A stretch of 64,000 nucleotides of DNA from an uncultured bacterium (lineage in GTDB: Bacteria; Patescibacteriota; Minisyncoccia; UBA6257; 2-01-FULL-56-20): NCBI GenBank assembly GCA_963705915.1, contig OY970126.1, positions 232,306 through 296,305 of the forward strand, read 5' to 3'. Position 1 is the first letter of the stretch; every line of letters begins with the position of its first letter. The translations under genes and the position numbers were made by a program. Positions 1 through 64,000 of the stretch are shown here, in pieces. A model generated the notes under the pieces. The model was not told where the DNA came from. It saw nothing but the letters and a program-made list of their open reading frames with translations, and searched no databases.

Positions 1-36
1 TCTTCGGAAGGCCATTTTTTTGCTATACTATGCATA

Positions 37-807
37 ATGTTTGGCGACTATAAAAACCTTGAAGAATTCAAGGAGGCATCTGGCTATACGATTGATGATG
101 TTTGGTATCCGAGAGTCACAAAAATCGTCACGATTAAATCGAAGCCGGCACTCTATTATTATTACGGCGAAGCGAAAAGTTTTAAGGCTGCTCAGGAAGC
201 GACCGAGCAATCAGCAAAAGAAGGTACCATGATCCACGAGGCGGTTGAAGGTTTTTTGCTTGGCAAAAACCCTGAGGTTCCGGACCAAGTGAAGCCCGCC
301 GTCAAATCGTTTTTGGAATTTTTTGATAAAAATAATATTCAGGTGACGTCGGATCTTGTTGAGCGCCGGATCGTGAACTATGATCATCGCTATGCCGGTA
401 CGGTGGATGCGATCGCGCTTATCGGTGGTAAACTCGGCGTCCTCGACATCAAAACATCGCAAGCGATCTATCGAGACTATTCTCTTCAGACGTCGGCATA
501 TATGGATGCGCTCAAGAGCCAATTCCAAAACCTTCAAACGCGATGGATTCTAAAAATCGACCAAGTCCAGTTTTGCAACAAATGTGGCGCACGGCGGCGC
601 ATCAAGGGCGGCCGCGAGAAAATAAAAATTGATTGGCGGAATAGCAAAATGAAAACCTGCGAGCACGAATGGGCAGAGCTTCAGGGAGATATTGAGCTTC
701 AAGAGTTCCCCTATTGGCAGGGTGACTTCCAGGCGTTTCTCGGGGCAAAGAAGCTTTGGGAATGGGAAAATGAGGAGTGGCTTAAAAAAGCAGGATATCT
801 GTCGTAA
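37..807 (+). CDS. PD-(D/E)XK superfamily nuclease (RecB/Cas4-like fold) with C-terminal CxxC...CxH zinc-ribbon-like tail
   Basis: Motifs GTVDAIALIGG (motif II Asp), VLDIKTS (D-x-K), LQTSAYMDA (QxxxY of RecB/Cas4/lambda-exonuclease family); C-terminal CNKCG...CEHEW. Confidence 0.5.
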   Translation: MFGDYKNLEEFKEASGYTIDDVWYPRVTKIVTIKSKPALYYYYGEAKSFKAAQEATEQSAKEGTMIHEAVEGFLLGKNPEVPDQVKPAVKSFLEFFDKNNIQVTSDLVERRIVNYDHRYAGTVDAIALIGGKLGVLDIKTSQAIYRDYSLQTSAYMDALKSQFQNLQTRWILKIDQVQFCNKCGARRRIKGGREKIKIDWRNSKMKTCEHEWAELQGDIELQEFPYWQGDFQAFLGAKKLWEWENEEWLKKAGYLS

Positions 808-849
808 GAAGCAGTTGAAACGTCTCAGGTCTGAATTTCGTATAATACT

Positions 850-1215
850 ATGAAAGGTCGAAGATGGCTGGCAAACAGCCCTTTCGCTTGCTTTTCTCTA
901 GATAAATCGATATCAAACCATTACATAAAAATCATGTCGAAAACAGCATTGTGGATTACCATTGTCGTAGTCGTTGTCCTTATCGGAGCGGGTGTTTGGT
1001 GGTGGAGTATGGCTCAAAACCAAAATAATGCCTCCCCTGCCGTGACGACCGCCCAGCAGGCCGGCTCGAATGGTTCGCAGCCTGTCGGCAATTCAGACGC
1101 AGATATCAGTCAGGAGATGTCAAACGTTAATGCGCAAATGAACGGAATGAGCTCGGACTCAGCAAGCATCAATCAGGGCTTAAATGACCAGCCGGTTCAG
1201 CAATCACAACTCTAA
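850..1215 (+). CDS. hypothetical single-pass membrane protein with Gln/Asn/Ser-rich low-complexity tail; probable true start at 934 (MSKTALWITIVVVVVLIGAGVWWW)
   Basis: Strong N-terminal TM helix followed by low-complexity region; no recognisable domain. Confidence 0.4.
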   Translation: MKGRRWLANSPFACFSLDKSISNHYIKIMSKTALWITIVVVVVLIGAGVWWWSMAQNQNNASPAVTTAQQAGSNGSQPVGNSDADISQEMSNVNAQMNGMSSDSASINQGLNDQPVQQSQL

Positions 1216-1217
1216 CC

Positions 1218-2075
1218 ATGCATAAAACATTACAAACCGTAATCGCCGGAGGCAGCCTGGCGACCCTTCTGCTCGCAGGGCTCGCTCTCCCGGCTTTTGC
1301 GCAGACCTCTCCGGTTACGAGCCTTGGCTTAAGTGCCTCGACAACGGTTTCAGCGTCAGTTCGGGGTGCGGGCTTGGGCGCGAGCATCACCAGCGAAGCA
1401 AGCATCATTGCGATGGCGCAGCAGCGTGCCGACGAGGAAATTGCGCGCCGCATTACCGCATTGAATGCCTTGAGCACACGCATAAATGAGGTACAGAGGC
1501 TTTCTTCAGACGAAAAGAATACTCTCTCAGCATCGATTCAGTCACAGATCACGCTTATGAATAATCTTCAGGCGCAGATTGCGGCTGATGTCCAGTCAAA
1601 TTCGACCTCGTCTCTTAAAACCGACATCCAATCAATCACAAAATCCTACCGGATTTATATATTGATCATTCCGCAAGGAGCAATCGAAGCCGCGTCGGAT
1701 CGGGCGCTCATCATCGCAAACGGTATGAGCACAATTTCCGGTCAACTTCAGGCTCGCATTGCATCATCAACGGACGTGTCGGCATCAGTCATTGCGTCAG
1801 CCGAGGCCTCGCTTTCGGATATGAATGCGAAGGTCGCCGACGCGAATACGCAGGCAACGGCAGCTAACAGCGAAGTTGAGTCGCTCATGCCTGACAACGG
1901 CAACCAATCCGTTGAACAGTCGAACACCGCAGCTCTCAAAGACGCTCGCTCAAAGATCTTGGCTTCACAGCAGGACTTTGTAACGGCGCGTGAGGATGCA
2001 TTGGCCATCATCAAAGACCTTGGCATCAAAATCAGCAGTTCAATTTCTGCTGGTGCATCGACGACGGCACAATAG
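1218..2075 (+). CDS. hypothetical secreted Ala/Ser/Thr-rich coiled-coil protein
   Basis: Signal peptide MHKTLQTVIAGGSLATLLLAGLALPAFAQ; heptad-like Ala/Ser/Gln-rich sequence; followed by terminator. Confidence 0.5.
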   Translation: MHKTLQTVIAGGSLATLLLAGLALPAFAQTSPVTSLGLSASTTVSASVRGAGLGASITSEASIIAMAQQRADEEIARRITALNALSTRINEVQRLSSDEKNTLSASIQSQITLMNNLQAQIAADVQSNSTSSLKTDIQSITKSYRIYILIIPQGAIEAASDRALIIANGMSTISGQLQARIASSTDVSASVIASAEASLSDMNAKVADANTQATAANSEVESLMPDNGNQSVEQSNTAALKDARSKILASQQDFVTAREDALAIIKDLGIKISSSISAGASTTAQ

Positions 2076-2109
2076 GCGTTCGTTAAGTACTCATCATAAA
2101 ACCAAGAGA

Positions 2110-2130
2110 GGCGCGTGAGGCGCCTTTTTT
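2110..2130 (+). terminator. Rho-independent terminator (GGCGC-gtgag-GCGCC + TTTTTT)
   Basis: 5-6 bp GC stem, 5-nt loop, T6 run 35 nt after stop of 1218..2075. Confidence 0.6.
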
Positions 2131-2909
2131 GGTCGGCTAAGATTACGAGAAATAAAAAAACAACCCAGTGCTACAAGAGCTGCTGGGTGTTTCGTCTCCG
2201 CGGGAGAGGGTGGTGAAGCTCGTTCGCTTCTTCGGGTGCATGCCTGCTTGCGCAGAACTTGCATACGGAAGAAGAGAAGGACTCCCCGACCCACTCGCCG
2301 TGAGACTTGTGAGAAAGTTTCTGTACGATCATCCGAAGACGATCAAGACGACATACTCATGATTCTTTACCATCCTTTCGGACGGCGTCGCCTTTTGAAC
2401 CTTGCAAGCGGTTCCCATGTTTCCTTTTCGGCCGAAGCTTTAAAGGTCATAGTGGAATCCACTGCTTTGGATTCAAGTGTTACGGTGAGGGGTAAGCTTC
2501 CCTCTCGCTGATGCTTGTCCGAAATCGCGATCGTGTTCCCATCCAAGGACAGGCGCAACTTTCGCGTTCATCGCTACTTGCATCAAATCTACATCACTGC
2601 AGATTAACCCCAAGCCATTTCTAGCTCGAGACTTTCTCATTCATTTGCCGACTGTCTGTCGCCATACTTCAACCGGATGTGATCCAGTATCAGCAATGCC
2701 ACATTGCTTTATTTAGACGAGATCTCTCTCGCCAATGCGCTGGGACAGATTGAGTCGGGCAAAACTTTTCTTTTTTTAAATTCGTCTACCCGTTGTGCTG
2801 ATATCAATAATACGTCCTACAAAAATAGCGTCAAGGCCAAAAAATGCCTGTAAATGCTAGTAAACTGGATAACCTGTGGAATATCTGTGAAATCCAAAAA
2901 GGCCCTATT

Positions 2910-3590
2910 TTATTGCCAAACCGTCGAAACTGGCACTTCTATGCTGTAACCAAGCGTTGGGAGGCTCGAAGTAGAGGTGTTAAATGAACCAACATCAGCC
3001 ATCCACGTTGTCCCACTGGCCTCTAGTTGCCCAAAAATCATATCCTCGCTTGAGTTCGGAGAACTGCAGCCGTAATAGGCCACTGTGCCACTCGCGGTGA
3101 ACGGCAGTGTTCCTGTGAGCGGTGTGCAGTAGGTTCCGTCGGCCAATGCAACCGCCCACGCCCAGTTTGTCGGCGGGTTCTTTTCGGGTGATGTTTTGGG
3201 CAACGGCTTTGTAAGGTTCAATAAAAACGTTGATGTTCCATACGGTCCTTCCGCCGGGTTTACGCCACAAAGCAAGTTGGTGCTGCTCGCAATTTGAAAG
3301 CATGGATCGCTGATGGCATTGCCGACGGTGCAACGCCAGGCATCGGCCCGATAAGGAGCCGCTATGGAGTTTGCAAAACATGAACCATCTTCGACTGGCG
3401 CAGTTCCCGACGGCGGGGCAGTGGGTGCGAATGCAATCACCTCAGTCGGAGGCGTTGTCGGGGTTTCCGCAGTGGTGGTCGTCGTCGTGTTTTGATTTAT
3501 ATTCGAAAACGCAAAGAATTGGCCGACGCCGAATAATACAACGAGAAGGAGCACGATTATGACAACAATTTTACTGGTTCTATTCATCAA
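2910..3590 (-). CDS. hypothetical membrane-anchored extracytoplasmic protein with poly-Thr/Pro linker and Cys-rich globular domain
   Basis: N-terminal TM helix IVVIIVLLLVVLFGVG, TTTTTTAETPTTPPTE linker, multiple Cys. Confidence 0.5.
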   Translation of the reverse strand: MMNRTSKIVVIIVLLLVVLFGVGQFFAFSNINQNTTTTTTAETPTTPPTEVIAFAPTAPPSGTAPVEDGSCFANSIAAPYRADAWRCTVGNAISDPCFQIASSTNLLCGVNPAEGPYGTSTFLLNLTKPLPKTSPEKNPPTNWAWAVALADGTYCTPLTGTLPFTASGTVAYYGCSSPNSSEDMIFGQLEASGTTWMADVGSFNTSTSSLPTLGYSIEVPVSTVWQ

Positions 3591-3596
3591 ATTGGT

Positions 3597-4316
3597 CTAC
3601 ATAAATCGAAACGTGCTGACGATCCGATCAAGCACCGCAGTCACCGTGGCGTCATCGAACGGGCGCAAGTTGTAGGAAGCGGGATAGTTTTCAATCTGCG
3701 CCGAATGGATGGTGTATTCCACTGAATAGCACTGGCCATTGTGTGTCGTTCGATAATCAGTCGTCTCGTAATAGTTCCCCGCTCCAACTCCCGTGAAGTG
3801 ATACACGAGAAACTGGATGCCATTCACCGTTTTTGTTGAGGTTGAATCTCCAGGGTTAGTGATAGGTCCCGGATTGAGACAATTCTGGAGAGCACTGGCG
3901 TCGCGGCTCGACCCAATGGTGAGCGTTGCGTCGGAGAAATTTGTTTGAGGCTCGAATGCAGATGGAACAGTAAGGGTGAAGAATTGCGTCCCTTCGGTGT
4001 TGTTCGATTCGAGGCTCCAGTTGGCTGTTGGAGATGGTGAATAGTTGTCCTGGGCTTCAAAATCGATCGGATATGCAACGCTAAATCCTCCGCTTGAATT
4101 CTGATCGGTTTGCCACTCGGCGGGGTTTGCATAATATTCCGACGGGCCGCTCGTTTGCGAGCGGCTCGTCGCACCAGTTATTCCTGAGCTTTGTACGGCT
4201 TGGAGTGCCTCTCCATATTGAACGCCCCAATAAAAACCGACAAACGGGAACACGATAAAGATGATGAGCGCGATCAATTTTGAATACCACGTGACTTTAT
4301 TGAATTCGATCTTCAT
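3597..4316 (-). CDS. hypothetical membrane-anchored secreted protein
   Basis: N-terminal TM helix LIALIIFIVFPFVGFYWGV; 6-nt spacing to downstream gene. Confidence 0.5.
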   Translation of the reverse strand: MKIEFNKVTWYSKLIALIIFIVFPFVGFYWGVQYGEALQAVQSSGITGATSRSQTSGPSEYYANPAEWQTDQNSSGGFSVAYPIDFEAQDNYSPSPTANWSLESNNTEGTQFFTLTVPSAFEPQTNFSDATLTIGSSRDASALQNCLNPGPITNPGDSTSTKTVNGIQFLVYHFTGVGAGNYYETTDYRTTHNGQCYSVEYTIHSAQIENYPASYNLRPFDDATVTAVLDRIVSTFRFM

Positions 4317-4346
4317 ATGTACTATTTTACGTTTTTGATATAGTAT

Positions 4347-4805
4347 TTGTCCAGAAGTTTTGACTGGAGAAAGTTCATGACAGGAAGTTCTCGCTTAGCG
4401 TTGGATGCACTTGCCTTGGTGCAGTGTCTTTTCGCCTTACTCACTGGTTTCTATGGCTTTGTGCTGACGCGTCAAGGAGAAATACGATGGCGGGTATCGA
4501 GCGTCAACGATCATCGCAGCTCAGCCATAGGCCTTGCCTTCGTCGCGGTCGCTGCGGTAATAATCGTTGAGGCCGTACTTCTTCCCCATTCTGTACGACT
4601 TGTGCACACGCGACTTTATTGGTTCAATTTCGCCGTGAGCATAATCGGTATCGCCTCTTATGGTACCGCCGCATACTTTAACCCTGAGAGACGTTCCGAT
4701 CTGAAGAAGCTCCATCATGTTTGCGGTCGAATTGCCTGCGCATCTGCTGTCGTCGTAGCCTATAATGGATATCTCTTTTTAGGCCGCATTCCCCCGCTCA
4801 CGTAA
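4347..4805 (+). CDS. hypothetical multi-pass (about 4 TM) membrane protein
   Basis: Four well-formed hydrophobic segments with charged loops; stop codon embedded in a strong plus-strand terminator hairpin. Confidence 0.4.
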   Translation: MSRSFDWRKFMTGSSRLALDALALVQCLFALLTGFYGFVLTRQGEIRWRVSSVNDHRSSAIGLAFVAVAAVIIVEAVLLPHSVRLVHTRLYWFNFAVSIIGIASYGTAAYFNPERRSDLKKLHHVCGRIACASAVVVAYNGYLFLGRIPPLT

Positions 4806-4829
4806 TGCTTTTGAGCGGGGTTTCTTTAT
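4792..4829 (+). terminator. Rho-independent terminator (9-bp stem CCCCGCTCA/TGAGCGGGG + TTTCTTTAT)
   Basis: Perfect 9-bp stem, T-rich tract on plus strand; lies between convergent genes 4347..4805(+) and 4826..5572(-). Confidence 0.5.
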
Positions 4830-5572
4830 ACCTGAATCTTCGAGAAGAAATAGCTGCCGAGTCCAAGGAAGACAATGGTGACTCCTGCGAGCACGATAAA
4901 GTCGACTCCTAAGCCGAAGGTCGTTGTGTTGAGGATGATTGCGCGGAATGAATCGACACCGTAGGACAACGGATCAAATTTTACGATTGCGCTGAGGGCT
5001 GCAGGAAGGCCTCCGAGCGGGAAAAGAGCGCCGGAAAGGAAAAATAGTGGCTGCACAAGGAAGTTCATAATCAATTGGAAGCCCTGCATATCTTCGAGAA
5101 GCGAAGCGATCATGGTGCCGAGTGCCGTGAAGAGCATGGCGACGAGCAACATGAAGACGATAAGTAACGGGACGAGCGCCCAGTTGTACGGAAGTACGCC
5201 AAAGAACAACGTTATGATAAAAACGATAAGTCCTTGGATTGTCGCGACCGTTGCGCCACCGAGTGTCCGGCCAATCATGATGTTTGTGCGTGAAACCGGC
5301 GCGACCATCGTTTCTTTTAAAAATCCGAACTGACGATCCCAGATGAGTTCAATGCCCGAGAAAATGGCCGTGAAGATGATGCTCATGCCGATCACGCCCG
5401 GTGCCAGGAAGTCGAAATAATTCCCCTGCCCCGCTGCTTTAAAGACAGACCCCAAACCGTAACCGAGGGCAAGTAAGAAGAGGATCGGTTGTCCGAGTGA
5501 GCCAACGATACGAGACTTTGAGCGGATATAGCGCTTGAGTGCGCGGAGCCAAAGGATGTAAATAGTTTTCAT
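4826..5572 (-). CDS. ABC-2 family transporter permease
   Basis: 6-TM profile, ABC-2 type permease architecture, immediately downstream of ABC ATPase. Confidence 0.8.
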   Translation of the reverse strand: MKTIYILWLRALKRYIRSKSRIVGSLGQPILFLLALGYGLGSVFKAAGQGNYFDFLAPGVIGMSIIFTAIFSGIELIWDRQFGFLKETMVAPVSRTNIMIGRTLGGATVATIQGLIVFIITLFFGVLPYNWALVPLLIVFMLLVAMLFTALGTMIASLLEDMQGFQLIMNFLVQPLFFLSGALFPLGGLPAALSAIVKFDPLSYGVDSFRAIILNTTTFGLGVDFIVLAGVTIVFLGLGSYFFSKIQV

Positions 5573-5587
5573 AATTTTTTAATACTA

Positions 5588-6394
5588 TTATCGACGACCT
5601 CCGCCGCGCCACATGCGACCCATCTTTCTCATCTGATCGATCGACCCGGCATCTTCATCGCGGATTTCATGACCGGTGAGTTCGAGAAACGCATCTTCAA
5701 GCGAATCTTTCTTGGTTTGCGCTTTAAGTTCGGCTGAAGTACCGGACGCGATGATCGTTCCGTGATCGATGATTGCGATTCGCTGCGCAACGCGATCCGC
5801 TTCTTCCATATAGTGGGTGGTGAAGAATACCGTGATCCCTTCTGATTTATTCAACTCCTGCAAGTAGCTCCACATGTGATTGCGCGTCTGCGGATCGAGG
5901 CCAAGCGTTGGTTCGTCGAGAAACATGACTTTTGGATGATGCAAAAGACCGCGCGCGATTTCGAGCCGCCGCCGCATGCCGCCAGAAAATTCCTTTACCA
6001 GGCTATCGCGCCGGTCGTTGAGGTCGACGAATTTGAGGAGCTGATCGATCCGTTCGCGACGGAGCTTTCGCTCAACGCCGTACACGACGCCATGGAATTC
6101 CATGTTCTCCCAAGCGGTAAGCTCGTCGTCGAGGCTTGGATCTTGGAAAACTATGCCGAATGATTTTCGGACCAAGCTCGCCTCGTTTGCAGGATTATGA
6201 CCGTTTAACATAATCGTTCCGCTCGTTGGATTGAGAAGCGTCGTAAGCATCTTGATCGTCGTCGACTTCCCTGCTCCGTTCGGCCCCAAGAACGCAAAAA
6301 TCTCTCCGGGCTTTACCGAGAACGAAATGTCGTTTACCGCCGTGAAGTCCCCAAACTTCTTCACGAGGTTTGATACTTGAATAATGGAGTCCAT
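5588..6394 (-). CDS. ABC transporter ATP-binding protein (ABC-2 exporter partner)
   Basis: Walker A GPNGAGKST, signature LSGGMRRRL, Walker B MFLDEPTLGLD, H-loop. Confidence 0.9.
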   Translation of the reverse strand: MDSIIQVSNLVKKFGDFTAVNDISFSVKPGEIFAFLGPNGAGKSTTIKMLTTLLNPTSGTIMLNGHNPANEASLVRKSFGIVFQDPSLDDELTAWENMEFHGVVYGVERKLRRERIDQLLKFVDLNDRRDSLVKEFSGGMRRRLEIARGLLHHPKVMFLDEPTLGLDPQTRNHMWSYLQELNKSEGITVFFTTHYMEEADRVAQRIAIIDHGTIIASGTSAELKAQTKKDSLEDAFLELTGHEIRDEDAGSIDQMRKMGRMWRGGGRR

Positions 6395-6523
6395 GTGGTA
6401 TGATTATTGAGAAGCTAAACTATTAAGTAACTTAACTAGTTTATCAGGGTACTATATCTCGTCAAGCATGGTATGTGGATAAGGCGTATATACTAGTACG
6501 AAGATCGTATTATTGATATTACT

Positions 6524-8065
6524 ATGACTCGCAAACGCATCATCTATCTTATCGTCGCGATTCTCGTTGTCGGAGGTTTAATGTACTATTTTGCCACCCG
6601 CAACTCAAGCGGGAAATACCAATTTGTTACCGTTCAACAAGGATCAATCACTGAGGTGGTAAGCGTCACGGGGAATACTACGCCCCAAACAAGCCTCGAC
6701 CTTGCATTTGAAAACGGCGGAACGATTGCGGTTGTCAATAAAAATGTCGGTGACCACGTGAGTCCGGGCGATGTTATCGCAGAGCTCAACACGAGCAATC
6801 TTCAGGCTCAGCTTGCACAAGCTCAGGCCAACGTTGACGAAGAACAGGCGCAGCTCGAAAATCTGCAAGCCGGCGCGCAGCCAGCCGATATTCAATCATC
6901 ACAAGCAGCTCTCCAAGGTGGCGAGCAGACGCTCGCCAATGATTATAGCAGCGTGAGCAACGTCCTCGCGGCCGCCTATGCGAACGCAAACGATGCTGTT
7001 CGCACGCAGCTCCAATCATTTTTCATTAACCCCGAGAGTCAGAACCCACAACTCACGTTTACGATCAATAATTCACAAACGCTCAACAACCTCGACGCAG
7101 CGCGTGCCCAGACGAGCGTTGAGTTGAATACGTGGCAACAGGAAGTCGGATCGCTCAGCGTCTCGTCGCCGTCTTCGTCACTCGACATAGCGCTCACGAA
7201 TGCCCTCAATCACCTAGCCGTCGTTAAAAATCTTTTAGCGCTCGCTTCCACCGCGCTCACCGAGGAGACAAGCCTTTCACCTACAACACTCGCAACCTAT
7301 AACGGCGAGGTGACTGCCGCGACAACCGAAACAAATACCGCGAATACCAACGTGACGACCGCAGCGCAGAATATCGCCTCGCAGAAAATAACCGTAGAGC
7401 AGTTGCAGGCGGAGCTCAACCTCAAACTTGCCGGTTCAACGCCGCAGCAAATCGCCGCCCAACAAGCGGAAGTTGAACAGGCTCAAGCAAGTGAGCAGAG
7501 CGTGCAGGTGCAAATCAACGAGGCTTCGCTGGTTTCCCCTATCGCGGGCGTCATTACCGTGCAAAATGCACAGGTTGGTGAGATTGCAGCTCCCGACGCC
7601 ACGATGACGTCGGTCATTTCAGATAATAACCTTGAAGTCGACGCTTATGTTCCAGAGACCGATATCGGTAAAGTGAATGTCGGCGATCCCGTGAGTATGA
7701 CATTCGATGCGTTCCAAGGACAGACGTTCACGGGTAAAGTATTTTATATCGATCCAGCCGAGACTATTCTCTCTGGCGTCGTCGACTATAAGGTGAAAGT
7801 TTCATTTGACACCGTTGACCCGCAGATGAAGAGCGGCCTTACGGCAAATCTCGATATCGATACTCAAACCGACAACAATGCGCTTATTCTCCCGCAGTAC
7901 GCGGTCCTCCAAAATGACCAAGGTAATTTTGTGGACATTTTGCAAAAAGGCTCGGTCGTGCAAGTCCCCGTGACTCTGGGTATCAGCGACAATCAGGGCA
8001 ATATTGAAATCGCTTCCGGTGTGACGGCTGGCGAACAGGTGCTGAATATCGGACTCAAGCAGTAG
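6524..8065 (+). CDS. HlyD/MacA-family periplasmic adaptor (membrane fusion protein) with long coiled-coil
   Basis: N-terminal TM anchor, biotinyl-lipoyl-like VSPGDVIAEL, extended Gln/Ala coiled-coil, beta-barrel C-terminus; followed by MacB-type ATPase and FtsX permease. Confidence 0.8.
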   Translation: MTRKRIIYLIVAILVVGGLMYYFATRNSSGKYQFVTVQQGSITEVVSVTGNTTPQTSLDLAFENGGTIAVVNKNVGDHVSPGDVIAELNTSNLQAQLAQAQANVDEEQAQLENLQAGAQPADIQSSQAALQGGEQTLANDYSSVSNVLAAAYANANDAVRTQLQSFFINPESQNPQLTFTINNSQTLNNLDAARAQTSVELNTWQQEVGSLSVSSPSSSLDIALTNALNHLAVVKNLLALASTALTEETSLSPTTLATYNGEVTAATTETNTANTNVTTAAQNIASQKITVEQLQAELNLKLAGSTPQQIAAQQAEVEQAQASEQSVQVQINEASLVSPIAGVITVQNAQVGEIAAPDATMTSVISDNNLEVDAYVPETDIGKVNVGDPVSMTFDAFQGQTFTGKVFYIDPAETILSGVVDYKVKVSFDTVDPQMKSGLTANLDIDTQTDNNALILPQYAVLQNDQGNFVDILQKGSVVQVPVTLGISDNQGNIEIASGVTAGEQVLNIGLKQ

Positions 8066-8066
8066 C

Positions 8067-8780
8067 ATGATCGATGTCCGCGACCTCCGAAAAGATTACA
8101 GCGAAGACGGTGAAGTGACGACGTCGGCGCTTCGCGGTGTCACCTTCACTATTAACAAAGGAGATTTTGTCTCGATCATTGGCCCCTCCGGGTCCGGCAA
8201 ATCAACGCTGCTCCAAATTCTCAGTTTTCTCGACCGACCGACGGGAGGCAGCTACACGTTTAACGGCAAAGGCATCGGGGAGATGTCCGATCTGGAGCTC
8301 GCCCATGTGCGCAACAAGCAAATGGGGTTTGTGTTTCAGGCATTCAACCTCCTTTCGCGCCTCACCGTTTATGAAAATGTTGAAATTCCATTGGTCTATT
8401 CGACCGTCGATCCGACGGAACGAAAAAAACTCATCGAGGAAGCCGTCCGATCGGTCGGCCTCGAAGAGAAGCTCTACGTCGAAACGGGCAAACTTTCCGG
8501 CGGACAAAAACAGCGTATCGCGATCGCCCGAGCGCTCGTCAATAACCCCGACATTATTTTTGCCGATGAACCGACGGGCAATCTCGACTCGAAATCCGGC
8601 GCCCAGGTGATGGATATTTTGGATACTTTGAACCATCAGGGCCATACCATTGTTCTTGTGACCCATGAAACTTATACGGCTGAATTTGCAGATCGGATCA
8701 TCGCGCTCCGCGATGGCATGGTTGAGAGCGATAAACCCGTGAAAAATCCGCGACACTCAAAAGATCAATTCTTTAAGTAA
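8067..8780 (+). CDS. ABC transporter ATP-binding protein, MacB/LolD family
   Basis: [38 protein letters not shown]; start overlaps adaptor stop. Confidence 0.9.
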
Positions 8781-8793
8781 TACTATCAAGACT

Positions 8794-10038
8794 ATGAAGC
8801 TCAGCGATTCAATTAAATCAGCGCAAGCGACGCTCAAGCACGGCAAAACCCGTTCGTTTCTTACCATGCTTGGCATCGTGATCGGCATCGCATCGGTGAT
8901 TATTCTCATGTCGATCGGCCAATCGGCACAGGATCTCATTTTGAATCAGGTGCAAGGCATCGGTTCGAATCTTATTTTCATTCTTCCTGGCGGCACGAAT
9001 GGTAAATTTCAATCCCCTGCTGCGGCGCAAGGCGTTGTGATCAAGACGCTCGTGCAAAGTGACGTCGATGCATTGTCGCGCGAGCCTTCGATCAGCGGTG
9101 TCGCACCGATCGTGAACGGCCAAGCGAATGCAGTCTATGGCGACAACAACCTGAGCGTTACCTATCAGGGTGTCACAGGCAATTTCTTTGCTATGCGTAA
9201 TTATACCGTCGTAAACGGCTTTCCATTCACCGATCAGGACGTGGACGCCTATAACGACGTTGCCGTGATCGGAAGCGACCTTGCAACAACACTCTTTGGC
9301 CCGAACATTAATCCAGTCGGCAAAGATTTTCGGCTGGGCAATATCACCTATCGTGTTGATGGTGTCTTGAAGCCAATGGGTATTGGGCCTGGCGGCGTGA
9401 ATCAGGACGACTTGGTGCTCATCCCGATCACCGTCGCGCAGAGCCAGATGCTTGGCATTAACTATTTTCAGTATGTTCTCGTCGAGGCGAATCCTGATTA
9501 CAATATTTCATTCGTGACATCGCGGATTGAGTCTGTGCTTGAACAGGATCACGGCATCACCGACCCCTCGCAGGATGATTTTACCATCGAAACACAGCAG
9601 GATGTATTGGCGATTCTTGGCAGCATCACATCAATCCTCACGATTTTCCTTACCGCAATCGCTTCGATATCGCTTGTCGTAGGAGGTATTGGCATCATGA
9701 ATATCATGCTTGTATCGGTTATCGAACGTACCCGAGAAATCGGATTGCGAAAAGCCGTCGGCGCAACCGATGGCGATATCATGCAGCAATTCCTTGTCGA
9801 GTCCGTAATGCTTACGTTTGTCGGCGGCATTATCGGCATTGCCATTGGCGCTATATTTGTGACGCTTGTCTATCTCGTCCTCGTGCATTTCACGACCGTT
9901 GCATGGGTATTCGCCTTCCCACTTTCAGCGGTCATTATTGCGGTCGTTGTTTCAACGGCGACCGGTATCGGTTTTGGTATCTATCCGGCCCGCCAAGCAG
10001 CGCGCAAAAGCCCGATTGATGCGCTTCGCTACGAATAA
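8794..10038 (+). CDS. ABC transporter permease, FtsX/MacB family
   Basis: N-terminal TM + large periplasmic domain + C-terminal 3-TM FtsX-like domain (ERTREIGLRKAVGAT). Confidence 0.85.
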   Translation: MKLSDSIKSAQATLKHGKTRSFLTMLGIVIGIASVIILMSIGQSAQDLILNQVQGIGSNLIFILPGGTNGKFQSPAAAQGVVIKTLVQSDVDALSREPSISGVAPIVNGQANAVYGDNNLSVTYQGVTGNFFAMRNYTVVNGFPFTDQDVDAYNDVAVIGSDLATTLFGPNINPVGKDFRLGNITYRVDGVLKPMGIGPGGVNQDDLVLIPITVAQSQMLGINYFQYVLVEANPDYNISFVTSRIESVLEQDHGITDPSQDDFTIETQQDVLAILGSITSILTIFLTAIASISLVVGGIGIMNIMLVSVIERTREIGLRKAVGATDGDIMQQFLVESVMLTFVGGIIGIAIGAIFVTLVYLVLVHFTTVAWVFAFPLSAVIIAVVVSTATGIGFGIYPARQAARKSPIDALRYE

Positions 10039-10044
10039 AAAAAC

Positions 10045-10371
10045 CTAGCCTTCTTCCTCTTTGTCCTCGCTTTCCGCCATTTTATCGAGGCTTTTTTTCG
10101 CGATAATCTTCATGTCCCGCTGAATTCGGTCCCATGCGTTTTTCATCTCTTTGCCGGCACGGATCACGTCTTTGATGGCTTGCTTTCGGGCGGCGCGGAT
10201 ATCATCGCCGTCGTCAAAAGTCCCATCTTCAGCTTGGGCTGCCGTCCGCATTTTTTCTTTCATGAGTACATAGGTCGCGCCCATACCAGCGACGGCACCG
10301 ATTGCCATCAAGCCTACCCCGATTTTTAAAGCTGATTTTATTGGATTAAGCATGCATTGTACTACGCGCAA
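10045..10371 (-). CDS. hypothetical small membrane-anchored protein with charged C-terminal tail
   Basis: TM segment IGVGLMAIGAVAGMGATYVLM followed by Lys/Asp/Glu-rich helix. Confidence 0.4.
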   Translation of the reverse strand: MRVVQCMLNPIKSALKIGVGLMAIGAVAGMGATYVLMKEKMRTAAQAEDGTFDDGDDIRAARKQAIKDVIRAGKEMKNAWDRIQRDMKIIAKKSLDKMAESEDKEEEG

Positions 10372-10403
10372 AATCCGCTTAATCTTTCATCAATCTCTAC
10401 AGA

Positions 10404-12176
10404 TCATTCTCCGGCATTCAGCGCCGCACGTGTTGAAGGGCCTACGTATCCTGCTGGATCGATGCCGTGGGCTGTCTGATATTTTTCAACCGCCTCTTCG
10501 GTGAGCGCGCCATAATATCCGGTGACGGGACCGCTGTAGAAACCTTTTTGCAAAAGATATTGCTGGAGGGCTGTCACTTGGCCGTCTTCAGATCCCACGC
10601 TTAGGAATTCTGTAAATGTGTCGGAATTTGAACTTATGGCCGTGTCGGTGTTCGTTCCGATATTTTGCGATGCATCACTCGCGAGTTGGGTTAAGGTCGT
10701 TGCCATCGTTTGGATTTGCGAAACGATTTGAGCGAGTTGGCTTTGCATGGATTGGATGGCCGCGAGAAGCGACTCGTCAGCGTTGGTTGATGTGATCGAG
10801 GTCGATTGGGCGTTCACGGTGACGTAGAGTGTGCCGCATCCGCCGCCTGTGACGCAGACGACGATAGAATCTGAGCCGGCATTCTCTCCGTAAAGTGAGA
10901 TGCTCGATCCGTTGACCGTTGGTTGTGCGATATTTGAGTTTTCGTTCGATGACACGTAATAACTTCCGCCTCCCGAGAGCGATATATTGGATGTTTCCCC
11001 GACGGCGAGCGATGGGTTGGTAATACCAAAAGTAACGTTGCCCGTGACCGACGAAGATCCGACGTTGACTGTGAGGGTTCCGCAGCCGTTGGACGTTGAG
11101 CAGATAGTTACGGATGTTGACCCGTCGGTTATCGCTGAAACCGCGAGCGAAGTGTCGTTGAGTGATAACGAAGCGACGGAGGGGTTTGAGTTGCCAGTAA
11201 TGTAATATCCCGAGCCGCCGGAAATGGTTTCGTTGATGATTTGACCAATCGTCATGGATGGATTTGGTTCGCTGAAGTAGATTGATCCGCTCGTTGATCC
11301 GACATTACCGATCGTGACGTAGAGCGTGGCGCAATTACCGTTATTGTCGCAGACGGTCACATCGGCGTTACCGGTCTCAAGGGGCGAAATACTGATTGAG
11401 TTTCCACTCAAAACTGCCGACATGACGCTTGGGTTTGAATTACTTGTTATGGAATACGTGCCGGAGCCGCCGGAAACAGTAATGGTTGTTCCCTGCCCGA
11501 TCGCGACCGAGAGATTATTTTGGCTGAAGGTTAATACGCTGGCGGTTTGGACGTTTACGGATAGATTGGCACAATCTGATCCGGTTCCGGTATAACAGAC
11601 TCCTAAATTGGTCGAACCAATTTGTTCACCCGTAACCGTGATTTGGGTACCATTTGTCTGCGCCGTCGCCGCCGAAGGGTTCGAATTGGTTGCAATGTAT
11701 ACCGCAGCCGAACTGCCCTGCGAGTAAGCGCTTGCGGACTGGCCAAGGCCAACCGTCAGGGAGGTTTCATTAAGCGTCGGAGTTCCCGTGGGTGATGGCC
11801 AAGTTTGCATGTCTGATTGTGCACCGTCCACGACAACGTAAACAGATTGGCCAGCGTTGATGTTATATGAACCGGCGTTAAGCGTTGTTGAAAAGTATCC
11901 GCTTGAGTTTGTTGTGCCAAGCGTCATGGTCTGCATGCCGCTCGCGCTCGCGACATTATAATAAAACATCACGGTCGCATTGGGGTCGGCGGAAATCGAC
12001 ACGTTTACCGAACCGCCACCAGCACTCGAAAGTGACAGTGTCGGGGTTACAGCCGCGTAGGTCGGCAAGGCAACGATAGCCGCGATTACTATTGCTGCGC
12101 CGATAACGTTGATCGCAGTAGATTTCATCCCTTTATGCGTGATATACGCACGTTCTGCTGAAAAGGGTGCATACAT
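10404..12176 (-). CDS. secreted repeat protein (5-6 Ig-like repeats with conserved Cys pair) with C-terminal peptidoglycan-binding domain; probable true start 12128
   Basis: Signal peptide MKSTAINVIGAAIVIAAIVALPTYAAV; about 70-aa repeats each containing V-C-x3-4-G-x-C-x-T-L; C-terminal LQQYLLQKGFYSGPVTGYYGALTEEAVEKYQ (PG_binding_1-like). Confidence 0.6.
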   Translation of the reverse strand: MYAPFSAERAYITHKGMKSTAINVIGAAIVIAAIVALPTYAAVTPTLSLSSAGGGSVNVSISADPNATVMFYYNVASASGMQTMTLGTTNSSGYFSTTLNAGSYNINAGQSVYVVVDGAQSDMQTWPSPTGTPTLNETSLTVGLGQSASAYSQGSSAAVYIATNSNPSAATAQTNGTQITVTGEQIGSTNLGVCYTGTGSDCANLSVNVQTASVLTFSQNNLSVAIGQGTTITVSGGSGTYSITSNSNPSVMSAVLSGNSISISPLETGNADVTVCDNNGNCATLYVTIGNVGSTSGSIYFSEPNPSMTIGQIINETISGGSGYYITGNSNPSVASLSLNDTSLAVSAITDGSTSVTICSTSNGCGTLTVNVGSSSVTGNVTFGITNPSLAVGETSNISLSGGGSYYVSSNENSNIAQPTVNGSSISLYGENAGSDSIVVCVTGGGCGTLYVTVNAQSTSITSTNADESLLAAIQSMQSQLAQIVSQIQTMATTLTQLASDASQNIGTNTDTAISSNSDTFTEFLSVGSEDGQVTALQQYLLQKGFYSGPVTGYYGALTEEAVEKYQTAHGIDPAGYVGPSTRAALNAGE

Positions 12177-13372
12177 TAGGGTTGATTACGTAATTCGAGC
12201 CGTAGGACGGCTTGCTGCTTTTCCCGGTTCGTCAGTTTTGTTTTTCTTACGGCGTCACCTAGGATGTGGATCGTTTCATCATAGGTTTTCCGGTCAACCA
12301 TATACGGCGTCCCATCTTTGCCACCATGAGCAAAACTGTAGCGGGCTGGATCCTCGTAGGACGGCGTTGCGCCGTAGATCACTTCGCCGACGAGTGCGAG
12401 CGCTCGAACAGTTTTGGGCCCGACGCCCTGGAGCGCAACGAGTTCTTCGTAGGTTTTTGGTTTATGGTCTGTTATCGTGCTCAGAATTTTTTCTAAATAG
12501 CTGCTTTTGTTGAAGTCATCATGGATGACTGGATGATATTTGAATTCGCGCGATTCGAGATTGAGAAGGGTGAGTTGCTGTCCTGAGCCATTTTTGACTG
12601 ACACCATTTGATTGAGAGGTGTTGAATATTTTCTGAGGAGTTGAATGTCTTTTATGAGGGTTGCATAGCCCGACCGTGCGAGTTCGGTTGATATTTCACG
12701 AGTCTTCTCGCTCCCTTTTGCGGTAAGGTCGAGGACGGTTTTCATAATGACGGGCGAACTGATCGCCGCGTGTGGTTCGTCCACGAGGTCGTGGATGTCT
12801 TCCGAAAACCAATGATATCGCCGTGCCGATTTTTTTTCGGCGTTCATCCCCTGTTGCACCACCGCCCACGATCCCGGCTCCTTTCGCCCGGTTTTGGCGT
12901 CACGGCGCACCGAAAAGAAAAATGCGTGATGGTAAAGTTGGAAGCCGTCTTGAACAAGGGCGCTGTCTACTTTGGCGCTCATCTTTGAGTTATAGATAAG
13001 GTTTTCTGCGTGCGTTGTTGGAAGCGACAATCGTTCGCTCCAGGTCCGAATTTCATCGGGTGTTTTCCGCGACGTTTTCCCTTTTCCGCCGCAAATGAAT
13101 ATGCCGAGGTCTTGTTCCTGACTGCGGATGGCTTCTTTGAGGGCTGCGGTGAGAATCGTTGTGAGGCCCGATGCGTTCCAGTCGAATGCGAGTACCGTGC
13201 CAAGCGACTGAAACCAAACCGGGTCGGCTATCCGTTTCACAAATTCATCCGGCCCGTATTCAGCCACAAGCACTTGCACCATTTCTCGCCCGAGCTTAAC
13301 CATGCGCTCGAAAAGCCACGGCGGACAATGTCCCCCGTCGAGCCCGAATGACGCAACGCCTCGATGGATCAT
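12176..13372 (-). CDS. DUF763-family protein with C-terminal helix-hairpin-helix motif (function unknown, likely nucleic-acid binding)
   Basis: N-terminus FGLDGGHCPPWLFERMV resembles DUF763 signature; LVALQGVGPKTVRALALVG HhH-like motif. Confidence 0.5.
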   Translation of the reverse strand: MIHRGVASFGLDGGHCPPWLFERMVKLGREMVQVLVAEYGPDEFVKRIADPVWFQSLGTVLAFDWNASGLTTILTAALKEAIRSQEQDLGIFICGGKGKTSRKTPDEIRTWSERLSLPTTHAENLIYNSKMSAKVDSALVQDGFQLYHHAFFFSVRRDAKTGRKEPGSWAVVQQGMNAEKKSARRYHWFSEDIHDLVDEPHAAISSPVIMKTVLDLTAKGSEKTREISTELARSGYATLIKDIQLLRKYSTPLNQMVSVKNGSGQQLTLLNLESREFKYHPVIHDDFNKSSYLEKILSTITDHKPKTYEELVALQGVGPKTVRALALVGEVIYGATPSYEDPARYSFAHGGKDGTPYMVDRKTYDETIHILGDAVRKTKLTNREKQQAVLRLELRNQP

Positions 13373-13410
13373 ATGCCTATTATACTGCCTGGAACGACAG
13401 AAGGGCCGAG

Positions 13411-14013
13411 CTATAAAGCCCTGATGTCTGCGATAAGCTCAGGAAATACGTCTTGATTGAAGTGTCCGCGATCACGAAATGTCCTTGCTGTGGCTCCCGG
13501 GAACTTGGATTGGAATTTCTTGAAATTGGCAAACGGAGTCACTGGGTCGTCTTCGCTGTGGTACAGCGTTATATCTGGAGCTTGTTGCGATACCAAAGAA
13601 AGACTGCCCTGTAAAACAAAATCAGCGAGTGAATCTTCGGCGGTGCTTTCAAAACAAGGAGCAATCAAAAATAATCCTAAAACTTTTTTAGGCATGGCAT
13701 TTTCTGATAAATATTTTATGAGGAATGTCCCGCCAAGCGAGTGGCCGACAAGAATAATCTCCGGCTCAAGATAGGGAATAAATTTTTCAAACCAGATTTT
13801 CCATTCGACATATTTTGCGTTGGCTTTGTCTGGCATATCGGGCGCAATCACTTCGTAGCCAGTACCAAGTTTTTCGCCGAGCGTCCGTTTCCAGCCGGGC
13901 TTCGAGACTCGATAGCGCTCGAAGTCGATTTGGAAATCCTTTAAAAATGCCAAATAGCTCGCGTAGGTATCAAACGTATCGCCCCCGTGGATTACGACAA
14001 CCTGATGCTTCAT
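13411..14013 (-). CDS. RBBP9/YdeN-family alpha/beta serine hydrolase
   Basis: 200 aa, VVVIHGG, nucleophile elbow GHSLGG, catalytic Asp/His spacing typical of Ser_hydrolase family. Confidence 0.7.
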   Translation of the reverse strand: MKHQVVVIHGGDTFDTYASYLAFLKDFQIDFERYRVSKPGWKRTLGEKLGTGYEVIAPDMPDKANAKYVEWKIWFEKFIPYLEPEIILVGHSLGGTFLIKYLSENAMPKKVLGLFLIAPCFESTAEDSLADFVLQGSLSLVSQQAPDITLYHSEDDPVTPFANFKKFQSKFPGATARTFRDRGHFNQDVFPELIADIRAL

Positions 14014-14021
14014 GAGGGTAG

Positions 14022-15104
14022 TTAAAAGAATCCTCGCACGTCACGAATCGTGATCAGTATCATGAGGGTGATGAGGAGGGCAAAGCCGATCCCGTTCACG
14101 TACGTCTCGATTTTTTCCGGAATCGCCGACCCTTTTATTTTTTCGATAATGATCATGACGAACCGTCCCCCGTCGAGTGCTGGGAATGGAATTAAATTTA
14201 CGATGGCGAGGTTGATTGATATGACGCCGATCAATTGAAGAAGATAGGTCATGCCAATTTTCCCTGTTTCTTCTGCGACGCCAAATATACCGACGGGGCC
14301 GACAACGCCGGCAGGGATCGTAGCGTGGACAAAAAGCTGTTGGATAAGCTGTCCAAACGCCTGGAGCGTCAACCAAAAGATGATTGCTGCGTCGAGAAGG
14401 CCGTCGTAGAGCGCGCTCAGGGGTGGTTCGCGCGGCGTGCCACCTTGCTCAAGAAGAACACCTAAGGCGCCCTCGCCTGCAGGTGGATTCATGCGCGGCG
14501 TGACCGCCACGTCGACTTCCTTGCCGTTGCGAAGCACGGGGATGGTGACTTGTCGCCCTTCGTGGGAGTTCACAAAATTTATAAAGCTTTGCGTGTCCTT
14601 ATAATTCATCACAATATCCCCTGCGGCGATCCCCGCTTGTGACGCCGGTGAATTGGGTTCGGTCCCTGTGATGACGACCGTCTGCGGCGAACCGATCATG
14701 AGCACGATTGAAATAAAAATCCAGCCAAGGATGAAATTCATGACGATACCGGCAAGAATAATAAGCGATTTTTTCCAAGCTGGCTGGCTGAAAAAAAGTC
14801 TCTTTGTGTCGTCCTTGGCTTCATTGTCGGCGGCAGGTTGAACGGCTCCATCCTTTTTTAATTCATCTTGCATGGCAAACTCTCCTCGTTCACCCGAGAT
14901 GCGCACAAAGCCGCCAAATGGCAGCCAGTTCAGGCTATATTCGGTGTCGCCCTTCTTTTTTGCAAATATGCGCGGCGGGAATCCAAAACCAAATTCATCA
15001 ACTTTGAGTCCAAAAAGTTTTGCAACAAAAAAATGGCCAGCTTCGTGGCCAAGGATTAGGAGTGAAAGACCGATGATAACAAGTATGGCGATGAGCATGT
15101 ACAC
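14022..15104 (-). CDS. rseP: RIP metalloprotease RseP (site-2 protease, M50 family) with PDZ domain
   Basis: HEAGHFFVAK zinc motif, PDZ (GDIVMNY), NLIPFPALDGGR LDG motif. Confidence 0.85.
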   Translation of the reverse strand: MYMLIAILVIIGLSLLILGHEAGHFFVAKLFGLKVDEFGFGFPPRIFAKKKGDTEYSLNWLPFGGFVRISGERGEFAMQDELKKDGAVQPAADNEAKDDTKRLFFSQPAWKKSLIILAGIVMNFILGWIFISIVLMIGSPQTVVITGTEPNSPASQAGIAAGDIVMNYKDTQSFINFVNSHEGRQVTIPVLRNGKEVDVAVTPRMNPPAGEGALGVLLEQGGTPREPPLSALYDGLLDAAIIFWLTLQAFGQLIQQLFVHATIPAGVVGPVGIFGVAEETGKIGMTYLLQLIGVISINLAIVNLIPFPALDGGRFVMIIIEKIKGSAIPEKIETYVNGIGFALLITLMILITIRDVRGFF

Positions 15105-15137
15105 CTATAATACCACGAAAGCGCCCGATTGGGTTCG

Positions 15138-15698
15138 CTATTCACCGAGCTCTCCGAGCTTGACGTTCACCATCCCTTCAACGTCGCCATTCGCCTTCTC
15201 GGTGGCTTTTTGGATTTTATCCTTGCCTTTAAATGCGTCGTCTTCGGTTATCGATTTACTACCCTCCGCATCCTTCAGGCGTTTGATGGCGTCTTCGCGC
15301 TTGGCGCGCACCTGAATGCGCGCTGCCTCGGCAGTTTTTTTGACAACCTTTGTGAGTTCGTCTCGACGTTCGTTGCCGAGCGGTGATAGCATCGCCCGAA
15401 TATTGTTGCCATCATTCGTTGTTGAAAGGCCGAGATGGGCATTGTCGATCGCCTTCATAACCGCACCAAGTGCGCCGGGATCCCAAACGGTGATTTGGAT
15501 CGTTCGAGGCGGAAGGACAGAGAGCGATCCAAGTTCGCGAATCGAAAGATTTTGGTCGTACAGGCTCACCCGCAGATTTTCGAGCATTTCAACCGAAGGA
15601 CGGTTGCCGCGAATCTGCCCAAGCTCCTGTTTGAGTTTTTGCGTGACGCTCAAGAGCGACGCTTCGAGGTCTTTAATAATTTGTTCTGACAGTGTCAT
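15138..15698 (-). CDS. frr: ribosome recycling factor
   Basis: 186 aa, full-length similarity to RRF. Confidence 0.9.
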   Translation of the reverse strand: MTLSEQIIKDLEASLLSVTQKLKQELGQIRGNRPSVEMLENLRVSLYDQNLSIRELGSLSVLPPRTIQITVWDPGALGAVMKAIDNAHLGLSTTNDGNNIRAMLSPLGNERRDELTKVVKKTAEAARIQVRAKREDAIKRLKDAEGSKSITEDDAFKGKDKIQKATEKANGDVEGMVNVKLGELGE

Positions 15699-15701
15699 AG
15701 G

Positions 15702-16571
15702 TTAAGCAGCAAGTAATGCCTCAAGTTGTAATCGTGGGTTCAAGCCAAAATTATTAGCGTTCCCGTAGAGTTCAAGGGTCCGATGCCAAAGAACCGTTCG
15801 GGTTTTGGATGGCTTTGTCCAGGCAAGGTTTATTATAACCGAATCGAGGAAGATGCGTAAATTGAAATCATCCGGGTCAATGATTTTTTTTATGAGATCC
15901 TTTCGACCCGCTTGAGGCGCTTTGAGATATTTTTCGGCGAGTTCAAGATTCTTCTGGAGTGCTTTGTCATGCAACAACCGATACGCAAGGCCTGGTTTTC
16001 CGAGCGCCTGCTTGGCGAGTGATGCCGCTTTTGCTTTCGTGAGGCCCTGGCCTCGAGTCAGCCATTTTTCGACCTCGTCGTCTTTTACGGGGCTAAAATA
16101 GATTTTTGGGAGACGGGAAACAATCGTCGGTAAAATACTTTCAATATCAGAGGTTACGAGGATGAGAAGTGCAGACGTCGGAGGCTCTTCGGTGACTTTG
16201 AGGAGTGCGTTCTGCGCTTCGGTTGTGAGGAGTTCGGCCTCGTCGATAATGAGTGTCCGTCGGGCGCTCACTGCCGGCTTTTGCCAGAGGAAATTTTTTA
16301 TTTCGCGTGCTGCATCAATGCCGATAGAGTCTTTAGCGGTCGAGTCGAGCTGCTTCATGGAGGCAAGGTTGATGATTTTCGCGTCTTGAAGGACTGAATT
16401 TTCGGCGGCTGGCTCAAATGTTTTTGTCTCTAAAAAGTTTGCGAGGCCCGAGGCAAATGTTCGCTTTCCTATCATCGCTGGGCCGTAAAAAATATAGCCG
16501 TGGCCGAGCGCCCCGTTTTTGAGTAATTTTTTGAAATCAGCTTGGGCAGCTTCGTGCCCCACAATTTCCAT
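15702..16571 (-). CDS. holB: DNA polymerase III delta-prime subunit
   Basis: AAA+ fold, GHGYIFYGPAMIGKRTFA, degenerate Walker B LIIDEAE, sensor motifs; sits between mreB and frr. Confidence 0.75.
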   Translation of the reverse strand: MEIVGHEAAQADFKKLLKNGALGHGYIFYGPAMIGKRTFASGLANFLETKTFEPAAENSVLQDAKIINLASMKQLDSTAKDSIGIDAAREIKNFLWQKPAVSARRTLIIDEAELLTTEAQNALLKVTEEPPTSALLILVTSDIESILPTIVSRLPKIYFSPVKDDEVEKWLTRGQGLTKAKAASLAKQALGKPGLAYRLLHDKALQKNLELAEKYLKAPQAGRKDLIKKIIDPDDFNLRIFLDSVIINLAWTKPSKTRTVLWHRTLELYGNANNFGLNPRLQLEALLAA

Positions 16572-16578
16572 AGGCTCA

Positions 16579-17586
16579 CTATCGTTTATTCAGGAGCGTT
16601 CGCTTATACGTGTCGAGGTGGTTTAAGATAAGGCCGGTTCCTTTTGCCACGCAGAAAAGCGGGTCTTCGGCGAGATAGGCTTGGACACCGAGAAAGCGTT
16701 CGAGAAATTCTGGCAAATGATGGAGTTGGACGCTGCCGCCGGAAAGGATAATCCCTTTTTCCATGATGTCTGCGACAAGTTCAGGGGGCGTCACGTTAAA
16801 AACATTTTGGATGGAGGTCGCGATTTCAACGAGTAACGGATTGAGAGCTTCGGCAATTTCATTTGAATTCAAAATAATATCTTTTGGTAGGCCGGTCACG
16901 AGGTCGCGTCCCCTGATTTGATATTCCATCTTTTCCTTTGTTGGCATTGCGGAGCCGATCTCAATCTTCACTTGTTCGGCCGTTTGCTCGCCGATCGCGA
17001 GGGAATATTTCTTCTTTACATAATCCATAATTGCCTGGTCGAACTTGTTACCGGCAATACGCAAGCTGTTCCATGAGACGATATTTCCGAGCGCGATCAC
17101 GGCTTGTTCGGATGTACCGCCGCCAATGTTGATGATCATGTTGCCTGAGCGCGCGTTGATTGGAATGCCGGCGCCGAGTGCCGCAAGGATCGGTTCGCGG
17201 ACGATAAACGCGCTTCCTGCGCCCGCTTCTCGCGCAGCGTTCATCACGGCGCGACGCTCGGTTTGTGTAATGCCGGCAGGAACCGAAATCACAACGTCCG
17301 GTTTCATCACGTTGAACCAGCCCGACGCTTTTGAAATAAAGTACGTGAGCATGGCCTTCGTAATGTAGTAATCAGCGATGACACCATCTTTGAGCGGCCG
17401 GTATGCAACGATTTCATCGGGTGTCCGGCCGATCATCTCCTTCGCTTCGGCGCCCACCGCAAGTACGGTATTGTCCGGCCGCGTTAGAGCCACAATCGTC
17501 GGTTCATTGATGATAAAGCCTTTTCCGGGAACAAAAACGACCGTGTTAGCCGTCCCCAAGTCGATGCCGATTTTTTTCCCGAACAT
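16579..17586 (-). CDS. mreB: rod shape-determining protein MreB (actin homolog)
   Basis: IGIDLGTANTVV, phosphate-1/2 and adenosine motifs, 335 aa. Confidence 0.9.
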   Translation of the reverse strand: MFGKKIGIDLGTANTVVFVPGKGFIINEPTIVALTRPDNTVLAVGAEAKEMIGRTPDEIVAYRPLKDGVIADYYITKAMLTYFISKASGWFNVMKPDVVISVPAGITQTERRAVMNAAREAGAGSAFIVREPILAALGAGIPINARSGNMIINIGGGTSEQAVIALGNIVSWNSLRIAGNKFDQAIMDYVKKKYSLAIGEQTAEQVKIEIGSAMPTKEKMEYQIRGRDLVTGLPKDIILNSNEIAEALNPLLVEIATSIQNVFNVTPPELVADIMEKGIILSGGSVQLHHLPEFLERFLGVQAYLAEDPLFCVAKGTGLILNHLDTYKRTLLNKR

Positions 17587-17637
17587 AGGACTGATTTTAT
17601 CTAAATTTAAGAAAAAAGAAAAGGCTTAAACCCAACG

Positions 17638-18960
17638 CTAAATTCTTTGGATGTTTGCGCCAAGTTGTCTAAGGCGCTCGTCCATTTTTTCATATCCCCG
17701 ATCGATCTCTTCCACGCCATCAACTTCAGAGACGCCTTTCGCAACAAGGGCAGCGATGATGTCCACCATGCCCGATCGTAGATCTCGCACGCTGAGGTTT
17801 TTGCTTGTGAGGGGCGTCGCGCCTTTGATGACCGCGAAGTGGTAGCAACCTTTACCCGCAAAACGGCATGGTTCGTTTGGCGGGCATTCTGTTGAAACTT
17901 TCACGTCCGCGCCCATTTCGTTTAAGTCGAGTGCGTAACCGAAACGATCTTCATAAATAGTCTCGTGGATCGTTGAAATACCTTCCGCTTGGGTGAGGAG
18001 CACGGCGAGCGGCTGTTGCCAATCAGTCATATAACCAGGGTGCACGTCGGTACGAATCTCAAGCGGGCGGAGCGCAGGTGGTTTCGCTTGCTCTTTTGAG
18101 GCGGCGAGGCCGGCGAATGCAATGCCATCGTTTGTCACTTCATACTCTGCGCCAAGTCGCCGCACGGTATTCAAAAATGTTATTAGATGTTCCTGAACTG
18201 CATCTTTCACGAAGATTCGGCCGTTCGTTGCGATCGCGAGGCAAGCGAACGAGACCGCTTCGTTGCGGTCGGGAATAATTCTGTGCGAAACGCCATGCAA
18301 CCGCGGAACGCCTTCAATCATGATCGTACGCGGCGGGCAAAGTTCTATGATGGCACCCATTTTTTGGAGCATTTTCATAAGGTCCAAAATCTCAGGTTCG
18401 AGAGCTGCGTTTTTGATGAGCGTTTTCCCATGGGCGAGTACGGCGGCGAGCATGGCGTTTTCCGTTGCTCCAACGCTCGGGAACCTAAGCTCAATCTCCG
18501 CGCCGTGCAACCCATCCGGCGCCCATGCCTGATAGCTGTGCTTTGTGATCTGCATTTTTGCACCAAGCTTGGCGAGAGCTTCAAGATGGATGTCGACCGG
18601 TCGCGGACCGATCTTATCCCCTCCCACGATTGGCACCTCGGCCTCTTTTGCACGTGCAAGAAGCGGGCCGAGTGCAAGAATTGGGATACGATTCCGGCGC
18701 GTGAGCTCCGTTACCTTGCTGTTCTTGATCGTTGGCGTGACAATTTTTGCTGTGCCGCCGGCGATATCGATCTCACTGCCGATATTTTTGAGAAGCTCAG
18801 TGATGATATCGACTTCGTCGATTTGCGGAACGTTCTCAAAAAGACACGGTTCCTCGGTGAGGAGCGAGGCGATCATCATTTTTGAGACCGCATTCTTTGC
18901 ACCAGCGAGTGTTATTTCGCCAAAAAGCGGCTTTCCTCCGTTAACGATAAATTTTGGCAT
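17638..18960 (-). CDS. murA: UDP-N-acetylglucosamine 1-carboxyvinyltransferase
   Basis: MPKFIVNGGKPLFGEITLAGAKNA N-terminus, 440 aa, two-domain EPT fold; 20-nt overlap with glyQS stop. Confidence 0.9.
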   Translation of the reverse strand: MPKFIVNGGKPLFGEITLAGAKNAVSKMMIASLLTEEPCLFENVPQIDEVDIITELLKNIGSEIDIAGGTAKIVTPTIKNSKVTELTRRNRIPILALGPLLARAKEAEVPIVGGDKIGPRPVDIHLEALAKLGAKMQITKHSYQAWAPDGLHGAEIELRFPSVGATENAMLAAVLAHGKTLIKNAALEPEILDLMKMLQKMGAIIELCPPRTIMIEGVPRLHGVSHRIIPDRNEAVSFACLAIATNGRIFVKDAVQEHLITFLNTVRRLGAEYEVTNDGIAFAGLAASKEQAKPPALRPLEIRTDVHPGYMTDWQQPLAVLLTQAEGISTIHETIYEDRFGYALDLNEMGADVKVSTECPPNEPCRFAGKGCYHFAVIKGATPLTSKNLSVRDLRSGMVDIIAALVAKGVSEVDGVEEIDRGYEKMDERLRQLGANIQRI

Positions 18961-20281
18961 GAAGGAATGATTCGAGGTCTTTTATGGCAACGCGTTCTTG
19001 CTTGCCGGTATCGCGGTCGCGCACCGTTACCGTGTCTTTCATGTTTGGATCATCCCCGTCGCCCAGAGTGTCAAAATCGATTGTGATGCAATATGGCGTT
19101 CCGATTTCATCCTGAGAATAATAACGCTTGCCGATGTTGCCGCGATCATCCCACGCAACAAAAAATTTCTTGCGGAGATCGTTGTAAATTCCTCGAGCTT
19201 TTTCGACGAGCACCGGCTTGTTTGCGAGCAATGGGAAAATCGCAGCCTTGTATGGCGCGAGTTTTGGTGGAAGTTTTAGGAAGATCCGGTCATCTGATTC
19301 CGTGTAGGCGTCGAGCAGGGTGACGAGCACTGATCGGTCGAGGCCGAACGCCGGCTCGATCACATGCGGCCAAAACGCCTCGCCGGTTTGGGGATCTTTG
19401 TATGGTGCATCTTTATAATGACGTTTCAAATCAAAATCGGTGCGATACGCTAAGCCGTAGAGTTCCTTGCGGCCGAATGGATAGTCATATTCAAAATCAA
19501 TTGTTCGTTTGGAGTAGTGAGCTAAATCCCCTTTCTCGATATCATTCTCGTGAACATGAGATTTCTCAATGCCAAGGTCGTCCGTTATCCATGCCCAAAT
19601 TTCTTTTCGCCACATTTCAAAGAATGATTCCCAGTCGGCGTCGCGCATTGGTGCAGGGATAAAATATTCGAGTTCCATAAGCTCGAACTCACGCGTCCGG
19701 AAAATGAAATTCCCTGGCGTTATCTCATTGCGAAATGCCTTGCCGCTTTGCGCGATCCCGAATGGCAGGTTTTTCCTCGCCGTATCAACGACGTTTTTGA
19801 AATCGACGAACATAGCTTGGGCCGTTTCGGGGCGGAAATAAACTTCATTGGATTTTTCTTCGGCGGGACCCAAGAAAGTTTTCAACATCAAATTAAATTG
19901 CTTTGCTTCAGTGAACGTGTTCTTTTTTCCGCAATTCGGACATGCTGCCTTCGTATCAATTTGATCTTCACGAAAGCGTTCGTGGCAGTTTTTGCATTCA
20001 ACGAGCGGGTCGGTGAAATTCTGAAGGTGTCCGCTTGCCTCCCATACTTTTGGATTCATAATGAGCGCCGAATCAAGGCCGACCATATCGTCGCGGCGAT
20101 GGACGAAACGATCCCACCAGGCGTTTTTAATATTGTTTTTAAGCTCAACGCCGAGCGGGCCGTAGTCCCAGGAATTTGCGAGGCCGCCATAGATTTCGGA
20201 TCCGGGAAAAATAAAACCGCGCCGCTTGGCGAGCGAAACGATTTTTTCCATCAGGCTGTTTTCTTCAGGAGGTTTTTTCAT
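18941..20281 (-). CDS. glyQS: glycine--tRNA ligase (homodimeric alpha2 type)
   Basis: class II aaRS motifs, N-terminus EKIVSLAKRRGFIFPGSEIYGGLANSWDYGPLG typical of alpha2 GlyRS. Confidence 0.9.
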   Translation of the reverse strand: MKKPPEENSLMEKIVSLAKRRGFIFPGSEIYGGLANSWDYGPLGVELKNNIKNAWWDRFVHRRDDMVGLDSALIMNPKVWEASGHLQNFTDPLVECKNCHERFREDQIDTKAACPNCGKKNTFTEAKQFNLMLKTFLGPAEEKSNEVYFRPETAQAMFVDFKNVVDTARKNLPFGIAQSGKAFRNEITPGNFIFRTREFELMELEYFIPAPMRDADWESFFEMWRKEIWAWITDDLGIEKSHVHENDIEKGDLAHYSKRTIDFEYDYPFGRKELYGLAYRTDFDLKRHYKDAPYKDPQTGEAFWPHVIEPAFGLDRSVLVTLLDAYTESDDRIFLKLPPKLAPYKAAIFPLLANKPVLVEKARGIYNDLRKKFFVAWDDRGNIGKRYYSQDEIGTPYCITIDFDTLGDGDDPNMKDTVTVRDRDTGKQERVAIKDLESFLHAKIYR

Positions 20282-20291
20282 TGGTATGCCG

Positions 20292-22262
20292 CTATTGCGT
20301 CACCGTTTTGTTATCAACGTGGTCCAGTGATGCATCGTCCGGTAATTGGGTCGTAATCGGCTGATCGGACGCCGAAAGTGTTTCACCGGTAAAGTCATCC
20401 GTCGCCGTGAGCGAGGTCTGTCCGACGAGGTTCACGATCTGCCCAACCTGGTTCACTGCTGGAGTATCGCTTATTTGGAACGTCGCTTCAAGGGGTTGGC
20501 CCAAAACCCCAGTTGTCGCGGCAATATGCGGAATAGTCCAACTCACGAGGCCGGTGCCTGGGTCGTAGACCGGCGTGTCGGACGCAACGCTGCTTGTTGC
20601 GACGCCTGTAAAGGTACTTCCGGACTGCAGATAGGCTGAGACCGTGACGTTGTCGATATCGGTTGCGTAATTTGCAAGCACCCAGCGCACCGTATATTCC
20701 GTCGGCTGATTTACCTTCGGTGGGTATGGACCGGTATTTTTAATGCCCGACGGATCATGGAAAAACCCCTGTGCAGCAACGGTTACATCGCCAGCCACTT
20801 TGGTATCCATTTCTGCAATCGATTGCGTACCGGTGCCGCCTGCAGTGTTCGGCGGAACCGTTGGCGAAGAAATCGTGGCGACGGTTTTCAGGACAAAATC
20901 CTTGTCGCTCGGAAGTTTGATGGGGTAGTTAGCTTTGGCAGCCAATTCAAAATTAACCGACCCCGACTGTCCCGGCGCGAGTGATGCGAGTTGCGGGTCG
21001 GTTGCGGCGTTCCAGGTGATGGTGTCTGAAATCGAATTGAAAGAGCCGTCGCTATGCAATTGTGAAAAATCGAACATCGTTCCGGTAAGCTTGGCGGTGA
21101 TGTTCGGCGCTTGGAACGTGATGTTTGATGTATTCGTGTAAGTGAGTACGTAATTCAGTTCGTTCCCTGCACCTGCGATATAACTTGACGTGCCATTGAG
21201 CGCAATCGATATGGATAGCGGCGCCTGAGCGATCGTCACGTTCGTTGACTGTGTTGCAACCGGATATGTCTGGCCTTCAAACGATCCCTGCAGCGTACCA
21301 TTCAAAGGGTATGGCGCATTTGCCGGGCCGCTGATATTTGCGAGCACCGTAAAGCTGCTTGAGGCGCCTGCGATGACTTTTCCAAGGTCCCATGCGATAG
21401 TTCCAGGTTCATTGGTGCTCCCAGTGACGAGTGGAAGACTACTCGAAACAATCGTGAGTGCTGGTGGATAATTCAGGATAAAGGTTCCATCGGTGAGATC
21501 CTGTGGGCTCTGGTTTGCGTAATTTATGGTAATCGGAAAATTTTGTCCGCTAAATACGTTTGCTGGAACGTTAAAACTGAAGCCGAGCGCCGCGGAACCT
21601 AACGCAATATCAGTTTGTCCTGTGGCTTCGTATTGATTTGCCGTGTTGTTCCCTGAGCTATACGTCATCGTCGCCTGAAGATGTTGAACGCTATTTGGAT
21701 TGGTTGTTGCAATAACGTCGAATGTTGTGCTGCTCGTATTTCCCGCCGCAATGTCGGGAAGATTCACTTCCGCAACCCGCTGGGTTTGCGGCTCGTTTAT
21801 AAAAGAAATTCCAGCGGGCAATAAAACAGAAAGTTGTGCGTCTTGCAGTGTTTGTTCAGAATCATTTGAAAAAGAAACAGTGAGGATGAATGGATCCCCT
21901 ACAAATGTTTGGGTTGGGGCGCTGAGGGTCAACGTGAGTTGCGGGATTGGACGATTTTTTATAAATACCACGATCGCGGCTGCCACGCCAAGCATGATGA
22001 TCAGTCCTGCGGCGAACCAAGCGAGGCCGTGGCCTTTGAATATGGATTTTTTGCCGCCGTCGCCGCCACTCTCACCCCCGCCTCCAGGTTGCTGTATCGG
22101 GGGCTTTTCGGCCGGTTTGTCTTGCGGCTTTTCCGCTCCTGTTGCCGCAGCTGCCGTTGCCTGCGGTCCCGTGAGTGACGAAGGCTGCGGACCCTTTCCA
22201 GGGACGTAGACATATTCTTTCTTTTTGCTGCCCCAAATGGAATTCGGGTTGTAGGTTGCCAT
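20292..22262 (-). CDS. large type-II-oriented surface protein (cytoplasmic N-terminus, one TM, about 550-aa extracytoplasmic beta-rich repeats); start moved to MATYNP to avoid overlap with recO
   Basis: TM LAWFAAGLIIMLGVAAAIVVFI after Gly/Pro/Lys-rich cytoplasmic segment; Thr/Ser/Asn-rich beta-strand repeats. Confidence 0.5.
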   Translation of the reverse strand: MATYNPNSIWGSKKKEYVYVPGKGPQPSSLTGPQATAAAATGAEKPQDKPAEKPPIQQPGGGGESGGDGGKKSIFKGHGLAWFAAGLIIMLGVAAAIVVFIKNRPIPQLTLTLSAPTQTFVGDPFILTVSFSNDSEQTLQDAQLSVLLPAGISFINEPQTQRVAEVNLPDIAAGNTSSTTFDVIATTNPNSVQHLQATMTYSSGNNTANQYEATGQTDIALGSAALGFSFNVPANVFSGQNFPITINYANQSPQDLTDGTFILNYPPALTIVSSSLPLVTGSTNEPGTIAWDLGKVIAGASSSFTVLANISGPANAPYPLNGTLQGSFEGQTYPVATQSTNVTIAQAPLSISIALNGTSSYIAGAGNELNYVLTYTNTSNITFQAPNITAKLTGTMFDFSQLHSDGSFNSISDTITWNAATDPQLASLAPGQSGSVNFELAAKANYPIKLPSDKDFVLKTVATISSPTVPPNTAGGTGTQSIAEMDTKVAGDVTVAAQGFFHDPSGIKNTGPYPPKVNQPTEYTVRWVLANYATDIDNVTVSAYLQSGSTFTGVATSSVASDTPVYDPGTGLVSWTIPHIAATTGVLGQPLEATFQISDTPAVNQVGQIVNLVGQTSLTATDDFTGETLSASDQPITTQLPDDASLDHVDNKTVTQ

Positions 22263-22284
22263 AAAAAATCCGACCGTGCGGATA

Positions 22285-22779
22285 TTACAATAATAATACC
22301 GCATCGCGCTCCAGCTTTGAAGCGCAGTTCTCACAAAAATATTCCTGGCGTCGGACGTAGAATGCTGCAACATCGTTGCGCCCGCACGCGGCACATACGG
22401 CCCCTTCTGGATCCCAGCCGAGGACGCTGAGAACGCGCGGCCAGGAGAATGCTTCTTGAAACATTAAACTCCAAAGTTCCGGTTCGGGTTGGCCTTCGGG
22501 GAGTAATTCAGCCAAAAAATGTAGGTCAAGAAACGAAACGGATGAAATCCTGCCCACTTTTAATGCATCCACAATTTGCGTGCCGTGTTGTTCGATATAA
22601 CGCACGCGCGAGACCATCCCCGGCTCCAGGTGTGGAGCAAGTTTGGATGTGATTTTGCGCGAGCTCGTGGTTTTGCCGACCACTTTCCCGAATTGTTCAG
22701 TAAAAAAAGCATACCGCCCATCCAGGTCGCGAAGTGGATCTTTTTTGAGAACGATAGTGTTCGCAACATATTCTTGCAT
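22285..22779 (-). CDS. recO: DNA repair protein RecO (miniaturised, 164 aa)
   Basis: N-terminal OB-fold pattern TIVLKKDPLRDLDGRYAFFTEQFGKVVGKT; C-terminal zinc finger CAACG...CENC. Confidence 0.7.
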   Translation of the reverse strand: MQEYVANTIVLKKDPLRDLDGRYAFFTEQFGKVVGKTTSSRKITSKLAPHLEPGMVSRVRYIEQHGTQIVDALKVGRISSVSFLDLHFLAELLPEGQPEPELWSLMFQEAFSWPRVLSVLGWDPEGAVCAACGRNDVAAFYVRRQEYFCENCASKLERDAVLLL

Positions 22780-22844
22780 GAGTTCATTTTATCATTTTGT
22801 GCGCAGGCGTGGACGCCTTTCAAACTTCGCCTTACAACAACGCC

Positions 22845-22873
22845 TTGTTAAGTAAGGGTAATCCTGATATTCT
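22845..22873 (+). promoter_or_regulatory. sigma70-like promoter TTGTTA-N17-TATTCT, 3 nt upstream of ATG (leaderless or near-leaderless)
   Basis: -35 22845-22850, -10 22868-22873, ATG 22877; alternative ATG 22895 with GAGG at 22887-22890. Confidence 0.3.
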
Positions 22874-22876
22874 GCA

Positions 22877-23071
22877 ATGAGAAAGCGAGGTTTTATGTAC
22901 GAGTGTCACTGCCCTTGTCACGGAAAGAATGGCGTAGGCATAGCGGACCATTGCAGGCCTTGTTGCGAGCTGTGTCCCCATTGCCACACCAACATCATGA
23001 TTGGATGCATGGAAGCGCACCTCAAAGAAAGTCATCCCGGCGTAGACGCGTCAGCCGTTTTCCCGAGCTAG
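22877..23071 (+). CDS. putative Cys/His-rich small protein (64 aa; 9 Cys, 7 His), possible metal-binding peptide
   Basis: ORF bracketed by candidate promoter and strong Rho-independent terminator 38 nt after stop; sequence YECHCPCHG...HCRPCCELCPHCH. Confidence 0.3.
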   Translation: MRKRGFMYECHCPCHGKNGVGIADHCRPCCELCPHCHTNIMIGCMEAHLKESHPGVDASAVFPS

Positions 23072-23108
23072 CAGCGGAAGCGGCGAAGAAGCCTTCGTAT
23101 CGACCAAA

Positions 23109-23140
23109 TCGACGATTCCGTTATCGTCGATTTATTTTTT
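23109..23140 (+). terminator. Rho-independent terminator (8-bp stem TCGACGAT/ATCGTCGA + TTTATTTTTT)
   Basis: Perfect 8-bp stem, 6-nt loop, 10-nt T-rich tract. Confidence 0.6.
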
Positions 23141-23144
23141 CATC

Positions 23145-23160
23145 GTGCGCAGGGCAGGAT
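23145..23160. repeat. 16-nt exact direct repeat of the tRNA-Tyr 3' end (GTGCGCAGGGCAGGAT; second copy 23318-23333 inside the tRNA)
   Basis: Exact 16/16 match in the same orientation, 157 nt apart; looks like an att-site duplication. Confidence 0.6.
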
Positions 23161-23161
23161 G

Positions 23162-23315
23162 GCGCGTAAGAACGCGCGGAATTGGTTCGCTCGGAGAAAA
23201 TACAATCTTCCATTCTATTTTCTCCTCGCTGCCAATTCCCGAACCCTGAAGGGTTCTCATCCCGCCTTCATACGAGCAACAAAAATGAATGTCTTTTAGA
23301 CATTCATTTTTGTTG
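23162..23315. repeat. highly structured 154-nt tRNA trailer: four consecutive hairpins including a perfect 17-bp palindrome abutting the tRNA 3' end
   Basis: H1 23162-23177 (GCGCGT/ACGCGC), H2 23178-23239 (GGAATTGG...CCAATTCC with inner 10-bp stem), H3 23241-23256 (GAACCC/GGGTTC), H4 23277-23315 (CAACAAAAATGAATGTC-ttta a-GACATTCATTTTTGTTG). Confidence 0.7.
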
Positions 23316-23400
23316 TGGTGCGCAGGGCAGGATTCGAACCTGCGTAGCCCATTGGGCGACAGATTTACAGTCTGTTGCGATTGGCCGCTCCGCCACCTGC
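23316..23400 (-). tRNA. tRNA-Tyr(GTA), class II with long variable arm, CCA encoded
   Basis: Minus-strand sequence GCGCAGG...anticodon loop CUGUAAA...long variable arm...TPsiC GGTTCGAATCC...CCTGCGC-A-CCA; 7-bp acceptor stem. Confidence 0.85.
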
Positions 23401-23444
23401 GCAGAGCAATATTGTTATACTATGTTTCCGAAAAATACGGAAGG

Positions 23445-23858
23445 TTACACCGGCAAATTGTCGGCGCTGTCGCCGTCTTCCTTGAGGCGGTCTGCTGCGC
23501 GACGGCCAAAGCGGCGCCGGTCCTCCGTGCGACGGTCGCCGCCTGCGATCTCTCGAAAATCGATTACTGATTTTCGTTCCTGCTCGGCCTCCTTTGCTTT
23601 CATTTTTTGGAGATGAGATCCGAGCGTGTTGTCGAGTTTTAATATGACAACTTTTATTTTGCGGAGAAATTTGAAGAGAAATCCATTGAGAGCGATGTCT
23701 ATTTTCTCCGGAATCTGCGAATGAGCCCATCGATCAAGAAACCCACCAACCTTTCCCGTTGTAGGCTCTTCTTCGATCCGCGGTAATGTGCGAACCATAA
23801 GATAGAGCACTGCCGAAAGGCAGACCATGAGAATCGTCGTAAAAACGAATTCAACCAT
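23445..23858 (-). CDS. hypothetical membrane-anchored protein with Arg/Asp/Glu-rich C-terminal tail
   Basis: N-terminal TM FVFTTILMVCLSAVLYLMV; co-directional between tsf and tRNA-Tyr. Confidence 0.45.
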   Translation of the reverse strand: MVEFVFTTILMVCLSAVLYLMVRTLPRIEEEPTTGKVGGFLDRWAHSQIPEKIDIALNGFLFKFLRKIKVVILKLDNTLGSHLQKMKAKEAEQERKSVIDFREIAGGDRRTEDRRRFGRRAADRLKEDGDSADNLPV

Positions 23859-23865
23859 CTGATTA

Positions 23866-24321
23866 TTATACCTCGATCCGATAGAACTGATTCACTGTCA
23901 CGTTCTCCCCTACCTTCGCGATCACGTCGTTCACTAAGTCTCTTACGGTCTTTGATTCATCTTTTATGTAAGGCTGGGCAAGCAGTTCCTCGGTATTCGT
24001 TGGAGCCATAGCTGAGATCTGCATCGCAAGCTCGTGGGCGAGCTTTTGGAATGGTTCTGAACGCACCACGAAATCCGTCTCCGCCCGCAGGTCGAGCAAT
24101 ACGCCGATTCGTTCATTGTGCACATATGAATGCACCAAGCCTGCGCCGGTTTCCCGTCCCGCGCGCTTTTCGACTTTAGCCAAACCTTTCTCGTGTATGA
24201 TTTTTATCGCCGCATCGATGTCGCCGTCGGCCTCAATGAGCGCTTTGCGGCAATCCATCACACCGGCACTCGTCATCTCACGCAGTTTTTGAACCGCTTC
24301 CGCGGAAATATTTTTTGCCAT
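23866..24321 (-). CDS. tsf: elongation factor Ts (short form, 151 aa)
   Basis: UBA-like N-terminus VQKLREMTSAGVMDCRKAL, TDFV motif; directly downstream of rpsB. Confidence 0.85.
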   Translation of the reverse strand: MAKNISAEAVQKLREMTSAGVMDCRKALIEADGDIDAAIKIIHEKGLAKVEKRAGRETGAGLVHSYVHNERIGVLLDLRAETDFVVRSEPFQKLAHELAMQISAMAPTNTEELLAQPYIKDESKTVRDLVNDVIAKVGENVTVNQFYRIEV

Positions 24322-24340
24322 GGGTTATAGTATACCAAAC

Positions 24341-25114
24341 CTATGCCGCCTTTGCATCCTCTGCCGCTTTCGCTGCTTGTTGTGCGCGCAACGTCGTCCC
24401 CTCTTGAATTGCTGCTTCAATATTTCCAAGGAACCAATCGATACTGCGTTTTGCTTTGTCGTTTCCAGGGACGAGATAGTCAACTTCATCGGGGTTGGCA
24501 TCAACGTTCGCAAGGGCCACGATCGGTATCTTCTTTAAACGAGCTTCCCGAATCGCCGTTGTGTGGACAACCGGGTCAATCATGATTATTGCATCTGGTT
24601 CGCGGGTCATGTTTTCGAGGCCGCCCATGAGTTCCTCGAGGCGACGCATCTCGCGTTCAAGTTCGAGGCGTTCTTTCTTGGTGTATTTATCGAGAGCTCC
24701 AGAAGCAAAATCGGCACGAAGCTTCTTGAGATATTCAATGCGCTTTGAGATGATCTTGAAATTCGTGATTGCTCCGCCAACCCATCGGGATGACACATAG
24801 GGCATGGAAAACTTCTTTCCGATCTCTACAACCCGCGCTTCTGCCGCCGGAATGGCACCCACAATGAGCACGAGTCCGCCGCTACGCACCTTTTCTTTAA
24901 TGAAAGCGGTGGCAGCTTCGAGCATTTCTGAGGTTCTTTGCAGATTGATAATTTCAATGCCGCCGCGGTTTGCAATGATGAATTGCCGCATCTTGGGGTT
25001 TGTCTTGCTCTTTTTGCGGCCATAAAAAACACCCGCATCCATCATTTCGCGGGAAGCTTCTGAGGGATACCCAAGGTCTTGGGTTGTGCCCGGAGCGGTA
25101 ATATCGTTTGCCAT
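24341..25114 (-). CDS. rpsB: 30S ribosomal protein S2
   Basis: Full-length S2 similarity (FYGRKKSKTNPKM, IANRGGIEIINL). Confidence 0.9.
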   Translation of the reverse strand: MANDITAPGTTQDLGYPSEASREMMDAGVFYGRKKSKTNPKMRQFIIANRGGIEIINLQRTSEMLEAATAFIKEKVRSGGLVLIVGAIPAAEARVVEIGKKFSMPYVSSRWVGGAITNFKIISKRIEYLKKLRADFASGALDKYTKKERLELEREMRRLEELMGGLENMTREPDAIIMIDPVVHTTAIREARLKKIPIVALANVDANPDEVDYLVPGNDKAKRSIDWFLGNIEAAIQEGTTLRAQQAAKAAEDAKAA

Positions 25115-25152
25115 ACGAAGGATAGTATAGCAAATCGGACGAATTGGTCAAC

Positions 25153-26199
25153 CTAGAATGCGCGGGAGAGGAAAAAGACTACGAGGCCAAGTGCACAGAA
25201 AATTGCCGAGATGATCCAAAAGCGCATGGTCACCTGCGACTCGGGCCAGCCAAGGGCTTCAAAATGGTGATGGATCGGCGTCGAGCGGAACACTTTTTTG
25301 CCACGCAGTTTTTTGGAAATAACCTGAATGATCACGGAGAGCGATTCGATCACAAGAATAAAAGCAAAAAATGGGAGGATAAGCGTTGTGTTTGTGAGCA
25401 TGGCGATCACGCCGATCGTGACGCCGAGCGACATGGAACCCGTGTCGCCCATGAAGAACTTTGCGGGATAGATGTTGTACCAAAGAAATGCGAGCAACGC
25501 GCCAATCATCGTTCCGCCAAACGCTGCAAGATTGTAGCGATGCAAGACGAAGGCAACGGTTGTAAGCGCGACGAATGCAAAAAGCGAAACGCCACCCAGG
25601 AGTCCGTCGAGGCCGTCGGTTTCGTTCGCCGAAAATGCGCTTGCGAAGATGATGAAGATGAATATGGGAATATACCACCAGCCGATCGTTATATTTCCGA
25701 CGAACGGCACAAAAAGCACATCCCATTGGAGCCTGAAATAGAACCACCATGCGCCGATGATGGCCATGATGAAATATAAGACCGACTTCTGACGGATTTT
25801 GAGGCCTCCGCCGTTTGCGCCGCCGAGCTTGAGGACGCCGAGCCAATCATCGAGAAGGCCGAGCAGCGCGGCGCCTGCAAGCGCGGCGAGCGGTAAATAG
25901 GTCTCAGCCCGGTTTATAAAATCAAAGTAGTTCCAGAAACCCCCGAAGAAATGGTCGAGAAGTCCAAAAAAGATGGCCATACCGAGCACCGTTGACCAGA
26001 TAATGATGCCACCCCCCGTCGGAGTCCCAACCTTATTTTTATGGAGGTTATGGAAAACGGGTGTCTTTGTATCGTCGCGGAGGTTTTTCCCGAAGTTCTT
26101 ATTCTTGAGGAACGTAAACCAAAATGGAGTTACGAAAAGAGCTGTGAAAAATGCGATAGTGGCAAGGATGGTAACGCGTACGGTTTCGGCGACGAGCAT
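25153..26199 (-). CDS. mraY: phospho-N-acetylmuramoyl-pentapeptide-transferase
   Basis: 10-TM profile, HKNKVGTPTGGG (KxGTPTMGG motif), LLDDWLG DD motif, FMGDTGSMSLG. Confidence 0.8.
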   Translation of the reverse strand: MLVAETVRVTILATIAFFTALFVTPFWFTFLKNKNFGKNLRDDTKTPVFHNLHKNKVGTPTGGGIIIWSTVLGMAIFFGLLDHFFGGFWNYFDFINRAETYLPLAALAGAALLGLLDDWLGVLKLGGANGGGLKIRQKSVLYFIMAIIGAWWFYFRLQWDVLFVPFVGNITIGWWYIPIFIFIIFASAFSANETDGLDGLLGGVSLFAFVALTTVAFVLHRYNLAAFGGTMIGALLAFLWYNIYPAKFFMGDTGSMSLGVTIGVIAMLTNTTLILPFFAFILVIESLSVIIQVISKKLRGKKVFRSTPIHHHFEALGWPESQVTMRFWIISAIFCALGLVVFFLSRAF

Positions 26200-26217
26200 A
26201 GAAATGTTAAAAAATCA

Positions 26218-27234
26218 TTAACGATAATTTGCCTTTGCCCAATCAAATAGTTTTGTCGAATCGCCAAATCGGTCGTTCGTACCAAGGGCAAGGACGAACA
26301 GCGGATGCCCGTCGTAATTAAAGATGGTGAGAAGATTGCCGCTTGCTTCGTCGGTATGTCCGGTTTTGCCGCCGATGAAATCCGGTTCTCCGGAGAAAAG
26401 ATCAATGCTATCAACCGCAACCTTCCTTCCGCTGGTAAGATTCGTGATCATTACATGCGGCACACGCGTGATCGCTAAGATTTGCGGATAGTTTTGATAG
26501 ATTTGCTCGGCAAGCAAAAGAAGATCGTTCGCACTTGATTGGTTCGCGGCCGAAAGCCCCGACGGGTCGGCGTAATAGGTATTCACCATCCCCCACTGGG
26601 CAGCCTTTGCGTTCATGAGTGCCATGAATTGTGTATAGCCATACGTATCGGCAAGTGCCTCTGCGGCAACGTTGCTCGACGGCAATAAAAGCACACGGAG
26701 CAAGTCAGAAACAGTGTAGGTGCCCCCGACTTGGAGTGTGTATTCCTGGGGATCAACAGAAAACATCTGCGGAGTAATGGTGATGGTTTGATTCATATCC
26801 ATACGATCAAACACAATCGCAGCCGTCATAAGTTTTGTAAGCGAAGCCATCGGCCAACGGGCATTCGTGTTGAGCGAAAGCATCGGCGTTCCACTTGCGA
26901 GATCTGCAACGAGCGCCTCGGCGTCGGGAAGCGATGGCGGCGTGGTGCTCGCAACTTTAGTGAATGATGCCGTTGAGCCCCCGACGACAAATCCAATACC
27001 GGTGCTTTGTGCTACGGCGACCGAAGGAGAAGTAGTAGTGGATACGGACACGGTGCTTGGAGCTTGCAAGGCGACTATCGGTGCGGAATTATTGGAAGAC
27101 GATGAGATCGTGGATTGCGCTTCATCAGCTGACAGATTCGGTATTATCGAAAACGTTGGATAGACCGCGTGCGAAAAGAATATCGCGCCAATGACTACAA
27201 AAAGAAATAAGAATTTGAGGGCGTTTTGGGACAT
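26218..27234 (-). CDS. D-alanyl-D-alanine carboxypeptidase (S11 family, PBP5-like); start moved to MSQNALK (signal/TM anchor)
   Basis: SxxK (SLTK), SxN (SSN), KTG (KTGHT) motifs; N-terminal anchor FLFLFVVIGAIFF. Confidence 0.8.
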   Translation of the reverse strand: MSQNALKFLFLFVVIGAIFFSHAVYPTFSIIPNLSADEAQSTISSSSNNSAPIVALQAPSTVSVSTTTSPSVAVAQSTGIGFVVGGSTASFTKVASTTPPSLPDAEALVADLASGTPMLSLNTNARWPMASLTKLMTAAIVFDRMDMNQTITITPQMFSVDPQEYTLQVGGTYTVSDLLRVLLLPSSNVAAEALADTYGYTQFMALMNAKAAQWGMVNTYYADPSGLSAANQSSANDLLLLAEQIYQNYPQILAITRVPHVMITNLTSGRKVAVDSIDLFSGEPDFIGGKTGHTDEASGNLLTIFNYDGHPLFVLALGTNDRFGDSTKLFDWAKANYR

Positions 27235-27241
27235 TGGCGGG

Positions 27242-27847
27242 CTATGGTTGAGACGATTGCGGAGTTGGGATGTCGGTTCCATTGGTATCGTTCCCCGTTT
27301 CAAAAACCTTCAAGAGTTCTTGGAATTTTTGATACTCCGGCAAGTCTTCTTTATTTTTTATCCCCAAATGTTTCATGAGGTCAAACGTTGTTTGATATAA
27401 AAATCCTGAAGCGTGTTCTGGGTCTGGAAAACGTTCAACAAGGCCGCGGATCATGAGGCTGCGCAAGATAACGATTGAGTTTACTCCGCGAAGATATTCA
27501 AGTTTCGCCCGCGAAATTGGTCCGAGATAAGCGACGATCGAAAGCGCCTCAAGGCTCGCTGGCGTGAGGTCTTCGGTAATCTCTTCCTTAACGAAATCCT
27601 CGAGTATCTTATTGAACTCGGGCTTCGTTGCAAGCTGGGCCTTCTCGCGGTCGGCGATAAGTTGTAGGCCGCGGCCGGAAGATTCAAGCGATTGGCGATA
27701 CTGCTCGATCACGCCGTTTAGTTCATCCGGCGCGATGCCGAGCAGTGTCCCGATCTTTTTATACGTGAGTGGCTCACCGTGCACGAAAAGCAATGCTTCA
27801 AGCGCCGCGAATTTTTGTTCGGGATTTTCCATGTTATTCAGAGCCAC
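27242..27847 (-). CDS. scpB: segregation and condensation protein B
   Basis: Tandem winged-helix pattern, ALEALLFVHGEPLTYKKIGTLLG. Confidence 0.85.
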   Translation of the reverse strand: MALNNMENPEQKFAALEALLFVHGEPLTYKKIGTLLGIAPDELNGVIEQYRQSLESSGRGLQLIADREKAQLATKPEFNKILEDFVKEEITEDLTPASLEALSIVAYLGPISRAKLEYLRGVNSIVILRSLMIRGLVERFPDPEHASGFLYQTTFDLMKHLGIKNKEDLPEYQKFQELLKVFETGNDTNGTDIPTPQSSQP

Positions 27848-28607
27848 GATGCCTCACCATTATATCAGAAAAATTATCGAGTTGCTCTAAGAAAACGAGC
27901 TGTTCCCGGGCAAGGTGAAGCACGGCAAGAAACACAACAATCATCTCGGAGCGGGACTTTTCGTCGGAAAGGTTTTTGAAGTGCATATCCCCTTCCTTTT
28001 GGATTCGTCCAAGCACCTCGCCAATTTTTTCTTCTAGCGTGACAATTTTTTCTTTTATCGTCTCAGTCTCAAGCTCATATGTTTTGATTGTCTCAAAAAT
28101 GCCACCGAGCGCTTCGTGTAAGTGATCGCTTGTGGTTGTGGCTCCTGGGTAAAAAACCGTCTGACCCGGAGCCATGCCGGCGCTGCTTCCGCGACCCAAA
28201 AAATAGGGGCGGCTGTACGAATGATGGCTCTCGCTCCAAAGCTCACTCACATAGTTGAGCGCAGGTTTCAGCCTCTGATAAATCTTGAGATGTTCTTCAA
28301 GGTCTTTGATATCCGCCTCCTCTTCGCTTGTGAGTGAGAGTCCCGGCAGTAAATATTTCGACTTCAAAAAAATGAGCCGGCTCGCGACTGAAATAAAATC
28401 TGCGAGGATACGAAGGTCAACCCGAAAGCGGTCTTCATCGCCAAATCCCCCGCCCTGCTTGAACTCGTCAAGGTATTTAAGAAAACCGTCGGTGACCTGC
28501 GCAAGGCTCACCTCGCTTACGCTAAGCTTCTGTTCTTCTATTAATTCGAGGAGTTTATCGAGAGGGCCTTTGAACTCTCCGACGCGCAGTTCGTACGAGG
28601 TCGCCAT
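27834..28607 (-). CDS. scpA: segregation and condensation protein A (kleisin)
   Basis: N-terminus YELRVGEFKGPLDKLLELIEEQKL; overlaps scpB start by 14 nt. Confidence 0.85.
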   Translation of the reverse strand: MATSYELRVGEFKGPLDKLLELIEEQKLSVSEVSLAQVTDGFLKYLDEFKQGGGFGDEDRFRVDLRILADFISVASRLIFLKSKYLLPGLSLTSEEEADIKDLEEHLKIYQRLKPALNYVSELWSESHHSYSRPYFLGRGSSAGMAPGQTVFYPGATTTSDHLHEALGGIFETIKTYELETETIKEKIVTLEEKIGEVLGRIQKEGDMHFKNLSDEKSRSEMIVVFLAVLHLAREQLVFLEQLDNFSDIMVRHRGSE

Positions 28608-28656
28608 ATGTGCTTCATCATACGATATTCAAGCGTTTTAAGGTATACTGGAGCAT

Positions 28657-29769
28657 ATGCCGCAAGCGTTGTATCGAAAATATCGCCCCAAAAAACTCGA
28701 CGACGTTCTTGGGCAAGAAACGAATGTCGAGATTTTAAAGAGTGCGGCGAAAACCGGACGGCTTGGACAAGCGTATATTTTTTACGGCCCGCGCGGCACC
28801 GGGAAAACGACTACGGCCCGCCTTATGGCCAAACTGCTCAATTGTGAAAAGCGCCGCACCGATCCGGAATTCGCAAAACTCGGCGAGCCGTGCAACGTCT
28901 GCCGTGAGTGTCAAGAAATCGACGCGCAAACGTCATTCGATGTGATTGAGATTGACGCAGCTTCAAATCGTGGCATTGATGAGATACGAAACTTAAAGGA
29001 AAGTATCAAAACGGCGCCAGCCTCCGCGGAACACAAAGTGTATATCATCGACGAGGCGCATATGCTTACCGGTGCCGCCTTTAATGCCCTCTTGAAAACG
29101 CTCGAAGAGCCGCCTCGACACGCCGTCATCATTCTTGCGACCACCGAATTTGAAAAGCTGCCGCCAACGATAACGTCCCGCGCTCAACGGTTCATTTTCA
29201 AAAAACTGACCAAGGCAACGATGGTCACCAAGCTCTCCGAAATTGCGAAAAAAGAACATATCAAGATTGACGACGCCGCACTTGAACTTGTTGCCGCTGC
29301 GGCCGAAGGAAGTTTTCGCGATGCCGAATCCCTTCTTGATCAAATCTCTTCATTTTCTTCTTCGAAGAGCGGGGGTATAACACTCGCCGATGTTGAACGG
29401 GCGACGGGACGGACCGGTCTCAAGAAAGTCCACGCCCTTGCCGAAAGGATTATAAAAAAAGACTTAAAAGAGTCGGTGGCCTACCTTGCAGAGTTAAATG
29501 ACGAAGGCAATAATGTCGTGCAATTTACGAAAGATCTGATTCACTATCTCCGAAAGATACTTTCCCTCACAATAAATCCGGCAATCGAAAAATTACTTGA
29601 TAAAGATTTAACGAAAGACGAACTTGCCGCCGCAAAGAAATTGGCGGCCTCGGCAGATACAGCGTTCTTGATATTATTATTAAAAGCGCTCATCCGGGCC
29701 TATGCCGAGATGCGTTATTCCCCTTTCGCTTCCGTGCCACTTGAAGTCGCCCTTGCCGAAAATCTTTGA
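28657..29769 (+). CDS. dnaX: DNA polymerase III gamma/tau subunit, short form (370 aa; domains I-III only)
   Basis: YRPKKLDDVLGQE, Walker A GPRGTGKTT, zinc module CEKRRTDPEFAKLGEPCNVCRECQ, SRC motif TSRAQRF. Confidence 0.85.
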   Translation: MPQALYRKYRPKKLDDVLGQETNVEILKSAAKTGRLGQAYIFYGPRGTGKTTTARLMAKLLNCEKRRTDPEFAKLGEPCNVCRECQEIDAQTSFDVIEIDAASNRGIDEIRNLKESIKTAPASAEHKVYIIDEAHMLTGAAFNALLKTLEEPPRHAVIILATTEFEKLPPTITSRAQRFIFKKLTKATMVTKLSEIAKKEHIKIDDAALELVAAAAEGSFRDAESLLDQISSFSSSKSGGITLADVERATGRTGLKKVHALAERIIKKDLKESVAYLAELNDEGNNVVQFTKDLIHYLRKILSLTINPAIEKLLDKDLTKDELAAAKKLAASADTAFLILLLKALIRAYAEMRYSPFASVPLEVALAENL

Positions 29770-30764
29770 TGCGTAAATTTCTTGCCACTCATCAATATCT
29801 CATCATTTGGCTCTCCGGCCTCGTTATCATAGGCGCGCTTGCCGTACTCGTCCTTCAATTGAACAGCTCATTCTTGCCAACGCTCACATCGCTCAGTCAG
29901 CCGTTGCCTACCCCGCCGCCTGCTCCAAGCGTGCAACTTACGATCCAAACTAATGGAAGTCAAAAATCGCTTGTTGTGGCATGGAGCAATTTGCCGAGCG
30001 GCACGACGGTGCTCGATATCTTTCGTGGGAAAGGTGCCGATACCAGTACGTGGACCCTCTGGAAAACTATCCTTATTAACTTTAACGATCTGAACGGCGA
30101 AGCGAATTTTAATTTGAACGCGAGTGATTTGGGATACGAATATTACGTGCAGGCGCTTGGCGGCGGGTCAGGTGGTAATTCGGGCGGACCGATACTCTGG
30201 TCTTCTGGCCCCGGGGATCCAGGAACGAGTTCTTCAACGCAAGGCTCGGGCGGAGGGAGTGGCGATGGAGGAAATAACGGTGGAAACAATGGCGGCAATG
30301 GTGGCGGCCAAAGCGGCGGCGGGCAGAACGGTAACGGATCGAGCACCGGCGGACAAAGTGGCAATGGATCTTCAACGAACGGCTCCAGTACTGGCAGTGG
30401 AGGCGGAACAGGCGGCAGTAATTCTGGCACTAGTGGAAACCCGTATTACGATCCGCAGATCCAAATCACAGGTTATGGAACGGGCAATGGTGATTTTTGG
30501 GCCCAACACCTCGATCAAAGCATTGAACTTGGCTGGCAAAACCTCCCGGCGAATACAACCGATATCGTTTTCTACCGATCATCCAATCAGGACGGTCCAT
30601 GGAGTCAGTTCCTTGAGCAAGAAAACCCGGGAAGCACCGGATCGTATTCGCTGCAGATTGTTGATGGAACATTGAACGATCCGTATTACTACGAAATGAT
30701 TGCATCGCAGGGAACGACATCGAGTGCAACGTACGGTCCTATCTATCTGCCGCCAGAGCAGTAA
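29766..30764 (+). CDS. membrane-anchored protein with two similar beta-rich domains separated by a long Gly/Asn/Ser low-complexity linker
   Basis: ATGA overlap with dnaX stop; TM LIIWLSGLVIIGALAVLVLQL; internal duplication (W-NLP--TT...Y-Y); Gly/Asn/Ser low-complexity run. Confidence 0.5.
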   Translation: MMRKFLATHQYLIIWLSGLVIIGALAVLVLQLNSSFLPTLTSLSQPLPTPPPAPSVQLTIQTNGSQKSLVVAWSNLPSGTTVLDIFRGKGADTSTWTLWKTILINFNDLNGEANFNLNASDLGYEYYVQALGGGSGGNSGGPILWSSGPGDPGTSSSTQGSGGGSGDGGNNGGNNGGNGGGQSGGGQNGNGSSTGGQSGNGSSTNGSSTGSGGGTGGSNSGTSGNPYYDPQIQITGYGTGNGDFWAQHLDQSIELGWQNLPANTTDIVFYRSSNQDGPWSQFLEQENPGSTGSYSLQIVDGTLNDPYYYEMIASQGTTSSATYGPIYLPPEQ

Positions 30765-30767
30765 AAA

Positions 30768-31214
30768 CTAGCGTGTAACCGAAATAGTTTTATTGAGTTC
30801 CGCATGCGGCGCCGATAACGTGACGCTGCCTGATGCATTTTGTATGATCGAATATCCGGTATTGTAGTTTGTGACCGTATTATAGTAAGCGCTTGAAGCA
30901 GACGGATCGAACGGCATTAATGAAAGATAGGTCGGAACGAGGCACGGAGCGATATTATAACTCCCCGAGGCACTTCCCATATTTGTGGTTGTCGTCGGGA
31001 TGGCCCCGGAAGAACACCCAAATTGGCCGTTGCCTTGGTCGGCAATGTTCTGACGAACGGCAATAAGCAATCCCTCGAGGTCTGTTGTGCGGCGATTGTT
31101 GCGCGCTCCCGCCAGCTGCCCGGCAGGGTTTGCGACCAAGAAATAAACACCGACGAGGATTGCGATGATCGCAATCGTTACAATAATTTCAATGAGGGTG
31201 AGTCCTTTGCGCAT
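30768..31214 (-). CDS. type IV pilin (prepilin-type N-terminal cleavage/methylation domain; probable major pilin)
   Basis: MRKG|LTLIEIIVTIAIIAIL class III signal with Glu+5; 148 aa; C-terminal Cys pair. Confidence 0.75.
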   Translation of the reverse strand: MRKGLTLIEIIVTIAIIAILVGVYFLVANPAGQLAGARNNRRTTDLEGLLIAVRQNIADQGNGQFGCSSGAIPTTTTNMGSASGSYNIAPCLVPTYLSLMPFDPSASSAYYNTVTNYNTGYSIIQNASGSVTLSAPHAELNKTISVTR

Positions 31215-31221
31215 GAGATAA

Positions 31222-32631
31222 TTATTTAATTTCCTGCCAGGAAAGCAACTGGTAGCCGTTCGTCGTCAACGGAAAACTCGGCGGCGGGCTGTAGAGAAGG
31301 TTCGCGTCGTAATTATACGTGCGTGTCTGGAATCCGCTCGGCGAGTAGTTAAATGCCGAACGTAAATTGGTGCCCATAATGCCGAACGTCGTCAGTGAAT
31401 TCAGGGTGTAATTGCTTCCGCAGCTCGAGCTGTAATAATACCGACCTATCCAGCCGTTTTGCGCGATAAGCGCGGCGTCGATTGTGAGGTTATTGTCTGC
31501 GTTTAAGCCCACATTGATATCGTTTTGCGAAATAAGCGCGATGGTATCTGATCCGTTAAAATTTCCGTAGGTGAGGCTGTTGTCTACGGTAATATTGGAA
31601 TACGTTGCCGGGTTCACGGGGAATCTGCCAGAAGCAATAGTCACGCGCACACCGCTTATATGGCCGCGCACCCAGAGATTGTCCTCAAAGAACATATTTC
31701 CATTTTGCGGAATAGTTCCCGTGGCGAACTGCGTTTCAGTTTTAATGCTCCACGTCCCCCATCCGGTTTGATTGAGGTCGTTCGAACAATTGTGCGGTGC
31801 AGAAACAAGTGCGTTCACTTTGTATAACGTATAGGATGTTGTTGCAAGCACAAGATCATAGCCGAGGGCACTCGAGCTCGCAAAGTATGTTCCCGACGCT
31901 TGCGCGTCGGCTTTGACGGTTGCGAGGTCCTCGGTGATGTTCGCAAAATCAATGGCGGGCACGCCGAGCGAGCGGCCGGCAAGGAAAATATTTGGCTGTT
32001 GTGGTAACGCCGTCGGAGGCTGCGGGTCGGCTGGCGGCCCGTCGGTGTACACAGCCCATTCATTGAGGCCCGTGTCAGGGTCGGTGTATGTTGTAAGCGC
32101 ACTTTCGACTTCGTTGTGGGCCACGCCATCAAAGTGGACGCCGCTGTTTGAATAGATCGTGCCATACACTTGCGCGGTCGAACCGAACGCGACTGGGCTA
32201 TTTAGTACCCAGGCGTATTGAGCAAAGGATGGAACGCCGAGGCGCACAGTGATTTCCTTTACGATAGTGGCATCGGCCAAAACGCTGCCAGTACTCGTGA
32301 TCGTGACGATGGTAGACCCCGATGGCGGCGCCGTGATGTTCAGTGAAAACTGACCGATGGCAGTTCCCTCTTTGTTGTAGTACGTATGGACATATGGCCC
32401 AGCTTTCCCCGTGCCGTCGGTGAAGTCTTGCGGGCTATAGGCAAGATGCCACTTATAATATTCGATTCCCGCTTCAGCGATCGCGAATGCTTGTGCTTCA
32501 TTTTGCGATCGAACCGAAAGGTTGAGAAATGAAACGGCAAGCGACACAAAACCACCGACCAACGTGATCACGATAGCCGAAAGGAAAAGCAATTCGACGG
32601 CCAATTGTCCGCGGCGGGATTTTAGCATCAT
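31222..32631 (-). CDS. large pilin-like protein (469 aa) with class III signal; candidate minor or tip pilin
   Basis: RRG|QLAVELLFLSAIVITLVGG (Glu at +5); large beta-rich C-terminal domain. Confidence 0.55.
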   Translation of the reverse strand: MMLKSRRGQLAVELLFLSAIVITLVGGFVSLAVSFLNLSVRSQNEAQAFAIAEAGIEYYKWHLAYSPQDFTDGTGKAGPYVHTYYNKEGTAIGQFSLNITAPPSGSTIVTITSTGSVLADATIVKEITVRLGVPSFAQYAWVLNSPVAFGSTAQVYGTIYSNSGVHFDGVAHNEVESALTTYTDPDTGLNEWAVYTDGPPADPQPPTALPQQPNIFLAGRSLGVPAIDFANITEDLATVKADAQASGTYFASSSALGYDLVLATTSYTLYKVNALVSAPHNCSNDLNQTGWGTWSIKTETQFATGTIPQNGNMFFEDNLWVRGHISGVRVTIASGRFPVNPATYSNITVDNSLTYGNFNGSDTIALISQNDINVGLNADNNLTIDAALIAQNGWIGRYYYSSSCGSNYTLNSLTTFGIMGTNLRSAFNYSPSGFQTRTYNYDANLLYSPPPSFPLTTNGYQLLSWQEIK

Positions 32632-32635
32632 GATA

Positions 32636-33256
32636 TTAATTGCTATCCAAATTTCTGAGATCCACGAGCGTTGAAAAAGTGAGGATGGGTGATTTTTTGA
32701 TCGTCGACGTCTGATTTAATTGTACCTCGAAAGAAACGTCGACAAGCCGGATATTTGAGATCGCGATCGGATATGTCATTGGTGACTGTGTGCCAGTGTA
32801 AGAGCTGTCATAGTATGAGAAGAGAGAGGTTGAAGTTGGAATGATCACATGGTCGATCAAATCCGTAATAACCCCACTCGACGTTGGATAGGTCGCAGGC
32901 GTTCCGGTTGGCGCAATCACTTCCTGATAAATGGTCGACGTTGAGTAGAAATAGGTAACATAGTCAGCCGTTCCATTTTTATTAATATCAGTGTAGAAAC
33001 CAAACGAGCTGGTCCCTACGGAACCTATCGCATACGCCCCGTTTGCCGAAGACTCGGCCGATTGGATGGCTTCAGTCATAATTTGCAACGATTGGGTGAC
33101 GTCTGACTTCGACTGAAGCTGACCAGAAACAAGCGTGTCGAGGCCGGTGATGTTGTTGCTAAAATTGCCAACAACAATAACGACAGCCGATGCAATGGCA
33201 ACGACGACGAGAACTTCGATAAGTGAAAAGCCGGCGCGTGACGGGTTCTTTTCCAT
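32636..33256 (-). CDS. pseudopilin/minor pilin (prepilin-type N-terminal domain)
   Basis: RAG|FSLIEVLVVVAIASAVV. Confidence 0.7.
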   Translation of the reverse strand: MEKNPSRAGFSLIEVLVVVAIASAVVIVVGNFSNNITGLDTLVSGQLQSKSDVTQSLQIMTEAIQSAESSANGAYAIGSVGTSSFGFYTDINKNGTADYVTYFYSTSTIYQEVIAPTGTPATYPTSSGVITDLIDHVIIPTSTSLFSYYDSSYTGTQSPMTYPIAISNIRLVDVSFEVQLNQTSTIKKSPILTFSTLVDLRNLDSN

Positions 33257-34999
33257 CTAAAGTGCTGTCATGGGTATCGTTATCGACTGTTCGCCTGAGC
33301 CGACCGAAACTGTGCCAGTCGTCTCTTCGTAATTGGGAGCGATGATATCAATTGCGTAGGTACCTTGAGGAAGGTTCGTGAATAGTACCTGTGTCGGCGG
33401 AACGCAGCTCGCCGTGAAATCGACGGAAACATTATTAAGTTGAGGCGTACTTGAGGGATTTTGCGTATTCATCAAAACTTCATAACGGAAATAGCGATTC
33501 CCAGCGAGAGAAGCCGGCAGACTTGAGCTTGTTATGAAATACGTGTTTGCCGTGCCGTCTGGGCCAACAAAATTCCAGGTGGCGTTATCGTTGTTCGCGG
33601 CGACTTGAAATTCGAGGAGCGTAGAACTCGGTTGCGTGGCCGGAATCCAGCTCATCGTATTAAATGTAGAACTCGCACTGCCGACGTCAAACGTATTTGA
33701 AATGAGCCAATCGGTGGTTGACGTGGAATATGCAGACGAGGCGTTGGCAAGCAGAGTGAGTTCGCCCGGCGTTGATGTGCTTATGCCGCCGTCTTCGCTT
33801 GAGTATTCTCCAGCCGACCAATCGGATTGGGAGAATGCTGCATGATTGGTGACAAGATTCGCGGAGAAACCACCCTTTGTGATCGTCACATTCGCGTTTG
33901 GAATGTTTGCGCCGGTTGTCGCGTCATCCACGGAAACGAGAAGTGATGGATCGGCTGCCGGTTGCACAATAAATTGGAAAGGGATGGTCGTGCTCGGATT
34001 TATCGTGACGGGATCGAGCGGGATCGTACCAGCGATGTCCTGCGTAGCGCTCGAGAGCGTGAGCGTATACGTGTCCCATTCAAGGTTGGAAAATGTGAAC
34101 GTGCCGCTCGCATTGGTTGCTGAACTGGTCGAGAATTTAAGGACGTTCGGATTTGTGCCGATCGTTTTTGTTCCCTGAATTGAGAATGGATCCTCGCCAA
34201 CCGCCATGCAACGGTTGCTTTCTGTTGAAACATTGAGGGTGCTCACGTGGTCGATGGCGAACGTCACATCGCTCACCGTTCCCGTTGTCACGGTTATATT
34301 CGGTTGAGTTGGATTGGGATTGCCCGCGCCGCCAACGGGATAGGTTTGCTCACTTGAATAGCCGCTCTTTGAAACAAAAATTTGATATCCCTGAGAGCTT
34401 GTTGGCACACCGATCAGCTTCAGAACGCCGCTCACGTTTGTGATGTCAGTGAGGTTAATCGTCGGCGTAACCGACGCGTTCACAACCTGAACCGTTGCGC
34501 TTGTCACTGGATTCCCATTTGCATCGATGGCGTAGATGAAAATCGATCCGTAGCCAGTCCCCTCGTCGAGGAGCGATGGCGCAACGGTCGTTGTGATCTC
34601 AACGGGGACAAAATTTGTGCACAACGGACACGAAGCGGTTATATCGAGCAGTTTGTAATCGGCGACCGGAGAACTCGAAGGCGATGTGTCGTAGGGATCT
34701 TGGATGTTGAGCACCGTGGTTTGCAACGTGAAGGTGAATGCACCCTGTACGACCGTCTGCGATTGCGGGATCACGCCAGATGGAACGCCGTTCACCGTTC
34801 CCACGTCGGCGTACGGGAGATTGCGGGTCATCTCTATTTCGTTATTGATTGCTTCTGCTGCAGCGCTTCGCACATTCACGTTAGACACCGCAGTCTCAAT
34901 TGAAAAATAAACCAAATACACGCCACCAAAGAGCAGCGCGATGATCGCCATGCTCATCACGAGGTCCAAGAGGGTCGTCCCGGCGCGCGATCTTTTCAT
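33257..34999 (-). CDS. giant pilin-like protein (580 aa) with class III-like signal (Asp at +5)
   Basis: RAG|TTLLDLVMSMAIIALLFGG; Thr/Ser/Asn-rich beta domains; first gene after pilC. Confidence 0.55.
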   Translation of the reverse strand: MKRSRAGTTLLDLVMSMAIIALLFGGVYLVYFSIETAVSNVNVRSAAAEAINNEIEMTRNLPYADVGTVNGVPSGVIPQSQTVVQGAFTFTLQTTVLNIQDPYDTSPSSSPVADYKLLDITASCPLCTNFVPVEITTTVAPSLLDEGTGYGSIFIYAIDANGNPVTSATVQVVNASVTPTINLTDITNVSGVLKLIGVPTSSQGYQIFVSKSGYSSEQTYPVGGAGNPNPTQPNITVTTGTVSDVTFAIDHVSTLNVSTESNRCMAVGEDPFSIQGTKTIGTNPNVLKFSTSSATNASGTFTFSNLEWDTYTLTLSSATQDIAGTIPLDPVTINPSTTIPFQFIVQPAADPSLLVSVDDATTGANIPNANVTITKGGFSANLVTNHAAFSQSDWSAGEYSSEDGGISTSTPGELTLLANASSAYSTSTTDWLISNTFDVGSASSTFNTMSWIPATQPSSTLLEFQVAANNDNATWNFVGPDGTANTYFITSSSLPASLAGNRYFRYEVLMNTQNPSSTPQLNNVSVDFTASCVPPTQVLFTNLPQGTYAIDIIAPNYEETTGTVSVGSGEQSITIPMTAL

Positions 35000-35004
35000 G
35001 GCGA

Positions 35005-36174
35005 TTAGTTGATGCCCTGTGAAATCGAGTAGATCGGCGTGATGATGGAGAGCGCCACAAAGCCCACGAGGAGGCCCATGAGCAGAAGCATGAGCGGCTC
35101 AATGAGCGACGTCAGTGAGTGGAGCTTATTGTCGACTTCTTCGTCATAATAGCCCGACAAATATTCAAGGTTTTCCTCAAGATTTCCCGTGCTTTCGCCG
35201 ATGAGCACCATGCCCGAAACAAGCGGTGGGAAAAGTTTTTTACGTGTTGAAAGATACGCGCCCATCTGCGCACCTTTTTTAACCTCTTCGGCACTCGCAA
35301 GAATAACCTTCCTATAAACAAGGTTATTAAATGTGGCCGCCGTGATATCAAGCGCTTCAACGATCTTCACGCCGCTCTTCAGCAGTAACCCCAGCACGCG
35401 TGTGAAGTTCACCATATTCACCCCAACGGTAAGATCGGAGACGACAGGGATCAAGAGTAGGATCCGGTCGATAACGTACTGCACGAACTTTACGCGGCTC
35501 ACGAGGATTTTTACGATGATGATAAGAACGATAATGCCCGCAAGCAATTGTATGCCGTAGGTTTCCACAAAGTGCAGCGTTGCAAGCAATATGACTGTTG
35601 TGAGTGGTAATTGTACATTCAAGCTGCTGAAGACGGGGATTAATTTTGGAAATACATAAAACGTGAGGAATCCGGCAACGGCAATCGTTGCGCACAAGAT
35701 GACGAGCGGATAGATCATCGCTGAGCGGACTTTACCTTCAAGCACTTTCGAGCGATTGAGTTCGTCGGCAAGGTACAATAAATTCTTTGCAAGCGTACCG
35801 CTCGACTCCCCCACCCGTACAATGTTCACAAAAAACGCGCCGAATAAGTACTCGTATCGTTCGAGGCCGTCGGCAAGAAATTTTCCATTATTGACGTCGG
35901 CAAGCAAACTATCGAGCACATCTTTTAAAACCTTCGACTCGGTTTGTGACTGGATAATCTTTAGCCCTTCAAATATTGGTAAGCCCGCTTTAATAACCAG
36001 TGAAAGATGTCGGGCAAAATTGATTCGATCCTGAACGGAAATCCGCCCAAATATACGGGAAAAAATGCTTGGCCCTGTTTTCCTAATTCCTTTTGGGGGC
36101 TTCGCTAAAGGCGGCGGTTGCCCGGCTGTCGCGATTTTTTGGGTCGACTCAAGTGTGGGTCGCGGTATATCCAT
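35005..36174 (-). CDS. pilC: type IV pilus assembly platform protein PilC (GspF family); start set at MDIP to avoid overlap with pilB
   Basis: Two T2SSF repeats, 3 TM helices; ORF as called (to 36252) would overlap pilB by 74 nt. Confidence 0.8.
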   Translation of the reverse strand: MDIPRPTLESTQKIATAGQPPPLAKPPKGIRKTGPSIFSRIFGRISVQDRINFARHLSLVIKAGLPIFEGLKIIQSQTESKVLKDVLDSLLADVNNGKFLADGLERYEYLFGAFFVNIVRVGESSGTLAKNLLYLADELNRSKVLEGKVRSAMIYPLVILCATIAVAGFLTFYVFPKLIPVFSSLNVQLPLTTVILLATLHFVETYGIQLLAGIIVLIIIVKILVSRVKFVQYVIDRILLLIPVVSDLTVGVNMVNFTRVLGLLLKSGVKIVEALDITAATFNNLVYRKVILASAEEVKKGAQMGAYLSTRKKLFPPLVSGMVLIGESTGNLEENLEYLSGYYDEEVDNKLHSLTSLIEPLMLLLMGLLVGFVALSIITPIYSISQGIN

Positions 36175-36178
36175 GGGG

Positions 36179-37408
36179 TTATTCATGAACCACGCGCAGA
36201 ATTTCTTCGATCGACGTGAGGCCCAGTGATGCTTTTCGGAGCGCGTCTTCAATCATGGTCGTCATGCCGTTTTTCACTGCTTGCTCTTTGATTTCGTGAG
36301 CCGATGCATGGTTCATGATGAGCTGGCGTACATCATCCGTCACTTCAAGAACCTCCCGCACGCCGAGACGTCCTTGGAATCCGCTACCATTACACTCGGC
36401 GCACCCTTGCGCCTTAAAAAATTTCATTTCAGGTCGCAACGTCGGAATGATCTCTAGGAGGCTTTTAAATTCATCGAGCGTGAGCTTTCGCTCGGTTTTG
36501 CATTTTTGGCACAACATGCGGACAAGGCGCTGGCCGATCGCAACGTTCACCGTTGATGCGACGAGAAACGATGGCACGCCCATATCGAGCAAGCGTGGAA
36601 ATGTTGTTGCGGAGTCGTTGGTATGAAGCGTCGAAAGCACGAGGTGGCCGGTGAGCGCAGCGTTCACGGCAATCGACGCCGTTTCTTCATCGCGAATTTC
36701 ACCGACCATCACGATGTTCGGATCTTGGCGCAATATCGAACGCAATCCGCTCGCAAAGGTGAATCCAATTTCTGCGTTGGTTTGGATCTGCGTCGTGCCA
36801 TCGAGCGAGTATTCGATCGGATCCTCAATCGTCACGATGGACGCCTCAGAACTATTCAATTGCTTTAATAAGGTGTAGAGCGTCGTTGTTTTTCCAGAAC
36901 CCGTCGGGCCGTTCGCAAGGATCATGCCGTATGGCTTCCCTATTGCGCCCATAACCTTCTTCAAATCCTCCGCGCTGAACCCTAAATCTTTTAATTCAAA
37001 ATTTTGCGTTCCAGCAAGCACGCGGAGAATCGCATTCTCACCGTAATACGTCGGGATAATTGAAACGCGCACATCCACGTCGCCGAAATCTTGAATGGCG
37101 ATGCGCAACCTTCCGTCTTGTGGAAGTAAGTGTTCGTCGGTTCGGAGACCTGAAAGCACCTTGATGCGGCTTATGATCTCCGGATGAAGCCGCATATCAA
37201 TCTTCTTCTCGAACACGTCAAAGAGCAATCCGTCGATGCGGTAGCGAACGCGCAGTTGATCCCTTGTCGGTTCAATATGAATATCCGAGGCATTCGCAAT
37301 ATAGGCGTATTCCACGAACAAATCGACGAGGTTGATAATCGAAATGCTCTCGAGCGATTCTCCGAGCAAATTTTCAATAAGGGGCTTTAGCGATTTGATA
37401 TCGCGCAT
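36179..37408 (-). CDS. pilB: type IV pilus assembly ATPase PilB (GspE family, short N-terminus)
   Basis: Walker A GPTGSGKTTT, Asp box, Walker B, His box, tetracysteine motif CQKCK...CAECNGSG. Confidence 0.85.
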   Translation of the reverse strand: MRDIKSLKPLIENLLGESLESISIINLVDLFVEYAYIANASDIHIEPTRDQLRVRYRIDGLLFDVFEKKIDMRLHPEIISRIKVLSGLRTDEHLLPQDGRLRIAIQDFGDVDVRVSIIPTYYGENAILRVLAGTQNFELKDLGFSAEDLKKVMGAIGKPYGMILANGPTGSGKTTTLYTLLKQLNSSEASIVTIEDPIEYSLDGTTQIQTNAEIGFTFASGLRSILRQDPNIVMVGEIRDEETASIAVNAALTGHLVLSTLHTNDSATTFPRLLDMGVPSFLVASTVNVAIGQRLVRMLCQKCKTERKLTLDEFKSLLEIIPTLRPEMKFFKAQGCAECNGSGFQGRLGVREVLEVTDDVRQLIMNHASAHEIKEQAVKNGMTTMIEDALRKASLGLTSIEEILRVVHE

Positions 37409-37424
37409 GTTTTTATTGTATCAT
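37395..37424 (+). promoter_or_regulatory. candidate promoter for tRNA-Gln (TTGATA-N18-TATCAT), overlapping the first codons of pilB on the opposite strand
   Basis: -35 37395-37400, -10 37419-37424, about 30 nt upstream of tRNA 5' end. Confidence 0.3.
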
Positions 37425-37455
37425 AGGAAACGCACACGATTTTCGCAGTATATTT

Positions 37456-37527
37456 TGCCGGATCGTCTAATGGTAGGACTCCGCTCTCTGGAAGCGGGTA
37501 TCTTGGTTCGAATCCAGGTCCGGCAGC
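37456..37527 (+). tRNA. tRNA-Gln(CTG); U1-A72 acceptor pair, CCA not encoded
   Basis: TGCCGGA acceptor, D-stem GTCT/GGAC, anticodon stem CCGCT/AGCGG with loop CUCUGGA, TPsiC CTTGG-TTCGAAT-CCAGG, TCCGGCA-G. Confidence 0.8.
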
Positions 37528-37530
37528 AAG

Positions 37531-38442
37531 CTAAGCCACCTTTTTCTTATTGGTAAACCACCTCCAATGCGTGACTGCGAGATAGGCAAGATAGGCATAG
37601 AGCAAGCCGAGTGCGACGTCGAAAAAATAATGTTCGCCAAGATAGATGACGGCAAAGGCGACTCCGATAGCGTAGAGAATAAGTGGCGCGATAGTGCGCG
37701 GATATTTTTTGCCGATATAGAGGGCGGTGAAAAACGGATAGGCGGCGTGAAGCGATGGAACGGCAGCAGTTAAATTTGGCCCAAAATATTTATAGACGGT
37801 CGGAAGGGCGATGAAAGCATAGAAATGAGCGAAGACGATGTTCGTGATGTGGGTGACGGGCGGGATGATCCCGTATTGCGCGGCGAGCCACGGCGGCGCG
37901 GCAGGGAATACAAGATACGTGAGATAGGCCATGAACGAAAGGCCTACCATGCCGAAGATATACCCTTCAAAATCCTCGCGATCGACGAGCCATAGGATGA
38001 AGGCGATAAAAAGCGGCACAACAAAAAAAATTGAGTAGAGAAATCCGCTCATGTAATCGTACCAGTGCAAATAATTTGGATTGAAGAGCAGGTGTTGCAA
38101 CCAAACCGTTGGCAACTGGCCAAAGATAAACGTATCGAACTTCGGCATGAAATAGTAATGGACGTCCGGGTTGATCTTGGGAATGAGCGTCCGCAGATAT
38201 TCATAGACGAGCAGAAGCAGGATTGGGGGCGTCCAATCCTTAATAAAATTTTTGCCTTGACCTATCAGCACTGCGAAGATGAGTGCAAACACAAAAAATT
38301 GATCCGGTGAATAGGGTGCCTGATGGAGGATGAGGAAAAATCCGATGATGCCCAAATATAATAAAGAGGCGACAATAAGAAAGCGATCGTATCGCCGCTT
38401 GCTTTGCCAATATGAGCGAAGTTTCAATATCGGGTTGGACAC
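37531..38442 (-). CDS. polytopic membrane protein of the PAP2/AUR1-like (PAP2_3) superfamily
   Basis: About 8 TM helices; PSLHAAYP and YLGEHYFFDV resemble PAP2 motifs C2/C3 (PSGH, SRxxxxxHxxxD). Confidence 0.5.
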   Translation of the reverse strand: MSNPILKLRSYWQSKRRYDRFLIVASLLYLGIIGFFLILHQAPYSPDQFFVFALIFAVLIGQGKNFIKDWTPPILLLLVYEYLRTLIPKINPDVHYYFMPKFDTFIFGQLPTVWLQHLLFNPNYLHWYDYMSGFLYSIFFVVPLFIAFILWLVDREDFEGYIFGMVGLSFMAYLTYLVFPAAPPWLAAQYGIIPPVTHITNIVFAHFYAFIALPTVYKYFGPNLTAAVPSLHAAYPFFTALYIGKKYPRTIAPLILYAIGVAFAVIYLGEHYFFDVALGLLYAYLAYLAVTHWRWFTNKKKVA

Positions 38443-38492
38443 AAGAAATTAGGGATAGCCCACTTTTATATCATATATATTACAATGACTTC

Positions 38493-38828
38493 ATGGAAAT
38501 CCCCGAAACAACCCAAAAGCAAATAATCGCCCTCGTGAGAAAGATCCCGAGCGGCACGGTGATGAGTTACGGACAAATTGCCTCGGAGCTTGGCATTCAG
38601 GATGCGCGCGTCGTCGGCTGGACGATGCATACGGCTGGTGGTGCGGATGGCGTGCCGTGGTGGCGAGTGCTTAACAATGAAGGCAAAATCACTATTAAAG
38701 ACGCCGTGGAGCGGATGAAGCAGAAGGAGCTGCTTATGCGAGAAGGCGTGTACGTGAATGAAAATTTTATTTTGGATATAGACAAATACCGTCACGGAAC
38801 CGTTCCGGGGCAAAGGAAGCTACTTTAA
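38493..38828 (+). CDS. alkyltransferase-like (ATL) protein: MGMT-family DNA-binding domain with Trp replacing the active-site Cys
   Basis: IPSGTVMSYGQIA helix-turn-helix region, Arg/Tyr lesion-binding residues, VPWWRVL in place of PCHRV. Confidence 0.7.
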   Translation: MEIPETTQKQIIALVRKIPSGTVMSYGQIASELGIQDARVVGWTMHTAGGADGVPWWRVLNNEGKITIKDAVERMKQKELLMREGVYVNENFILDIDKYRHGTVPGQRKLL

Positions 38829-38871
38829 CCAGTTTTGACATATTTCGGATATCAATCTTAAATCAAGAGAT

Positions 38872-40071
38872 ATGGCATTTATCGCCTCCATTTTGGCATC
38901 GTTTATTTCTTTTATAGGAAGTGTCGGCGGTGTTTTTAATGCACCGACCGTAATGCAAAGTCTTCCTCCGCAAGCGGCCATTGTGCAGATTTCCGCTTCT
39001 CCCCTACTGTCATTAAAACCTCATGTAAACGCCACGTCATCGCCGATGTCTTTTGCAGTTACGCTCACATCAGTTCAACCGAATTTACTGCCGACGGTCA
39101 AAATCTCTGCGAAGCCTCTCGTGGTTTTACAAGCGGTATCGCAGCCAACGTCAAAACCAGCGCAGACCGAGAATCAGGAACAGACACTGCCACCTGAGAT
39201 TGCGATGAATGCGCAATCGTTCTTAAATGCAACAACACTCTCGCTTAATGAACGACATGACGGACCATACGAAGCTCAACTCACCACGAACCTCGGGGCT
39301 GGCCAATCGATACTATGGAATCTTTCAGACGCCACCGTTGGTAGTTCAACTCCGTTTTCAACATCGTATACCTGCGTACCAGAACCAATCCCTCCGATCG
39401 CACTCGACCCTGACCAAAATCCAACGTTTACGCAACGGACACCATACACCTGCACCATATCACTTACGCCACTTTCCGGGACCGATCTTCGCACCCAATC
39501 AAAACAATTCACATTCACAGCACCCCCAGGCAAACTTATCGTGACGCCGCCGGCGAGTATGGATACAGTCTTAAAAGATACCGAGAATGATGGCGGCTTT
39601 GTTTTTACGAACGATGACACCCAACCGATCACCGTGACCAACCTCACCTTCAACGTTGCCTATAATGACCTTACAAATGCGTACGGCCCCACGATCCTCC
39701 GTTTTATAAATCCCGTGACGGGCGCGCCTGCCGGCGATTTTGACATCAGCAACTTACCTGCCGTTTCCGGAGGGTCATATACGAACGAGCAAGACGGTCT
39801 TTCTGCGCCAGTGTCATTAACCATCCCCCCGGATGACGAACGCTTGCTGCCAATCGCCATCCTCGGGGCTCACCCGCTGAGTGTCCAAAGCACGACACCA
39901 ACCCTCAGCGTGACACTCAAAGGCGTAACGATAAGCGCTCCTGACGTGCAGACCGTGTTGAACAGCGCTTCGATTTCGTGGAGTTGCACGGTAACCTTCG
40001 CCATCTATGATCCGAATGCAACCAGTGGAGCGTTGGTCTCTGGACAAGCATGCAACGTTGGAGGGAACTAG
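38872..40071 (+). CDS. hypothetical secreted protein
   Basis: N-terminal hydrophobic anchor/signal FIASILASFISFIGSVGGVF; Thr/Pro/Ser-rich. Confidence 0.5.
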   Translation: MAFIASILASFISFIGSVGGVFNAPTVMQSLPPQAAIVQISASPLLSLKPHVNATSSPMSFAVTLTSVQPNLLPTVKISAKPLVVLQAVSQPTSKPAQTENQEQTLPPEIAMNAQSFLNATTLSLNERHDGPYEAQLTTNLGAGQSILWNLSDATVGSSTPFSTSYTCVPEPIPPIALDPDQNPTFTQRTPYTCTISLTPLSGTDLRTQSKQFTFTAPPGKLIVTPPASMDTVLKDTENDGGFVFTNDDTQPITVTNLTFNVAYNDLTNAYGPTILRFINPVTGAPAGDFDISNLPAVSGGSYTNEQDGLSAPVSLTIPPDDERLLPIAILGAHPLSVQSTTPTLSVTLKGVTISAPDVQTVLNSASISWSCTVTFAIYDPNATSGALVSGQACNVGGN

Positions 40072-40101
40072 TTCGTATATTATCGTGTTACACTAAAACG
40101 T

Positions 40102-40605
40102 ATGAAAACATCCTCGGTCATTTTGCTCGTTGTGATAGTGGTGCTCATCGTGGTGGGCGTCTGGTTTTTTGTAACCTATAACCAAAATCAGTACGCTACT
40201 GGGCCGGCCACCTATGTACCGACATCAACGGTAAGCACGTCGCCGAGTTCCACAAGCGCGGCCCTTGTGAGCGTCGGCCAAAGCCCGGCGCTTGGAACCT
40301 ATCTCACCGCAGAAAATGGCATGACGCTGTATAAATTCACCAACGACACTCCGGGATCCGGCGTGAGCACGTGCACGGGACAATGCGCAGTTCTCTGGCC
40401 GCCATACACGATCCCGTCATCTTCTTCTATTGCCGAGATCTTGGTTCCGGGCGCCACGGGAACATTTGACACGATCACCCGAAGCGACGGAACGATCCAA
40501 CTCACCTATAACGGCTACCCGCTTTATTACTATGCAAAAGATGCCATGCCAGGCGATACGAACGGGCAGAACGTTGGCGGCGTATGGTTCGTGGTAAATC
40601 CATAA
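40102..40605 (+). CDS. membrane-anchored protein of the secreted-repeat Yx(FWY)xxD lipoprotein family (Lipoprotein_15/COG4315-like)
   Basis: Two repeats G-TLY-F-ND---S-C-G-CA--WPP and G-PLYYYAKDAMPGDTNGQ. Confidence 0.6.
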   Translation: MKTSSVILLVVIVVLIVVGVWFFVTYNQNQYATGPATYVPTSTVSTSPSSTSAALVSVGQSPALGTYLTAENGMTLYKFTNDTPGSGVSTCTGQCAVLWPPYTIPSSSSIAEILVPGATGTFDTITRSDGTIQLTYNGYPLYYYAKDAMPGDTNGQNVGGVWFVVNP

Positions 40606-40606
40606 C

Positions 40607-41317
40607 ATGCAAATAACGGATAAGGTTGTCATCGTGACCGGTGCCTCCGAAGGCATCGGTCGAGCAGTTTCGAAGACGCTTGCACGCGAAGGCGCCATTG
40701 TTGTACTCGCAGCACGTTCGGACGACAAGATCGCCGAACTCGCCCACGAATTACCGAAAGCGCTTGCCGTACATGCGGATATGCGCAACGCCGCAGATAT
40801 TCAGAACCTCGTCGATCGGGCGATTGCCGTCTATGGCCGAATCGATATTTTGGTGAACAACGCCGGACAAGGGATGTATGGGCCCGTCGATTCCATTGAT
40901 GTAGAAAAGTATCGCAACATTATGGAGTTGAACGTGTACGGTCCCCTCATCGCAATGCAGGCTGTCATCCCCCACATGCGAACACAAGGCGGCGGCATGA
41001 TAGTGAACGTAAGCTCACGTGTTTCCAAAAATTATTTTCCACGCCTTGCAGCATATGCTTCGACGAAATACGCCCTGAATGCTTTATCTTTAACGGCACG
41101 CGAAGAATTGAAGAACGACAATATTATCGTGAGCGTGATGCACCCCAAGATGACGGCAACTGCTTTCGGCAAAAATGCTATCACCGGTGGCGCTTCACGT
41201 CCGGCGCAGCCTGCAGGAACCGCTCGACCCGCAGGGATGGATGTTGATTCGGCGGAAGACGTGGCAGAAAAGATTATTGAACTCATTCATTCTGAAGCGC
41301 CAGAGGCAGAGATGTAG
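40607..41317 (+). CDS. SDR-family oxidoreductase
   Basis: VVIVTGASEGIGRA, NNAG, catalytic YASTKYAL (YxxxK). Confidence 0.85.
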   Translation: MQITDKVVIVTGASEGIGRAVSKTLAREGAIVVLAARSDDKIAELAHELPKALAVHADMRNAADIQNLVDRAIAVYGRIDILVNNAGQGMYGPVDSIDVEKYRNIMELNVYGPLIAMQAVIPHMRTQGGGMIVNVSSRVSKNYFPRLAAYASTKYALNALSLTAREELKNDNIIVSVMHPKMTATAFGKNAITGGASRPAQPAGTARPAGMDVDSAEDVAEKIIELIHSEAPEAEM

Positions 41318-41344
41318 GCAACGTGGTCATGGTACCATAGAACC

Positions 41345-42307
41345 ATGCTGATTGATGAAGTTTCGATTAAAATCCAGGCTGGGCATGGTGGCAAAGGCTC
41401 GGCTGCATTTAATAAGAATTTAATGTCTCTGGGGCCCGCTGGCGGTTCTGGAGGGCTTGGCGGCAGCGTTTATGCCCTTGGCGTGTCGGACCTCTCGGCG
41501 CTTGGTCAGTTTCGGTTTAAAAAAGCGTTCGCCGCCGAGAATGGTCACGACGGCCGAGGTCAGTTCCGCGACGGTCACACAGGCAAAGATCTCGTTTTAA
41601 AGCTGCCCGTTGGCACCGTTATCCATAACCTTACGACCGGCAGCGACACAGAAATCGTAAAGGTTGGCGAGAAAATTGTGCTGGCAAAGGGCGGCATTGG
41701 CGGCAAGGGCAATTTTCAATTTCGATCATCGCGTAATACGTCACCAAAATTTGCGCAAGACGGCCGTCCCGGCGAAGAATTCAGGCTTCACCTTGAGCTC
41801 AAATACATTGCCGATGTCGGTTTTGTTGGTTTACCAAACGTTGGCAAATCAAGTTTATTGAACAAACTCACGAATGCCCGGAGTAAGGTTGCCAATTATC
41901 ACTTCACAACCCTCGAACCCAATCTCGGTGTTTATTATGAAATCATTCTCGCCGACATCCCGGGACTCATCGAAGGGTCGTCCACCGGCAAAGGCCTCGG
42001 TATCAAGTTTTTGCGGCATATCGAGCGCACCGGCACGCTCTTCCATTTTATCTCTGCGGAGTCCGAACATCCCGCGCAGGATTATAAAACGATCCGAAAG
42101 GAGCTTGGCGCATACAACAAAGCGCTCCTCGATAAACCGGAGTATCTATTTTTGACAAAAATCGATTTACTATCCCCTGCTGAACTGAAAAAGAAGGTTG
42201 CGACACTCAAGAAGATCGATCCGCATGTGATGTCGATTTCGATTCATGATTCGGAAAGCATCAAGGAAGTTGAGAGGGTTTTGAATAAGATTAAGGCGAG
42301 AAAGTAA
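41345..42307 (+). CDS. obg: GTPase Obg (lacks C-terminal extension)
   Basis: Gly-rich Obg fold GHGGKGSAAF...GGSGGLGGSVY, G1 GLPNVGKSSLL, G3 DIPGLIEG. Confidence 0.9.
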   Translation: MLIDEVSIKIQAGHGGKGSAAFNKNLMSLGPAGGSGGLGGSVYALGVSDLSALGQFRFKKAFAAENGHDGRGQFRDGHTGKDLVLKLPVGTVIHNLTTGSDTEIVKVGEKIVLAKGGIGGKGNFQFRSSRNTSPKFAQDGRPGEEFRLHLELKYIADVGFVGLPNVGKSSLLNKLTNARSKVANYHFTTLEPNLGVYYEIILADIPGLIEGSSTGKGLGIKFLRHIERTGTLFHFISAESEHPAQDYKTIRKELGAYNKALLDKPEYLFLTKIDLLSPAELKKKVATLKKIDPHVMSISIHDSESIKEVERVLNKIKARK

Positions 42308-42328
42308 GCCCCGACTTGCGCAGGTCGG

Positions 42329-42700
42329 TTACTTCTTCTCCAACTCCAAGCACACCGAATTAATGCAGTAGCGTTTGCCGCCTTTGTCTGCGGGGCCGTC
42401 GTCAAAGACATGGCCGAGGTGTGCCCCGCAGGTTTTACAGACTACTTCGACGCGGTGCATGCCATAGGCATCGTCAGGGCGAAGAATAACTTTTTCGAGA
42501 TTGGCGGGCTCGGTAAAGCTTGGCCAGCCAGTGCCAGAATCAAATTTGGTATCGGATGAAAATAACTCCGTGCCGCAGATCGCGCACTTGTACATGCCTT
42601 TTTCGTGATTATCCCAGTACGCGCCGGTGAACGGAGCTTCGGTGCCGCCTTTGCGAGCAACGTTATAGAGTTCGGGCGGAAGTTCGTTGTCTTGTTTCAT
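42329..42700 (-). CDS. msrB: peptide-methionine (R)-S-oxide reductase
   Basis: CAICGTELFSSDTKFDSGTGWPSF, CKTCGAHLGHVF, RYCINSV. Confidence 0.9.
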   Translation of the reverse strand: MKQDNELPPELYNVARKGGTEAPFTGAYWDNHEKGMYKCAICGTELFSSDTKFDSGTGWPSFTEPANLEKVILRPDDAYGMHRVEVVCKTCGAHLGHVFDDGPADKGGKRYCINSVCLELEKK

Positions 42701-42735
42701 AATAGTATTACTTTTTAAAATTTATTTCGTGTAGA

Positions 42736-43287
42736 TCACTTGGAGTGGGTCTTCAATAATTCTGAAAACTTTTCCTGTAATTTCTCGACTTTTGGCTCAA
42801 TAATGATTTGGCAGTATGGAGCTCCACGATTGTTCTTGAAATAATTTCGGTGGTAGTCTTCGGCCGGATAGAACACATCGAGCGAGAGCGGCGTGATTTC
42901 CGTGACAATTGGCTTGCCACCCGGATCAGACGCTTGGAGGTCAGCAATAAATTTCTCGGCTTCAGCCTTTTGTTCGGGTGTCGTATAGAAAACTGCCGAG
43001 CGATATTGGGTGCCAACATCATTCCCCTGCCGGTTGAGCGTCGTCGGGTCGTGCGTGGCAAAGAATACCGTTAAGAGATCATGGAATGTAATTTGCGAAG
43101 GATCGTAATCAACGCGAATCACCTCGGCGTGACCAGTCGCACCGCTCGATACTTGCTCGTACGTTGGGTGCTTCACCATGCCGCCGGCATAACCAGGCAA
43201 AACCGAACTCACGCCGCGGAGTTCGCTGAAAACAGCTTCCGTGCACCAGAAACATCCCCCGCCAAATATCGCTACCTGTTTTTCCAT
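42736..43287 (-). CDS. msrA: peptide-methionine (S)-S-oxide reductase; start set at MEKQVAIFGGGCFWC
   Basis: GCFWC active site; upstream 60 codons of the called ORF are non-homologous. Confidence 0.9.
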   Translation of the reverse strand: MEKQVAIFGGGCFWCTEAVFSELRGVSSVLPGYAGGMVKHPTYEQVSSGATGHAEVIRVDYDPSQITFHDLLTVFFATHDPTTLNRQGNDVGTQYRSAVFYTTPEQKAEAEKFIADLQASDPGGKPIVTEITPLSLDVFYPAEDYHRNYFKNNRGAPYCQIIIEPKVEKLQEKFSELLKTHSK

Positions 43288-43304
43288 GCTTGTTATTGTA
43301 ATAA

Positions 43305-43949
43305 TTATCCTTCGAGCGAAAATGGGTGCTTCTTTAACAATTGCGCATAGTAGACCAAACTCTTTGCCAGATTCTCTGCCATGTGCGGCGTTGCCTTGTT
43401 CTTGCGTCGTCGGGCGCGATCGGTTTTTACCGGCATACCAACTTCGCCAACCCAATAGGCACAGCAATTCGGCGGCAGCGTGAAGTTCATAAACGTGAGC
43501 ACCTCCATGATTCCCGCAAGCGTCGCCTGGGCACCGTCTTCGCTGCCGGTTATTACGACGCCCGCGACTTTATTCAAAAGCTCGGCACGGCCGCCGGCAA
43601 TCACCTCTTCGTCGAAGGCATCGAGGCGTTCGATAATCCGTTGCATAAGACTCGAGCGGCCACCCCACCAGATCGGCGTGGCAAAGATCACGATATCAGC
43701 CCTTCGGATTTTATTGACGATCGCCGGCCAGTCATCACCCTTGCCTTCGTTGAAACCTAGTCCGACGGGAATATTTTTATCAGAGAGCCTGATGATCTCG
43801 GCATTGATTTCCGCGCTTTTCAAACTACGCATGTGCTTCAGAACCAGCTCGGTGACCTCTTCGGTATTTGACGGCTCTTTGTCACGCCGATGTTTGAGCG
43901 ACGCGTTCAAGACAAGAACGTTAAGCGAGTCATGTTTTGTTTTTGGCAT
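43305..43949 (-). CDS. NAD(P)H-dependent FMN reductase / flavodoxin-like fold protein
   Basis: LVLNASLK...IVIFATPIWWGG pattern of Flavodoxin_2/FMN_red family. Confidence 0.65.
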   Translation of the reverse strand: MPKTKHDSLNVLVLNASLKHRRDKEPSNTEEVTELVLKHMRSLKSAEINAEIIRLSDKNIPVGLGFNEGKGDDWPAIVNKIRRADIVIFATPIWWGGRSSLMQRIIERLDAFDEEVIAGGRAELLNKVAGVVITGSEDGAQATLAGIMEVLTFMNFTLPPNCCAYWVGEVGMPVKTDRARRRKNKATPHMAENLAKSLVYYAQLLKKHPFSLEG

Positions 43950-43981
43950 GGTCTAAGTATAGCAAGATTATACGAACACGG

Positions 43982-45193
43982 TTACCCAAAGGTAAATGTG
44001 AACGCTTGCAGCCCTGGCGAATTGACGATGAGTTCGAGCGTATGATCGCCGCCACCGTCGGCATTGTTTACCAAGTTGTACAAGCGACTCGAACTTATCG
44101 TTACCGTGCCATTGTGGACGTCGCTCCCGGCGTCGGCTGCAGGGATCGGCTGACCGTCCTGGAGGACTTGCAACGTGACCGGCGAGGAAGACGCGCTCGC
44201 GACGATATATACTTTTCCGGCGTCATATTGATAGAGAACTTCGGCCCCAGAACTTACATTCGTTGCATATTGGTCCGCAAAATCCCACGTACCGCCAAGA
44301 TAGAGCGTGTTGAGCTGCGCGCTCGCGGACGATGGCGCGGTGAGCGTCTGAAGGCCGTCTTGCATCTGTGTACCGTTCCCAAGATATTCATTCCTTGCCG
44401 CACCAAAATAGGTTTCCGGACTATTGATCTCGTTCAAATTCGCGTTTTGGACATCAACGGTTCCTGTGCTCACGTTATCCGGAAGCCCGAGTACCTGGTC
44501 ACGCTGTGTAAGTAATTTTTGTATTTCAGCTTCGGTCTCGTCGTAATTTCCTTCGCCTACCTGATCGTGCACGATGTAACCAGCGATGTCGATCAAATAT
44601 TCATGCGGCCAATACAGGTTGCCATAGGCGTCCCACGTTCCATAATTGCTATCAAGCACCACGGGGTATTGAATGCCGTATTGCTGCACCGCCGCTTGGA
44701 CATTGTTAATATTTTTTTCAAATTCAAATTCTGGTGTGTGAATGCCGACGATCTCCAACCCTTCGTTCCCATATTTTGAATACCACGATGTGAGGTAGGG
44801 CAACGTACGGATGCAGTTGATACAGCTATACGTCCAGAAGTCGAGGAGGATTACCTTTTTACCAATGAGGTTCGCGAGGTTGAATCCCGATGTTGCATTG
44901 ATGAATCCGGTTGGGTCGGCGATTTCAATTGCCGGTTGGTCGCCCGCCTTGGCGTCAGCGGCTGCAATTGCCTGGAGCCCTTCCTGCATGGTACTCGACG
45001 AGGAGCCGATCGGCGGCATGCTTGAAATGCCAGGGGAAGAACTCGTGAGGGCCGTACCTGTTGCGTTTATGTTAATCGGCGTTCCGCCGCCGGCAGTGCC
45101 ACTTGGATGCACCTGGATCGCTTCGAGATACCAAATGGCGCCGATGATGAGGACGACGAGAACACCAAGCCAGATTTTTTTATTTTTTGTCAT
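43982..45193 (-). CDS. membrane-anchored extracytoplasmic thioredoxin-fold protein (TlpA/ResA-like CxxC) with extra C-terminal beta-rich domain
   Basis: N-terminal TM; FWTYSCINCIRTLPYL CxxC thioredoxin motif; immediately downstream of ccdA. Confidence 0.7.
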   Translation of the reverse strand: MTKNKKIWLGVLVVLIIGAIWYLEAIQVHPSGTAGGGTPININATGTALTSSSPGISSMPPIGSSSSTMQEGLQAIAAADAKAGDQPAIEIADPTGFINATSGFNLANLIGKKVILLDFWTYSCINCIRTLPYLTSWYSKYGNEGLEIVGIHTPEFEFEKNINNVQAAVQQYGIQYPVVLDSNYGTWDAYGNLYWPHEYLIDIAGYIVHDQVGEGNYDETEAEIQKLLTQRDQVLGLPDNVSTGTVDVQNANLNEINSPETYFGAARNEYLGNGTQMQDGLQTLTAPSSASAQLNTLYLGGTWDFADQYATNVSSGAEVLYQYDAGKVYIVASASSSPVTLQVLQDGQPIPAADAGSDVHNGTVTISSSRLYNLVNNADGGGDHTLELIVNSPGLQAFTFTFG

Positions 45194-45197
45194 GGGA

Positions 45198-45926
45198 TTA
45201 TAGATGATGGGCTAATAAGAAGTTATTAACGAAACCGAAGTTTGCGATGAGCGTGAGGCTTTGCGTGAAAACCAAAATGCCCAAAGCGATGAGGATGACA
45301 CCGAACACCGGATTGATCCATTCGAGCTTAGTCGCGATGCGATTGATCGCTTCTGAGCTCTGCGCGACGAAAAGGCCGACGATGAGAAACGGCACGCCGA
45401 GGCCGATGGCATAGGAAAGCAGGAGGTAAAACGCCGACCCGGGCGCTGATGCGGCGAGCCCGAGAATCCCACCGAGCACCGGGCCTACGCACGGCGTCCA
45501 ACCTGCAGCAAACGCGAATCCAAAAAGGAGCGACGTGAGGTAGCGCGAACGAAAATGCAACTTTACGCCCATCTTATGGTCATACTCCAAAAATGGGATT
45601 TTAAAGAAACCCATAAGGTAGATCCCGAAAAAGATCACAATCAATCCGCCGATCCACGCAAGCCACTGTTGTACGGCATACGCGGCGTGCGCGAGGACGG
45701 TATTTAAAAGAACGCCGAGCAATGCAAAGACTATCGAGAATCCGAGCACAAAGAAGAAGCTGCTCAAAAAAACATTCCACCGCGAAGGCCTTTTGCCCGA
45801 AGCTTGTGCAGACGTCGTATCCCCCGCCAGGTAACCGAGGAACCCAGGAATGATCGGCAAAACACACGGCGAAAGGAAAGAGATGATTCCTCCGATGAAT
45901 GCGCCGATGATCGGAACATCAAGCAT
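45198..45926 (-). CDS. ccdA: cytochrome c-type biogenesis / disulfide-reductant transporter CcdA (DsbD beta-domain family)
   Basis: 6 TM; FLSPCVLPIIPGF and GWTPCVGPVLG conserved Cys-Pro motifs. Confidence 0.85.
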   Translation of the reverse strand: MLDVPIIGAFIGGIISFLSPCVLPIIPGFLGYLAGDTTSAQASGKRPSRWNVFLSSFFFVLGFSIVFALLGVLLNTVLAHAAYAVQQWLAWIGGLIVIFFGIYLMGFFKIPFLEYDHKMGVKLHFRSRYLTSLLFGFAFAAGWTPCVGPVLGGILGLAASAPGSAFYLLLSYAIGLGVPFLIVGLFVAQSSEAINRIATKLEWINPVFGVILIALGILVFTQSLTLIANFGFVNNFLLAHHL

Positions 45927-45938
45927 GAATTATGGTGA

Positions 45939-46301
45939 TTACAATTTATTTTTTCCGTAGATAAGCCCTGCGACCTTTCCGATGATCATGGCAGCGAGCG
46001 CAAATAGGAGCCAAGGATCGAGCGCGTGGGAAAGCTCCTCGATGATGATGGCGACGAGCAAAAGTCCGGAGCCCAAAAGATACGCAACGCGATCGGCAAA
46101 GAAACGGTAGAAGCGTTCATGCTCGTCGCCGCGACCTTCATTCCAAAAGAAAATAGCAAATACGGCGAAGAGTGCAACGATGCCTACGAGCAGGCCCATC
46201 ACGGCGTAGCCGGGCATAAACACGCTCCATGGGTTAAAAATCACAAAAAGCAGAATCAATAAACCGATAGCAACGGCAATTTCACCGCGGAGGTTTTTCA
46301 T
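45939..46301 (-). CDS. small 3-TM membrane protein, partner of upstream XRE regulator
   Basis: 4-nt overlap with XRE stop; hydrophobic profile. Confidence 0.45.
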   Translation of the reverse strand: MKNLRGEIAVAIGLLILLFVIFNPWSVFMPGYAVMGLLVGIVALFAVFAIFFWNEGRGDEHERFYRFFADRVAYLLGSGLLLVAIIIEELSHALDPWLLFALAAMIIGKVAGLIYGKNKL

Positions 46302-46504
46302 GAAGATAACAAAAATATTTTTTCAACCGGCTGCTTAAAAAACCTGGCAATCTTAAGTGCGAGGAGGACCGATGGGACATAATTCCCTCTCTCGATGGCA
46401 ATGATCGTTTGCCGGCTTACCCCAATCTTTTCCGCAAGCTCTTCTTGGGTTATTTCTGCCGCCGTTCTCGCGTCGTGAACATGGTTGCGCACCCGTTCTT
46501 CCAT
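46298..46504 (-). CDS. XRE-family helix-turn-helix transcriptional regulator (68 aa)
   Basis: ITQEELAEKIGVSRQTIIAIERG HTH_3 motif. Confidence 0.75.
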   Translation of the reverse strand: MEERVRNHVHDARTAAEITQEELAEKIGVSRQTIIAIERGNYVPSVLLALKIARFFKQPVEKIFLLSS

Positions 46505-46511
46505 AGATCCA

Positions 46512-46540
46512 ATGATATCGTCTTCGCAACCGATGTCAAG
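46512..46540 (-). promoter_or_regulatory. sigma70 promoter TTGACA-N17-TATCAT with -10 ending 7 nt before the XRE ATG (leaderless transcript predicted)
   Basis: Perfect -35 at 46540-46535 and -10 at 46517-46512 on minus strand. Confidence 0.4.
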
Positions 46541-46541
46541 T

Positions 46542-48197
46542 TTACTTTACATCGCTCCCTGCTGACATTTCGGGCATACTCACATGAAAGGCGCTTCCCT
46601 TGCCTTCGCCGGGTGATTCAGCCCAAAGCTTGCCACCGTGGGCTTCGGTGATTTTGCGGGCAATATAGAGCCCGAGACCGGTGCCCAAGATTTGCTTTTT
46701 CACGCGCTCGTCACGGATAAATTCCTCGAAGAGATGCGGCGCAAGGTCCGACGAGAAACCGACGCCAGAATCGGAAACGGTCACCATCGCAACCGGCGGT
46801 TGGCCTGGGGTTTGTGAGGGCACTTCTTTTAGTTCGACGTGCACGAAGCCGCTCGGGGTGTATTTGATCGCATTGTCGGTAAGATTTTGAATAACCTGCT
46901 TCAGTTTTTCCGCATCGGCGTTCACGGGAATTTCTTTGTCTGGTGCAATAAGCGTGAATTCCAGCTTCTTCGTTTCAGCGAGGCCCTTGAGCAAGTCCAC
47001 GACGTCCGTCACGAGTTTTTTTAAATCGGTGCGGGCCATTTGATATTCCATCTTCCCTTCTTCAACTTTACGCATATCAAGCAACGTGTTTATCAGGCTG
47101 ATGAGGCTATTGGCTGATTCGCCCATCTTACCAACGGTTTCTTTCACTTTATCCGACACGGGGCCGTATGAGCCGCCGACGATGAGCGTGCCGAAGCCTT
47201 TGATCGCCGCAAGTGGTGAACGAATCTGATGCGACGCGAGCGAGAGGAGTTCCGATTTGAAGTGCGAAAGTTCTTCGAGTTGTTTGTTTGTAGCGTCGAG
47301 CTTGGCGTTCAGCCGCTCAAGTTCTTCACGTTGCTCGACTTCCCGCTGCACGCTTTGGATAAGTAAAATACCGAATGAAAGTACGAGGACAAAGACCGCG
47401 CTCTGGAATAAGATTTGCGCGAAGCCTTGGGCAAAAATTATTTCTGCGAACGTGGTGACGGCGAGGGTAAAAGTGAGCGCCTGTGCTGCAAAAACCTTAA
47501 TTTGTAAAAGATGATGCTTTATAACGGCGTACGTCGTAAACGCGATGAGCGGAAAAATGAATACGGCGCCAAGCGGCAAAAAGCGCGGCTCATTAAAGAA
47601 CGCGGGCAAAATGAAATTGAAAATGATATGGAGCGAAAACGTTATGATGGCACCAGCAAGGATAAGTCCGTAGGCAGCCCGATCGCCTTTTTCGGCATGG
47701 ATAAGTTTTTTTGTGAGGACGACGAATGAGCCGATGATGAGACCAAGTACAAAAATTCCAAAAATAACGATGCCAAATCCCGGCTGGGCAACGGAGACTT
47801 GCCCCGCCTTATTTATTTGGTCGACCCGCTCAAGTGCATACGGAGACAACGTGAAAAGCGAAACGAGGACCGTGGCAGGAACAAGGAAGCGCTTATACCA
47901 TTTTGGAAATTCGATTGATTCCGTCGGGAATACATAGAAAAATTGGAAAAGTGAAAAACAGTACCATACCGCGAAAAAGAGAATAAGCCTAAAAAGCCAG
48001 ATGATAACCTCCGGTGACCCCGATTGGTAACTAAGGTAATTGACGATGCTCCACGCAGATGCCGCGAGCGCGAGGAACAGAAAGCTAATATTCGAAATGC
48101 TTTTTCGTTTATTAAAATAGGCGATGAATCCGAGAATTGCATTCGCGGCGAAAGCAACGGCGACAGATAAAAGATCAACATTAACAAAGGAGTTCAT
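46542..48197 (-). CDS. sensor histidine kinase with N-terminal 7TM-type membrane sensor domain
   Basis: At least 7 TM helices; HisKA H-box LSLASHQIRSPLAAIKG; HATPase N/G1/G2 boxes (DNAIKYT, DSGVGF, GTGLGL). Confidence 0.85.
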   Translation of the reverse strand: MNSFVNVDLLSVAVAFAANAILGFIAYFNKRKSISNISFLFLALAASAWSIVNYLSYQSGSPEVIIWLFRLILFFAVWYCFSLFQFFYVFPTESIEFPKWYKRFLVPATVLVSLFTLSPYALERVDQINKAGQVSVAQPGFGIVIFGIFVLGLIIGSFVVLTKKLIHAEKGDRAAYGLILAGAIITFSLHIIFNFILPAFFNEPRFLPLGAVFIFPLIAFTTYAVIKHHLLQIKVFAAQALTFTLAVTTFAEIIFAQGFAQILFQSAVFVLVLSFGILLIQSVQREVEQREELERLNAKLDATNKQLEELSHFKSELLSLASHQIRSPLAAIKGFGTLIVGGSYGPVSDKVKETVGKMGESANSLISLINTLLDMRKVEEGKMEYQMARTDLKKLVTDVVDLLKGLAETKKLEFTLIAPDKEIPVNADAEKLKQVIQNLTDNAIKYTPSGFVHVELKEVPSQTPGQPPVAMVTVSDSGVGFSSDLAPHLFEEFIRDERVKKQILGTGLGLYIARKITEAHGGKLWAESPGEGKGSAFHVSMPEMSAGSDVK

Positions 48198-48203
48198 GTC
48201 GGG

Positions 48204-49271
48204 CTAGGTATACGTGATATCTGGTGGAAGCCTGAGCGATTGCCACGCAAGCGGCTTACCCTTGCCGACGCGCATGAGAAATACCATTGTGTCGCCTCCG
48301 ATACCCGCGATCTCTTTAATAGCCGCATGCGAAGCGTTTATGGTATCGACTTGTTTCGCTGAAAAATCTTGTGCTTCGTTTCTTAAAATTCGCTGCTCAA
48401 AGAAAAGAATCGCGCTGATCGGTTGCACGTCATAGCCAAGCCTATTAGCGGTAAGCCAAAATCGTTGGACCATGCTGCCTCCCTTAAGAAAATCAACCTT
48501 CGTGTTCCCTGGCATGGTGAATATCGCGATACCCGAAACATTCGCATAAAGTTTCACATTGCCTTGAGCGGCGATCTTTGGGAAACCGATGGCACGGAAG
48601 AAATGCAGAAATCCATGGCTTCGGAGTAATTTGAATGTTGCTTCCTGCGGCCCAGCGAGCCCCAGCTCTTTCACGTAAAAACCGCTTTTATGTTCTTCGG
48701 CTTCTTTCGTCGACCAATAAATATGCCCGAATAAAAAGTCGTGAATCTTATCACTCTCAAAGAGAAGCCGATCACCGTAACTAAGCGCTTTGGCAATGTG
48801 CTCCTTTTGGGTTTTATCTTCTATGAGCTTTATCTTCCCGCCGTATGAAAATTCATTCGCCACGCCAAGTAGTGCTTTCCGTTCGTCCTCAGAAAACGTC
48901 GCAGCGCCATTATAATGCGTGCGATTCGATACCCGCTTGGGGATGACATCCATCAATGGATCTGCACTTACCCCATCTTCTTTTTTAAACGTGATATTTG
49001 CGACATGATTTTCATCTGTTTGCGACGGAAAGAATGTCGGCTCCGCCGCGTATTGGAACGCAGAGGCAGCAATCATAATATTCTCAATGAGCGCTCCATG
49101 AGCCACAAAAGAGCCGAGCTGGTCGATATTATAGAGCGACCTGTCCCGATCCGGGAGATTATAGATGGAAAGCATATCGCCGCTCATCACGAACCGCCAC
49201 GGTTGGGAATTTTCTCCTGATGGCGCCCTCACGCCGGCCTCTAAAATTTTTTCAATCGTGTTTCGATCCAT
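48204..49271 (-). CDS. tandem nitroreductase-fold FMN protein (Acg/SagB-like double NTR domain)
   Basis: RAPSGENSQPWRF FMN-binding motif in the first half, second degenerate NTR-like half; 355 aa. Confidence 0.65.
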   Translation of the reverse strand: MDRNTIEKILEAGVRAPSGENSQPWRFVMSGDMLSIYNLPDRDRSLYNIDQLGSFVAHGALIENIMIAASAFQYAAEPTFFPSQTDENHVANITFKKEDGVSADPLMDVIPKRVSNRTHYNGAATFSEDERKALLGVANEFSYGGKIKLIEDKTQKEHIAKALSYGDRLLFESDKIHDFLFGHIYWSTKEAEEHKSGFYVKELGLAGPQEATFKLLRSHGFLHFFRAIGFPKIAAQGNVKLYANVSGIAIFTMPGNTKVDFLKGGSMVQRFWLTANRLGYDVQPISAILFFEQRILRNEAQDFSAKQVDTINASHAAIKEIAGIGGDTMVFLMRVGKGKPLAWQSLRLPPDITYT

Positions 49272-49277
49272 GCGTGG

Positions 49278-50465
49278 CTATAGCCCAAACATTTTTCGGA
49301 ACGAATCCGCAATGTCGGTGCGTTCTTTTACGGCCGCCGGTGAGTTGTAGTCAGGAATAAGTTTTTCATCGAGCGAGACGAGGGCGCGATTCGATTCTAT
49401 CGGTTGGCCGTTCACAATTTTCCGGACACAGTATGCCACCGCAGCACCATTCAGCCACGCGGCGCCTCCAAGTTGTGGCCAAGAAACGATCGTTTTACCC
49501 ATCTCGAGGAGCGACTGCTGCATACGCGGCGTAATATTTTCAGGCCCGATATGTTTCGTGATTGTCTTCCCGATGCCAAATTTATCAAGGGACGTGAGTT
49601 CTTTGTAGGTTACATTGCCAAGGCGCCCTTGGAAAAAGGGCAAATTCGGGTCGAGGTCGTAGCGCTCCACATCGACGACGGCATTATCACCATTGTCTGC
49701 GGCCATCACGAGCGGCAGTTTATACTTCTTGGCATACTCACGAATGAGATACTTCACGCCGAGACTGTCCAATTCATCGATTACAATGTCGAGCTTCGGC
49801 GGTCCGGCAAAAAACTTTTCCAAGTTTTCTTTGGTGAGCCCCTCGGAAAAAAGTTCGATTTCCGCGTAGGGGTTTAGTTCATAAATCTGCCGAGCGGTCA
49901 TCTCGGTCTTCTGAAGCCCAAGGTTTTGCACGCCGGCACGAATGCGATTGATGTTCGTGAGAGCAAGCCGATCAAAGTCAGCAATGCGAAAATGCTTTCC
50001 GCCTCCCTGCTGAACGATAGATAAAACAACATTATTGCCAACGCTCAAACCACCGATGCCGATGACGGCGTTATAAAATTTTTCCTGCTCCTCGGCGTTG
50101 ATAAGATTCTTATTTCTCGCCGTTCGGACTTTTTGAAAATCGGCGTCTTCGAGAACGTGTACGAGCGATGAAAGCCATGGATAAAATATCCAACGGCCTT
50201 GCCGCGTAAACGGCTTTTGTTTTTTGAGGTCCTCAAGATATGCCTCGGTTTTCTCTTTAAATCCTGGCGCGTAGACCATCGAGGGGTTATTGATGGCAAA
50301 CAGTTCACGAAGCTGTTCTTCGTAATCGTCTCCGACGCTTTGTATGATATTCGAAGCGAAAAGTTCGGCCGCTCGAACACCATCTTTTTCTTGATTCAAA
50401 TCCAAGATCTCCGGTTTTGAAACACTCTGCTTAGCGGTTAATTTGTTCTGAAGATCGTCATTCAT
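49278..50465 (-). CDS. E1-like / ThiF-MoeB family adenylyltransferase-fold protein with about 130-aa N-terminal extension, no C-terminal CxxC
   Basis: Rossmann motif VIGIGGLSVGNNV, RIADFDRLALTNINR (conserved Arg/Asp of E1 fold), MAADNGDN. Confidence 0.7.
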   Translation of the reverse strand: MNDDLQNKLTAKQSVSKPEILDLNQEKDGVRAAELFASNIIQSVGDDYEEQLRELFAINNPSMVYAPGFKEKTEAYLEDLKKQKPFTRQGRWIFYPWLSSLVHVLEDADFQKVRTARNKNLINAEEQEKFYNAVIGIGGLSVGNNVVLSIVQQGGGKHFRIADFDRLALTNINRIRAGVQNLGLQKTEMTARQIYELNPYAEIELFSEGLTKENLEKFFAGPPKLDIVIDELDSLGVKYLIREYAKKYKLPLVMAADNGDNAVVDVERYDLDPNLPFFQGRLGNVTYKELTSLDKFGIGKTITKHIGPENITPRMQQSLLEMGKTIVSWPQLGGAAWLNGAAVAYCVRKIVNGQPIESNRALVSLDEKLIPDYNSPAAVKERTDIADSFRKMFGL

Positions 50466-50486
50466 GGTGTTATTGGTATAGATTCA

Positions 50487-51992
50487 TTATAGTGTGCTTG
50501 GCTTCAAAACCCATTTTTGTTTGATGCCAGGCTTAAAATACGTGGGCGTTTCATAACCCCATAGTACGACGACCGGCGTCACTTTATGCGGGATAGCGTT
50601 GTGATTATTCCTGTATTCCGCATTGCGTTTTATGAGTGATTCAACGATATGGTGTTGCACTCTTTTCTCAAGCGCTTTCGACATTTTTATATTGCGCTTG
50701 GTCTCGACATCGATCTCGAGATATTCATCTTGCTTCTTATTAAACTTTGTTATCATAGTGAACTTTCCGGTCACGAATGGCCGAAGCGATTTATGCGCCA
50801 AGCCCTCACGGACATGCTCCGGATAGATGATCGCTCCGTAAAGTTTTGCGGAGAAATCACTCCGCTCATATACATACACAAAGGGCATTTCGGTGAGCGG
50901 TGCGTTCACGTGACGCAATTCTTTTTCTATTGAAATATCATGAAGCGCCATATTCTCTCTGGCTTCAATCATTGAGAATACCCCCCCATTATCGCCCAAA
51001 GCGTATCGCACGAGCGGCAAGGCATTATCCCCGGTAAGCATGATCTCGCCATCGGGAGCCTCGAATGTCGCGAACAGTGGATTATATTGCGCAACGGTCG
51101 GCGTTTTTGCGATATTCGAAAAAAACGTCTTAAAGAGATGCGGATTCGCGAGTGTAAGTCTGCGGACGAGAATGCTCGTCGGTGTTTCGAACGCCATCGC
51201 GCCGAGGTCTGCGGTGCCATAAATATTTAGTGTGTCCCGATATATATTTTTTATACCGGTTTCCTTCGCGAGATAGTCTCGAAAGGGCTCAGTGAATGCT
51301 TCTGCGGCGAAAAGTAATCTCATGTGTAATTTCTTGAGGTCGATCCCCTCCGCTATCGCTTCTTCCAGGACGTCTTTCACGAAAGGCGGATAACCAATCA
51401 GCACCGTTTGTCCGAATCGCGGAGCAAGAGACCGTAGCGCGTGAAAAATTTCTCCTTTATTGATGCCCGGGGTGATTACGGAAACAACGTGTTTCATCCG
51501 GTGACTCGCGATCTCAAACGCTTTGTAGGTCAAAACGCCTCCGATCCAAACGCCCATCCCAAACCCCACGATCACAAGCGTTGATTTTTCGCTGCCCCGC
51601 GAACTATTTTTCAAAAACATTTCTGCGAGCACCGAATATTGTTCATCCAACTGTTCGGTTCGCGGAAAATAAAAGGGTGCGCCCGTCGATCCGGATGTAG
51701 ACGTCCACACGATCCCGTTTCCTAATGTACCTCCCCAGACTAGCTTGTCCGGAGGATATTGTCGCAAATAGTTTTTCCTATCTACCGGCGGGACAAGCTG
51801 AAAATCTTTAAAAGTCTTGATCTTTCCTGACGCGATTTTGTGTTTTTTTAAGAAATCTTTATATGCCGGTACGCCATGGGCTGCCCGGTGAAAAAGATCG
51901 AGCGCCCGATGCTCGCGAGTTTTATCCCAAAATGCGGCTTTCTCACGCCTTACCTTATCCAAGACGCCCTCAATGGAACGATCATTATTCAT
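50487..51992 (-). CDS. PaaK-like adenylate-forming enzyme (phenylacetate-CoA ligase / F390-synthetase family)
   Basis: N-terminal VPAYKDFLKKH...DFQLVPPVDRKNYLRQYPP pattern and P-loop TSTSGSTGAPFYFP analogous to PaaK SSGTTGKP. Confidence 0.7.
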   Translation of the reverse strand: MNNDRSIEGVLDKVRREKAAFWDKTREHRALDLFHRAAHGVPAYKDFLKKHKIASGKIKTFKDFQLVPPVDRKNYLRQYPPDKLVWGGTLGNGIVWTSTSGSTGAPFYFPRTEQLDEQYSVLAEMFLKNSSRGSEKSTLVIVGFGMGVWIGGVLTYKAFEIASHRMKHVVSVITPGINKGEIFHALRSLAPRFGQTVLIGYPPFVKDVLEEAIAEGIDLKKLHMRLLFAAEAFTEPFRDYLAKETGIKNIYRDTLNIYGTADLGAMAFETPTSILVRRLTLANPHLFKTFFSNIAKTPTVAQYNPLFATFEAPDGEIMLTGDNALPLVRYALGDNGGVFSMIEARENMALHDISIEKELRHVNAPLTEMPFVYVYERSDFSAKLYGAIIYPEHVREGLAHKSLRPFVTGKFTMITKFNKKQDEYLEIDVETKRNIKMSKALEKRVQHHIVESLIKRNAEYRNNHNAIPHKVTPVVVLWGYETPTYFKPGIKQKWVLKPSTL

Positions 51993-52049
51993 CGCATGTA
52001 ATGGGGATTTACTAACATTATAGCACGAACGAAGCGCAAAACTTGATTT

Positions 52050-53108
52050 TTATTTCTTATTCTTTCTTCCCTTCAAAAATATATTCTCGGCAAGCTGGTC
52101 TGCTACTTCGTTCATCGATTTCTTCTTTTCTTTCGAAAGCGCAATGATCGTGCTCACGGTCTCGCGGATCTGTAAAACTTTTTCGCGCACGCGCTCTTTG
52201 GAATATCCTTTTTTATCCAATTCAGAGACGACGTCGATCAACCCACCGGCATTCGCGACATAATCGGGCACATAGAGAATGCCGAGTCGTTGAAGGACGC
52301 GGCCGTACGAACTTGATTTAAGCTGATTATTCGATCCACCGCAAATGATGCTACAGCGAAATTGGTCGATCGTGCGCTCATCAATTTCCGTACCGAGCGC
52401 ATTCGGGCTATAGACGTCCACTTTTTGTTTGTGGATCTCTTTCGGGCTCACAAATTTTATGCCTTTTATCTTTCGCCGTGCCGCACTCATAGCCTCTTCG
52501 CGAATATCACTTGCGATGATTTTCCCACCATGACGATCGACGAGAATGGCGACCTCCATGCCAACTTTACCGAGGCCTCGTATGGCGACGCTTCGATTCC
52601 GAAGTTCGTCGCTCCCAAAAACTTCTTTGAGCGCCGCCTGGAGTGCCTGAAAAACACCGAGTGCGGCCCACGGGCTCGGATCCCCTCCTAGGCGTTTTCG
52701 CCCAATAATATAAGGTGAATATTTGGCGAGCTGGTTCGCGTCGTTTTGATCGACACCGACGTCTTCGCCCGTGAAAAACCCTCCGTGAAATAAATTGATT
52801 CGGCGCGCATAAGCTGCTAAAAACTTTTTATTTTTTAAATTCTGATGGTTGCCGATGATGACCGCTTTTCCCCCGCCATATGGAAGCCCAGCGAGCGCAC
52901 ACTTATACGTCATGGCACGCGAAAGCCGCAATGCGTCTTTGAGCGCTTCCTGCTCGGAGCCGTAGTGCCAATATCGCGTACCGCCGGTAGCCGGACCAAG
53001 ATTGGTGTTATGGATACAGATATACCCTCGCAAGCCGACGCTCTCGTCTGCAATATATGAGACAAGCTCGTGATTATCAAACTCCGGAAGGTCGACGAAA
53101 TTTTCCAT
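52050..53108 (-). CDS. Glu/Leu/Phe/Val-family amino-acid dehydrogenase (Leu/Phe-dehydrogenase-like)
   Basis: LGPATGGTRYWHY, catalytic Lys box LPYGGGKAVIIG, Rossmann GLGKVGMEVA. Confidence 0.85.
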   Translation of the reverse strand: MENFVDLPEFDNHELVSYIADESVGLRGYICIHNTNLGPATGGTRYWHYGSEQEALKDALRLSRAMTYKCALAGLPYGGGKAVIIGNHQNLKNKKFLAAYARRINLFHGGFFTGEDVGVDQNDANQLAKYSPYIIGRKRLGGDPSPWAALGVFQALQAALKEVFGSDELRNRSVAIRGLGKVGMEVAILVDRHGGKIIASDIREEAMSAARRKIKGIKFVSPKEIHKQKVDVYSPNALGTEIDERTIDQFRCSIICGGSNNQLKSSSYGRVLQRLGILYVPDYVANAGGLIDVVSELDKKGYSKERVREKVLQIRETVSTIIALSKEKKKSMNEVADQLAENIFLKGRKNKK

Positions 53109-53110
53109 GA

Positions 53111-53497
53111 CTACATGAGGCTTTTGACACGTTCGGCGAGACGACCAATATCGTCGGTTTTACTAAGAATCGTGACGGGGCCAACGTGCTGCATCATCAT
53201 AGTTCGATCGTCGCGAAATTCAAGCCATGGATCTCGGAGGCTCGTAAAAAGCGCGAAATGGATATCACGGGTCTTTGCGTCCTTGCGAAGTGCGAGCGCC
53301 AAGTCCCAACCATTGGGCCCAGGCGGCATGTAGACATCACTCAAGACCATATCGGGACTTACGGAAGCTATAGCATCGAGCGCTTCGGGAACGCTATGGG
53401 CCTTTACGACATCAAAGTCGCCAGCAAGCTGGGTTGAAGCGATTTCGAGAAATGCATCTTCATCGTCCACGATCACTATGAGCGGCTTCGATCTCAT
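53111..53497 (-). CDS. stand-alone response-regulator receiver domain (CheY-like)
   Basis: IVDDE, phospho-acceptor Asp in MVLSDVYMP, conserved Thr/Lys. Confidence 0.8.
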   Translation of the reverse strand: MRSKPLIVIVDDEDAFLEIASTQLAGDFDVVKAHSVPEALDAIASVSPDMVLSDVYMPPGPNGWDLALALRKDAKTRDIHFALFTSLRDPWLEFRDDRTMMMQHVGPVTILSKTDDIGRLAERVKSLM

Positions 53498-53540
53498 GCA
53501 TTCATTATAACAATAGGGCCTTATTTGCGTATATCTTTAT

Positions 53541-53693
53541 ATGCTTGTAACCATTGCTGTGATTTTATTAATCTTGTGGGTCCTGGGCCTCGTGACATCC
53601 TATACGATCGGTGGTTTCATCTATATCCTCCTGGTCGTCGCGATCATCCTATTTCTTATCAGGATCATCCAAGGGAAAAACCCGGTCCAATAA
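53541..53693 (+). CDS. lmo0937-family small membrane protein (50 aa, two TM helices)
   Basis: Own translation: MLVTIAVILLILWVLGLVTSYTIGGFIYILLVVAIILFLIRIIQGKNPVQ; below the 60-aa ORF-track cutoff. Confidence 0.6.
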   Translation: MLVTIAVILLILWVLGLVTSYTIGGFIYILLVVAIILFLIRIIQGKNPVQ

Positions 53694-53722
53694 AACGTGG
53701 GGTACAAAAACAGCGCTTTTTA

Positions 53723-55555
53723 CTAAGCGCTGTTTTTATTTGCTCGCTTGCGATCGTTGTCGGTGAGATATTTTTTCCGGATACGGACGTTCTGCGGCGT
53801 CACTTCTACCAGTTCATCATCGCCAATATAATCGAGGGCATCCTCAAGTGAAAGTGTGAGTGGTGTTTCGAGCTGATCGGCCAAACCTTCGTTTTTCGCG
53901 CGGAAGTTCGTGAGCTGTTTCTCGCGCGCAACGTGCACCATGACGTCGCCGTCTTTTGCGTTTTGCCCGACGACCATCCCTTCGTAAACCTCAATGCCGG
54001 GTCCGATGAAAAGCGTACCGCGTCCTTGGGCTGTCACCAAGCCGTAGTTGTTGGATTTTCCCGACTGCGTGGCAACGATGGAGCCGAACGGAAGCGCCGT
54101 GATGTCTCCCTTGTATGGTTCATAGCCCAAGAAAATGCTGTTCATGATGCCGGTGCCCTTCGTTGCCGTGAGAAATTTATTGCGGATACCAATAAGGCCG
54201 CGTGTCGGGACGTCGAAGTCCATAAACGCGATTTTCTTGTCGTCGACTTTCATATTCTTCATCAAGCCGAGGCGCTTGCCGAGCATTTCAATTACCGTGC
54301 CGGAATAGGCTTCGGGCACTTCAATCGAAACGAGTTCAATCGGTTCAAGTTTTTTACCGTTCTCTTCCTTGAAAATAACCTGCGGCTTTGAAACCTCCAC
54401 TTCGTATCCTTCGCGACGCATTTTTTCGATGAGAATTGAAAGGTGTAATTCGCCGCGTCCTGCAACAATCCATTTATCGGTTGTGTCGGTTGGCGTAACC
54501 TTCAACGCAACGTCAGTTTCCAGTTCATGATCCAATCGCTCCTTTATGTTGCGCGACGTAGTAAATTTTCCTTCGCGCCCACGAAATGGCGAGGTATTCA
54601 CCGCAAATGTCATCTTGATCGTTGGCTCGTCAATTTCAATGGTTGGCAAAGGTTTTGGATCGTCAGGGTCAGTAATAGTTTCGCCGATGGTAATATCTGG
54701 GATACCCGCGATAGCAACGATGTCGCCGGCATACGCCTCTTCAACGTCCACGCGGCCAAGACCATCGAACACCATCACCGATGTGATCTGCTCTTTTTTG
54801 ATTGCTCCATCGCGTGTGATATGCGCCACGGTCGCCGCTTTCTTTAATGTGCCAGCGTACAAACGGCCAACGCCAAGTTTGCCTTTGTAATTGTCCGGTG
54901 CCAAATTAACCGTCAAAAACTGGAGCGTCGTTATCTCGCTCCCGTCGGCATTCTTTGGAATTTGAGGGGCGGGAATATGCTTGATAATCTCGTCGAAAAT
55001 CGGCACGATGTCTTTCATCTCGCTCAAGTTTTTATTCAGCCCGGCTTTTCCTTCGCGCGCGGCGGCATAAATTACCGGGAACTCGATTTGCGCTTCCGTT
55101 GCGTCGAGCTCAAAAAACAAATCATACGTGGCGTTGAGTGCCCATTCAGGCCGTGCGTCAGGCTTATCAATTTTATTGATCACGACGACAATTTTGTGTC
55201 CCGCCTGGATCGCCTTCCGCAAAACAAATTTTGTCTGCGGCATCGGCCCTTCCTTTGCGTCGACGAGCAGGAGAACTCCGTCAACCATGCGCATAATACG
55301 TTCAACTTCGCCGCCAAAGTCAGCGTGGCCCGGCGTGTCCACAATATTTATCTTCGTGTCGTGATAGATGACGGCGGCATTTTTTGAAAAAATAGTTATG
55401 CCGCGCTCCCTCTCAAGCTCGTTTGAATCCATGATAAGTTCGCTCTGCGCCCCGGTTTTTAACTTAAAGCTCGCCGACTGCTTGAGGAGCGCGTCGACGA
55501 GGGTGGTTTTGCCGTGGTCTACGTGGGCAATGATAGCGATGTTTCGAATGTCCAT
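53723..55555 (-). CDS. typA: translational GTPase TypA/BipA; start set at MDIRNIAIIAHVDHGKTT
   Basis: G1-G5 motifs, EF-G-like domains, 610 aa. Confidence 0.9.
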   Translation of the reverse strand: MDIRNIAIIAHVDHGKTTLVDALLKQSASFKLKTGAQSELIMDSNELERERGITIFSKNAAVIYHDTKINIVDTPGHADFGGEVERIMRMVDGVLLLVDAKEGPMPQTKFVLRKAIQAGHKIVVVINKIDKPDARPEWALNATYDLFFELDATEAQIEFPVIYAAAREGKAGLNKNLSEMKDIVPIFDEIIKHIPAPQIPKNADGSEITTLQFLTVNLAPDNYKGKLGVGRLYAGTLKKAATVAHITRDGAIKKEQITSVMVFDGLGRVDVEEAYAGDIVAIAGIPDITIGETITDPDDPKPLPTIEIDEPTIKMTFAVNTSPFRGREGKFTTSRNIKERLDHELETDVALKVTPTDTTDKWIVAGRGELHLSILIEKMRREGYEVEVSKPQVIFKEENGKKLEPIELVSIEVPEAYSGTVIEMLGKRLGLMKNMKVDDKKIAFMDFDVPTRGLIGIRNKFLTATKGTGIMNSIFLGYEPYKGDITALPFGSIVATQSGKSNNYGLVTAQGRGTLFIGPGIEVYEGMVVGQNAKDGDVMVHVAREKQLTNFRAKNEGLADQLETPLTLSLEDALDYIGDDELVEVTPQNVRIRKKYLTDNDRKRANKNSA

Positions 55556-55636
55556 TTTTATTGAATAAAATCCGCGCCTCATGGCACGGCCTCCTACGAG
55601 CAATTATTATAGTAAAATCAAGGCGAAAGAGCAAGT

Positions 55637-55667
55637 TTGATGATATCCGACTATCTGCCTGTATAAT
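55637..55667 (+). promoter_or_regulatory. extended -10 promoter (TGTATAAT) 6 nt upstream of the bcp ATG; weak TTGATG -35; predicts leaderless bcp mRNA
   Basis: TG-TATAAT at 55660-55667, ATG at 55674. Confidence 0.35.
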
Positions 55668-55673
55668 AAAGAC

Positions 55674-56150
55674 ATGGAAGAACTTCGCTTAGAAATTGGC
55701 ATGCAGGCTCCGGATTTCACCCTTCCCGACCAGGATGGCAAGCTTCACACCCTTTCGGACTATCGGGGCAAATCGGTGTTGCTCTACTTTTATCCTAAAG
55801 ACGACACCCCGGGGTGCACCAAAGAAGCCTGTATGCTCCGTGACGCATTCCCCCATTTTGAAAAATTGAACGCTGTGGTTCTCGGCGTGAGCGTGGACTC
55901 CGTGGCAAGCCATAAAAAGTTTATTGAAAAATATAATTTGCCGTTCACGCTATTATCCGACGAACATAAAAAAGTCGTGGATCTCTACCATGTTTGGGCG
56001 AAAAAACGTCTTTACGGACGCGAATATGATGGCATCTTACGAACTTCTTTCCTCATCGATCAGGAAGGCGATATCGAAAAGATCTACCACGACGTAAAAC
56101 CTGAGAAGCACGCCGAAGAAGTTATACACGACCTGAGCGCATCAGATTAG
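55674..56150 (+). CDS. bcp: thiol peroxidase Bcp (peroxiredoxin, AhpC/TSA family)
   Basis: [14 protein letters not shown] peroxidatic/resolving Cys motif. Confidence 0.9.
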
Positions 56151-56161
56151 TGCAGAAAAGA

Positions 56162-56191
56162 AAACGTCCCATCGGGCGAGACGGGACGTTT
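56162..56191 (-). terminator. terminator hairpin (AAACGTCCC...GGGACGTTT) between convergent bcp and 56196..56621; T-tract on minus strand
   Basis: 9-bp stem; minus-strand flank TTTTCTTTTCTG. Confidence 0.5.
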
Positions 56192-56195
56192 ACGG

Positions 56196-56621
56196 TTAGA
56201 ACCACGGCCACCCAAGAAGGCCTTTCTTTTTATTGTTTTTTGGGACGCTACACGGCTCGAGGCGGCAGAGATCGGTCATTGCCTCTTTCACTTCTGCATT
56301 CCATCGCGGACATTGTGGATCCCACGTCTTCCGGCAGCTCTGATGGATCTTTGTCACAGCATCAAACAGTTTGTCCTTGGCGGCTTTCGCAAGCTGCGCA
56401 CGGCGCAAAGCTTCTGCCTGATCGCCTTCAGTCGAAGACAATGCATCGAGCTCACTCTTGTGCGGAATCTCCTGGCAAGGAACGTGGTTGATGGATGATT
56501 GTTGCAGGCTCGGCGGCAGAGCCCCACATGGCATCTGAACTTGAGCATGCCCAGCTTGCAGGAATAGTAACCCTACTGCAACAAACAGCAAGGCGTGCAT
56601 TTTCCCTGTGTATAGGCGCAT
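56196..56621 (-). CDS. hypothetical small secreted protein with 6 Cys
   Basis: Signal peptide MHALLFVAVGLLFLQAGHAQ. Confidence 0.45.
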   Translation of the reverse strand: MRLYTGKMHALLFVAVGLLFLQAGHAQVQMPCGALPPSLQQSSINHVPCQEIPHKSELDALSSTEGDQAEALRRAQLAKAAKDKLFDAVTKIHQSCRKTWDPQCPRWNAEVKEAMTDLCRLEPCSVPKNNKKKGLLGWPWF

Positions 56622-56792
56622 CGCTATCCTCCCCCTGGTGCGACGTTCTGATTACATTCTACCAAAGCTCCGCGCAGGCATGCTATCCCCAGAGCCTTCT
56701 AACATTTCTCTAAAAAAGGAGTATAATACGGCTAGAACATTGCCATATATTTCGAGCTCCTTGATAGCCGATATCTTTTAAAGGCCGTCATA

Positions 56793-57779
56793 TTGCAGTT
56801 AAAAAACTTACCATTTATGAAAAAAATACTTTATTTCGCAGTTGGTATGCTTGCAATCGTGGGCTTCGGAATGAATATAGGTCTTGCGCACGCACAAAGT
56901 GTTCCGGGCGCAGGAACCCCTTCCACAGCAACATTGCAGCAGGAACTCCAGGTTGCAAAAGCAACACTCGTCAATCTTGAGATGCAAGCGGGCATGATCC
57001 CTGCGGGTGATAACAACGTGCCGGCAACAGGATCTGCTTCGGCTGGATTATCCGTGAGCGATCGCACAACGATTTCGAACGCCCTTGGCTCATTGGTCTC
57101 GGCGCTCTCGTCGCTTAATGCCACGCTTGCAGCGAATCCAACGGAGGCAACAACGCATCAAGCTGCCATCGCTTCCGTCTTGAGCGGTATGCAAAGCACA
57201 CTCGTCGCCATGAACAATACGCTCACGAACGGCAACCAGATTTCTGGCGGCGGGGCAGCCTCTGCTCCGATTGCCGTGAACGCACCCTCGACCGGCAACT
57301 CGGGCAGCGCCGCTGCTTCGACCGGCTCGAATTCCGGTTCGAACGCACCAGCTCCGATCGCACAAACACAGCCAAGCACTCCGGCAATGCCTTCCACCGG
57401 GTCGCTCGCTCCGACAGCCGCTCCGACGGCGGGATCGAATAACACCCCACAGACGGCGCAAGCCTCGAATGCCTGGACGTTCGTGGTTGCCCACTGGCCG
57501 ACGATCACGATTATCATTCTCGTAGCCCTCATCCTCCTCATTTTGTTCTGGCCAAGTAGTGATGAGAAGAAAAATGATCATCATGGCGCTCCAGCCTCGC
57601 GGCCTCAAACGCCAAATCGTCCGATTGTGACGACGACCGTACAGAGCTCACGCACCGAAACGCAAACCGCCACACCGGTTTCGACCGTTGTAGCGGCTCC
57701 AGCGCAAAAAGTTGAGGCGCAGCAGAGCAAAGTGACCGTAATCCGACCTCAACAAAACCCGCCGAAACAGATTGCGTAG
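56793..57779 (+). CDS. hypothetical bitopic protein: signal peptide, Ala/Ser/Thr-rich ectodomain, C-terminal TM and basic cytoplasmic tail
   Basis: Signal MKKILYFAVGMLAIVGFGMNIGLAHA; C-terminal TM WPTITIIILVALILLILFW. Confidence 0.5.
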   Translation: MQLKNLPFMKKILYFAVGMLAIVGFGMNIGLAHAQSVPGAGTPSTATLQQELQVAKATLVNLEMQAGMIPAGDNNVPATGSASAGLSVSDRTTISNALGSLVSALSSLNATLAANPTEATTHQAAIASVLSGMQSTLVAMNNTLTNGNQISGGGAASAPIAVNAPSTGNSGSAAASTGSNSGSNAPAPIAQTQPSTPAMPSTGSLAPTAAPTAGSNNTPQTAQASNAWTFVVAHWPTITIIILVALILLILFWPSSDEKKNDHHGAPASRPQTPNRPIVTTTVQSSRTETQTATPVSTVVAAPAQKVEAQQSKVTVIRPQQNPPKQIA

Positions 57780-57792
57780 CATAGATAAAAAA

Positions 57793-57818
57793 GGATCCCT
57801 TCACGGGGTTCTTTTTTA
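57793..57818. terminator. bidirectional Rho-independent terminator (GGATCCC-ttcac-GGGGTTC with G-U pairs, T-tracts on both strands)
   Basis: Located between stop of 56793..57779(+) and stop of small ORF 57821..57991(-). Confidence 0.55.
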
Positions 57819-57820
57819 TA

Positions 57821-57991
57821 TTATGGTACGTGCGAGGCGGAACAGGTCTCAATAATAATTGGGGCGTGATTGAATGTCTGGTCGGCAAGGTAACCAAGTC
57901 CGAAACTCAATGAAGCCGTAATAAAAACGATGACACCGAGCACCATCTCCCGTCCATGAGCATAAAGCCAGCCACGAATGTTCTCACGCAT
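57821..57991 (-). CDS. putative 56-aa single-TM small protein (MRENIRGWLYAHGREMVLGVIVFITASLSFGLGYLADQTF...)
   Basis: Own translation; 51 nt downstream of exonuclease gene, terminator immediately after stop; below ORF-track cutoff. Confidence 0.35.
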   Translation of the reverse strand: MRENIRGWLYAHGREMVLGVIVFITASLSFGLGYLADQTFNHAPIIIETCSASHVP

Positions 57992-58041
57992 GATATGCTC
58001 ATCATACTCACCGCAGATTAAATTTTTCTAAAATTTCCGGG

Positions 58042-58767
58042 CTAAAAATTCAAATACGAATCCCACTTTTCATAGAGCGAACGGGTCGCCCGTAAATCAC
58101 CGACATTATATCGTGCAATATCCAGAAATCGCTTCTTCTTGAATAACGGCTGAACGTCATCCCCGCTCACGCCACCGGACTTCGGACTTTCGATACCGAA
58201 CGCCCGGGACCAAAGATGAAGACTCCCCTTGCGCCGAACGGCACCATAGAAGCTCAATTGATCATAGAGATCGACGTGTACGGCACCATCGTTTCGCGCC
58301 TGCCATGGATACCGGGCCTGCATAAGATCTTTCGTCGGCCGGATGCCATGGATTGCAGAGCGAATCATGAGAAACGGCACATCGAATCCGCGACCGTTGA
58401 ACGTGACGAAGATTTGATACTTCAACGCGAGTTCCCAAAACTTTTTGAGCATGTCGGCTTCAGTCATCTGCTTCAAAACGACGCCGTCTTCTTTTTCTTC
58501 CTCATTTTTCTGTCCGGGCGCCTGATAATACACTGCGCCTTCATTCTTATGGAAATCAAGGACCCCCAGCGCAACGATCTCGCCGGTGAGCGGCGAGAAG
58601 CCGAGACCGTTTTTGAGGTCCTGGAGCGCAAGTTTATACTCCTCCTCGTTATTTGAATCTTTTTTGATCCACCGCGTGAGATTTTCCTGCGTGGCCTTGT
58701 CGAGTGCATCAAAATCCTCGCCGATGGTTTCTATATCGAAAATAAGCTTATTCGCCGGGGTTGACAT
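58042..58767 (-). CDS. DEDD-family 3'-5' exonuclease (RNase H-like, PolB-exonuclease-related)
   Basis: Exo I FDIETIGE, Exo II VTFNGRGFDVPFL, Exo III HVDLYDQ (YxxxD). Confidence 0.7.
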   Translation of the reverse strand: MSTPANKLIFDIETIGEDFDALDKATQENLTRWIKKDSNNEEEYKLALQDLKNGLGFSPLTGEIVALGVLDFHKNEGAVYYQAPGQKNEEEKEDGVVLKQMTEADMLKKFWELALKYQIFVTFNGRGFDVPFLMIRSAIHGIRPTKDLMQARYPWQARNDGAVHVDLYDQLSFYGAVRRKGSLHLWSRAFGIESPKSGGVSGDDVQPLFKKKRFLDIARYNVGDLRATRSLYEKWDSYLNF

Positions 58768-58799
58768 AGCTTATAGTGTAGCATAGAATAGTAACCACT

Positions 58800-59078
58800 A
58801 TGGCCCATACCAAAGCAATAGGCTCCACCAAACTTGGCCGAGATTCCATCGCGAAACGTCTCGGCGTTAAGCTACAAGACGGCCAAAAAGTGAACGTTGG
58901 ACAAATTATTATCCGCCAGCGCGGTACAAAATATGTTCCCGGACGCAATGTGATTCGCGCCGAGGATGACACGCTTTACGCCGGAAAGAACGGCGTTGTA
59001 AAATTCATCCGCAAAACGAAAGCCCGTTTCGACGGTTCCCGCAGAAAGGCAACGATGGTCTACGTGCAGACAGCATAA
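58800..59078 (+). CDS. rpmA: 50S ribosomal protein L27
   Basis: [16 protein letters not shown]...IIRQRGTK. Confidence 0.9.
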
Positions 59079-59087
59079 AAAATAAAA

Positions 59088-59113
59088 CCGCCTTCGGGCG
59101 GATTTATTTTTTT
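59088..59113. terminator. bidirectional Rho-independent terminator (CCGCC-ttcg-GGCGG flanked by A- and T-tracts)
   Basis: Between convergent rpmA and rplI. Confidence 0.6.
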
Positions 59114-59553
59114 GCTTTAACGACAATCTTCAACGTCGCGGTGATCCCCTTTTTGAGATCCACCGGAACGGTATACTCGCCTATTTTTTTGATTGGGTGA
59201 TCGAGTACAACATCGACGCGCTCATTGCGGACAATGGCGTGTTCGCGAAGTGCTTTACCAATCGCCTCTTTATTCACCGAGCCAAAGACCGATCCGTGCT
59301 CATCGGCCTCAATTTCAAATTGCAGACCGAGTTCATTGATCTGCCCCGCGATTTCATGAAGCCGTTTGATCAATTCCTGATCTTCATGCTCCGCACTTGT
59401 TTTCATCTTGTCGAGCTTCGCAAGCGCGCCAGCCGTTGCGGGTTCGGCAAGCTTGTTTACAAAGAGAAAATTCCTGGCGTAACCGTCGCTCACGTCTTTC
59501 ACGTCATATTTTTTGCCAATATTTCGGACGTCCTGCAAAAGGATTATTTTCAT
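59104..59553 (-). CDS. rplI: 50S ribosomal protein L9; start set at MKIILLQDV
   Basis: N-domain MKIILLQDVRNIGKKYDVKDVSDGYARNFL. Confidence 0.85.
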   Translation of the reverse strand: MKIILLQDVRNIGKKYDVKDVSDGYARNFLFVNKLAEPATAGALAKLDKMKTSAEHEDQELIKRLHEIAGQINELGLQFEIEADEHGSVFGSVNKEAIGKALREHAIVRNERVDVVLDHPIKKIGEYTVPVDLKKGITATLKIVVKAKK

Positions 59554-59590
59554 GGTTGTCTCATCGTACTCGTTTTTAGACCGAATGCAA

Positions 59591-60850
59591 CTACTGCGCA
59601 GTGCTCGTCGCCGCAGCAATCTCTGCCTGCACTACTTGCAATGCCTTATCAAGCTGTGGATCCTGGCCGGCGGCTGCTTCGGCGTCGGTTGTCGAGACAT
59701 TGTATGTCGGTGCAAGACCGACGCCAAACTGCAGGATTTCACCCGAAGGCAAAACCCAGTGGGCAACGGTCAGTTTGATCGCCGACCCGTCGGCAAGCGG
59801 CTCGAGCTCCTGAACCGTCCCTTTGCCAAAGCTGTGTTGGCCGACGAGCGGAATACCGCGATCGTCATGGAGTGCGCCCGCGAGAATTTCTGCCGCCGAC
59901 GCAGAACCATTGTCGATCAAAATGGCCATTGGCATATCGGCAAGCGCACCGCTGCCATTTGCCGTGAAATCTTGCTCTGGCACTGAACGGCCTACTTCTT
60001 TTACAACGGGCGAGCCTGGCTTCAAGAAATATCCGGCGAGATCAACGGCCACCTCAAGATAGCCGCCCGGATTATCACGTAAATCGAGCACGATGCCCTG
60101 GGCGTTATTATCCACCGCCTGGATAAGGGCGTTATAAAAATCCGAATCGGCGTCTTGGGTAAACTCATTGAGGGTAATGTGCGCAATGTCACCCTTCATT
60201 TCGAAATCCACATTCGGAACCTGGATGTCGCTGCGGACAATTTTGAAATCTTTCGGAGCCGTCCAGCCTTGCCGCAAAACACTCAGGGTTACCGTTGTCC
60301 CCGGGTTCCCTCGGATCAAATTCACGGCATCATCAACCGACATGTCGGCCGTAGAGGTTCCGTTGATGCCAACGATAATGTCGTCGGGTTTCAAGCCGGC
60401 TTGGGCAGCAGGGGTTCCTTTGATCGGCGCGATGATCACGACATCGCCCTGAGCATCACTTCCCAGCTGTGCGCCGATGCCACCAAAATCACCTGTGATA
60501 TCCTGCTGAAATTCCTGATTGTCTGAGGGCGAGAAAAATTCCGTATACGGATCGCCGAGCGAATTCACAAGCCCGTTTATGGCGCCGTACACTTTTTGCT
60601 GATTTGTCGTGCTTGGGTTATTCAAGTAGTCGCTGTTGATGAGTTGCCAAGCCTGCCAGAACGTGCTGAAATCGGCTGTTGTCGAAGACGGTGTTGCGAT
60701 ATTCGAAACGCCGGTTACAACGATATTCGTTGGATACTGACGCCCTTCCGCCCATCCGAGCCAGAAACCGCTCCCTAAAACGACGACGCCGAGAACGACG
60801 GCAACGATAATTTCTAGTATCTTTTTCTTACGCAAGGACATATCGCTCAA
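59591..60850 (-). CDS. ctp: S41-family C-terminal processing peptidase with PDZ domain
   Basis: N-terminal TM, PDZ GDVVIIAPIKGTPAAQAGLKPDDIIVGINGTS, S41 catalytic region DLRDNPGGYL with Ser/Lys dyad. Confidence 0.85.
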   Translation of the reverse strand: MSDMSLRKKKILEIIVAVVLGVVVLGSGFWLGWAEGRQYPTNIVVTGVSNIATPSSTTADFSTFWQAWQLINSDYLNNPSTTNQQKVYGAINGLVNSLGDPYTEFFSPSDNQEFQQDITGDFGGIGAQLGSDAQGDVVIIAPIKGTPAAQAGLKPDDIIVGINGTSTADMSVDDAVNLIRGNPGTTVTLSVLRQGWTAPKDFKIVRSDIQVPNVDFEMKGDIAHITLNEFTQDADSDFYNALIQAVDNNAQGIVLDLRDNPGGYLEVAVDLAGYFLKPGSPVVKEVGRSVPEQDFTANGSGALADMPMAILIDNGSASAAEILAGALHDDRGIPLVGQHSFGKGTVQELEPLADGSAIKLTVAHWVLPSGEILQFGVGLAPTYNVSTTDAEAAAGQDPQLDKALQVVQAEIAAATSTAQ

Positions 60851-60904
60851 TTATATCATACGGTGAATGACAAATGCCAAAAACTCTATTAAAATCTTAG
60901 TACG

Positions 60905-61177
60905 ATGACGAGCCTCAAAGATCGCTATTCGGCGGAGCTCAAACGGAGGGCTAAAGAATCACGGATATATCGAAAATATCAGCTCACCGGTCTCACCATA
61001 GCCGGCATATTAAAAGACGAGAGACATAAGGCGCTCTATATAAAGCTCGCCAGGGATTTGAATGGCCAAAAATTACTTCGCTTAGCAAAAGATGTCGCTG
61101 AACGAGGCCAGGTTAAAAATAAGGGGGCGTATTTCATGCGGCTCGTCACCATGGAACCAGGAGCCTTCAAGAAATAA
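60905..61177 (+). CDS. hypothetical small basic protein (90 aa)
   Basis: ORF only; Lys/Arg-rich; precedes def-fmt. Confidence 0.4.
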   Translation: MTSLKDRYSAELKRRAKESRIYRKYQLTGLTIAGILKDERHKALYIKLARDLNGQKLLRLAKDVAERGQVKNKGAYFMRLVTMEPGAFKK

Positions 61178-61185
61178 GCGCATAC

Positions 61186-61698
61186 ATGACAAATACTATC
61201 CTGCTTGCCGAGCATAAGAAAGAAGAAAAGATATTGCGAAAAAAAACTTCTGCTTTTGACTTTGCGGAGCATTCTTCAAAAGAAATTCGCGAGCTCGTCG
61301 CATGTATGCGGCGGATCATGCGTGAAGCAAACGGCATCGGACTCTCGGCAAATCAAATCGGTCTCGACCTTCGGTTGTTCGTTGCAGAGATCCCAAATCA
61401 CGACGGCGGAACAAAATTTTATGCCGTATTCAATCCTGTCATTGAAAAAATCGGGACTGAAAAAAAACTTCTCGAAGAAGGGTGTCTCAGCGTTCCAGGG
61501 AAATACGGGAATGTTGAACGCGCGACCCAAATCACGGTCAACGGATTTGATAAATATGGAAAACCAGCGCGCATCAAAGCATGGGGGCTTCTCGCCCACG
61601 TGTTCCAACATGAAATCGACCATCTGAACGGCATACTTTTCATTGACAAGGCAAAGCAGCTGCACGAATCCTCGACCACTGAAAAAAGCGCCCGATGA
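61186..61698 (+). CDS. def: peptide deformylase
   Basis: GIGLSANQIG, EGCLSVPG, HEIDHLNG. Confidence 0.9.
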   Translation: MTNTILLAEHKKEEKILRKKTSAFDFAEHSSKEIRELVACMRRIMREANGIGLSANQIGLDLRLFVAEIPNHDGGTKFYAVFNPVIEKIGTEKKLLEEGCLSVPGKYGNVERATQITVNGFDKYGKPARIKAWGLLAHVFQHEIDHLNGILFIDKAKQLHESSTTEKSAR

Positions 61699-62537
61699 AT
61701 TACGTCTTCTTTGGCAGTCCCCGCTTTGCAACCATCGTCCTCATCCGCCTCATGGATGCCGGCCTTATGCCGGCCGCTCTCGTTTGTAACCCAGACCGCC
61801 CGGCGGGACGAAAACAAATCATGACTGCGCCACCGACAAAGGATCTCATGCTCGGGCGCATGCAAACGGCTCCCATCCTCCAACCTGAAAAACTGACGAG
61901 TTCTTTCGCCGCTGAGCTAAAAGTTTTGAACCCGGACTTTTTTATCGTGGCAGCGTACGGGGCCATCATCCCGGAAGCCGTGCTCGAAATTCCAAAGTTC
62001 GGAACGCTCGGGACGCATCCATCGCTCCTGCCAAAATACCGCGGCGCATCCCCTATTCAATCGGCGCTTTTAGACGGCGAGGCAACCACGGGAACGAGCA
62101 TCTACCTTATGGACGACAAAGTGGATCACGGCCCGATCCTTGCACAGGCATCACTCACTGTTTCTGCGGGTGAAAATTATGAATCGCTTGAAGCGAGACT
62201 CGGAACACTCTCCGGTGGGTTACTTGCCGATGTACTGGCGAATTTCTCGGCCGGAACCATGAAGCCAAAACCCCAGGATGAAGCTCAAGCAACCTATACA
62301 AAAAAATTTGATACGCAAGACGCTTTTATCGACAATAATGACCTTCAAAAAGCGCAGACTGGCGACGTGGCCGTAGGCACAACAATCTACCGGAAAATAA
62401 AGGCGCTCAATCCTGAGCCCGGATGCTGGACCATGCAAGGCGGCAAACGCATAAAACTTCTCGAAGCTTCCATGACGAACGGCGTGTTCAACCTTATCAC
62501 CATCCAAGAAGAAGGCGGCTTGCCGAAGAAAGTTTAA
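61695..62537 (+). CDS. fmt: methionyl-tRNA formyltransferase (short form)
   Basis: N-terminal formyltransferase fold FFGSPRFA, HPSLLPKYRG SLLP motif; ATGA overlap with def. Confidence 0.9.
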   Translation: MNYVFFGSPRFATIVLIRLMDAGLMPAALVCNPDRPAGRKQIMTAPPTKDLMLGRMQTAPILQPEKLTSSFAAELKVLNPDFFIVAAYGAIIPEAVLEIPKFGTLGTHPSLLPKYRGASPIQSALLDGEATTGTSIYLMDDKVDHGPILAQASLTVSAGENYESLEARLGTLSGGLLADVLANFSAGTMKPKPQDEAQATYTKKFDTQDAFIDNNDLQKAQTGDVAVGTTIYRKIKALNPEPGCWTMQGGKRIKLLEASMTNGVFNLITIQEEGGLPKKV

Positions 62538-62538
62538 C

Positions 62539-63933
62539 TTAAGGATTTTTATCGATATCTTCTTCGAGGTGCTGTACCTCCCCTTTGAGTCTATCGTTTC
62601 CGGTGCCAAGGTCACGCTCAATCGCATGGACATCACGATCAAGGCGATCGCGGAATTCGTGCATTTCACGCTGCATCCCTGATCGCCATCGGAAGAGCAG
62701 ATAGATGGCGATACACGCTCCAAGGGCAATTATGAAGCCGATGATGAACACGAGCCACGCCCATGCATCCAAGAATTCACTGACAGCGCAGTTGATAAAG
62801 AAGCTGGTGGTTCCGCATGAACCTTCGACTTGGAAGTTGATCGTCTCGTCGCGATAGTTGCCGGCTTCGTCAAAGGCGCGTACCGTAAGCGTTCTGCTCG
62901 CCGCAGGAAATTGCGACGGCAATGTGTATTCGGACGACGTTCCGTCTTCTATAGAAGACGCATTGAACCAATCGCCGTCGCCGATTTTCACCTCGTAATA
63001 GGCGATACCCGACGTTTTGTCCGTCGCAACCCATTGGAAAACCGGTTGGCTGTCCATCAAGTTTGTATCTTCACGAACAATGACAAACGGATCGGGCGGT
63101 GTGCGGTCGAGCCACATTGGCTTCACGGCGGGTGCAGACCATGTTCTTCCACTCTCAAAACTTACGAAGAAATACCACTGCCCGTCATCAAACGTGGTGA
63201 GGTCGTACGCGGTTTGCGATACGAGGCCCTGACTCACGTCGGGTAACTGGTAATTTGGGTTATTCGAAATGTTATAATCGACACCGTCAGCGTCCGATGG
63301 CACGCTCCAGTTGAATGTGATTGCGTTCAAATTGTACCAAGTTCCATTGACGATCGACGGGTTTGACGTGATGAGCACGGTCGACCCCGCGTTGTTATTT
63401 GACGACGATGGGCCGGGGGCCAATGGCGTGAGCGTAAAGTTCGCCCCGGACATCGTATCTAAGATCTCCGTCCCTTGGCCATCGTTCGCAAGCACTGATC
63501 CCGACGAAAACGCTATGGATGCAGCGCCCGGAGCAACCGCCTGGAACGTTACGGTGACGATATTTCCGCCAGAACCTTCGAAGCCCGGATTGATAACCAC
63601 GCCCTGGAAATTAACGCTCCCATCCTGATTTGAAAACGAGGGCTGCTCAACCCATAAATTGACGATCGAGTTTCCTGTGGAAACCGAGAGTACGTGGAGA
63701 AGGTCGCTCGGAAAAGAAAGACTTCCCTGCACGGCGTTCATGGCCTGATCGGATGAGTCGACAAGCACGTTCACGCTAAAACTTCGGCCGACAAAATATT
63801 CTCCGGACGCAGGTGACAAACTGAGCGTTGCAGCGGAAGCCGCCTTCGGTACTATAAGGGCGAAGAAAATCCCAAGAATAATTCCCGCGCCCGCTAACGC
63901 TTTCCCTTTCGTCGAACGAGCCATATAGACCAT
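62539..63933 (-). CDS. hypothetical bitopic surface protein (signal peptide, beta-rich ectodomain, C-terminal TM, coiled-coil cytoplasmic tail)
   Basis: Signal MVYMARSTKGKALAGAGIILGIFFALIVPKAASA; C-terminal TM WAWLVFIIGFIIALGACIAIYLLF; tail RDRLDRDVHAIERDLG. Confidence 0.5.
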   Translation of the reverse strand: MVYMARSTKGKALAGAGIILGIFFALIVPKAASAATLSLSPASGEYFVGRSFSVNVLVDSSDQAMNAVQGSLSFPSDLLHVLSVSTGNSIVNLWVEQPSFSNQDGSVNFQGVVINPGFEGSGGNIVTVTFQAVAPGAASIAFSSGSVLANDGQGTEILDTMSGANFTLTPLAPGPSSSNNNAGSTVLITSNPSIVNGTWYNLNAITFNWSVPSDADGVDYNISNNPNYQLPDVSQGLVSQTAYDLTTFDDGQWYFFVSFESGRTWSAPAVKPMWLDRTPPDPFVIVREDTNLMDSQPVFQWVATDKTSGIAYYEVKIGDGDWFNASSIEDGTSSEYTLPSQFPAASRTLTVRAFDEAGNYRDETINFQVEGSCGTTSFFINCAVSEFLDAWAWLVFIIGFIIALGACIAIYLLFRWRSGMQREMHEFRDRLDRDVHAIERDLGTGNDRLKGEVQHLEEDIDKNP

Positions 63934-64000
63934 CCTAACACAACAACCAACGCGCCGATGACAATATCGACCAAAAGGATATTGGGAGCAGAATGCGGAT

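Follow-up and report, generated by a model that had tools for sequence, protein, structure and literature searches.

A gene module conserved in Patescibacteria is probably a version of oxazolone biosynthesis joined to a two-component sensor

What could four enzyme genes, packed between two signalling genes, make in a member of the Patescibacteria? The question is raised by a locus in the 64,000-nucleotide stretch of DNA analysed here (the window), where six genes lie on the minus strand with spacers of 2–57 nt. A stand-alone response-regulator receiver domain (53111..53497; 128 aa; Pfam Response_reg, 36.3 bits against a cut-off of 30.2) is encoded 2 nt upstream of a leucine dehydrogenase (LeuDH)-like, NAD(P)-dependent amino-acid dehydrogenase (52050..53108; 352 aa; ELFV_dehydrog_N and ELFV_dehydrog). 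This is followed by a divergent PaaK-fold adenylate-forming ligase (50487..51992; 501 aa; identified by fold, a weak NCBIfam match and a PDB sequence match), an E1/ThiF-like protein (49278..50465; 395 aa; ThiF PF00899, 5e-20), and a tandem nitroreductase (NTR) flavoprotein (48204..49271; 355 aa; PF00881, 4e-12, with an Acg-type tandem fold). The spacers between these four enzyme genes are 57, 21, and 6 nt. A 7TM sensor histidine kinase (46542..48197; 551 aa; HisKA_7TM, 40.7 bits against a cut-off of 28.6, with HisKA and HATPase_c) is encoded 6 nt downstream of the NTR gene, and a promoter-like site immediately past its stop codon suggests that the operon ends there. An earlier note, made from the DNA letters alone, had described this layout; its coordinates, its 6–57 nt spacers, and the flanking receiver and 7TM kinase were confirmed, and its four family assignments hold by Pfam, NCBIfam, and fold comparison.

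The clearest indication of function came from the E1-like and NTR proteins taken together. Joined in silico, they reached 524.7 bits with the curated Rv1355c model NF005901 (cut-off 476), with coverage of the full length of both; singly, they matched separate halves of this model, the NTR protein on positions 374–713 (E 8.5e-55). These matches identify the pair, by its sequence, as a split TrzS-type enzyme, which places it within the characterised family of oxazolone synthetases (OxzB, TyzB/TyzC, and TrzS, which is Rv1355c). Naturally fused relatives with 52% identity also exceed the model cut-off, and the catalytic motifs do not vary; the flavin-site motif of the NTR protein (A16-P-S..N21.Q-P-W25, E63/N64, N116/R117, and R334) is invariant with respect to fused relatives. 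Oxazolone synthetases were described between 2021 and 2025 and have an established biochemistry: N-acyl amino acids are cyclised in an ATP-dependent reaction and desaturated in a flavin-dependent one (PMC12856293; PMC10404671; bioRxiv 10.1101/2020.06.11.147165). The E1/ThiF-like protein would accordingly be the ATP-dependent cyclase half of the synthetase, after which, in a fourth step, the nitroreductase-fold flavoprotein would desaturate the C-alpha/C-beta bond to give a conjugated oxazolone; as a counterpoint, the known flavin-dependent oxidases of the oxazolone family use O2.

The earlier note had taken the E1-like protein and the nitroreductase for an unrecognised combination resembling the C and B components of TOMM systems; the pair is instead a known oxazolone synthetase in split form, and the suggestion of an amino-acid-derived small molecule is in line with this family membership. 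The N-terminal extension is indeed present, as a folded domain of ~120 residues before the ThiF core, and the CxxC motif is indeed missing, the protein having a single Cys; neither is unusual, as both are typical of oxazolone synthetases. In TrzS, which together with TrzA makes N-acyl tryptazolones in Mycobacterium tuberculosis and its relatives (PMC12856293), the same features are found: a ThiF-like cyclase with an Acg-like flavin-dependent oxidase, an N-terminal domain, an ATP-site Asp (D233 in the window), and no zinc or Cys motifs. The separate, adjacent cyclase and oxidase genes of the window resemble TyzB and TyzC, which with TyzA (Rv2336/2338c/2337c for TyzA/TyzB/TyzC) make N-acyl tyrazolones (PMC10404671), although TyzB (318 aa) belongs to another subcluster than TrzS. 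The same two-step logic of cyclisation and desaturation is shared by OxzA/OxzB of Pseudoalteromonas rubra (bioRxiv 10.1101/2020.06.11.147165).

Could the two proteins instead be unrelated neighbours, a MoeB/ThiF-type cofactor enzyme and an Acg-type stress nitroreductase that happen to be co-regulated by the kinase with a catabolic dehydrogenase and an acyl-CoA ligase? Separate matches to ThiF/MoeB models (50–68 bits) and to the Acg family (140 bits, cut-off 199) were obtained, the NTR protein also matching PRK14851 (207 bits) and Acg in the PDB (2YMV), and the flanking genes of the locus, both in the window and in close relatives, include redox genes. None of the ThiF, MoeB, and Acg scores comes near its cut-off, however, while the joint Rv1355c model was passed; E1 and NTR form a single polypeptide in relatives, Patescibacteria among them; and conservation of the redox flanks was not found past close relatives. 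The fusions, together with the synteny described below, largely refute this reading, which is barely credible. A characterised family was thus found, as the earlier note had allowed for, but with one joint role in place of separate MoeB and Acg roles.

Modification of a peptide or protein C terminus was also considered, whether RiPP/TOMM-like or ubiquitin-like, with the E1-like protein adenylating and the flavoprotein oxidising. Among the structural neighbours of the E1-like protein are MccB and PaaA, both with peptide substrates; its N-terminal domain might conceivably serve to clamp a substrate; and in chemical terms the C-terminal residue of a peptide counts as an N-acyl amino acid. Against this, the earlier note was right that YcaO and a precursor peptide are both missing: neither YcaO nor a free-standing small ORF was found inside the module, and each Cys/Ser/Thr-rich short ORF detected in a scan was fully contained in an enzyme gene, none being conserved as a free-standing one. 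No ThiS/MoaD/ubiquitin-like or E2 gene was found at the module, the E1-like protein is without a catalytic Cys or zinc motif, PADLOC E1–E2 matches reached just 17–29 bits, and the sequence places E1 and NTR in the small-molecule TrzS family, so that a peptide or protein substrate is very unlikely. With the Cys and the partners missing, the novel E1-driven acyl-transfer system that had been suggested for the locus is not supported either.

The module recurs in 80 species-representative genomes in differing flanking contexts, from which it follows that the arrangement is not due to chance; the operon is conserved among tiny-genome Patescibacteria, and the synteny test that the earlier note had proposed was passed. 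Four to five module genes are kept together in unrelated flanks and despite permutations of gene order. The association is closest between the E1 and PaaK-like genes, which adjoin each other on the same strand in all 40 complete loci (median gap 1 nt); about 5 of these 40 have ligase and E1 without the NTR gene, the kinase gene, or both.

In the proposed first step, an upstream enzyme would deaminate an amino acid to a carboxylic acid; in the window, the LeuDH-like enzyme is proposed from its sequence to make a 2-oxo acid for the ligase. Its best PDB matches are leucine (272 bits), Trp (241 bits), and Phe (150 bits) dehydrogenases. When the window sequence was compared with 37 module-linked orthologues (n = 38), an altered side-chain pocket was seen: Gly114 stands in every sequence in place of the Ala of LeuDH, Leu290 replaces the Val of LeuDH in 37 of 38, and position 41 is V/T/A/I, against Leu in LeuDH. 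Across loci, the slot is occupied by four non-homologous enzymes, namely the LeuDH-like dehydrogenase (37 of 80 loci), a bona fide IlvE (366 bits versus 279), a HisC-like aminotransferase, and an FlxA-like tyrosine ammonia-lyase. That these unrelated deaminating enzymes interchange suggests that the slot supplies the acid activated by the ligase, which supports the earlier idea that the dehydrogenase feeds a 2-oxo or aryl acid to it. The direction of the step, deamination, is drawn from the same four fillers, as the ammonia-lyase is effectively irreversible; the dehydrogenase and aminotransferases are reversible, so a slot of that type could instead make the amino acid. In 15 of the 40 complete loci, no such slot enzyme lies nearby. 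A characterised lyase-then-ligase pair is FlxA/FlxY of flexirubin initiation, in which a tyrosine ammonia-lyase is followed by a ligase activating the resulting acid (PMC3992019). FlxA is the best match of the lyase in fused-type Patescibacteria modules (583–603 bits, with all scores under curated cut-offs); the differences are that FlxY supplies a polyketide-type pathway via CoA and that the window has a dehydrogenase in place of a lyase.

For the PaaK-like protein, which has more than 2,500 homologues, no Pfam match was found, and the NCBIfam PaaK model gave 43 bits (cut-off 700). Its AF2 model (pLDDT 90) has PaaK1 (2Y27) as the top Foldseek match (E 6e-21, TM 0.69/0.80), and across 51 orthologues the P-loop T99-S-G-S-T (with G104 nearly invariant), Y258/G259, R329, D334, and K491 are invariant. 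In the second step, as proposed from sequence and model, the ligase would use ATP to convert the deaminated acid to an acyl-adenylate and then acylate the amino nitrogen of an amino acid, yielding an N-acyl amino acid, either directly, as in ClxA and NatL2, or via CoA. TrzS relies for acylation on TrzA, an acyl-CoA N-acyltransferase, and the Tyz and Oxz systems on AHL-synthase-like or GNAT-like N-acyltransferases with fatty acyl-CoA; neither the Tyz nor the Oxz system includes a ligase, dehydrogenase, or kinase. Neither an N-acyltransferase nor any other recurrent non-housekeeping family was found beside the module in the 80 loci, and no acyltransferase-like family was found in 4 further fused-type loci. 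Given this absence and the constant pairing of E1 and ligase, the deeply divergent PaaK-fold ligase most likely takes the place of the usual N-acyltransferase, which would be new in oxazolone pathways.

A classical route, in which the PaaK-like protein is an ordinary acyl-CoA ligase, the N-acyltransferase is encoded elsewhere, and E1 and NTR act as TyzBC/TrzS do, may also apply. The best-characterised relatives of the ligase, and its nearest solved folds (PaaK1, BT_0428, and HCL), are CoA ligases, the FlxY and PaaK HMMs match weakly, and acyl-CoA and an acyltransferase are used by all characterised oxazolone pathways. We regard this route as doubtful, because in published oxazolone systems the acyltransferase is typically adjacent and because ClxA and NatL2, amide/ester ligases of benzoxazole synthesis, show that a PaaK fold can ligate directly (PMC9400959, PMC12519233). 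ClxA is itself among the fold matches (E 7e-15), and in both enzymes an amine or a hydroxyl captures the acyl-adenylate with no CoA involved, after which a heterocycle is formed. They differ from the window ligase in identity (~16%), in their aminohydroxybenzoate substrates, and in ring closure by an amidohydrolase and not an E1-like enzyme.

The same enzymes might make another product: a dipeptide or other amide, a different ring such as a diketopiperazine or a hydantoin (as TcdA), or a metabolite or envelope component, with the kinase regulating only. For the E1 core, the best PDB sequence match is TcdA, which carries out a cyclisation of the hydantoin/oxazolone type on tRNA, and enzymes of the AlbA type, with a nitroreductase fold, introduce double bonds into cyclodipeptides (work cited by the OxzB study, bioRxiv 10.1101/2020.06.11.147165). 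The NTR protein is the least conserved member of the module (3% of positions at least 95% conserved, against 19% in the ligase), and oxazolone function is not established even in model systems. Such a product is nonetheless unlikely, as the TrzS-family assignment spans the full length of E1 and NTR and as the kinase linkage, seen in two phyla, exceeds usual operon regulation.

A kinase gene lies near the module in 32–33 of the 40 complete loci, and kinase and NTR genes tend to occur together (both in 30, neither in 5, one only in 5; Fisher p 0.0015). A receiver gene was found near the module in 25 of the 80 loci, at times in 2–3 copies; the receiver of the window has no output domain. Kinase homologues with 37% identity come after the fused/TAL-type modules L088, L089, and L093, and a fused homologue in Algoriphagus (Bacteroidota) also lies beside a 7TMR-DISM kinase and receivers. 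The authors of the TrzS study likewise point to neighbouring c-di-GMP signalling genes and suggest a signalling role (PMC12856293). That the module travels with a membrane sensor kinase hints that its product is a signal. In the Vibrio pairs LuxM/LuxN and CqsA/CqsS, an autoinducer synthase gene adjoins the gene for a polytopic-membrane histidine-kinase receptor. The likeness is that genes for a hydrophobic molecule derived from amino acids or acyl groups stand beside a multi-pass membrane histidine kinase; there is no synthase or sensor-domain homology, and ligand sensing by the window kinase is inferred. In the fifth step, the 7TM kinase and receiver are proposed, from their domains and linkage, either to sense a hydrophobic, hydrolytically labile product or to control its synthesis, and their adjacency may reflect regulation only.

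Compared with TrzS of the Actinomycetota, the module of the Patescibacteria has two separate genes for the synthetase and adds a ligase, a deaminating enzyme, a 7TM kinase, and a receiver. We judge, with a probability of roughly 0.6, that it is a Patescibacteria-specific version of oxazolone (azlactone) biosynthesis joined to a two-component sensor. On this best reading, it would give these bacteria an ATP-driven route from an amino acid to an oxazolone, possibly without CoA, the product of which is perhaps sensed by the kinase.

The six genes of the module all lie on the minus strand: a receiver (53111-53497), an ELFV-type dehydrogenase (52050-53108; Pfam ELFV_dehydrog_N and ELFV_dehydrog), a PaaK-like protein (50487-51992), an E1/ThiF-like protein (49278-50465), a tandem nitroreductase-fold protein (NTR; 48204-49271) and a 7TM histidine kinase (46542-48197; HisKA_7TM). 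From receiver to kinase, the spacers are 2, 57, 21, 6 and 6 nt. The ORF positions and strand in the earlier note, read from the sequence alone, were exact; its observation of the module stands, and its interpretation was supported in part. Family assignments were backed by Pfam and NCBIfam for every protein except the PaaK-like one, for which weak PaaK HMM matches, a PDB sequence match and an AlphaFold model were used.

For assignment of the E1-NTR pair, both proteins were compared with NCBIfam. The E1-like protein matched positions 5-349 of the 722-position model NF005901 ("Rv1355c family") at 332.2 bits (6e-99), and NTR matched positions 374-713 of the same model at 186.3 bits (8.5e-55). Joined in silico, the two scored 524.7 bits over positions 5-713 of 722, where the curated cut-off is 476 bits. 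Four naturally fused E1+NTR proteins (P0242, P0263, P0278 and P0288) also exceeded this cut-off (485-792 bits), and one fused protein shares 52% identity with the E1-like protein of the window. An exhaustive HMMER search returned 991 clusters of relatives at E <= 1e-30, in which split forms (~360-400 aa) are mixed with fused ones (~700-790 aa). Rv1355c is TrzS, a characterised oxazolone synthetase that cyclises an N-acyl amino acid with ATP and desaturates it oxidatively to an oxazolone; a cyclised intermediate has been seen with it (PMC12856293). The same chemistry is performed by TyzB and TyzC of M. tuberculosis, encoded by separate, adjacent genes (PMC10404671), and by OxzB of Pseudoalteromonas, a fused form (bioRxiv 10.1101/2020.06.11.147165). 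Judged by family membership, the pair is a known enzyme divided over two genes, and we put the probability that it acts as an oxazolone-type cyclase/desaturase at roughly 0.85; the core chemistry of the module would belong to a known family, the activity itself being predicted.

A well-folded domain of ~120 residues precedes the ThiF core of the E1-like protein; a search of the PDB with this domain gave no match. HMMER alignments to relatives mostly begin at query residues 10-45, and the domain is therefore a feature of the family; the N-terminal extension that had first seemed unusual is ordinary among Rv1355c relatives. The ThiF-type adenylation (nucleotide) site is intact: its Gly-rich loop G139xSxG143 and residues D163, D165, N171, R174, K186 and D233, the last at the place of the Mg/ATP aspartate, are invariant when the protein is aligned with E. 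coli ThiF and with fused relatives. D233 aligns with ThiF D127, through which it is probably equivalent to TrzS D217. The protein has a single cysteine (C346) and no CxxC, and the CxxC regions of ThiF have no counterpart in it or in the whole fused/split family by alignment. The zinc CxxC reported missing at first reading is indeed absent, but this is usual in the Rv1355c family rather than peculiar to the window. The best structural neighbour of the E1-like protein was AclA (PDB 9EGB), on which a literature search yielded nothing usable.

NTR, whose gene lies 6 nt downstream of that for the E1-like protein, matches Acg (PDB 2YMV), and its flavin-site motifs are invariant in an alignment with fused relatives. 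Mutagenesis has shown residues R540 and Q651 of the flavin-dependent oxidase part of TrzS_Msmeg to matter; candidate counterparts are invariant R117 (TNR motif), R334 and the Q/H preceding invariant P284. Against the Acg family model NF047509, NTR scored 140.2 bits (cut-off 199), with higher scores on fusion-type models (207 bits for PRK14851, 186 bits for Rv1355c). By that cut-off it falls outside the Acg family of (DosR-regulon) FMN-binding oxidoreductases. Separate MoeB and Acg roles for the two proteins were rejected, since the halves occur naturally as fusions, score jointly on the HMM and keep their synteny. The E1-like protein fell far below all cut-offs of the ThiF/MoeB sulfur-carrier models; with no CxxC pairs, no catalytic cysteine and no ThiS/MoaD partner gene in the module, a sulfur-carrier adenylyltransferase was also rejected.

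The earlier note had likened the E1-NTR pair to the C and B components of TOMM systems and suggested a scan for short Cys/Ser/Thr-rich substrates. No YcaO was found among the six module proteins, and none recurs in the 80 related loci. Among the 73 ORFs of 20-70 aa scanned in 48100-53750, every Cys/Ser/Thr-rich one lies wholly inside the enzyme genes, and the sole free ORFs, in the gap between the receiver and BipA genes, are not Cys/Ser/Thr-rich. With no YcaO and no free-standing Cys/Ser/Thr-rich small ORF as precursor peptide, and with membership of NF005901 instead, a TOMM/RiPP system (microcin B17-type azole synthetase) was discarded. The same applied to an anti-phage E1-E2 system (Cap2/Bil-type), for which PADLOC returned only generic matches of 17-29 bits to the E1 core and none for the other three enzymes.

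In all characterised oxazolone systems the N-acyl amino acid is made by an N-acyltransferase (OxzA, TyzA or TrzA) that depends on acyl-CoA and is encoded alongside, whereas the module has a PaaK-fold ligase in the adjacent position. Pfam gave no match at all for this ligase, AMP-binding included; two PaaK NCBIfam models scored 43.4 bits (cut-off 700) and 28.8 bits (cut-off 646.3), and no paa genes lie nearby. Its AlphaFold model (pLDDT 90) found PaaK1 (2Y27) as the best PDB match with Foldseek (E 6e-21, TM 0.69/0.80). Across 51 orthologues, T99-S-G-S-T, Y258/G259, E376/R377 and K491 are invariant and G104 and D379 nearly so; we take these to be the ANL A-motifs (P-loop, A5, A8 and the A10 lysine). 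The model and these residues point to a PaaK fold with intact adenylation motifs. More than 2,500 homologues were found, the best 120 being at least 53% identical, and all of these that are named to lineage are Patescibacteria. The ligase is the most conserved member of the module, with 19% of positions at least 95% conserved as against 9% in the E1-like protein and 3% in NTR.

The ligase probably supplies the acyl group from a deaminated acid. Two PaaK-fold enzymes, ClxA and NatL2, use no CoA: their acyl-adenylate is joined directly to an amine or a hydroxyl. No OxzA/TyzA/TrzA-type acyltransferase is present in the module, nor does such a family recur in the 80 loci or in the fused Patescibacteria loci, and direct amide formation by the ligase is for this reason the most economical reading; we give even odds that the ligase acts without CoA. 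A CoA route completed by an unlinked acyltransferase is a serious competitor, since the nearest solved folds of the ligase are CoA ligases, in a list that includes ClxA too, yet it has to accommodate the lack of an accompanying acyltransferase in any locus examined.

The slot upstream of the ligase is occupied by four unrelated enzymes across loci. A LeuDH-like dehydrogenase takes it in 37 of 80 loci; the other three are a class IV aminotransferase scoring above the curated IlvE cut-offs (366 bits vs 279), a HisC-like class I/II aminotransferase and, in Patescibacteria loci with fused E1-NTR, an aromatic amino-acid ammonia-lyase. The best model for the lyase was the flexirubin tyrosine ammonia-lyase (TAL) FlxA (583-603 bits), followed by histidine ammonia-lyase (462-465) and aminomutases (398-425), all below the cut-offs. 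The PaaK-like ligase of fused-type loci is a paralogue of the window ligase (33-34% identity over ~490 residues, E 1e-93 to 3e-80); these loci also carry a kinase homologue 37% identical to that of the window and, in two of three, a methyltransferase. One genome, GCA_964626715.1, appears to hold two versions of the module, a split one of dehydrogenase type (locus L051) and a fused one of tyrosine-ammonia-lyase type with an extra methyltransferase (L088).

Each slot enzyme is predicted to turn an amino acid into an acid without the amino group, a step that is practically irreversible for the lyase. A pair in which a ligase (FlxY) acts after a lyase (FlxA) has been characterised (PMC3992019), and the PaaK-like proteins match FlxY weakly. 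Because all four enzymes would deaminate an amino acid, and in view of this precedent and these matches, we infer that the slot provides the acid activated by the ligase, as had been proposed at first reading for the dehydrogenase. The best PDB match of the window dehydrogenase was LeuDH (6ACF, 272 bits), and the catalytic lysine of the GGxK motif, K81, is invariant. At the positions of LeuDH Leu40, Ala113 and Val291, which we take to form the side-chain pocket, the 38 sequences compared have a smaller residue than Leu (T41; V/T/A/I in orthologues), invariant G114 and L290 (37/38). With these pocket positions altered, the substrate is probably not simply leucine; a bulkier hydrophobic amino acid is the probable one.

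A scan found a ligase relative encoded in 274 species-representative genomes. The best 80 of these are all uncultured MAGs, and those named to lineage are Patescibacteria (Wolfe-, Lipton-, Harrison-, Adler-, Nomura-, Wildermuth-, Magasanik- and Roizmanbacteria and Microgenomates). Presence was counted in the 40 loci whose flanking DNA was long enough. The E1 gene lies beside the ligase gene on the same strand in 40/40 (median gap 1 nt). For NTR, tblastn gave 30 loci and ORF clustering 33; the kinase is present in 32-33, the receiver in 11-14 and either a dehydrogenase or an aminotransferase in 25-26. Gene order is permuted in some loci, the gene set staying together, and the flanks are wholly different between lineages (e.g. 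ribosomal and DnaK/DnaJ genes vs tRNA synthetases). When all ORFs of the 80 loci were clustered, no further recurrent family emerged besides housekeeping genes (DnaK/DnaJ/GrpE, RF2, AspRS, BipA, aldolase and S9), and no small peptide; occasional neighbours were an ABC transporter, a TehB-like methyltransferase and TrmB.

In five loci (L011, L013, L014, L026 and L066) the ligase and E1-like protein are kept and NTR was not found near the module. The dehydrogenase is present in the first three; the kinase was not found in four, and L066 has both kinase and receiver. The genes after E1 in these loci are unrelated to one another. Their pathway may be a reduced one with the saturated oxazolone as its end product; alternatively, an oxidase encoded elsewhere may serve it. 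Searches of the Patescibacteria literature gave nothing relevant on the module, and the oxazolone papers mention no ligase, kinase or Patescibacteria. Within the literature that could be searched, we found no description of the replacement by a ligase, of the modular slot, of a linked kinase or of a Patescibacteria host.

In most loci, amid unrelated flanks, the module is followed by a gene for a HisKA_7TM kinase, and so are fused, TAL-type modules. Kinase and NTR were both present in 30 loci, both absent in 5 and found singly in 5 (Fisher p 0.0015, not phylogeny-corrected). In an Algoriphagus sp. locus (L091; GCA_013373065.1, 3121-11142), a fused Rv1355c-family gene lies beside genes for a 7TMR-DISM kinase, a hybrid kinase/receiver, a receiver and an alanine-dehydrogenase-family protein; an unannotated 228-aa protein, possibly an acyltransferase, is also encoded there. 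No kinase lies beside the Rv1355c-family fusions of Myxococcota and Chloroflexota. Neighbours of the non-Patescibacteria fusions L090, L091 and L092 that lack Pfam and NCBIfam matches are not PaaK-like; they are at most candidates for the acyltransferases expected there.

A synthase is encoded beside a polytopic membrane kinase in LuxM/LuxN and CqsA/CqsS. The module resembles these by gene adjacency alone, and its synthase-beside-kinase arrangement is suggestive only. Simple co-regulation may also account for the kinase linkage. The receiver has no output domain. TrmB-family regulators adjoin the module in at least 8 loci (L043, L064, L067, L071, L077, L084, L087, L089 and, in two copies, the P0250 locus) and could be the DNA-binding element absent from the receiver. 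The authors of the oxazolone papers suspect a signalling or stress role, and note that the compounds are labile and resemble acyl-homoserine lactones. Oxazolones are lost on treatment with acid or methanol (PMC12856293). That the kinase senses the product of the module is tentative and rather unlikely. A wider reading, slightly more doubtful still, treats the module as a signal synthase and receptor of Patescibacteria in one self-contained unit. An acid derived from an amino acid would be combined with an amino acid into a labile oxazolone, perhaps with no need of CoA, and the 7TM kinase would be the receptor. It would be similarly speculative that signal "dialects" specific to a lineage arise by exchange of the acid supplier (LeuDH-like, IlvE, HisC-like or TAL, in some cases accompanied by a methyltransferase), or that some genomes run two such systems.

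Other features of the window were recorded around the module. An extremely hydrophobic 50-aa ORF (MLVTIAVILLILWVLGLVTSYTIGGFIYILLVVAIILFLIRIIQGKNPVQ) lies on the opposite strand at 53541-53693 (+), in the 225-nt gap between receiver and BipA; it looks like a small membrane protein and, found by tblastn in 2 of 80 related loci, seems not to be part of the module. A co-directional string after the kinase (43982-46504, minus) encodes an XRE-type HTH protein (46298-46504), a 120-aa membrane protein, a DsbD/CcdA-like protein (45198-45926) and a thioredoxin-like protein (43982-45193); beyond BipA lies a peroxiredoxin-like gene (55674-56150, plus). This redox neighbourhood is common only to the close relatives L006, L009, L023 and L025 and not to other lineages. 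A strong, near-consensus promoter-like site (TTGACA-16-TATCAT, 46539-46512) directly follows the kinase stop codon; the promoter/terminator scan was otherwise uninformative. Terminator-like hairpins in 45800-54200 numbered 23, about twice the 10.3 +/- 2.8 of shuffled sequence, and nearly all fall in coding regions by coordinates. The product of a 328-aa ORF at 56793-57779 (+) has one hydrophobic segment at its N terminus and another near residue 240, along with long low-complexity stretches rich in Ala, Ser, Thr, Pro and Gln, and resembles proteins that are secreted or at the cell surface.

Oxazolone natural products have been known only since 2021, and the papers describing them name their physiological role as a major unresolved question. 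The locus offers three leads: a different chemical entry, a receptor hypothesis and an unexpected host. As to the first, a ligase family apparently in place of the acyl-CoA-dependent acyltransferase predicts a possible CoA-free, amide-forming biocatalyst, and the four interchangeable acid suppliers predict new oxazolones with 2-oxoacyl or coumaroyl side chains, perhaps with non-aromatic amino acids. The linkage of a 7TM kinase and receiver to the pathway in most loci, together with the 7TM kinase beside the Bacteroidota fusion, makes the receptor hypothesis testable. As to the host, conservation of the pathway extends to at least 274 species-level genomes, and those among the best 80 that are named to lineage are all Patescibacteria. 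These bacteria are generally described as poor in biosynthetic capacity, and a multi-gene small-molecule pathway retained in them is therefore probably important for their lifestyle. Were the signalling reading true, oxazolones would gain their missing physiological role; we know of no earlier prediction of an endogenous system of chemical signalling in the ultra-small, largely uncultured Patescibacteria.
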